Source: an uncultured virus (IMG/VR IMGVR_UViG_3300046517_000572) (taxonomy: Duplodnaviria; Heunggongvirae; Uroviricota; Caudoviricetes). From it: a stretch of DNA of 20,000 nt. The notes below the pieces were generated by a model that saw only the letters and a list, made by a program, of their open reading frames with translations, had not been told where the DNA came from and did not search any database. Numbering within the stretch: position 1 is the first letter of the stretch; every line of letters begins with the position of its first letter. Shown here piece after piece: positions 1-20,000 of this stretch. The position numbers and the translations under genes are program-made. The DNA is taken from IMG/VR virus record IMGVR_UViG_3300046517_000572. One strand, given 5' to 3'.

Positions 1-499
1 GCAGATCGAACTGTTGCTGCAATTCCTTCTGCACCGTGTTGAGGTCATTGCCCTTCTGCACGCCGCGCATCACGATGCCCTCGACGCGCTGGAGATGCTG
101 CGACGCGATCGACTTGATCAGCCCGACGTTCTCGGTCACCGCGCTGTTCATCACCGCCTGTATCTCGGGCGAGACCTTGAACTGCACGGTCCAGCCCGCC
201 TGATCGAGTAGCTGCTCGATCCGCTGCGTCGAGTGCGCCGCCGACCGGGCGCCCCACTGGCCCGCGACATCGGGGGCGATCTCATCGAAATTCGACTGCC
301 AGCGGTTGCCGAGTTCTTTCATCGTATCGATGATACGATTAGCCGCGCGGGGGTCTTCGCGCCAGCGAGCCGACAGCCAGTAGTCCAGCGAATTGTTCAT
401 CCGGTCGATCGCGCGCCAGAGCCGCGAGCGGTAGACCGCGACCACGCCCGCATTGGGATGCACAGGCGGCAGCACGTTAGGTCTGGGCGGCTGCGCCAT
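1..499 (-). CDS. Phage minor head / head morphogenesis protein (MuF / SPP1 gp7-like); 3' end runs off the window
   Basis: Absent from the ORF track (no stop in window). Manual translation from ATG at 499: MAQPPRPNVLPPVHPNAGVVAVYRSRLWRAIDRMNNSLDYWL...AGWTVQFKVSPEIQAVMNSAVTENVGLIKSIASQHLQRVEGIVMRGVQKGNDL. GAGG RBS upstream. The ENVxLIKSI...VEGxVMR segment and the position downstream of the portal are typical of this family. Confidence 0.8.
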   Translation of the reverse strand, partial: MAQPPRPNVLPPVHPNAGVVAVYRSRLWRAIDRMNNSLDYWLSARWREDPRAANRIIDTMKELGNRWQSNFDEIAPDVAGQWGARSAAHSTQRIEQLLDQAGWTVQFKVSPEIQAVMNSAVTENVGLIKSIASQHLQRVEGIVMRGVQKGNDLNTVQKELQQQFDL

Positions 500-523
500 C
501 GGTCAGGCCCTCGTGGTCGGGGT

Positions 524-1114
524 TTACGCCTTGCGCGACCGCGCACCGCCAGCAAGGAAGTCTCTTGTGCTGGTGCTGCCCGACAAATGACTTTCGAGTT
601 CAGCCGCCGTATGTCCTTGCGCGCTAACGCTACCGTCCGTCACATGGGTCCAGACGTTATTGCCGAGATCGTGGCGCGGGTAAACGTGAATGCGGTCACT
701 CGTTCCCTTCTCCCGGCTTTTATACATCTTATGCACAAGGTGGTCTCTCACCGGATCGTCCGATCCTGCTGTGCCCAATTCGACATAGCCGTGCTTGGCG
801 ATCGGCGCCTGCATGGCGCGGTGGTAGTCCTGCATGTCCTTGGGCAGCGATGACAGGTGTTTCGCGTTGTGCGCGCCATCCTCGCCGCCCACGCCACCGC
901 CGCCGCTGGTCCACTCGCCAGAGGCGGCGCGTGGCTGATCGGCGTCCTGCGCCCCGGCTTCATCTTCAGAAAAATCTGGCAGTGAGTCGATATCCACGAT
1001 CTCGTCGGGGCTTTCGATCGGCTTGGTGCCGAGTGCTTCCGCCGTGAAATCGTGGATCACCTTGCCGCCGACTGAGGCGACCCCCATCAGGGGCTTTTCG
1101 GTGTTGTCCGACAT
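524..1114 (-). CDS. Hypothetical, probably virion-associated protein with acidic leader and the AQDA-DQPRAASGEWTSGGGG tag
   Basis: ATG at 1114 overlaps the portal stop (TGATG), with GAGG upstream. GC3-rich codons. Lies between portal and MuF and shares a peptide motif with the portal extension. Confidence 0.8.
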   Translation of the reverse strand: MSDNTEKPLMGVASVGGKVIHDFTAEALGTKPIESPDEIVDIDSLPDFSEDEAGAQDADQPRAASGEWTSGGGGVGGEDGAHNAKHLSSLPKDMQDYHRAMQAPIAKHGYVELGTAGSDDPVRDHLVHKMYKSREKGTSDRIHVYPRHDLGNNVWTHVTDGSVSAQGHTAAELESHLSGSTSTRDFLAGGARSRKA

Positions 1115-1615
1115 CACTCGCCCTCTACATGCTTGCCCGAGATCATCCGGATCGTGGTCTGCGCCCCCGGCACGATCTCGTAGACCTCGAATTGCTGGCC
1201 GTGCATCAGTAGTAGTTCATTCTCGTTCAGACCGGAAACCGTGTCGGCCCCCAGCGCGCGGGTGCCCTTGCGACAGGTCATCTCCAGGATCACCGGCTTG
1301 CCGCTGAACGCGGCCTTGTCAGCCATGCTCGTGGAGACAAATCCCTCGGTGTTGTAATAGCACGGCAGCCCGGCCTTGAGACCAGCCAGCCAGCCGGGGA
1401 TCAGCTTGCCGATCGTGGTCGATCCCACACCGCGCCGCAGCACCACGTCCTCGGTCAGCTTGGTTTCCTCTCGCTTGTAGAGTGAATGAACCGCCTTGAC
1501 CGGGGCGACCGCGTGCGAGGTATCGGCATCGATCTGACCGCGCAGCACGCCGTTCATCGAACCCGAGCCGCTGCCGCAGTAGGACTCGGTGGCTGACTTG
1601 GCTTTATGATCCACG
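1114..1615 (-). other. Domain: VIP2/C2-like (R-S-E clade) mono-ADP-ribosyltransferase
   Basis: Y..S..MNGVLRG helix, VLRRG (Arg at 1432-1434), FVSTS (STS at 1327-1335), ENELLL (E-x-E at 1216-1224). Confidence 0.88.
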
Positions 1616-4600
1616 CTGTCCCAGAACTTCTGCTCCAGTGACGGCGCGATCTTGCGCGCCTTCGCGGATTTGGTGCTGGATAGCTGGGTGGCGCCATTAT
1701 AGGTTTTATTCGCCCAGGCGAGAACCTCCGCGTCAGCGTGCTTGGTGCTGTTGGGCTTCGATGGTGACGGCGGCGCCTTGGGTGCCGCTGGTGCCGCTTT
1801 CGGCGCGGCTGGCGTCGGCACGCTAGGTGTCGCGGCATCGGCAAACCCGACACCGGGGATCGGTTCGCCGCCCAGCGACTTGATCCAGCTATTGGCGAAC
1901 TTGGCACTGTAGCCGTCTGGATAGTTCACCACGGTCGGATAGGTCTTGAGTTGCTCGACCTTCTCCTCGTTGGTGCCTGTGCCTGACGCGATGTCGTAGA
2001 GGTTCTGCTGATGCTGCGACTTGGCGTTCGGCGCCGGTCCCTGCGGTGGCATCGGTGGCTTTGACCAGCTTGCGGCGACCTCGTTCTTCAGCTTGTTGAC
2101 CTGAATCTCGGCGTAGTCCTTATGCCCCGGCGGCGCAAACGTGTTTTCAATGATCGTGTAATTGATGGCGTCGATCTTCTGCTGCGCCGTCAGCCCAGGA
2201 TCGGCCACGATGTCATCGACCTTGCCTTTCATGCCGATATTCTTGGGCGTTGGCGGGGTGGCGCCGTTCTCTTGCGCGACCTTGGCCATGATCACGGCCT
2301 TGGCGTAGCCGTGTTCGGCGCTGCCTTCCTTGATCACCCCGCTGGCGAGGCCCTTGTTCATGTAATCCAACAGCCCGGTCGATTTGGTGAATCCCTTGTC
2401 TGCCATCGAGTGGATGTTCACGATGGTGCCGTTGCCTTTGAACATGGCGGGCAGCGGCGGAATGATCCCCTGTTCGATGCCCGCGATGGACTGCGCCGCC
2501 GTGCCCGGTTCCGCTGTCGGTGGCTCGCCCTTGATCGCCGCGATCAGCTTCTTGGCGTAGTCCCGCGTCGGCCCCGAACCGCCCTTGGCGTCGCTCTCAA
2601 GCTGCTTGATCTTGTTGTCGGTCTTCCAGTGACCGTGCGCGGCGACTTCCCACATCTCTTGCTGCACCGCCGTGCCGTCATGCGGTGGCAGGCTTTCGCC
2701 CATTTCCTGTTCAAGCTGGTTAAGCCCCGCCGTCGCCTCGCTGATGTCGTGACCCTGGAGTTCGGCAGCTTTCTTCAGGTCTTTCAGCGTATCGATCTTC
2801 TGCTGCAAATGCCCTGGCCCGGTCAGGATCGCATGCACCGCCGCGATCGGCACCTTGCCGCCTTGTGGCGTCGGTGGCGGCGCGGCTGGATTTAGCTGGA
2901 AGTTCTCCAGCGGATCAGCCGCCGCCATCTTCTCCATCTCGGCTTCGGACGGCGCGCCTTGCGAGGGTGGCCCCTCGACGCCGCCCTTCATCTTCACCGC
3001 CTTGCCCAGCGCGCCCTTCGGCATGCTGTGGTGATCGGCCAGATGGTCGATCAACTGGTTCATGAAGCCAGCGACGTTGCTGGATTTCATCTTGCCAGCT
3101 TCGGTCTTCATCAGCGTGGCGAGTTCGTGCGGATTATCATTGCCGGAAGCGATATGCTCCTCCAGCGCCTTTTTCATCTTGGCGCCAGCCGGTCCCGCAT
3201 ACTTGGTTAATTCCGGCACCGGCTTGGACGGTTTCGGAGCCGAGCCACCGCCGCCGCTCGCGCTGGTGGCGAACTTGCCGCCCTCGTCGCGTTTGACCGC
3301 TGACTCGTCCCACTCACCGATCATCGCATCGGCGGCGCCCGCGAAACTCTCGATCGCCTCGTCAGACGCGGGCAGCGCATCGGCGCGCTTCTTGATGTCG
3401 TTCTTGCGCGCGATCAGCTTGTCGGCCAGCGCATCTTTCTCGGCTGCCGTGCCAGGACCGTGGGTGTGAACCGCCGCCCTGATCGCGTGATCGGGAATCG
3501 AGGTCACCCGCTCCGCCGATTCCCGCAGCCGCCGGGGCGACATCTCGCCAAACACTTTGGCAGCAAGCGACTTCTGGCGCAGGGTATCCCACTCGGTCGC
3601 CTCGTTGCCGAACGCCTCGCCCTTGGGACCGCCTTGGGCGCGATAGAGCAACGCGCCGCCGGTATCGAGCGTGTGCATCTCGCCGTCGAGGCGGGCTTGG
3701 TTCCAGTCGTTCTCGTGCTGGCCCATACCGATCACGTCCCAGTTCGCCAGCCACGCATGGGTGGCGAAATTCTTCTGTGCGGCGCGCCGGTCCTCCTTGT
3801 TGTCGATGTCGATGTTCTGCTTGCCGTGGTGCCACTCCGACGCCGTGCCCAGCTTGCCGCCAACCGTGGCGGGCATAATCGGCAGCACGGGCGACCGCGC
3901 CATCTCGTAGAGCCGCGTGGCCAGCAACTCGTTCTTGGCGTGGCTCTCGCTCTTGCTCTCCTTGGCGTAGAACCGCCGCCCGCTGTCGGGGTCTTCGTAT
4001 TCGCCGCCGGGGTTCGATCCCAGCGCCCCGCCGACCTTTTTCATCTTGGAGAAATCGAGCGGGTGGTGTTCGTCGCCGCCCTCGATCGTATGCTGCGCGA
4101 TCAGCCGGTCGATCGGCTTGTTGAGGTGCTGGTGGAGTTCACCGGGCGGCACCAGCGCCACCGCCTCGCTCTCCCAGCCATGCTCAGACGGCGAGCCGCC
4201 GATCCGGCGGGCGTAATAGTAGCGCGCCTGCGAGGTGTCGCGCTGGGCGTCGCCAGCGAAGCCGGTCAGTTCGACCCGCAGCCCCGACTCCTCGAAAGCC
4301 TCCTTGATCGCGGTCGAGCGCAGGCTGTCGCCCTTATCGACGCCGCCCTTGGGGAAGCTGGCCTTGTAGCCGCCATAGGCGTTGCTGGGCCGGATGGTCC
4401 AGACCCGCCCGTCCGGTTCCTGCACGATGACGCCCGCCGCCTGCTTGCGCCCACCCTTGAGCGGCGGCACCTCGGGTTCCTCAAACTCCGGACCCTTGTC
4501 GGCCTCCGCCTGCCAGCCCTCGCTGGTCGTCGGGTGGTCGTCCCACGGCTTGAACGCCACGCCATGCAGGCTGCCGCTGGCGGGCTTCTTGGTGCTGAAA

Positions 4601-7104
4601 GTGACCGCACCGGCCGGAACGTCAGCATTGCTGGCGTTGGTTTCATGGGAAACACCCGGCAGGGAGGCTGACGTTCCGGCGCCTGTCTTGGGGGCCTTGG
4701 CGCCTTTGGCGCGCTGCGCCTGCTTGGCGGTCTTCGCGGTCGCGGCGCCACCGCCGGAACCGAACTGGCCATTATCGGCGCGCTTGATCTTGCTTTCGTC
4801 CCACTCGGGATCAGCGTCCTGTGCCTGCTTCGCCGGTCGGCGCAGCATCGATTCTGTGGTCGAGAAATCGCGCTTGCGGCCCTTGTTCGGGGTGAAGCCG
4901 AATTGCTTATAGAAATCGGTCAGCCGGGCCACGCTACTGGCGCCGAAATGTGTCGATGGCGTCAGCGCGATGGTCTTGCCGTTCGCGTCGGCATACGCCG
5001 TCAGGCTGTGCATTGCCTGGGTGCCGATGCCCTGACCGCGTGCCTCCTTGGGCAGCGCGATCTTGCTCAGTGTGATGGTGTCGCCGTGTTCGCTCAGATG
5101 ATGGCTGATGCCGTGCTGGTCCCAGTGCGCCTCGACATGCGCCAGCGTCGCCGGGGCAGCACCGCCGCCCGAACCGAACTTACCAGACGCATCGCGTGGC
5201 TCGTTGGGATTGAAAGCGTCGGCGCCAAGCTGGACATGGCCGCGATCGTGCGGCCCCAGGTGGACATGGATCGCCGCGTCGGGGTCTTGGGTCACCACTT
5301 TGGTGTGGCCCTCGCCCACTTTCAGGCCGTTTTCGTCTTCCTCGTCGCGCGAGCCTTTGTTGGGGTCTGGCGCTTTGGGCGATCCACCCGCCTCGCCCAT
5401 CTTGCCAGGACCACTGGTCACGGGCGCAGGCGAGCCGCCAGCGGGTTTCGACAGACCGGATGGGCCAGCGCCGCCGGGGGCGCCTGGAGGCCCACCGGGT
5501 CCGCCGGGAGGCCCTCCAGGGCCACCACCTCCGCCCATGCCGCCCAGTGGGTCGGGTTCCTGATTAGGCGGCGGAGGCGCAGGGGTGGAGAGGTCCAGCC
5601 CCTGATAGGGGCTGTCGGATTCGTCGGCAAGCTTCTGCCTGATCTCGTCGGGCGAGAGAACCCCCGCGTTGACATAGACCGCGTCGAGGTCGGCGTCCGA
5701 CTTGCGCGCGGCGGCCTCCTCCTGCTCCGACATCTCGCGCAGCGGTTCCCAGGCATGGGTGATCGCCGGATCGATCTCGCCAAACAGCGATAGCTGCATG
5801 ATGTTGAGGATCGTGGTCAGGTTGGCGTCAAAGAAATTACCCTGACTGGCGTGGATGAACTGCGCCCAGACCTGGAGTTCGCCCTCCGATGTCGCGTTCA
5901 GCCCAGATGGCGAAATTCCCAACAGCACGACAAGAGGAATGCCAACAGCAGAAGCCATATGCTCCTGCGACTGAGCCTGGAGATGATCGAGCGATCCCAG
6001 CGGCGCCGAGACATTCTTGAAATCCTCGGTGGTCTTATCCAACGCCATCAGGTTGGAATTGTCGCGGAAGTAATTGAACAGCGCGGCGCGCATTTTCATC
6101 TGCGTCGCGGCGCCCGCGTTCATCACGCTGCCCATGTTGGTCATCAGCACGGGCGTCGAGAAACTATGAATGAGATCGGAGACGCTCTGACGTGTGCGCA
6201 GCCAGTTGTCCACGTAGGGTTTCGCCATCTGCGACAGTGACAGCCCGCCGAACGAATAGGCGGGCTTCATCATGTCGGGCATCTCGCGGCCGATGAACGG
6301 CAACAGCCGGGTGCGATGCACCTCCTTGCCCATCACCCACCACGTCTGCGGCAGATAGAAATTCTCCTTCAGCGGATCGTTGGCGTTATACATATTCGGA
6401 TAACACCACATCGGCTCGACCACGCGGACGCCTTTAAGCCCGCCCTGCTTGATCATGCGCGGATCGGGCGGCAGCGGTAGTTTCATCTGCGCCCGATCGT
6501 CGCCGTCGCCCATGTCGAGGTAGAGATGCGAACGACCGAAGAACCCGTCCATCAACGCCAGGACGGTGAACTTCTCGCGCAGCTTGTGGTGCTTGATGCA
6601 GGCTTCCAGCGCGCTGATCTTGTCCGACTTGTCATCCTTGCCCTTGGCCTGGATGCGAAACCATCGGCGGGTCATATCCTTGGCGATGGTCTCGGAGATG
6701 CGGCGATACTCGGTGCGCTGCGACAGTTCCGCCAGATAGGGGAAACCGAGCCAGTGCATGCCCTCGGTCAGCAGCCCGTTGAAGCCGCCGTAATTGAACA
6801 TCGGGTTGTTGACATCGTCCATCGCCATCGGACGCACGTCTTGCGGCACCACGCCGGGCAATGGCTGTGCGGGCGTGAACAGGCGGCGGATATCGTCCGG
6901 TGTCGCGGTGCGCGTCGAGTAAAGCTGGAACGGCGTCGCGTTGTCCTCGCGCAGCGCGCCCATGTTGATCAGCGAATGATAGATCGCGGCGGGATCGAAC
7001 CCTTGGGGAGACGCTGACGGGGCCGGTGGCGCGGCTGGAGTCTGGGGCGCAGCGTCACGCGCCAACAGCCCCAGCAAACCCCACAGGTAATCGGCAATCG
7101 CCAT
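1114..7104 (-). CDS. Portal protein (DUF1073-type) fused to GNAT, Nudix, kinase-like, repeat and ADP-ribosyltransferase modules
   Basis: Single 1996-aa ORF directly after terL. Residues ~90-505 show portal-like motifs (GFPYLAELSQRTEYR, GKEVHRTRLL, KPAYSFGGLSLSQ, IPLVVLLGISPSGLNATSEGEL, GVLSPDEIRQKL), followed by a Pro/Gly linker and enzyme motifs. Confidence 0.9.
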   Translation of the reverse strand: MAIADYLWGLLGLLARDAAPQTPAAPPAPSASPQGFDPAAIYHSLINMGALREDNATPFQLYSTRTATPDDIRRLFTPAQPLPGVVPQDVRPMAMDDVNNPMFNYGGFNGLLTEGMHWLGFPYLAELSQRTEYRRISETIAKDMTRRWFRIQAKGKDDKSDKISALEACIKHHKLREKFTVLALMDGFFGRSHLYLDMGDGDDRAQMKLPLPPDPRMIKQGGLKGVRVVEPMWCYPNMYNANDPLKENFYLPQTWWVMGKEVHRTRLLPFIGREMPDMMKPAYSFGGLSLSQMAKPYVDNWLRTRQSVSDLIHSFSTPVLMTNMGSVMNAGAATQMKMRAALFNYFRDNSNLMALDKTTEDFKNVSAPLGSLDHLQAQSQEHMASAVGIPLVVLLGISPSGLNATSEGELQVWAQFIHASQGNFFDANLTTILNIMQLSLFGEIDPAITHAWEPLREMSEQEEAAARKSDADLDAVYVNAGVLSPDEIRQKLADESDSPYQGLDLSTPAPPPPNQEPDPLGGMGGGGGPGGPPGGPGGPPGAPGGAGPSGLSKPAGGSPAPVTSGPGKMGEAGGSPKAPDPNKGSRDEEDENGLKVGEGHTKVVTQDPDAAIHVHLGPHDRGHVQLGADAFNPNEPRDASGKFGSGGGAAPATLAHVEAHWDQHGISHHLSEHGDTITLSKIALPKEARGQGIGTQAMHSLTAYADANGKTIALTPSTHFGASSVARLTDFYKQFGFTPNKGRKRDFSTTESMLRRPAKQAQDADPEWDESKIKRADNGQFGSGGGAATAKTAKQAQRAKGAKAPKTGAGTSASLPGVSHETNASNADVPAGAVTFSTKKPASGSLHGVAFKPWDDHPTTSEGWQAEADKGPEFEEPEVPPLKGGRKQAAGVIVQEPDGRVWTIRPSNAYGGYKASFPKGGVDKGDSLRSTAIKEAFEESGLRVELTGFAGDAQRDTSQARYYYARRIGGSPSEHGWESEAVALVPPGELHQHLNKPIDRLIAQHTIEGGDEHHPLDFSKMKKVGGALGSNPGGEYEDPDSGRRFYAKESKSESHAKNELLATRLYEMARSPVLPIMPATVGGKLGTASEWHHGKQNIDIDNKEDRRAAQKNFATHAWLANWDVIGMGQHENDWNQARLDGEMHTLDTGGALLYRAQGGPKGEAFGNEATEWDTLRQKSLAAKVFGEMSPRRLRESAERVTSIPDHAIRAAVHTHGPGTAAEKDALADKLIARKNDIKKRADALPASDEAIESFAGAADAMIGEWDESAVKRDEGGKFATSASGGGGSAPKPSKPVPELTKYAGPAGAKMKKALEEHIASGNDNPHELATLMKTEAGKMKSSNVAGFMNQLIDHLADHHSMPKGALGKAVKMKGGVEGPPSQGAPSEAEMEKMAAADPLENFQLNPAAPPPTPQGGKVPIAAVHAILTGPGHLQQKIDTLKDLKKAAELQGHDISEATAGLNQLEQEMGESLPPHDGTAVQQEMWEVAAHGHWKTDNKIKQLESDAKGGSGPTRDYAKKLIAAIKGEPPTAEPGTAAQSIAGIEQGIIPPLPAMFKGNGTIVNIHSMADKGFTKSTGLLDYMNKGLASGVIKEGSAEHGYAKAVIMAKVAQENGATPPTPKNIGMKGKVDDIVADPGLTAQQKIDAINYTIIENTFAPPGHKDYAEIQVNKLKNEVAASWSKPPMPPQGPAPNAKSQHQQNLYDIASGTGTNEEKVEQLKTYPTVVNYPDGYSAKFANSWIKSLGGEPIPGVGFADAATPSVPTPAAPKAAPAAPKAPPSPSKPNSTKHADAEVLAWANKTYNGATQLSSTKSAKARKIAPSLEQKFWDSVDHKAKSATESYCGSGSGSMNGVLRGQIDADTSHAVAPVKAVHSLYKREETKLTEDVVLRRGVGSTTIGKLIPGWLAGLKAGLPCYYNTEGFVSTSMADKAAFSGKPVILEMTCRKGTRALGADTVSGLNENELLLMHGQQFEVYEIVPGAQTTIRMISGKHVEGE
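1860..2880 (-). repeat. About five degenerate ~55-70-aa protein repeats separated by Pro-rich spacers
   Basis: Recurring elements QQKIDTL / DNKIKQL / QQKIDAI / EEKVEQL and DYAKKLI / GYAKAVI / DYAEIQV / KFANSWI, each unit preceded by a PP-containing spacer. Confidence 0.55.
3385..4056 (-). other. Domain: PI3/PI4-kinase / HipA / CtkA-like atypical kinase
   Basis: Gly-rich loop GGALGSNPGG, FYAK (Lys), KNELLA (Glu), WLANWDVIG...N catalytic loop, LDTGG (DFG-equivalent). Confidence 0.75.
4090..4450 (-). other. Domain: Nudix hydrolase
   Basis: AAGVIV strand, FPKG, and Nudix box GGVDKGDSLRSTAIKEAFEESGL (4279-4347), matching G-x5-[ED]-x7-[RK]E-x-x-EE-x-G-L. Confidence 0.9.
4830..5155 (-). other. Domain: GNAT acetyltransferase
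   Basis: Motif A LSKIALPKEARGQGIGTQAM (RGQGIG at ~5023-5040) and motif B RLTDFYKQFGF. Confidence 0.88.
5340..5590 (-). repeat. Low-complexity Pro/Gly linker between portal core and extension
   Basis: PAPPPPNQEPDPLGGMGGGGGPGGPPGGPGGPPGAPGGAGP... Confidence 0.8.
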
Positions 7105-7110
7105 GCAGCC

Positions 7111-8541
7111 TCAATTGAACGGTAGCTGACCTCCCAGCATGTCGGGCGGGAGATGGATGCCCAGTTTGCGCAACTCGTCAGGATCGAACCGCATCGGCGG
7201 TTGTTGAGCGATCGCGTTAAATGCTCTGCTCGTTGCGTCAGGATCGTCGTCGTGTGCGCCCTCGGGGAAGTTCTCTAATTCCGAGAACCACCGCTCGTTC
7301 CAGCGTCCGCGCAGCACCAGGATGTTGCCGACCTCGGCCTGCGAGGAGAACGGCCCGAACCGCGTGACTTTATCACCCGACTCAGGACTGCTTTCCACGA
7401 TGTAGCCTTGCAGCATGCGGGTCAGCGCCATGACTTGTGACTTGCCCGCCTGACCGGGGTCTTGCGGCAGCGAGGTGGTGTTGTCGTAGCCGTCCTGCAT
7501 GGCGTAATTCAGAATGCGCCGATCGACCTCGGCGGGCGAGCCTCGGAACGCGTCCGAGTGCAGGATGATCCAGCGCCCGTCATGCGTCAGCCCGATCTTG
7601 ACGCAGCACGTCCAGTCGGGGTCCGACGCGTCTTCCTGTTCCGATGCCGCCAAGTCCCAGCCGCGCACCGTCTTGGTGCAGACCGGCGGGATATCGACCA
7701 CCTGACACCACGAGCGGTTAAAATAGAACCCGGCTTGCGGGCGAATTTTCCAGTTGCCGTTGAGCAGGCGTTCCCGCTCGACCTTCGGCAGCATCATCAG
7801 GTTGCCGCGATAGCCGGGGTCGGATCGCGTCAGCGCCGGATTGTCGGCCAGCCGGGCAGCGACGAAGGTCAGACTTTTGATGTCTTCCTTGTCATAGCCG
7901 GTGGCGTTCATCGCCTCGCGTTTATTGTCGAACCACACAAGCTGATCATCAGCGCCGCGCACGAAATAGCGCACCACGCCGGAACGCTCCTGGATCGGAT
8001 AGCCGGTCTGCTGATCCACCCACCACTCGATCAGTTCCGCCACCCAGCTTCCGGCGTCGGCGTTACAGGTCGCCCGTATATACGGACGTATCGTGGTCGG
8101 TGAGCGGTTGCGGGAGATCAGATAGAAGAACTGCTGCTTGGTGAAGGTGGTCAACTCGTCGAAACAGATGCAGCCGATCTGGCTGCCGTGCCAATCGTAA
8201 ATCGTGTTCTCGTGTTCCAGATGCGCCAGCTTGACCATGCCGCCCGCTGGCCAGCGCCACTCCAGCCGATGGTTAATCGGATAGCCCTTGGCGTGGTAGT
8301 AGAGCTTCTCGGTCTCCGACCACAGCCCGCCAGGGCGGCGCAGATCGACCATCGTGCGGCGGAAGATCACCGTGTCGAAGCCGGGCACCTTCTGCGGATA
8401 GCGCACGCCCTCCAGCAACAGCGCGTAGGATTTGCCGGAACCGGCGGCACCGCCAAAGATCGCAATGTCGGCTTCTGAATTTAGAAACTTCTCCTGCGGA
8501 CCCGGCTGCGGCTGGATGCGTTTCCTGACCGCTTCAGCCAT
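7111..8541 (-). CDS. terL: Terminase large subunit
   Basis: Walker A GGAAGSGKS, Walker B CICFDELT, RATCN coupling motif, and C-terminal nuclease motifs RGWDLAAS, PQDPGQAGK, HDDDPDA. Confidence 0.95.
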   Translation of the reverse strand: MAEAVRKRIQPQPGPQEKFLNSEADIAIFGGAAGSGKSYALLLEGVRYPQKVPGFDTVIFRRTMVDLRRPGGLWSETEKLYYHAKGYPINHRLEWRWPAGGMVKLAHLEHENTIYDWHGSQIGCICFDELTTFTKQQFFYLISRNRSPTTIRPYIRATCNADAGSWVAELIEWWVDQQTGYPIQERSGVVRYFVRGADDQLVWFDNKREAMNATGYDKEDIKSLTFVAARLADNPALTRSDPGYRGNLMMLPKVERERLLNGNWKIRPQAGFYFNRSWCQVVDIPPVCTKTVRGWDLAASEQEDASDPDWTCCVKIGLTHDGRWIILHSDAFRGSPAEVDRRILNYAMQDGYDNTTSLPQDPGQAGKSQVMALTRMLQGYIVESSPESGDKVTRFGPFSSQAEVGNILVLRGRWNERWFSELENFPEGAHDDDPDATSRAFNAIAQQPPMRFDPDELRKLGIHLPPDMLGGQLPFN

Positions 8542-9043
8542 CGTCGGTGCCGGTCTTCAGGTCGTCCGCATCGCCCTCGATCGTCGGCGGCTCGTCCTCG
8601 GGGCGGTCGCGGCCGTTCTCGGGCAGATAGAACTGGAACGTCTCCTCGGGGTTGTCCTCGGACGGATCATACTGATCCGGCGTGTAAGCGCCCTTCGGTT
8701 GCCACGCCTCGCCGCCGTGGCGGTCGAGCCAGTATTTCGCCGCGCCGATATTGCCGCCCAGCGCCTCGCGCACGATGACGAACCCGACGCGCCCGGTGAT
8801 GTGGTCGCGGCCTTTGGCGATCTCGTGTTTGAAATGCTTGTTGAGCGTCGCGACGTTGATCTTGAGGATATCGGCCATGACCTGTCTGGCGGCGCCGTTG
8901 GCGGCGAACACCATGACCGCGTGGCGCTGGTCCTCGGACGGCACGAACTCGGGGATCGGTCCCTTGCTTTCGCCGCGTAGCAACCGGTGACCCGGCGTGT
9001 CGGGCACCGGCACCAAACCTTCATCCGGTTTAATTCGCGGCAT
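8534..9043 (-). CDS. terS: Probable terminase small subunit
   Basis: Overlaps the terL start. HTH-like segment (RQVMADILKINVATLNKHF), GNIGAAKYWLDRHGG motif, and acidic tail with FYLPENGRD. Confidence 0.75.
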   Translation of the reverse strand: MPRIKPDEGLVPVPDTPGHRLLRGESKGPIPEFVPSEDQRHAVMVFAANGAARQVMADILKINVATLNKHFKHEIAKGRDHITGRVGFVIVREALGGNIGAAKYWLDRHGGEAWQPKGAYTPDQYDPSEDNPEETFQFYLPENGRDRPEDEPPTIEGDADDLKTGTDDG

Positions 9044-10238
9044 CGGCCATTTCTTCCTCGGAGACCTCGATCATCGCCTCGCGGCCGGTGAACGCCTCCC
9101 AACGCTTGATCGTCACGTCGCAGTAGGCCGGGCTGATCTCGATCGCGGTGCAGCGCCTGCCGGTCATTTCGGCAGCGATGATCGTGGTGCCTGACCCGCA
9201 GAACGGATCGATGATCAGATGGTTCGGTCGCACCCATTGGGTGATGATATGCGCCACCTGATCGGCGGGACGCGGGCAGGGATGCTGACGCTGGATATTG
9301 TCGGGCTTGGCGACCTGGGACGCGGTATCGGCCACATGCCAGTCGCGGTTATCGGTGCGCGCGGTCCACGGTTCGGCGCCGGGCTTCCACCACACCAGGA
9401 TCGCGTCGTAGCCGTAATACATCGGCCCCTTCGCCATCAGCACGAAATTGCGCGCGCCGCAGAACAGCCGCCAGTCGCGCGGGAACCACGCAGCGAAATT
9501 GCGGATGTTACGCGGCGACTGCCAGAGGAACACGGGCGCGCCGTCAGGGCACAGCGCCTCGGCCTGTTCCACGATCCGCCAAATCCAGGCGCCATAGCCG
9601 CCGTCATAGGATTCCGGCGCGTCGTTGTGCTGATCGTAGCGAAAGCCGATGCCATAGGGCGGATCGGTCACCACGGCATCGCCGCCAGCGAGCCTGGGAA
9701 GCACGTCCAGGCAGTCGCCGCAGTAGAGGGTATGATCGCCCAGCCGCCACACGTCACCGGGCTGGGAACGCGGCACAGGCGGCGGCGCGGGGATGTCGTC
9801 GGGATCGGTCAGCCCGGCGGTCGGCTTGCCCATCAGGTTGCCCAGTTCCAGGTCGGAAAACCCGGTGAGCGACAGATCGAAGCCGGATAACTTGAGGTCG
9901 GTCAGTTCGGTCTGGAGTGTCATTTCGTCCCAGCCCGCGCTTAGGGCGAGCCGGTTGTCAGCCAGCCGGTAGGCGGCGATCTGCGCCTCACTCCAGCCCT
10001 TGGCGATCATCACCGGCACCGATGTCAGCTTCAGCTTGCGCGCCGCCAGCACGCGCCCGTGGCCCGCGATCAGGGTGCCCGCCTCGTCCACCAACACCGG
10101 CATCGAGAAGCCGAAGGTCGCGATCGAGTTGGCGATCTGCTCGATCTGGGCGAGCGAATGAGTGCGTGCGTTCCGCGCATACGGCATCAGCGTGTCGAGG
10201 TCGCGGCGCTCCACGCGGTCGGCTGGCCAGTCGGGCAT
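9030..10238 (-). CDS. ParB/Srx N-terminal domain fused to a beta-class N6-adenine/N4-cytosine DNA methyltransferase
   Basis: Start moved to ATG 10238 (GGAGG 5 nt upstream). ParB motifs PYARNARTHS, LIAGHGRVLAA, YRLADNRL. MTase motif IV DPPY precedes motif I DPFCGSGTT. Confidence 0.92.
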   Translation of the reverse strand: MPDWPADRVERRDLDTLMPYARNARTHSLAQIEQIANSIATFGFSMPVLVDEAGTLIAGHGRVLAARKLKLTSVPVMIAKGWSEAQIAAYRLADNRLALSAGWDEMTLQTELTDLKLSGFDLSLTGFSDLELGNLMGKPTAGLTDPDDIPAPPPVPRSQPGDVWRLGDHTLYCGDCLDVLPRLAGGDAVVTDPPYGIGFRYDQHNDAPESYDGGYGAWIWRIVEQAEALCPDGAPVFLWQSPRNIRNFAAWFPRDWRLFCGARNFVLMAKGPMYYGYDAILVWWKPGAEPWTARTDNRDWHVADTASQVAKPDNIQRQHPCPRPADQVAHIITQWVRPNHLIIDPFCGSGTTIIAAEMTGRRCTAIEISPAYCDVTIKRWEAFTGREAMIEVSEEEMADAAN

Positions 10239-10249
10239 GACGCCTCCCG

Positions 10250-10328
10250 AAAAAATAAATCGATTACCCCAAAGTTTTTTCTTGACTGCCGTCACGTAAC
10301 GGCTCATAAAGGCGCTGCACACGAAACC
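10250..10328 (+). promoter_or_regulatory. Repeated promoter cassette, copy 1
   Basis: AAAAATAAATCG-N8-AAAGTTTTTTCTTGAC; -35 TTGACT at 10282-10287; CGTCACGTAACG at 10290-10301; CATAAA after a 17-nt spacer; then CTGCACAC. Confidence 0.85.
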
Positions 10329-10345
10329 TGACCTGGAGAAAACCG

Positions 10346-10555
10346 ATGTATGACCTCGCCTACGAAAACGCCGCTCCCGGAACCTGCGGCAAGTGCAAGG
10401 GCACTGGCCAGTATAGCTGGGGCGCGATGATCAACGGCAAAATGCAGCATGGCGGCACCTGCTACTCCTGCCGGGGCACCGGCAAGCAGACCTCCAAGCA
10501 GATCGTCTGCAACCGCGTTTACAACCAATACAAGATCAGAACCTGGGGCATTTAG
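10346..10555 (+). CDS. Small DnaJ-type zinc-finger protein
   Basis: Two CxxCxGxG motifs (CGKCKGTG, CYSCRGTG); GGAG RBS. Confidence 0.85.
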   Translation: MYDLAYENAAPGTCGKCKGTGQYSWGAMINGKMQHGGTCYSCRGTGKQTSKQIVCNRVYNQYKIRTWGI

Positions 10556-10571
10556 CCCCAGGCTTTTCTTT
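10542..10571 (+). terminator. Rho-independent terminator
   Basis: Perfect 8-bp stem CCTGGGGC / GCCCCAGG (10542-10549 / 10555-10562) with loop ATTTA, followed by CTTTTCTTT. Confidence 0.7.
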
Positions 10572-10600
10572 CCTTCACCTGAAACCGGAGTTTCCGAAAA

Positions 10601-10870
10601 ATGACTAAGCTTACCAACATCGAGGCCCAGGCACTGCGCGGCATCCTGGCCAGCGACTACATGGACGGCGACACGGGCGAGAACGCCATCGATCGTCCGG
10701 TGTGGACGTGGTCCGCGAATCCGTTCCCCAAGAAAGTGACGTTCAGCGGCGCGGTGTCGTCGCTGGTGCAGAAAGGATTCGTCTGGGTGCAGGACATGGG
10801 CACCAGGGACGCGGTGATCGCCATCACCCGCGAGGGCATGGACGCCCTCGTCGCCAAGGTGGAGGACTGA
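10601..10870 (+). CDS. Hypothetical protein, possible winged helix
   Basis: GGAG RBS. SGAVSSLVQKGFV...IAITREG resembles a wHTH recognition helix plus wing. Confidence 0.75.
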   Translation: MTKLTNIEAQALRGILASDYMDGDTGENAIDRPVWTWSANPFPKKVTFSGAVSSLVQKGFVWVQDMGTRDAVIAITREGMDALVAKVED

Positions 10871-11298
10871 TGACCCCCTTTGATCCCAACGCTGCCAGGG
10901 CTGCGAAAGCGGCTCTGGCGGAACGCCTGACGGCGATCGGCGCAAGCTATGTGCCGGAAGGCTGGACGGTGGAATATCGCAAGAGCCTGTCGGGGATTTG
11001 CTACACCAAGCGCAAGCACATCGTGGCGCCGCGTCCGATCACCCGTAAATCGCTCTACATTTTCCTGCACGAGTGTGCCCACGCCAACCTGCACGTCGAT
11101 AGCAAGCAAAAGCGCCACGCCGAAGAACACGAGGCGGAGCAATGGGCGCACGACACGATGCGCAAGCACGGTATCGCGGTGCCACGCGTGATGACCAAGC
11201 GAGCAAAGCGCCACGTCGCCCGCAAGATCGTGCAGGCGAAGAAAGCAGGCGCGAAGACGATCGATCCCGCCGCCGCCAAATTCGCGCGGAAAAAATAA
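10870..11298 (+). CDS. Zincin metallopeptidase (ImmA/IrrE-like)
   Basis: Start at ATG 10870 (TGATG coupling, GGAGG RBS). FLHECAH motif plus downstream EEHEAEQWA; basic C-terminus. Confidence 0.8.
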   Translation: MTPFDPNAARAAKAALAERLTAIGASYVPEGWTVEYRKSLSGICYTKRKHIVAPRPITRKSLYIFLHECAHANLHVDSKQKRHAEEHEAEQWAHDTMRKHGIAVPRVMTKRAKRHVARKIVQAKKAGAKTIDPAAAKFARKK

Positions 11299-11363
11299 AT
11301 CGCCAGCCTGAAAGTTTTTTCTTGACGTTACGTGACGGGTGGCTTAAATGTCTGTCTGCACAC
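11290..11363 (+). promoter_or_regulatory. Repeated promoter cassette, copy 2
   Basis: AAAAATAAATCG-N8-AAAGTTTTTTCTTGAC; TTGACG at 11322-11327, 17-nt spacer, TAAATG at 11345-11350; operator inverted (CGTTACGTGACG at 11326-11337); then CTGCACAC. Confidence 0.85.
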
Positions 11364-11375
11364 GGAGACCCCGAC

Positions 11376-11570
11376 ATGACCGACATCGCCACCCTTCGCG
11401 CCGCCTTCGCCAAGATCACCAAGATGGACCCGTCTGGCCCGGCTTACCGGCGCCTGACGGCGATCCTGGATCGCGCCGACAACGACGCGCTCAAGGCGGT
11501 CCACGCCGCGAAAATTCCCTTCGCCTCCTCGCTCGCGCTGAACCGGATGATCCGGCGCGGCATCGTCTGA
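11376..11570 (+). CDS. Hypothetical protein (64 aa)
   Basis: Start moved to ATG 11376, after the promoter and GGAG. Begins MTDIATLRAAFAKITKMDP. Confidence 0.8.
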   Translation: MTDIATLRAAFAKITKMDPSGPAYRRLTAILDRADNDALKAVHAAKIPFASSLALNRMIRRGIV

Positions 11571-11594
11571 AACCTGAAACCTGGAGTAACGCAC

Positions 11595-11948
11595 ATGATC
11601 TTCGTTTATCACCTGACTGACGCCGCTTCCCGCGCGATGATCGACGCGGTCTATGACCGCACCATCGTCCGTCAGGCGGCAGGCTTACTGGAGGAGGGCA
11701 CCGGCTACACCCTGGTGGCGACCGTCGAAGGCGACGACATGGATCACGCCTATCAGGTCACCAATAACATCGACTCGTCCTGGTCGCTGTCGCCAGCGCC
11801 CGGCGTCACCGTGCTGGGCACGCTGCCGGTGCATGACGGCAAGACCTACGGCTATCGCTCCTCGTCGGTGGGTGACGTGCTTCAGGTGGACGGGCCTGCC
11901 TTCGTGATCGCCCCGGTCGGTTTCCTGCCCCTGCCAGTGGCGGGCTGA
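11595..11948 (+). CDS. YodL-like domain protein
   Basis: DHAYQVTNN...RSSSVGDVLQVDG..FVIAPVGF matches the YodL-like S-x-S-V-[GS]-D-V...GF pattern; GGAG RBS. Confidence 0.65.
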   Translation: MIFVYHLTDAASRAMIDAVYDRTIVRQAAGLLEEGTGYTLVATVEGDDMDHAYQVTNNIDSSWSLSPAPGVTVLGTLPVHDGKTYGYRSSSVGDVLQVDGPAFVIAPVGFLPLPVAG

Positions 11949-11951
11949 CCG

Positions 11952-12167
11952 ATGATCACTTTCCATCGGCATAGCCGCAAGCTGACTGCCGTCCGACAGG
12001 ACGGCAGTTTCCTCGCCTGGATCAACCAAATGCGCTGGAAGCCGCACATGCGGCCCAGTTACCTGTTCTGGGACGCGCAGATCGGCGGGCTGCACATCAC
12101 CGCACCGACCATGAAGCGGATGAAGGAAAAGATCGTGGCGCACTTCCCGGAGGGGGTGCCGCCATGA
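11952..12167 (+). CDS. Hypothetical protein
   Basis: Tightly packed in the operon; ATGA overlap with the next gene. Confidence 0.7.
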   Translation: MITFHRHSRKLTAVRQDGSFLAWINQMRWKPHMRPSYLFWDAQIGGLHITAPTMKRMKEKIVAHFPEGVPP

Positions 12168-13354
12168 AGCGCCGCGACCGCGACCGCGAGGATGGCGAGA
12201 AACGCCGCCCGACGCTGGCGGATCGCTTCATCCACCACAAGTTCGCCGCCTGGGAACGCGCGGTGCATCCCAAGGCGATCGGCCAGCTACAGGCGAGCGC
12301 GCGCAACGCGCATCGCTTCGTGCTGACGGAGGCGGCGGCGCTGCGCTGCGCGGAGGTGATCTCGTCGATCCCTGATCTGCTGCTGCGCGAGCAGCAGTTC
12401 GCTCGCGCGCCGTATGATCTGACCTGGATCGAGTTCCCGTCGCATGTGATCTGGACATACATGCGCGATCAGAACCCGATCGCTTACGAGGGCATCGGCA
12501 AATGGGGCGATCCCGGTTCGTCGGACCACACGCTGGCGTATCTGATCGACCACGAACGGGTCAACATCATCGTCGGCGGCACGGTCGATCAGCCGAACAC
12601 CGATCCGCATATTATGCCGATCCAATATCGCCTGCACACCGAGTGGCCCGACGCCGAGCAAGCCGAGTTCCGCCGCCTGTGCGGCATGGGCGCTGACTGG
12701 CACTCGGACGCGTTTCTGTGGGGCAGCACCTATGACAAGCTGAACGCCGGGGAGCGGCACGCGCTGGCCACCCGCCACGCGGTCGGCTTCCTGCCGTTCA
12801 ATCCGCTGCACCGGCTGTATGACCGCTACAGCAGCGACGGCGAATGGTGCGACGCGGCGCGCGGTTCGGTGGGCGAGTTGCGCAACATCGTCGCGATCCT
12901 CTTGATGATGAACCGGCCCAGCCTGACAAAATACATCCACAATGCCAACGCCGGGCGCGGTTTCCACAAGGGCAAGGTGATGCCCTACCTGTCGCACACC
13001 ACGGTGACGATCGACATCGACGCACGGCCCACGCTCAAGCTGATCGGCACGCCGCAGGGCGACGCGGTGCCGCGCCGTCGCCACGAGGTCGAGGGGCATT
13101 TCTGCCACGACGAGACCGCGCGCGACTTCTCGCGGATCGCGGGCTGTATCCACGAGTTCGCGCCGACGCACGGCCCGGTCGATGACTGGGCGCCGTGGCC
13201 CGATGCGCCTCTCGGCGTGCCTGGGGAGCCGGGCTGCCCGCGCAACTGGGTGTGCGCGGCGTGCGGCGGCAAACGCTGGTGGGTGAAGGAACACGGGCGC
13301 GGCACGGCGGAGAAGGGGTTCGTCGTCAAAGACGGCTATACGGTTGACGCATGA
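12164..13354 (+). CDS. Phage hypothetical protein with C-terminal R-x-H-x-x-x-G-H ... W-V-x-x-H-x-R-G motif and Cys/His cluster
   Basis: GGAGG RBS and ATGA overlaps at both ends. PRRRHEVEGHFCH...CIH...CAACGG..WWVKEHGRG. Confidence 0.85.
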   Translation: MKRRDRDREDGEKRRPTLADRFIHHKFAAWERAVHPKAIGQLQASARNAHRFVLTEAAALRCAEVISSIPDLLLREQQFARAPYDLTWIEFPSHVIWTYMRDQNPIAYEGIGKWGDPGSSDHTLAYLIDHERVNIIVGGTVDQPNTDPHIMPIQYRLHTEWPDAEQAEFRRLCGMGADWHSDAFLWGSTYDKLNAGERHALATRHAVGFLPFNPLHRLYDRYSSDGEWCDAARGSVGELRNIVAILLMMNRPSLTKYIHNANAGRGFHKGKVMPYLSHTTVTIDIDARPTLKLIGTPQGDAVPRRRHEVEGHFCHDETARDFSRIAGCIHEFAPTHGPVDDWAPWPDAPLGVPGEPGCPRNWVCAACGGKRWWVKEHGRGTAEKGFVVKDGYTVDA

Positions 13355-14013
13355 GCGAAATCCCGCCCGAGTTTGCCGGGCTGGCGCGGCAGTTCATCCG
13401 CGAGGTCGCGGCGGATGATAAGCGGGCCGCGCTGGCGATCCTGGCGCTGCACAGGCCGGTCCAGGCGCGGCTTGTGCGCAAACCCCGCAGCTACCTGCGC
13501 GACGGCACGCTGGCCGCTCTGGCGGGCGCCTGGGAGGCGGTGCCGCGACGCTTCCGGATCGGCATGCAGAGCAAGATCGACCGACGCGGACGCATCGGCT
13601 CGATCTCGGAAGCCTTCGTCGCGGCGTGCGAAATCCAGGCGGAGGACTGGGCCACCTCGGAACACGCCCTGATGATCGAGGGCAGCAAGTTTGAGGTGAC
13701 GCCTAAGACTGTCAGCTTCACCCCGATCGACTTCGCCAGCATCGGCTGGCACGCGCTGGGGCGGCGCTACGAACGCGGACGCGAACGCAGCGCGGACTCG
13801 GTAATGGCAGACCTCAAGGTGCTGGCCAGCGCCGCGATCCATAACGAGGAACGCTATCCGGACGGCATCGGCTTCCGGCTGCGCGTGACGCACGGCTACT
13901 GGCTGGGCGTGCTGGGCGATGTGATGATCGCGGAGAACAAGACCGAGCCGCCCGTGGACGGCGGCACCCAGTTCGTGGTCCGCACCTACATCGACGCCGA
14001 CCAGATAAAATAA
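13351..14013 (+). CDS. Hypothetical protein (HALGRRYER motif)
   Basis: ATGA-coupled; GC3-rich codons; stop codon lies inside promoter repeat copy 3. Confidence 0.8.
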   Translation: MSEIPPEFAGLARQFIREVAADDKRAALAILALHRPVQARLVRKPRSYLRDGTLAALAGAWEAVPRRFRIGMQSKIDRRGRIGSISEAFVAACEIQAEDWATSEHALMIEGSKFEVTPKTVSFTPIDFASIGWHALGRRYERGRERSADSVMADLKVLASAAIHNEERYPDGIGFRLRVTHGYWLGVLGDVMIAENKTEPPVDGGTQFVVRTYIDADQIK

Positions 14014-14086
14014 ATCGCGCGGCATGAAGTTTTTTCTTGACCAACGTCACGTAACGGCTTAAACGTCTGCCTGCACACAAAACCTG
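14007..14086 (+). promoter_or_regulatory. Repeated promoter cassette, copy 3
   Basis: AAAATAAATCG-N8-GAAGTTTTTTCTTGAC; TTGACC at 14037-14042, 17-nt spacer, TAAACG at 14060-14065; CGTCACGTAACG at 14045-14056; then CTGCACAC. Confidence 0.85.
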
Positions 14087-14104
14087 CCTCGGAGCGTAAA
14101 TCCC

Positions 14105-14344
14105 ATGACCACCCAGTTTCAGATCGGCCACACCTACTACGACCGCAGCGCCTGCGATCATGAGTGCGTTTTCTTTTTCATGATCCTGGCGCGCACCGCC
14201 AAGACCATCACCTTCACTTATCGTAACGAAACCAAGAAGCGCGGCATCTACATCGCCAACGGCGTCGAGTGCTTCCGCCCGTTCGGCACCTACTCGATGT
14301 GCGCCATCGTCAACGCCAACAGCCGGATGGAGGGCGGGGTATGA
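14105..14344 (+). CDS. Small phage hypothetical protein
   Basis: GGAG RBS after the promoter. FQIGHTYYDRSACDHEC...RTAKT pattern. Confidence 0.8.
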   Translation: MTTQFQIGHTYYDRSACDHECVFFFMILARTAKTITFTYRNETKKRGIYIANGVECFRPFGTYSMCAIVNANSRMEGGV

Positions 14345-14898
14345 GCAATTTCACTGACAGGCTGTTCGATCGCGACTGCGATTTCGCCGCCGATCGGATG
14401 CTAGGCACGGGCGAACTCGCGCCGATGTTCTCAATCCATTTCAAGCAGGCGGGACAACCGGCCCTCGCCATCGTTCCGGCGGATTTTGCCGATCCGCCAA
14501 CCAAGGATCGCACCGTGATGATGGTCAAGCTGTTGGGCGTCGCGGTGGACGCGTTCGCCATCAGCCTGATGACGGAAGCCTGGGTGGCGACAGTCAGCGA
14601 CAAGACTGACGAAGCGATAGCGCGTCTCGCGCCATCCGAGCGGATGGATCGCCGCGAGGTGGTGATGGTGATGATGTCGCAACGCGGCGGCAAGCCGCGC
14701 GCGATGATCCGGGAAATCCTGCGCAGCGACGATGGCAGCGTCAGCCTGGGCGCGGTGGAGCCTGACCACGACGGGCTGCAAGGCCGCATGACCAACCTGT
14801 TGCTGCCCAACCGCCCGACCGCAGAGCAGCGCGCCAACGCACGCGCCATGCTGGCAGTGTCTGGCATCCACCTTGAATCCTCGGAGATAACACAATGA
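14341..14898 (+). CDS. Hypothetical protein
   Basis: Start moved to ATG 14341 (GGAGG RBS, ATGA overlap). Contains TEAW...RREVV motif. Confidence 0.8.
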   Translation: MSNFTDRLFDRDCDFAADRMLGTGELAPMFSIHFKQAGQPALAIVPADFADPPTKDRTVMMVKLLGVAVDAFAISLMTEAWVATVSDKTDEAIARLAPSERMDRREVVMVMMSQRGGKPRAMIREILRSDDGSVSLGAVEPDHDGLQGRMTNLLLPNRPTAEQRANARAMLAVSGIHLESSEITQ

Positions 14899-15149
14899 CC
14901 ACGCCCACCCTGATCCCGTTCTCTCCCAGCGAACTGATCGATATCGCGCTGGCGCTGCGTGACGCGGCGAACTCGGCGCGGCTCGATGACCGGCTGGCAT
15001 TCGCCGCCGTGACCTATGACCACGCCGCGACGTTTTACGGGGAGGGCGGCTACCCGATGACGGCGGGCGAGATGCGGCGCGTGGCGGATGCCTGCCGGGA
15101 CGCTGCCTGGGAGGCGCGCCACGCCGCCTCAGACGAGGAGGCGCAATGA
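14895..15149 (+). CDS. Hypothetical protein
   Basis: GGAG RBS; ATGA overlaps at both ends. Confidence 0.75.
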   Translation: MTTPTLIPFSPSELIDIALALRDAANSARLDDRLAFAAVTYDHAATFYGEGGYPMTAGEMRRVADACRDAAWEARHAASDEEAQ

Positions 15150-15334
15150 CCTTCCTTAAGTTCTGGGCGGCGCTCAACGCCGCCCTGGCGGCGCGCGGTG
15201 AGCCAGCGGCGCTGCACGACGAGGCGCACGACTGGTATGGCTCGCGGCCCGTGGTCGGCGTCGATGAACGAATGGTCAATCGCGTGATCAACGATCGCAA
15301 GCCGATCGACTGGTCAGCGATGGGAGTGAAGTGA
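15146..15334 (+). CDS. Hypothetical protein
   Basis: GGAGG RBS; ATGA overlap. Confidence 0.75.
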   Translation: MTFLKFWAALNAALAARGEPAALHDEAHDWYGSRPVVGVDERMVNRVINDRKPIDWSAMGVK

Positions 15335-15760
15335 ATGTGGGTCTTACTCAACGACAGCTTCCTGTCGATCGTCAGGCACCGTTCCAAGCACAACCACTTG
15401 CTGGTGCGGGCGCGCAGGCGCGAGGATATCGCGCTGATCTTTCCCGGCGCCCGCATCGTCGAGGGCGGCGGCTCCGACTATGAGTTTCGCGCCGTGGTGA
15501 AGCGGCGCGCGGTCGAGAACGCCATGACGGCGGAGGTGCGCCGGATCAATTACGACAACTTCAAGGACAGCGTGCCCGAACAGCATCGCCACGATGTCTA
15601 TCTGTCGATCTGGACGGTGCTGATGCGGCTGGGACGCCGCCCGGTTCTGGCGATGTCCCGGATGGACTACGAAGAACCCACCATCGATTGGGGGGACAAC
15701 GCCTATGCTGAAGGCGCGCTATCGCCAGTGCCTGCGACTGCTGCGGCTGCAACAAAGTGA
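15335..15760 (+). CDS. Conserved phage-type hypothetical protein
   Basis: GGAG RBS. MW...SFLSIV...LLVRAR...DYEFRA...INYDNFKDSV pattern. Confidence 0.8.
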   Translation: MWVLLNDSFLSIVRHRSKHNHLLVRARRREDIALIFPGARIVEGGGSDYEFRAVVKRRAVENAMTAEVRRINYDNFKDSVPEQHRHDVYLSIWTVLMRLGRRPVLAMSRMDYEEPTIDWGDNAYAEGALSPVPATAAAATK

Positions 15761-15977
15761 GGTCGGCCGCATGGTCGGCGGTTCGGAAATCCTGGCCCGC
15801 AAATGGGCCAGCGGTGAAAGCCGGGTGCCCGATCCGATCGCGGACTGGCTGGAAGCCTGCGTCAAGATCAAGCTGGAACATCCCTACCCGAAGCCACCCA
15901 AGGACTGGCGGCAGCGTGCCATACGGGCGCGGCTTGGTCTGCCGCCGATCAGAATAGGAAACAAGCAACTATGGTAA
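15705..15977 (+). CDS. Cro/Xre-like HTH DNA-binding protein
   Basis: LRLQQSEVGRMVGGSEILARKWASGESRVP; GGGGGA upstream; overlaps the previous gene by 56 nt. Confidence 0.7.
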   Translation: MLKARYRQCLRLLRLQQSEVGRMVGGSEILARKWASGESRVPDPIADWLEACVKIKLEHPYPKPPKDWRQRAIRARLGLPPIRIGNKQLW

Positions 15978-16225
15978 TCAATTTCGAGGTCGTCGAACTC
16001 TGCCGCGCCTATGCCGAACTGATCTGTTCGGCGCGGCGGCTGGGCTACACCAACTACGCCACCTGTCTGTCGCAAACGGCACGCGCGCTTTACGGGTGTG
16101 CGCCGATCGATGCGATGCCGCATCTCGACACCGTCAAGAAGGTGCTGGAGATCGATCCGCACACCGTCACGATCAGCACGGTGTTGATGCGGGCCAGCAT
16201 ATTGAGCGAGGAGGAAGCCACATGA
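15971..16225 (+). CDS. Hypothetical protein
   Basis: AGGA RBS; overlaps the previous stop. Confidence 0.7.
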   Translation: MVINFEVVELCRAYAELICSARRLGYTNYATCLSQTARALYGCAPIDAMPHLDTVKKVLEIDPHTVTISTVLMRASILSEEEAT

Positions 16226-16247
16226 ACATCCCGACGCCGTGGAAGCC

Positions 16248-16622
16248 ATGACCGACGAGCAGCCGCCCAAGGGAAAATATGACTGGATGCTGGGCGAGGC
16301 GATCCAGCACAGCGTCGAGGTGCCGGTGCCCGGCAGCAACGCCACGCTGCGCGTCGAGATACTGGCGCGCGCACGCATCTACCCGACGCGCGGCTGGGCG
16401 ATCGCCATCATCGTCTGGGGCTTGCTGGTGCTGCTGTTGCTGGCGCGCGCGCATGCCGCCACCTGGGAGGATCAGAATGCCCAGCGCCGGGCGCCCGCAT
16501 GGGGCGCACAGGAACCGGGCCGGGTGACGACCTATCATCCCATCCAGCGACCGGACGGCACCACCGGGCGCTGTGCGGTCTGGCAATGGCGCGGTGAGCC
16601 GGTGATGCGGTGCGAGCCATAA
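16248..16622 (+). CDS. Hypothetical membrane-anchored or exported protein
   Basis: Hydrophobic segment WAIAIIVWGLLVLLLLARAHA ending in A-x-A; two C-terminal Cys. Start uncertain (16239 GTG or 16248 ATG). Confidence 0.65.
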   Translation: MTDEQPPKGKYDWMLGEAIQHSVEVPVPGSNATLRVEILARARIYPTRGWAIAIIVWGLLVLLLLARAHAATWEDQNAQRRAPAWGAQEPGRVTTYHPIQRPDGTTGRCAVWQWRGEPVMRCEP

Positions 16623-16900
16623 CCAAGCGAGTCGAGGCTGACGGCTTCCGGGTGCGCGCCAAGGCGTGCGAGACCTGTATCTACCGCCGCGACAGCCCGC
16701 TCGACATCCGCAAGCTGGAAGCCGACGTGGCGGACAAGTATGGCGGCTTCAAAGGGCACCGCATCTGCCATAGCTCTGGTCGCGGCACTGGCGTCAAGGC
16801 GATGTGCTGCCGGGGGTTCTGGAACCGCCACAAGGACAAGTTCGCGCTGGGCCAGATTGCCCAGCGGCTGGGCTGGGTGGTGTTCATCAAGGGCGACTAG
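16610..16900 (+). CDS. Small Cys-rich, putative Zn-binding protein
   Basis: CETCIYR...ICH...CCRGF; start codon uncertain. Confidence 0.7.
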   Translation: MRAITKRVEADGFRVRAKACETCIYRRDSPLDIRKLEADVADKYGGFKGHRICHSSGRGTGVKAMCCRGFWNRHKDKFALGQIAQRLGWVVFIKGD

Positions 16901-17082
16901 GCGTCGAGGTTGCGCACCGCCCGCGTCACGCTGTTGACCGGACCCTGGAGCGCGAACGGCCGATCGCGCACCGGCAGTTCATCGAGCGCATCGAGAATTT
17001 TGGTTTCCACGCTCTGGATTTTGTCGGCCCACTTGCGCGCCAACTTACGCTCGCGCGCGGGCGTTTGATCGGTTTGCGGCAT
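16897..17082 (-). CDS. Hypothetical protein (61 aa) on the opposite strand
   Basis: AGGA RBS; convergent CTAG stop overlap with the previous gene; minus-strand CTTGAC upstream (TTGACG at 17153-17158). Confidence 0.65.
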   Translation of the reverse strand: MPQTDQTPARERKLARKWADKIQSVETKILDALDELPVRDRPFALQGPVNSVTRAVRNLDA

Positions 17083-17191
17083 GAATTTTCCTGGGGCTGG
17101 AGTCGCGTCTGGCGCGAGTATGGTGAAATGGGTAGGACGATGAGTCTAGGGCCGTCAAGCTATTCGTAGCCACAACCCCTAGAACCAGCCG

Positions 17192-17300
17192 CAAGAAAAA
17201 ACTCATGGCGACGTTATTTTTCTTGTTTTTTTCTGTTATGTGACGCTACAAAGAGGGCGCGGGACACACCGTCCCGCTGCACACGAAACCACACATGGAG
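17192..17300. promoter_or_regulatory. Divergent regulatory region; degenerate copy 4 of the promoter cassette
   Basis: Inverted repeat CAAGAAAAA (17192-17200) / TTTTTCTTG (17217-17225); operator variant GTTATGTGAC at 17235-17244; hairpin GCGGGAC-ACACC-GTCCCGC at 17259-17277; CGCTGCACACGAAACC at 17275-17290 is identical to 10313-10328. Confidence 0.75.
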
Positions 17301-17308
17301 ATGTTAAA

Positions 17309-18175
17309 ATGCCGTTCGATGCTGCGATTTTGGGCGATGACTTCATGCCCATGAACCACAAGACCGTGCAGCCGATCGCTGCCACGGCGCTGAAAGTTTT
17401 CGATGCCTCTGGCAAGGAGATCGAGGGCTACCATCACATCTGCCGGGGCGATACCGGAGCGACCATCCGAGTCGCGCCGGATAGCTACGCGCTGGTGCAG
17501 AACGAAACCGCGATCGGGATCATCGAGGACAGTCTGAGCCGCTCACGGCTCGATCTGACCGACGCGCGGTTCGCCGCCGACTACTCCAGCGACGGCGCGC
17601 GGATGTGGGCGCAGTGGATACTGCCTGCCCACACCGCCACGGTGCGGCCCGGTGTCGAGGCCAGCCTCCGCGTCATCCTGCTGAACTCCTATGACGGCTC
17701 CTCGGCGTTGCAGGGCCGCGTCGGCTCGTTCAACTGGGTCTGCGCCAATCAGGCGGTTTCCGGCAAGGAATACGCGTCCTTCCGCTACCAGCACTCGGGC
17801 AAGATCGATCTGGTGCCTGCGATCGCGCGGCTGACCATCGCGGCCGAACAGCACGCGATCGAGGTCAACCGCTGGGAGCGGTGGGCCGACATCAAGGTCA
17901 CCGACCAGTTGGCGCGCAAGCTGCTCACGGCGCTGCCAAAGGCCAGCGAAACGACGGTGGACGGGTTGGTGCATGCGTGGCTGATCGCGCGCGATGAAGA
18001 CCCGGTGCAGGGCGGCGACAACCTGTGGTGTCTGGCGAATGTTTTGACCAACTGGGCGACGCGCGGCGACGGCGGGCGCGGTGCCGAGCGCGGTCAGCGC
18101 AACTGGGATCGTCAGGCCCACGTCGCGGCGCTGATGGAGACCAAGACCTGGGCGGAGGTCGAGGCGGTCGGCTGA
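17309..18175 (+). CDS. DUF932/DUF945-family phage/plasmid protein
   Basis: Start moved to ATG 17309 (GGAG RBS). Motifs YALVQN and LLNSYDGSSA...WVCANQ. Confidence 0.85.
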   Translation: MPFDAAILGDDFMPMNHKTVQPIAATALKVFDASGKEIEGYHHICRGDTGATIRVAPDSYALVQNETAIGIIEDSLSRSRLDLTDARFAADYSSDGARMWAQWILPAHTATVRPGVEASLRVILLNSYDGSSALQGRVGSFNWVCANQAVSGKEYASFRYQHSGKIDLVPAIARLTIAAEQHAIEVNRWERWADIKVTDQLARKLLTALPKASETTVDGLVHAWLIARDEDPVQGGDNLWCLANVLTNWATRGDGGRGAERGQRNWDRQAHVAALMETKTWAEVEAVG

Positions 18176-18429
18176 TGCCGCAGGGCAAGGAGGGGCGGCG
18201 CAAGCCGCCCTTCGATCCCGCCTACACCGAAGCGGGCATTGCGCTGACCCAGACGCTGATGGACGCCGTCAGCGGCATCCTCGACAGCAAGGATACCGAC
18301 ATCGCGATTGACGCGATGGCAGCGACCTTCATCGCACTGCTCGCCGCCGGGCAACTGGACCAGCGCGACGCGAAGATCGTGCTGTATCGTTACGCTGAAC
18401 GCATCATGGATTACGCGGAGAAACTCTAA
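18175..18429 (+). CDS. Hypothetical protein (84 aa)
   Basis: TGATG coupling at 18173-18177; GAGG RBS. Confidence 0.75.
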   Translation: MPQGKEGRRKPPFDPAYTEAGIALTQTLMDAVSGILDSKDTDIAIDAMAATFIALLAAGQLDQRDAKIVLYRYAERIMDYAEKL

Positions 18430-18860
18430 TGCGATCACAAATTACGTTCGCACTGGCCCATCCTGTATTTGACCCAGGAACACAGATCACCTTGGGGCAC
18501 TATTGGTGGGCCGATCCGGGGGCAGACATATCCGCCTGTCTCACGGTGAACATAGGGCTTGAATGAGCCGTCTATGCCGGTGGCAGACCCCTGTGGCAGC
18601 TATCGTTATGCCAGCAACATAAGGGCGCGCCGGTCGCTGTGGTCCGTTGGACCCGCATGACGGTTCGTAAGATCGAGGCTGTGCGTGACCGCATCTTTGC
18701 GCTGTGCGGCAGTCCCGAGCCACTGATCGACGTGGGTGACGCTGAGTTCCCACCGGGCTTTCAGCGCGTGACGATGCAGTGGCGCAAGCCACTGTCGATC
18801 GAGGAGATCGCCCGCATGGCGCCGACGCCAGAGGTGCGCGAACGAAAGGGCAGACCATGA
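18429..18860 (+). pseudogene. 143-codon frame interrupted by a single in-frame TGA at 18564-18566
   Basis: TAATG-coupled start with GGAG RBS. Reads MRSQITFALAHPVFDP...LTVNIGLE*AVYAGGRPLWQLSLC... and continues in frame into ORF 18639..18860. Confidence 0.6.
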
Positions 18861-19237
18861 GCAATGACGAAGCCGAGTTCGATCCGACCGGGGCGATATC
18901 GGACCTGGAACTGCACGCCATTGCGAGACTCGGGATGATGGACGTGAACGCCATGCTGATGATCGTGATCAACCAGTGGGAAGGCATCAAAGAGCGCGCC
19001 GCCGGGTTGCTCGCCAAGGCGATCGTGATCGGCAGGGGTGAAACCGACGCCGAAGAAATCAAGATGCTGATGGTGGTGGCACTGCGCGCCACCGCGTTCG
19101 CGGACATCATCGACAAGATGCGGCAAGACCCGGAAATGATCGCGATGATCGAGCCTGATCCCGACGCGATCGAGACGACCTATCAGGAACTGCTGGCCCA
19201 GCACGAGGTGATCAAAGAGGAGCCAATACAGCAATGA
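18857..19237 (+). CDS. Hypothetical protein (126 aa)
   Basis: Start moved to ATG 18857 (ATGA overlap, AAGGG RBS). Confidence 0.75.
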   Translation: MSNDEAEFDPTGAISDLELHAIARLGMMDVNAMLMIVINQWEGIKERAAGLLAKAIVIGRGETDAEEIKMLMVVALRATAFADIIDKMRQDPEMIAMIEPDPDAIETTYQELLAQHEVIKEEPIQQ

Positions 19238-19917
19238 TCGAGATGGCTGATAACGCCTACGCCGCCAAGCTATGGGCTGACGGCAAGAGGCAGATCGAGA
19301 TCGCTGAGATGCTGGGCATGAACAGCCCGTCTCCGATCTCGTCGGGGATACGCGAGTTTCTGCTGGCGTATTCGCCCGCGTTCCGCGCTGACCCGTGGAA
19401 CACCACAGATCGACCGGGCTTTGTCGCGGGCGCGCTGAAAGCGTTTGAAAAGAAGCACGGCGCGGTGCCGGATGGATTCAGCAAGACGGTGAACTATGTG
19501 GCCTATGCCGACACGCCCCATCCGACACTGGCAAACCACGCCACCAAGCTGACCGTGGCACAGCGCATGGTGCTGCCGCTGACGGAATTGCCGCTCAGTG
19601 TGCGGCTGGAAAACTGCCTGACCAAAGGCAACGGCTTCAAACGCGTCGAAGACATCTACACGATGTCAGAACGGCAACTGATGCGAACGCCGAATTTCGG
19701 CAAGGTCTGCCTGCGAGAGTTACGCAAGGCGCTGACCGAACTCGGGTTGCCGCCGCTGAAGGAGGATGATGCCACACCGCCACAGCCCACCAACGGCGAC
19801 GCGACACCGCAGCTTCCGCCGCGTGTGCTGGACGCGCTGGAGGACATCATGGCGCGGGTGGTGCGTATCCAGGCGACGCTGACGGGGTTGCTGAACGAAC
19901 TGCGCGAGCGGGATTAG
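19234..19917 (+). CDS. HTH-like N-terminus plus RNA polymerase alpha-CTD-like domain protein
   Basis: GKRQIEIAEMLGM (HTH-like). LTELPLSVRLENCL...SERQLMRTPNFGKVCLRELRKALTELGL resembles the RpoA CTD. C-terminal coiled-coil-like segment. Confidence 0.85.
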   Translation: MIEMADNAYAAKLWADGKRQIEIAEMLGMNSPSPISSGIREFLLAYSPAFRADPWNTTDRPGFVAGALKAFEKKHGAVPDGFSKTVNYVAYADTPHPTLANHATKLTVAQRMVLPLTELPLSVRLENCLTKGNGFKRVEDIYTMSERQLMRTPNFGKVCLRELRKALTELGLPPLKEDDATPPQPTNGDATPQLPPRVLDALEDIMARVVRIQATLTGLLNELRERD

Positions 19918-20000
19918 CTGTCGCGCATCCGGCGACGCTTCGCCACTTCCCACTCCATTTTGGCAAACTCGGCGCCGATGAACACCGCGTCGTCGTCGGT
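19914..20000 (-). CDS. 3' end of a minus-strand gene entering from the right edge
   Basis: Open frame TDDDAVFIGAEFAKMEWEVAKRRRMRDS* ending in a convergent TTAG stop overlap. Confidence 0.55.
   Translation of the reverse strand, partial: TDDDAVFIGAEFAKMEWEVAKRRRMRDS

Follow-up and report, generated by a model that had tools for sequence, protein, structure and literature searches.

A phage portal protein probably extended by a chain of polyvalent effector domains

Introduction

Fusions of phage portal proteins to enzymatic domains were described in the 2017 paper on polyvalent proteins by Iyer, Burroughs, Anand, de Souza and Aravind (PMC5512222; for example BcepF1.124, portal-InPase) and in a 2022 NAD+-ADPr survey (PMC9503650). 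Partners named in these papers include PBECR, 2H, InPase, Nudix and ADP-ribosyltransferase (ART) domains, and both put forward the hypothesis of injection. The concept of portal-anchored polyvalent effectors, Nudix and ART fusions included, is therefore already published and not new. The locus analysed here adds to the known picture a near-universal kinase-like cargo, a motif between the modules, and the presence of the same cargo on a head protease or standing alone. Taking its observed and inferred parts together, we consider it probable that the giant open reading frame (ORF) of this locus codes for the portal of the phage, lengthened by a chain of polyvalent effectors.

Results

Gene order around the giant ORF

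The window is the whole stretch of DNA that was analysed (20,000 nucleotides, IMG/VR record IMGVR_UViG_3300046517_000572). It shows the order terS-like ORF, TerL, giant ORF, 197-aa ORF and MuF:

8534..9043, minus strand: small ORF of 169 aa in the terS position; matched phrog_12540 (function unknown) only, E 1.6e-11
7111..8541, minus strand: large terminase (TerL); Terminase_6N/6C, phrog_979 E 4e-152
1114..7104, minus strand: whole giant ORF of 1996 aa, portal plus polyvalent cargo
524..1117, minus strand: ORF of 197 aa, sharing 4 nt with the portal gene at the stop codon of the latter
2..499, minus strand: MuF-like head morphogenesis gene, running off the window; phrog_324 E 9.8e-29

The first-pass annotation had reported one uninterrupted ORF, and indeed the frame 1114-7104 starts with ATG, has zero internal stops and encodes 1996 aa. 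The gene comes from a soil phage. The annotation had further placed it as X in an order terS-terL-X-MuF. The terminase side of this placement stands, TerL lying directly upstream (the ORF before it is called terS-like by position alone), whereas on the other side the 197-aa ORF intervenes, so that MuF lies one small gene further away. Pfam and PHROG searches matched no family to the 197-aa ORF. The full-length MuF-like protein, taken from an identical contig, has 266 aa (phrog_324 E 7.3e-60) and carries no effector domain.

Portal domain and chain of modules

The giant protein consists of a portal domain, a Gly/Pro linker, a minimal GNAT domain, a Nudix domain, a CtkA/HipA-like kinase fold, helical repeats and an ART domain. 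Copies of a short motif lie at three boundaries, in front of the GNAT, in front of the Nudix and behind the kinase-like domain:

5590..7104, minus strand: portal domain (Phage_portal_3/DUF1073), aa 1-505; Pfam, PHROG and PDB sequence matches
5224..5589, minus strand: Gly/Pro-rich low-complexity linker, aa 506-627; sequence, relaxed constraint
5152..5223, minus strand: motif copy 1 (degenerate), aa 628-651; F-N-P-N-E-P-R-D-A-S-G-K-F-G-S-G-G-G
4819..5142, minus strand: minimal GNAT acetyltransferase-like domain, aa 655-762; Pfam, phrog_10691, motif and model
4738..4809, minus strand: motif copy 2, aa 766-789; E-W-D-E-S-K-I-K-R-A-D-N-G-Q-F-G-S-G-G-G
4090..4464, minus strand: Nudix hydrolase domain, aa 881-1005; Pfam, Nudix box at aa 920-942
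3340..4074, minus strand: CtkA/HipA-like kinase-fold domain, aa 1011-1255; alignment, AlphaFold model, Foldseek
3247..3318, minus strand: motif copy 3, aa 1263-1286; E-W-D-E-S-A-V-K-R-D-E-G-G-K-F
1855..3207, minus strand: helical repeat region, aa 1300-1750; four profile-backed units of ~60 aa
1117..1707, minus strand: ADP-ribosyltransferase domain, aa 1800-1996; R1891, S1924-T-S1926, E1961-N-E1963

The assignment of the first ~505 aa to a DUF1073 portal was confirmed by Pfam (PF06381, aa 123-475, E 1.9e-80), by PHROG (phrog_146 'portal protein', aa 92-517, E 1.7e-106) and by sequence homology to the solved portals 9b41_L (gp19 portal, E 1.1e-43) and 8fvh_O (E217 gp19, E 2e-40). Five related virus records, including three that are 100% complete, were searched with PF06381 out of the portal families (which also include PF04860 and PF05133), and in all five the sole match falls within an ORF of 1461-1827 aa. 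For one complete relative of 71.7 kb (G002), 36 ORFs besides the giant one were scanned and none matched a portal family, with two ORFs of at least 300 aa (373 and 1089 aa) outside the scan. From its placement between TerL and MuF, from this sole PF06381 match in related records and from the scan of G002, we conclude that the giant ORF is probably the working portal.

The four enzyme domains and the repeats proposed earlier were likewise recovered by Pfam and PHROG searches, models and alignments, with their catalytic motifs intact. For the GNAT domain, Acetyltransf_1 was matched marginally (21.5 bits, cut-off 20.7) and three further Pfam GNAT models stayed under their cut-offs; phrog_10691 (E 3.3e-25) and an R-G-Q-G-I-G motif at aa 689-694 support the assignment. 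Foldseek searches with its AlphaFold model (alignment of 8 sequences, pLDDT 72.8, medium confidence) gave nothing at E <= 1e-3, the best value being 1.9e-3; the matches listed are all GNATs except 4crz_B, whose title names no fold. Among structural neighbours of matching size, the anti-CRISPR acetyltransferase AcrVA5 came out best (TMt 0.71), which we take as a lead only. The Nudix domain was matched by Pfam NUDIX over aa 886-998 (E 1.9e-12), and G920, K934, E935, E938, E939 and G941 are invariant in 51/51 sequences. At the position of the canonical first Glu, the Nudix box has Asp in the window and Leu in 48/51 relatives.

The kinase-like domain of the window matched no Pfam or PHROG family, and HipA_C gave a weak match in only three of six aligned family members. 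Its AlphaFold model (alignment of 6 sequences, pLDDT 74.4, pTM 0.78, medium confidence) retrieved the H. pylori kinase CtkA as best Foldseek match (E 1.2e-7, TMq 0.63), followed by HipT, RIPK2, APH and PI3K. Residues K1048, N1121, D1123, N1135 and D1147 are invariant (110/110), and a search with this domain returned 3675 clusters at E <= 1e-3. Its substrate may be a small molecule instead of a protein.

Profile-supported repeat units were found at aa 1408-1472, 1473-1531, 1614-1681 and 1682-1746. Two further units were seen by eye only. In an ungapped self-comparison the repeats did not beat shuffled sequences (best score 35; shuffled mean 32.8, maximum 44). The four-unit profile detected tandem copies in P0008, P0009, P0148, P0152 and other proteins, usually upstream of an ART. 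The ART domain of the window itself matched Pfam ADPrib_exo_Tox (aa 1821-1981, E 4.3e-10, 39.7 bits, cut-off 23.4) and, at only E 2.1e-6, phrog_3895; weak PDB sequence matches were to C3 exoenzymes and Lmo0066. The triad residues are invariant in 8/8 sequences, and by its sequence the domain is classed as a predicted C3/Alt-type R-S-ExE arginine ADP-ribosyltransferase.

Integrity of the frame and selection

Three IMG/VR contigs with sample numbers other than that of the window match the giant ORF at 100% identity (aa 249-1996, 1-1432 and 1-1043), and Logan contigs from four other runs (soil, rhizosphere), none of them marked as a possible source, bridge each domain junction with 0 differences. 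The misassembly check, for which read mapping had been proposed, was run on contigs, and they span the junctions. A 97%-identical variant (L005) keeps the frame despite many synonymous differences. Crude pN/pS values against this variant were 0.013 for the portal, 0.02 for the GNAT, 0.04 for the Nudix and 0.07 for the kinase-like domain; the linkers are less constrained (0.16-0.17; 0.16 over aa 506-650). As judged from these sequence comparisons, purifying selection acts on all of the enzyme modules.

Related proteins and the position of the cargo

A survey of long DUF1073 portals, as the first-pass annotation had called for, found at least 286 of them, 120 of which were listed and form the basis for domain content. 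The kinase-like domain is present in 110/120 of the listed proteins, and eight carry PF23474 (Acb1, a validated anti-CBASS family), in P0018 directly after the portal. The 77 kinase-bearing ORFs from IMG/VR loci include 25 portal fusions; 13 are fused to DUF2213, a family that matches the head-maturation protease of G002, and 11 have a separate portal in the locus; for the remaining 28 no portal was found in the stretch fetched. A further 40 kinase-domain proteins included eight with DUF2213 and one with MuF. In some relatives the same cargo cassette is a gene of its own that closely follows an ordinary portal. This genomic context (TerL-MuF placement, the sole PF06381 match in complete relatives, DUF2213 fusions, separate genes after the portal and Acb1 in relatives) favours head-packaged cargo. 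Acb1 in relatives and AcrVA5 as neighbour of the GNAT lend the cargo an anti-defence flavour.

Inter-module motif and fate of the cargo

Procapsid assembly is nucleated by the portal, so that each subunit would carry its cargo into the head interior, up to 12 copies or ~1.9 MDa in total; the first-pass annotation would have them at the DNA exit channel. The enzymes would then enter the next host together with the DNA and work ahead of phage gene expression: ART, kinase and GNAT would modify host proteins and the Nudix domain would destroy a nucleotide, for takeover or anti-defence. The cargo is covalently joined to the portal and could therefore leave the head only if cleaved. Release would most likely proceed via cleavage of linkers, perhaps by the head-maturation protease, and is the least supported step; Pfam searches found no peptidase domain in the giant protein. 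A literature search for virion proteomics, structures or infection data on long DUF1073 portals, including that of the window, found none.

The modules of portal-cargo proteins are punctuated by the motif [FW]-x-E-x-x-H-P-R-x-x-x-G-K-F. Its search pattern gave 233 matches, compared with 26 in shuffled sequences, and the flanks, i.e. positions outside the pattern, are 68-79% conserved. Its density is 29x higher in cargo ORFs (0.55 per 1000 aa) than in other ORFs (0.019), and free-standing kinase proteins of 263-290 aa carry it at one end. These features, together with a head-maturation protease encoded two genes downstream of the portal in relatives (only there, because the window does not reach as far as a protease gene), would fit a portal which serves as vehicle into the procapsid and a protease which cleaves the chain at the motifs or close to them. 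The mature core would have ~500-600 aa, and the enzymes would lie loose in the head, as do T4 Alt and internal proteins. T4 Alt is processed upon packaging. The polyvalent-protein paper describes its packaging and injection (PMC5512222). However, all three motif copies in the window lack the H-P pair, and a role of the motif as a signal for docking or translocation is equally conceivable. Such processing is a variant of the main reading, not its opposite, and seems possible to us, although on balance we do not expect it.

We regard it as rather unlikely that the cargo acts in the producing cell or inside the procapsid instead of in the next host, shielding the packaging machine from defences that sense portal or terminase, or modifying the proteins or DNA of the phage while it is assembled. 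For head-linked ARTs this alternative was brought up by the 2022 survey (PMC9503650), the covalent link to the portal speaks against ejection, and with late expression each particle would have at least 12 copies where assembly takes place. Yet the same modules occur free or on other head-internal anchors, which is more in line with packaged cargo than with an action confined to the portal. The Acb1 of relatives would be most useful early in infection, from what is established for CBASS.

Very unlikely, in our view, is a mixture in which a frameshift, read-through of an internal stop or an internal start yields short portals beside a few full-length subunits. Twelve tails of 157 kDa would be bulky, and other structural genes of phages are known to give both short and long products, but homopolymer runs of at least 6 are absent from the gene, no slippery heptamer was seen in the linker, and the open frame is kept in L005 and in at least 286 long relatives. 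That the long frame is an artefact, either a chimeric assembly or a sequencing error merging the portal with a downstream polyvalent-protein gene, is hardly credible and was rejected as far as contigs can show: despite the metagenome source, the depth of only ~5x in the runs compared and the relatives with separate cargo genes, the identical contigs, the bridged junctions, the frame of L005 and the joint presence of PF06381 and cargo in 120/120 listed long relatives argue against it.

Discussion

The published polyvalent portal proteins and the protein of the window both have an N-terminal portal followed by enzymatic effectors, and the ART, GNAT, kinase and Nudix classes found in the window are all named there as polyvalent-protein components (PMC5512222, PMC9503650). 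Head packaging and injection were inferred alike for those fusions. Whereas their named examples have one or two cargo domains, the window protein combines four enzymes with repeats; in contrast to published polyvalent proteins, Pfam found no LPD domain in it. The main text of Iyer et al. 2017 (PMC5512222) does not mention the inter-module motif. The kinase group described in that paper is without a C-terminal subdomain and occurs mainly in Verrucomicrobia-Chlamydia and Bacteroidetes; the domain of the window, according to its model, has retained helices at its C-terminal end and most resembles CtkA/HipT. CtkA of H. pylori and HipA/HipT kinases are its best structural matches; however, sequence identity is 12-14% and no sequence-level family membership was found. 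Acb1, an anti-CBASS 2H phosphodiesterase (PF23474), occupies in relatives such as P0018 the first cargo slot, which in the window, where Acb1 is absent from the protein, is taken by the GNAT domain.

A further parallel are the polymorphic MuF toxins that Jamet et al. 2017 (PMC5576092) described in temperate phages, where a head protein encoded beside the portal gene carries a variable C-terminal toxin or enzyme, ARTs included. The anchor differs: by that paper's account MuF is present in 1-2 copies per SPP1 capsid, whereas in the window phage the portal itself bears the cargo and MuF, with 266 aa, is bare. T4 Alt and the ART of the window are both R-S-E ADP-ribosyltransferases, and head packaging and injection are reported for Alt (PMC5512222); Alt is a free protein, the ART of the window part of the portal chain. 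Finally, the gp19 portals of E217 and Pa193 (PDB 8fvh, 9b41) are members of this portal family too (E 1e-43 to 2e-40). Their C-terminal barrel points into the head, and tail residues 529-765 are without density. We count these unseen 237-aa tails as a precedent that supports an extended portal; in the window protein the corresponding tail has ~1490 aa with recognisable enzymes.

The giant ORF and its gene neighbourhood

The giant ORF (window 1114..7104, minus strand) is a single ATG-initiated frame of 1996 codons, running without interruption between the genes for the large terminase (TerL) and a MuF-like protein, as the first-pass annotation had described it. The gene order proposed there, terS-terL-X-MuF, was also recovered, with the correction that one small gene separates X from MuF. 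The TerL stop codon lies 6 nt upstream of the giant ORF start.

Genes around the giant ORF in the window
2-499: MuF-like gene, phrog_324
524-1117, minus strand: 197-aa ORF matching no family, with a 4-nt overlap with the giant ORF stop codon
1114-7104, minus strand: giant ORF
7111-8541: TerL, Terminase_6N/6C, phrog_979 (E 4e-152)
Upstream of TerL: terS-position ORF, 169 aa, matching only phrog_12540 (function unknown)
9030-10322, minus strand: ParB N-terminal domain fused to an N6/N4 DNA methyltransferase, 430 aa, phrog_498 (E 2.2e-93)

The MuF protein of an identical contig (L003) is bare, with 266 aa and no effector domain. A family-less small ORF is always found between giant portal and MuF: the 197-aa ORF in the window and one of 123 aa (46622-46993) in the complete related virus record G002. 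The ParB-methyltransferase fusion ORF is situated immediately upstream of the packaging genes. The window also encodes a 311-aa DUF932 protein (17240-18175, plus strand; E 1.7e-16, phrog_1221), and the same PHROG is present in G002.

Assembly integrity and selection

The giant ORF is not an assembly artefact. IMG/VR contigs with other sample numbers were 100% nucleotide-identical to it over aa 249-1996 (L003), 1-1432 (L004) and 1-1043 (L006). Searches of metagenome runs revealed at least 70% of the gene's sampled words in 24 soil or rhizosphere runs, which may share one campaign; no RNA data were among them. For the junctions we used contigs, not raw reads, at ~5x depth from four runs carrying no possible-source mark. 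Gene coverage was 30/30 bins in three of these runs and 29/30 in the fourth, and every domain junction was bridged by single contigs with no differences. These bridged junctions and the identical contigs from other samples settle the misassembly question raised with the first-pass annotation: as far as contigs can show, the gene is no chimera. There is no homopolymer of six or more in the gene, and no slippery site for a programmed frameshift was seen in the linker.

Single contigs bridging domain junctions (metagenome runs X4, X5 and X8; window positions)
X4 record 15: 4272-6243, portal, linker, GNAT and Nudix start
X8 record 30: 4114-5692, the same junctions as X4 record 15
X8 record 29: 3739-4135, Nudix to kinase
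X4 record 14: 4029-4282, Nudix to kinase
X5 record 19: 2620-4041, kinase to repeats
X4 record 10: 1434-3487, kinase end, repeats and ADP-ribosyltransferase (ART)

The frame is kept open in a diverged variant, contig L005 (97% aa identity over aa 1-1447). Comparison with this variant gave pN/pS values, as a crude count of synonymous and non-synonymous differences, of 0.013 for the portal, 0.02 for GNAT, 0.04 for Nudix, 0.07 for the kinase and 0.16-0.17 for two linkers. The enzyme modules are under selection as protein, and the linkers are freer.

Variants also co-occur with this sequence. In runs X5 and X8, a contig joins position 1305 to 1495 via 23 other letters (depth 10.7 and 15.3), so that 189 nt of the ART core (window 1306-1494) are replaced. 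Other contigs depart from the window sequence at 5462, 4365, 3322, 2994, 1512 and 1288. The closeness of several departure points to module edges suggests that co-occurring phages exchange cassettes.

Portal domain and linker

Segments of the giant ORF
aa 1-505: predicted DUF1073 portal
aa 506-627: Gly- and Pro-rich linker
aa 628-651: inter-module motif
aa 655-762: putative GNAT
aa 766-789: inter-module motif
aa 881-1005: predicted Nudix
aa 1011-1255: kinase-like module, by model
aa 1263-1286: inter-module motif
aa ~1300-1750: repeats
aa 1800-1996: predicted ART

The first 505 aa are predicted to form a DUF1073 portal within a head module, adjoining TerL. Phage_portal_3 (PF06381) matched with 270.7 bits against a cut-off of 33.8 (E 1.9e-80), aa 123-475 corresponding to profile positions 3-356 of 357, and phrog_146 with E 1.7e-106. 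A sequence search against solved structures revealed the portals 9b41_L (E 1.1e-43), 8fvh_O (E217 gp19; E 2e-40) and that of Pam3 (E 8e-12). Pfam, PHROG and homology to solved portals, compared by sequence, bear out the portal identity assigned earlier.

According to the structural reports (PMC10329688, PMC11456595), the E217 and Pa193 portals have 765 aa and are modelled to residue 528, the end of the C-terminal barrel that projects into the head, with no density for residues 529-765. The extension of the giant ORF starts at the equivalent place.

Intein or Hint domains (Intein_splicing, Hint_2, PT-HINT) were found inside the portal domain of four long relatives, P0008, P0060, P0063 and P0100; in P0100 the portal match is split in two (aa 36-380 and 620-749).

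Enzyme modules

The GNAT segment was matched weakly by four Pfam GNAT models, of which Acetyltransf_1 alone exceeded its cut-off (21.5 vs 20.7 bits). Its sequence RGQGIG corresponds to motif A of acetyl-CoA binding (R/Q-x-x-G-x-G/A). A model from an alignment with seven viral-contig homologues reached a pLDDT of 72.8. Apart from 4crz_B, an entry with no fold in its title, all listed Foldseek matches of this model were GNATs (Naa50, AtaT, TacT and RimI among them); the best E-value was 1.9e-3, leaving none at E <= 1e-3. The best size-matched neighbour was AcrVA5, a 96-residue anti-CRISPR acetyltransferase (TMt 0.71, rmsd 3.1 Å), and the module, with ~105 aa, is of AcrVA5 size. The same GNAT family occurs in a 2157-aa ORF with an LPD22 'large polyvalent protein' domain (L009).

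The Nudix module was detected by Pfam with E 1.9e-12 (47.8 bits vs cut-off 21.1). The canonical Nudix box reads G-x5-E-x7-R-E-U-x-E-E-x-G-U, and the giant ORF has G-x5-D-x7-K-E-A-F-E-E-S-G-L at aa 920-942. Residues G920, K934, E935, E938, E939 and G941 were invariant in all 51 aligned sequences, whereas the first Glu of the box is replaced, by Asp in the giant ORF and by Leu in 48 of the 51.

The kinase-like module of the giant ORF matched neither Pfam nor PHROG families, and yet belongs to a large family: 3675 representative clusters match at E <= 1e-3, of which 725 do so at E <= 1e-30. According to a model built from six sequences (pLDDT 74.4, pTM 0.78), it adopts a CtkA/HipA-like protein-kinase-like fold. 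Foldseek returned 118 matches for this model at E <= 1e-3, kinases among them; H. pylori CtkA ranked first (E 1.2e-7, TMq 0.63), ahead of RIPK2, aminoglycoside phosphotransferase, PI3K and HipT. An alignment of 110 sequences showed GSNPGG, K1048, N1121-x-D1123, N1135 and D1147-x-G-G to be invariant or nearly so. We infer that GSNPGG is the glycine loop, K1048 the ATP lysine, N1121-x-D1123/N1135 the catalytic loop and D1147 the metal-binding Asp.

Membership in HipA_C (PF07804) was rejected: the giant ORF copy gave no match, and three of six aligned members matched weakly (E >= 0.004). A search of the kinase alignment profile against PDB sequences returned a sole match, a surface-layer beta-propeller aligned on the GSNPGG loop, which we regard as spurious.

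Repeats and ADP-ribosyltransferase

Self-comparison of aa 1296-1790 by BLASTP revealed nothing beyond the self-match, and ungapped 30-aa windows of the same segment gave a best score of 35, not significant against shuffled sequences (mean 32.8, maximum 44). A profile of four ~60-aa units, each with a Pro-rich start and then helices, detected three to six tandem copies in other proteins. The proteins matched included P0008, P0009, P0148, P0152, P0139 and P0135, at independent E-values as low as 3e-13, and the copies in these relatives usually lie directly upstream of the ART. Detection of the repeats thus came from the profile only; the segment matched no PHROG.

By motif and Pfam match, the C-terminal module is a predicted R-S-E ADP-ribosyltransferase of the C3/VIP2/Alt type. 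It scored 39.7 bits with ADPrib_exo_Tox (cut-off 23.4), and R1891, S1924-T-S1926 and E1961-N-E1963 were invariant in 8/8 sequences.

Elsewhere in the window, a 227-aa ORF (19234-19917, plus strand) holds a bacterial RNA polymerase alpha-subunit C-terminal domain (PF03118, E 1.8e-12), an unusual domain for a phage to bear. T4 Alt ADP-ribosylates the host alpha subunit. An Alt-like ART together with an alpha-CTD copy of the phage's own is a combination that may be worth a look.

Long portals and the placement of the cargo in relatives

A search limited to proteins of 1097-3493 aa, with 8000 scored candidates, revealed at least 286 clusters of long DUF1073 portals at E <= 1e-3. PF06381 was present in all of 120 listed long portals, ADPrib_exo_Tox in 80, NUDIX in 50 and PF23474 in eight; ART (PF01129), InPase, topoisomerase IB and intein/Hint domains were also encountered. 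PF23474 is the anti-CBASS protein family Acb1, which in relative P0018 (aa 564-707) follows straight after the portal, in the slot that GNAT takes in the giant ORF. When segments of the giant ORF were searched by phmmer against the same 120 proteins, the kinase-like module was found in 110, Nudix in 50, this ART subtype in nine and this GNAT in one. The kinase-like module, not the ART, is therefore the constant passenger. Nudix and kinase-like modules are adjacent in long portals, in variable order.

In each of five related virus records examined, of which three are 100% complete and two have terminal repeats, there was a single PF06381 match, inside an ORF of 1461-1827 aa. In G002 (71.7 kb, 64% GC) the gene order is TerL, giant portal (1458 aa), 123-aa ORF, MuF (271 aa), head-maturation protease (489 aa, phrog_2229) and major head protein. 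No second portal was found among the 36 of its 88 ORFs scanned, a set that omits two ORFs of at least 300 aa (373 and 1089 aa), both of which cross locus borders. Tail sheath, baseplate and integrase genes mark G002 as a temperate myovirus, and the completely sequenced relatives, likewise temperate myoviruses, span 64-72 kb and could be sought as prophages.

The kinase-like cargo is not confined to portals. Among 77 kinase-bearing ORFs (loci L021-L097, searched with our own profiles), 25 are fused to a portal and 13 to DUF2213, a domain also recognised at the N-terminus of the head protease of G002 (E 5e-14). Eleven others have a separate portal elsewhere in their locus, in many cases one of normal size, and the remaining 28, including giants of up to 5869 aa and incomplete loci, have no portal within the stretch fetched. 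Pfam analysis of 40 further kinase-domain proteins revealed eight with DUF2213, one with MuF, four ending in topoisomerase IB and many with Nudix and ART. The cargo shifts among three placements, all of them head-internal: on the portal, on the head protease and free-standing.

One PHROG of unknown function (phrog_30637, 1119 positions) matches the portal over its positions 1-268 and the G002 head protease over 727-907, and seems to be built on a portal-protease fusion.

A tblastn search of 50,697 phage records matched 880, none of them covering at least 80% of the query; no isolated phage with the fusion was detected in this collection at this sensitivity. The top-ranking matches extend over 20-22% of the query and comprise the portal alone, or only Nudix and kinase as in Dolphis, Touem01 and Jeremy, isolated Pseudomonas phages of 90-95 kb whose Nudix and kinase-like modules are ~45% identical to ours. 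In Dolphis (MT711888.1, 4060-9072) the modules are divided among three genes, none fused to a portal: gp117, an 'ADP-ribosyltransferase' of 1222 aa, gp118, and gp119, a 'nucleotide phosphatase'. These three phages are possible culturable models for the cargo.

A motif flanking the modules

Modules of the giant ORF are flanked by a short motif, present in three copies. Its consensus in relatives is A-E-[FW]-x-E-S-K-H-P-R-D-x-D-G-K-F-x-S-G-G; the H-P pair is missing from the giant ORF copies. A loosely defined pattern anchored on R...G.F detected 233 copies in 121 long portals vs 26 in shuffled sequences, and at positions outside the search pattern the 344 instances showed E in 79%, H in 74%, P in 68% and F/W in 72%. 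Both in the window and in G002 the motif is confined to the giant ORF, bar one chance-looking match. Across the fetched loci, its density is 0.55 per 1000 aa in kinase-bearing ORFs vs 0.019 in all other ORFs, a 29-fold difference, and the few other ORFs holding it are mostly portals or adjoining genes. Free-standing kinase proteins of 263-290 aa carry it at one end. No copy was present in two LPD22-type giants that share the GNAT (L009, L012); the motif is therefore not general to polyvalent proteins. Iyer et al. 2017 (PMC5512222) do not mention it in their main text, and a literature text search did not find it.

The motif could mark a site of cleavage or serve as a signal for packaging or translocation. 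A bolder reading, which we consider doubtful, takes it as a transferable mark, either for loading into the head or for cutting, that defines a modular cargo system of soil myoviruses. A motif-flanked enzyme could then be loaded on its own, attached to the head protease or as a link in the portal chain. The head protease would cut the portal chain into equimolar sets of ~12 copies of acetyltransferase, Nudix-kinase pair and ART, which would all be injected with the DNA, and the near-universal CtkA-like kinase, usually beside a Nudix, would be the core weapon.

Mechanism and comparison with known systems

Were the giant ORF to assemble as a portal dodecamer, up to 12 tails of ~157 kDa each (1.9 MDa in total) would lie inside the head, above the barrel, and the enzymes would enter the next cell together with the DNA. 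By our estimate such a cargo weighs about as much as 3 kb of DNA, and a 64-72-kb head could plausibly hold it. The main rival explanation places the action of the cargo in the producing cell or at the packaging machine, an alternative also raised in a 2022 NAD+-ADPr survey (PMC9503650). A covalent tether to the portal blocks ejection and Pfam revealed no peptidase domain in the giant ORF, so that the cargo would have to be cut free, by the head protease or otherwise. Packaging draws its strongest contextual support from the three placements of the cargo, all of which are head-internal.

Injection of portal-borne cargo is a plausible reading. Injected proteins act before any phage gene is read, which makes them prime candidates for anti-defence or host takeover; to our knowledge, very few phage proteins injected with DNA have been tested. 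If the portal does carry or deliver the cargo, the dose would be fixed at 12 per virion, and the portal could be used to load chosen proteins into phage heads. We found no bench study of a portal-cargo fusion in open-access papers and bioRxiv. The same searches did not turn up three further details in print: the three-way cargo placement, the inter-module motif and the CtkA/HipA-like kinase, a near-universal cargo for which no family model exists.

By its domains and gene context, the giant ORF is a predicted polyvalent protein, with at least two effector-type domains (GNAT, Nudix, kinase-like, ART) in a portal-terminase phage and a late or virion gene context. Such proteins were defined by Iyer et al. 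2017 (PMC5512222), who count ARTs, kinases, GNATs and nucleotidyltransferases among the protein-modifying domains, describe PBECR, 2H and InPase domains fused to portal domains (e.g. BcepF1.124) and infer injection. MuF toxins were described by Jamet et al. 2017 (PMC5576092). For phage phi24B, a 2026 preprint reports a 2811-aa polyvalent protein detected in virions by proteomics; such giants can thus be packaged, but this one is not a portal. The injection of portal cargo has already been published as a hypothesis, and the value now lies in testing rather than in discovery. Within this large and mostly metagenomic class, the giant ORF is an unusually rich example: clean, selected and complete, with four readable enzymes.

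Follow-up and report, generated by a model that had tools for sequence, protein, structure and literature searches.

Our analysis of the window, a 20,000-nucleotide stretch of DNA from an uncultured Caudoviricetes virus (IMG/VR record IMGVR_UViG_3300046517_000572), revealed a short peptide tag that would act as an N-terminal signal for virion cargo, being kept on the protein after cleavage and serving to load, hold or eject effectors. We give this reading a probability of roughly 60%. It draws on five features of the sequence: the recurrence of the tag, its position at module starts, its head-gene context, the co-variation of its preceding residues with protease class, and its placement at native N-termini.

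Three copies of the tag lie in P0001, a portal-cargo polyprotein of 1,996 aa encoded as a single open frame on the minus strand (1114..7104), as are all genes, domains and tag copies of the window described below, and, where covered, 99-100% identical in L001, L002, L003 and L018. Its DUF1073-type portal domain (aa 123-475; 5680..6738; PF06381, E 1.9e-80) is homologous to the portals of Pa193 and E217, and is preceded by AMDD (aa 94-97; 6814..6825), a candidate prohead-protease site at which the portal N-terminus would be trimmed. The three copies split the protein into GNAT, Nudix plus kinase, and ADP-ribosyltransferase (ART) modules. Copy 1 (5161..5226) follows GAD (aa 627-629, a candidate cut) and opens module 1, a GNAT acetyltransferase (4885..5115; PF00583, E 3e-4, above its cut-off; phrog_10691). 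Copy 2 (4747..4824), which follows AQD (aa 761-763) and matches the orthologous tag of L012 at 18 of 19 residues with three synonymous changes, opens a module composed of a Nudix hydrolase (2a, 4111..4449; PF00293, E 1.9e-12) and a CtkA/HipA-like kinase (2b, 3340..4077). The kinase region had no match in the Pfam scan, and its AlphaFold2 model (pLDDT 82) had CtkA as its best Foldseek match (E 2.4e-6, TM 0.63). Copy 3 (3244..3339) follows AAD (aa 1257-1259) and is succeeded by unannotated segments with Pro/Ala-rich linkers between them (3a, 1705..3243), where the Pfam scan found no match, and then by an Alt/VIP2/C3-like ADP-ribosyltransferase (3b, 1162..1644; PF03496, E 4.3e-10; weak Alt-like phrog_802 match). 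The adjoining P0002 (524..1114; 196 aa) consists of an acidic 54-aa leader, AQD, a degenerate copy 4 without the aromatic-Asp-Glu part (893..955), and an orphan domain; it had no match in Pfam, PHROG or NCBIfam and returned nothing usable from Atlas, and its relatives among the sequences fetched were identical copies only. A MuF-type head morphogenesis gene that runs off the window (2..499; phrog_324, E 9.8e-29; 266 aa in L018) and the terminase large subunit (7111..8541; PF03237 and PF17289) flank these two genes.

The initial annotation had read four copies of one motif at these positions, and all four translate as it claimed. Its GNAT, Nudix and ART labels were each confirmed by Pfam and its kinase label is supported by the structural model, while the repeats that it placed before the ART were not significant (best self-match 35 versus a shuffle mean of 32). 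A six-frame scan for R...G.[FW].{1,6}GG returned five matches, namely the four copies and one on the plus strand that lies immediately past a stop codon. P0001 contains three matches to this pattern, a count that none of 5,000 shuffles (mean 0.017) reached; the pattern was derived from the copies themselves, so independent proof comes from the profile search. The proposed contrast between a conserved peptide and diverged DNA held for the DNA, which is 47-65% identical between copies, with 14 of the 38 shared residues using different codons, but the protein likeness is loose, at 2-9 of 19 residues per pair. Selection on the peptide is therefore shown by conservation across the family and not by the four window copies.

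The family core reads [WF]-[DN]-E-x-x-H-P-R-x-x-x-G-[KRQ]-[FW], followed by glycines, in a tag of about 13-17 residues plus glycine linker; the consensus first proposed had captured the R, G, [FW] and glycines but missed the [WF][DN]ExxHP before the Arg. The profile search detected the tag in 3,057 protein clusters at E<=1e-3, with up to 20 matches per protein; a match in G308 (E 3.8e-4), glutathione-transferase-like on visual inspection, was set aside as a false positive. Among 124 aligned copies, Arg and Gly never vary and E, H, P and F reach at least 90%, most of these positions being fixed by the search pattern; in the profile-found set, HP stands at 82/90% and [FW] at 99%. The core is preserved equally well in internal and N-terminal copies (5.5 versus 5.6 of 6 core positions). 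No Pfam family, pre-toxin models included, matched any of 30 copies at E<=10. Among cultured phages, the third of three tblastn tag queries returned 12 records and the other two none, a search that undercounts. None of the papers listed by full-text motif searches and by topic searches, which covered main texts and few subscription papers, is on the tag; the supplementary files of Iyer et al. 2017 could describe the motif.

The mean net charge of the tag is -1.4, which counts against simple DNA binding. A likeness to an NF-YA/CCT-like minor-groove hook is unsupported, given the acidic charge and the lack of a PDB or Pfam match, which are weak tests for so short a motif. The predicted model of the tag (core pLDDT 85) has one short helical turn and two bridges, and its lack of a structural match among 48,161 chains is uninformative at 32 residues. 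An upstream [IV]H[IV]H motif, seen before copy 1 and in related scaffolds, was rejected as a general targeting signal, as it precedes only 4 of 512 tags. The cargo types found behind tags (ART, Nudix, GNAT, kinase, LPD3, LPD13, PBECR, 2H, TopoIB and zeta) overlap those of polyvalent virion effectors, and 10 of the 30 tagged proteins scanned lack any Pfam domain.

Tags sit at homology boundaries, as expected if they precede variable domains as first proposed. Homology segments cross 109 of 512 tags versus a mean of 221 at random sites; under equal masking, which replaced an unfair version with the tags alone masked (31 versus 177 of 512), 14-23 tags are crossed versus 102-111 random sites. The last tag falls within 60 aa of the C-terminus in only 4 of 152 proteins, and relatives with 73-86% identical portals bear other cargo behind the same tags, giving a mosaic domain content. 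The expected association with head modules was also recovered: in 53 of 61 motif-found viral loci the tagged ORF contains a head or packaging gene or adjoins one, a count without a random-position baseline, and in the other eight no head gene was assigned. No support was found for docking to the portal, to MuF or to the capsid, the last of these suggested in the initial annotation: the tag occurs with at least five portal classes, its sequence is unchanged across PF06381, PF04860, PF05136, PF06074 and PF05133 contexts, and MuF was rejected as an obligate partner, being found in only 22/61 loci (15/33 long loci). Portal cargo can in general do without the tag: the C-terminal extension of the E217 portal lacks it, and it occurs in only 21 of 104 portal-related loci. 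Neither is the tag confined to head genes, as it also occurs in tail-region genes and chromosomal toxin-immunity cassettes; a partial copy lies inside a baseplate hub loop.

The "xxDA" once counted as part of the tag is instead a lineage-specific signature, probably the prohead-protease site. Asp precedes the tag in 19/21 DUF1073/DUF2213 loci versus 0/9 HK97/S78 loci and 4/40 of all others, and Lys in 6/9 HK97-type (HK97/S78) loci versus 1/21 DUF1073/DUF2213 loci, with Fisher p-values that overstate the case because loci of one head class are kin. Within proteins, the class of the preceding residues agrees at 0.78 versus 0.34 shuffled, and that of a downstream control at 0.64 versus 0.59. A search of five related records found DUF2213 encoded in three; a 9.6-kb fragment, which is the nearest record, gave no match, and the gene of the window phage lies outside the window. 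The same signature recurs in the scaffold of the lineage and at the capsid N-terminus, where both of the related capsid genes found have ALDA/AADA at residue 40-41. Three of four cultured capsids have AMD and the fourth AND at that place, and the portals of E217 and phiE058 contain AMD as well, in their N-terminal part. The xxD sites are not above chance in P0001 (4 versus 3.2, p 0.4) and are weakly enriched in two related scaffolds (4 each versus 1.3 expected, p about 0.04), so that candidate cut sites of this kind are telling by position alone, not by frequency. In the available text on Pa193 and E217, the resolved capsid begins at residue 66, after AMDS at 62-65 (PMC11456595; PDB 8FRS, 9B40, 9B41), and LC-MS of the Pa193 portal did not show its first 93 aa (PMC11456595). 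The HK97-type 7-7-1 capsid lacks residues 1-164 and has Lys at 163; cleavage in phi12 occurs after Lys/Arg.

A placement at the new N-terminus, as initially proposed, is supported by this tracking of protease class and by loci in which no protease gene was seen. Ten of 11 tags in that group, which was defined after the data were seen, lie within 7 aa of a Shine-Dalgarno and start codon, versus 2 of 77 elsewhere; its 11 ORFs, in 7 loci, include none with two tags. An internal protease is absent from SPP1.

We infer the cleavage, packaging, ejection and partner in the following scheme. The portal polyprotein would be assembled into the procapsid with its cargo inside, where the DUF2213 prohead protease of the phage would cut at [AG]-x-D sites, releasing GNAT (about aa 630-763), Nudix plus kinase (764-1259) and ART (1260-1996) units and trimming the leader off P0002. 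The tag, 13-17 residues long, and its glycine linker would then stand at the start of each product or a few residues from it. The tag would stay on the effector, so that free cargo is brought into the head, or kept there, as fragments of the scaffold exit, and would lead the cargo out with the genome at infection, after which the enzymes could act on proteins and nucleotides of the host by modifying them. The tag does not change between unrelated head architectures, which makes a general partner (the packaged DNA, the ejection channel or further copies of the tag) likelier than any single named head protein.

The tag was also found at the front of toxin-immunity cassettes, orphan tandem units of tag, toxin and candidate immunity gene, in three bacterial chromosomes with gene-transfer-agent-like clusters (G247, G397 and G659). 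The toxin gene of G659 is followed by the immunity gene Imm-NTF2-2, and the downstream genes in G247 and G397 are unannotated; no immunity genes were recognised for the window modules. An S78 head protease is present within the capsid gene cluster of all three chromosomes, and S78 also in 4 of 14 control genomes, and tagged genes were found in chromosomes away from phage genes. Polymorphic toxins and a MuF or phage-packaging route are reportedly treated by Jamet et al. 2017. It is possible, although we hold this only tentatively, that the tag is a portable signal, independent of lineage, for ejection from or loading into tailed-phage particles, exposed at a free N-terminus by whichever head protease a phage has or by translation start, which allows cassette-like swaps of injected anti-host enzymes and which bacteria adopted for packing polymorphic toxins into gene-transfer-agent-like particles of their own.

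An assembly-stage capsid-targeting signal, which like the T4 capsid-targeting sequence (CTS) would bind scaffold, portal or capsid and have no job after maturation, is an unlikely alternative to a retained cargo signal. It would agree with the T4 precedent (in the available text of PMC9026906) and with the stand-alone tagged genes that have no other head link and carry the tag at their native N-terminus, but the tag lies downstream of the likely cut and would not be removed, shows full conservation inside portal fusions, where no targeting is needed, and is unchanged across portal contexts, and MuF was found in only 22/61 loci. We rate somewhat lower the proposal that the tag is a pre-toxin-like junction, either an element that the protease recognises on the prime side or a block of DNA homology for module swapping. 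Tags do mark module boundaries, close portal relatives do exchange cargo behind them, and the tandem chromosomal cassettes resemble polymorphic-toxin orphans; the tag nevertheless stays the same from one protease class to another and persists at native N-termini in loci with no protease seen, and the window copies have only 47-65% of their DNA in common.

A role in the host cell and not inside the particle, through localisation to a host target or DNA or through N-terminal stabilisation, would be consistent with the independence of the tag from head type and with the chromosomal, tail-region and baseplate hub copies. The strong tie to virion operons and protease-class signatures makes such a role improbable, as does S78 in all three orphan-cassette chromosomes, although the control genomes weaken this last point. 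Least credible, and indeed very improbable, is a relic, a neutral linker duplicated together with modules: the degenerate copy 4 and the few residues common to the window copies speak for it, but conservation in both the aligned and the profile-found sets is high, and internal copies have not decayed.

A retained cargo signal would be of consequence since protein choice and ejection from tailed-phage heads are known in detail for few systems, such as T4. A signal of about 15 residues common to thousands of proteins and unrelated head types makes the question testable with point mutants and reporter fusions, for which Orimi01 and phiE058 are cultured phages. The tag also provides a sequence handle for listing injected anti-defence enzymes, including proteins without a Pfam domain, and, if sufficient alone, could be used to address payloads in research or therapeutic phages. 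The chromosomal cassettes point to possible toxin carriage by gene-transfer-agent-like particles; were the portable-signal reading true, such particles would deliver toxins as well as DNA.

The T4 CTS is described in the available text as a 10-19-aa propeptide on internal proteins and Alt that is cut off by gp21 and binds the core (PMC9026906). The tag is likewise a short N-terminal peptide shared by unrelated cargo, ART included, and tied to prohead-protease processing, so that the initial analogy to T4 stands as "works like". Unlike the CTS, which belongs to T4-like phages, the tag has the candidate site on its N-terminal side in 4/4 window copies and would be retained, repeats inside polyproteins, and spans many head types. 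Polymorphic toxins have pre-toxin motifs as conserved junctions, according to the available text of Zhang et al. 2012 (PMC3482391), and share with the tagged proteins a conserved junction before a variable C-terminal enzyme and the orphan toxin-immunity cassettes; they differ in the pre-toxin models, which no tag copy matched (0/30), in the immunity genes, none of which was recognised for the window modules, and in the chaining of several tagged units in one protein. The Pbunavirus E217/Pa193 head, as far as described (PMC11456595; PDB 8FRS, 9B40, 9B41), has a homologous portal and capsid and AMD(S) before the resolved capsid N-terminus; its portal extension is C-terminal and unresolved, and the E217 head region, unlike the window phage, has no tag. 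The closest likeness in content is to polyvalent and portal/MuF-fused effectors, multidomain proteins of head operons predicted to be packaged and injected (Iyer et al. 2017, PMC5512222; Iyer et al. 2022, PMC9503650). These have ART, Nudix, GNAT, kinase, PBECR, 2H and LPD domains and fusions to portal, MuF and head peptidases; P0001 similarly combines at least two unrelated conflict-enzyme domains (GNAT, Nudix, ART and kinase fold), is fused to a portal within a terminase-portal-MuF head module, and varies in domain content among orthologues. What distinguishes the tagged proteins from these effectors, as described in the accessible parts of both papers, is the shared inter-module tag and the co-variation with protease class.

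The minus strand of the window encodes a phage head operon, comprising a terminase (7111-8541), a 1,996-aa ORF (1114-7104), a 196-aa ORF (524-1114) and a MuF-type gene that continues past the window edge. The long product, P0001, carries a DUF1073 portal domain (PF06381, aa 123-475), beyond which lie GNAT, Nudix and ART domains, and one of its segments matched a CtkA/HipA-like kinase when an AlphaFold2 model was compared with structures. The four copies of the peptide tag reported in the initial annotation were all recovered in place; pairwise, they are alike at 2-9 of 19 residues and at 47-65% of bases. The repeats it had described ahead of ART were undetectable. Directly upstream of the terminase genes lies a ParB-N and N6/N4 DNA methyltransferase fusion (9030-10238, minus strand). 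An IHVH-type motif precedes the first tag (5266-5283, minus strand) and occurs in related scaffolds (L229, L230), and was found upstream of just 4 of 512 tags overall. In the closest relatives (L012, L014 and L018), small unrelated genes, not a protease, come after MuF; in two further genomes (G002 and G003), a DUF2213 gene begins about 4 and 12 kb past the portal fusion.

Searches with the portal as query retrieved 104 loci (80 viral, 24 genomic), of which 21, many of them near-duplicates, contain the tag; its location there is invariably the portal ORF or a downstream ORF on the same strand. At E <= 1e-3, a profile built from 30 copies matched 3,057 protein clusters; at 1e-10 it matched 293. 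Across 152 proteins (150 among the matches listed and the window's two), 512 of 539 copies were kept after filtering; the family core reads [WF]-[DN]-E-x-x-H-P-R-x-x-x-G-[KRQ]-[FW] with glycines next, a longer-loop variant was also seen, the median tag-to-tag spacing is 262 aa, and the first tag lies within 100 aa of the start in 78 proteins. The tag is a real feature, with a Pfam match in none of 30 copies; among 30 tagged proteins, Pfam identified a head domain in 7, solely cargo-type domains in 13 and nothing in 10. Among the tagged cargoes, topoisomerase IB recurs, and so do zeta-toxin kinase, inorganic pyrophosphatase and 2H domains (L013, P0007, P0012, P0024, P0025, L165, L181). The stand-alone tagged genes of L107 and L120 have a further short motif, YRQN, in common downstream of the tag, and in L107 an upstream gene has it as well, plus a decayed tag.

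At least twelve cultured phage records carry the tag (tblastn), and in each of the three examined (Orimi01, phiE058 and PhiXhv-5) an Asp-containing stretch and then the tag stand between portal and cargo. The sole notable PDB match was a half-tag in a baseplate hub loop of phage 7-7-1 (E 0.03; gp113, L238:3903-5267; PDB 9RKU chain Af, aa 83-96), which is conserved in the Milano and OLIVR4 hubs (82-85% identity across the aligned part). In a Synechococcus phage hub the half-tag is degenerate.

A degenerate DNA pattern of the tag matched at least 126 stretches in viral contigs. Removal of 16 duplicates or near-duplicates and one locus without a profile-confirmed tag from the 78 loci with flanks among the matches listed left 61, in which most tagged ORFs and selected nearest large neighbours were scanned. 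The association with head modules anticipated in the initial annotation was recovered from the motif alone: among these listed matches, head genes lay in or beside the tagged ORF in 53 of 61 loci, a raw count that takes in one locus on a by-eye capsid gene about 7 kb distant. The head domain was inside the tagged ORF by Pfam in 21 loci, and a further 13 were recognised by neighbours' Pfam matches and 19 by PHROGs. The same 61 loci include five portal classes, and MuF in just 22; some stand-alone tagged genes sit amid tail genes or ahead of the small terminase. The tags were also expected to precede variable enzyme domains, and all-against-all BLAST of the matches listed agreed, as homology segments avoid crossing them (109 of 512 tags crossed, where random sites average 221; 14-23 vs 102-111 under equal masking). 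Cargo behind tags differs between close portal relatives, proteins ending with a tag are very rare (4 of 152 among the matches listed), and internal copies are no less intact than N-terminal ones. Tagged cargo was also observed as an insertion between protease and scaffold, or as an N-terminal fusion to protease or protease-capsid polyproteins (L132:6775-8487; L137:608-3454; P0004; L249:9540-12050).

The xxDA originally placed at the head of the consensus proved not to be part of the tag, and survives as a lineage-specific feature: among the matches listed, a pre-tag Asp occurs in 19 of 21 DUF1073/DUF2213 loci, in none of the 9 HK97/S78 loci and in 4 of 40 when all other loci are pooled, and a pre-tag Lys in 6 of 9 HK97/S78 loci vs 1 of 21 DUF1073/DUF2213 loci. 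Pre-tag class agreement inside one protein was 0.78 vs 0.34 when shuffled, and a downstream control gave no difference. P0001 has four [AGS][AMQLHF]D[AESD] sites: each of its tags has one ahead of it, and the fourth lies at the portal N-terminus; their number is no higher than chance, and it is their placement that is telling. A DUF2213 protease is encoded by three of five related records, related capsids have ALDA/AADA at residue 40-41, and the capsid resolved in solved structures of homologous heads begins at residue 66, directly after AMDS. According to the accessible parts of two papers, portal residues 1-93 of a homologous head were unseen by LC-MS (PMC11456595), and the phiE067 portal gave bands at 51 and 48 kDa for a prediction of 55 (PMC7266877). 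Because of the class co-variation, the site placement in P0001 and the capsid and portal N-termini in related heads, the pre-tag residues probably constitute a prohead-protease site. HK97-type heads fit a Lys before the tag, as the available text of the sources describes a 7-7-1 capsid without residues 1-164, with Lys163 there (PMC12796354), and cleavage after Arg or Lys in phi12 by mass spectrometry (PMC8569155).

A protease gene is absent from the gene lists of 7 of the 61 loci among the matches listed: two with SPP1-type portals (Pfam), three with a PHROG portal match and two assigned by gene order, one of the seven being partly covered. In this group, which was delimited post hoc and whose members are probably kin, 10 of 11 tags are separated by at most 7 residues from a Shine-Dalgarno and start codon, compared with 2 of the 77 in another 40 loci, the comparison leaving aside 14 unassigned loci (all among the matches listed); a second tag was found in 0 of the 11 ORFs in the same matches. 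SPP1 is described as having no internal protease in the accessible part of PMC6813328. Start-codon tags where a protease gene is unseen are what a signal requiring a free N-terminus would predict.

Tag matches in bacterial genomes are rare (4/401, 2/301 and 1/201 across genome sets that overlap, candidate scoring being limited). They include a prophage head gene and a probable false positive. In the bacterial genomes G247, G397 and G659, Lys and then the tag head toxin-like domains amid housekeeping genes, with a tandem arrangement in two of the three. The tagged toxin-like genes of G247 (contig C7, L247:9011-11634) and G397 (contig C39, L248:9271-9942) are followed by small unannotated genes, and within about 10 kb no virion genes were recognised, with one integrase in G247; the housekeeping neighbours are dnaG and IMPDH, and SHMT. 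G659 has two tandem tagged toxin-like genes (contig C13, L255:7460-10035), the second followed by two NTF2-fold immunity genes (Imm-NTF2-2). An S78 protease adjoins capsid genes in all three genomes, with GTA-type Pfam domains in two; S78 was present in 4 of 14 control genomes as well. The GTA-like cluster of G659 (contig C30) includes a portal whose link to a CdiA-type RNase(-A) domain consists of Lys and a shortened tag-like peptide (L252:10374-11804), and a second such peptide opens an ORF between protease and capsid (L252:6550-7305), both likenesses being by eye. The chromosomal tag-toxin cassettes in these three genomes with S78/capsid clusters are a lead only. The one review that a literature search brought up mentions polymorphic toxins in a reference entry alone.

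Portal- and MuF-fused polyvalent effectors are already known from the accessible parts of PMC5512222, PMC9503650 and PMC3482391. No description of the tag, of its link to protease class or of its native N-terminal form came up in a literature search of main texts, largely those of open-access papers; the available portion of PMC13728456 contains nothing about the tag, and that of PMC12991175 bears on T4 gp21 specificity only.

We propose, with a probability of roughly 0.6, that the tag is a retained N-terminal virion-cargo signal. Maturation cleavage or translation start would put it at a free N-terminus, and, kept on the effector after cleavage, it would load or hold the effector in the particle and lead it out together with the genome. 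The tag is conserved within portal fusions, where targeting is unneeded, which suggests a job after cleavage, and its constancy across head types suggests a general partner. This partner could be DNA, but the tag is net acidic, and a likeness to NF-YA/CCT loops received no support from Pfam or PDB matches. The tag is also optional, as E217 has a portal extension without it. Such a retained signal would differ from the capsid targeting sequence of T4, which is removed, as described in the accessible text of PMC9026906, whereas the tag proposed here would stay on its effector.
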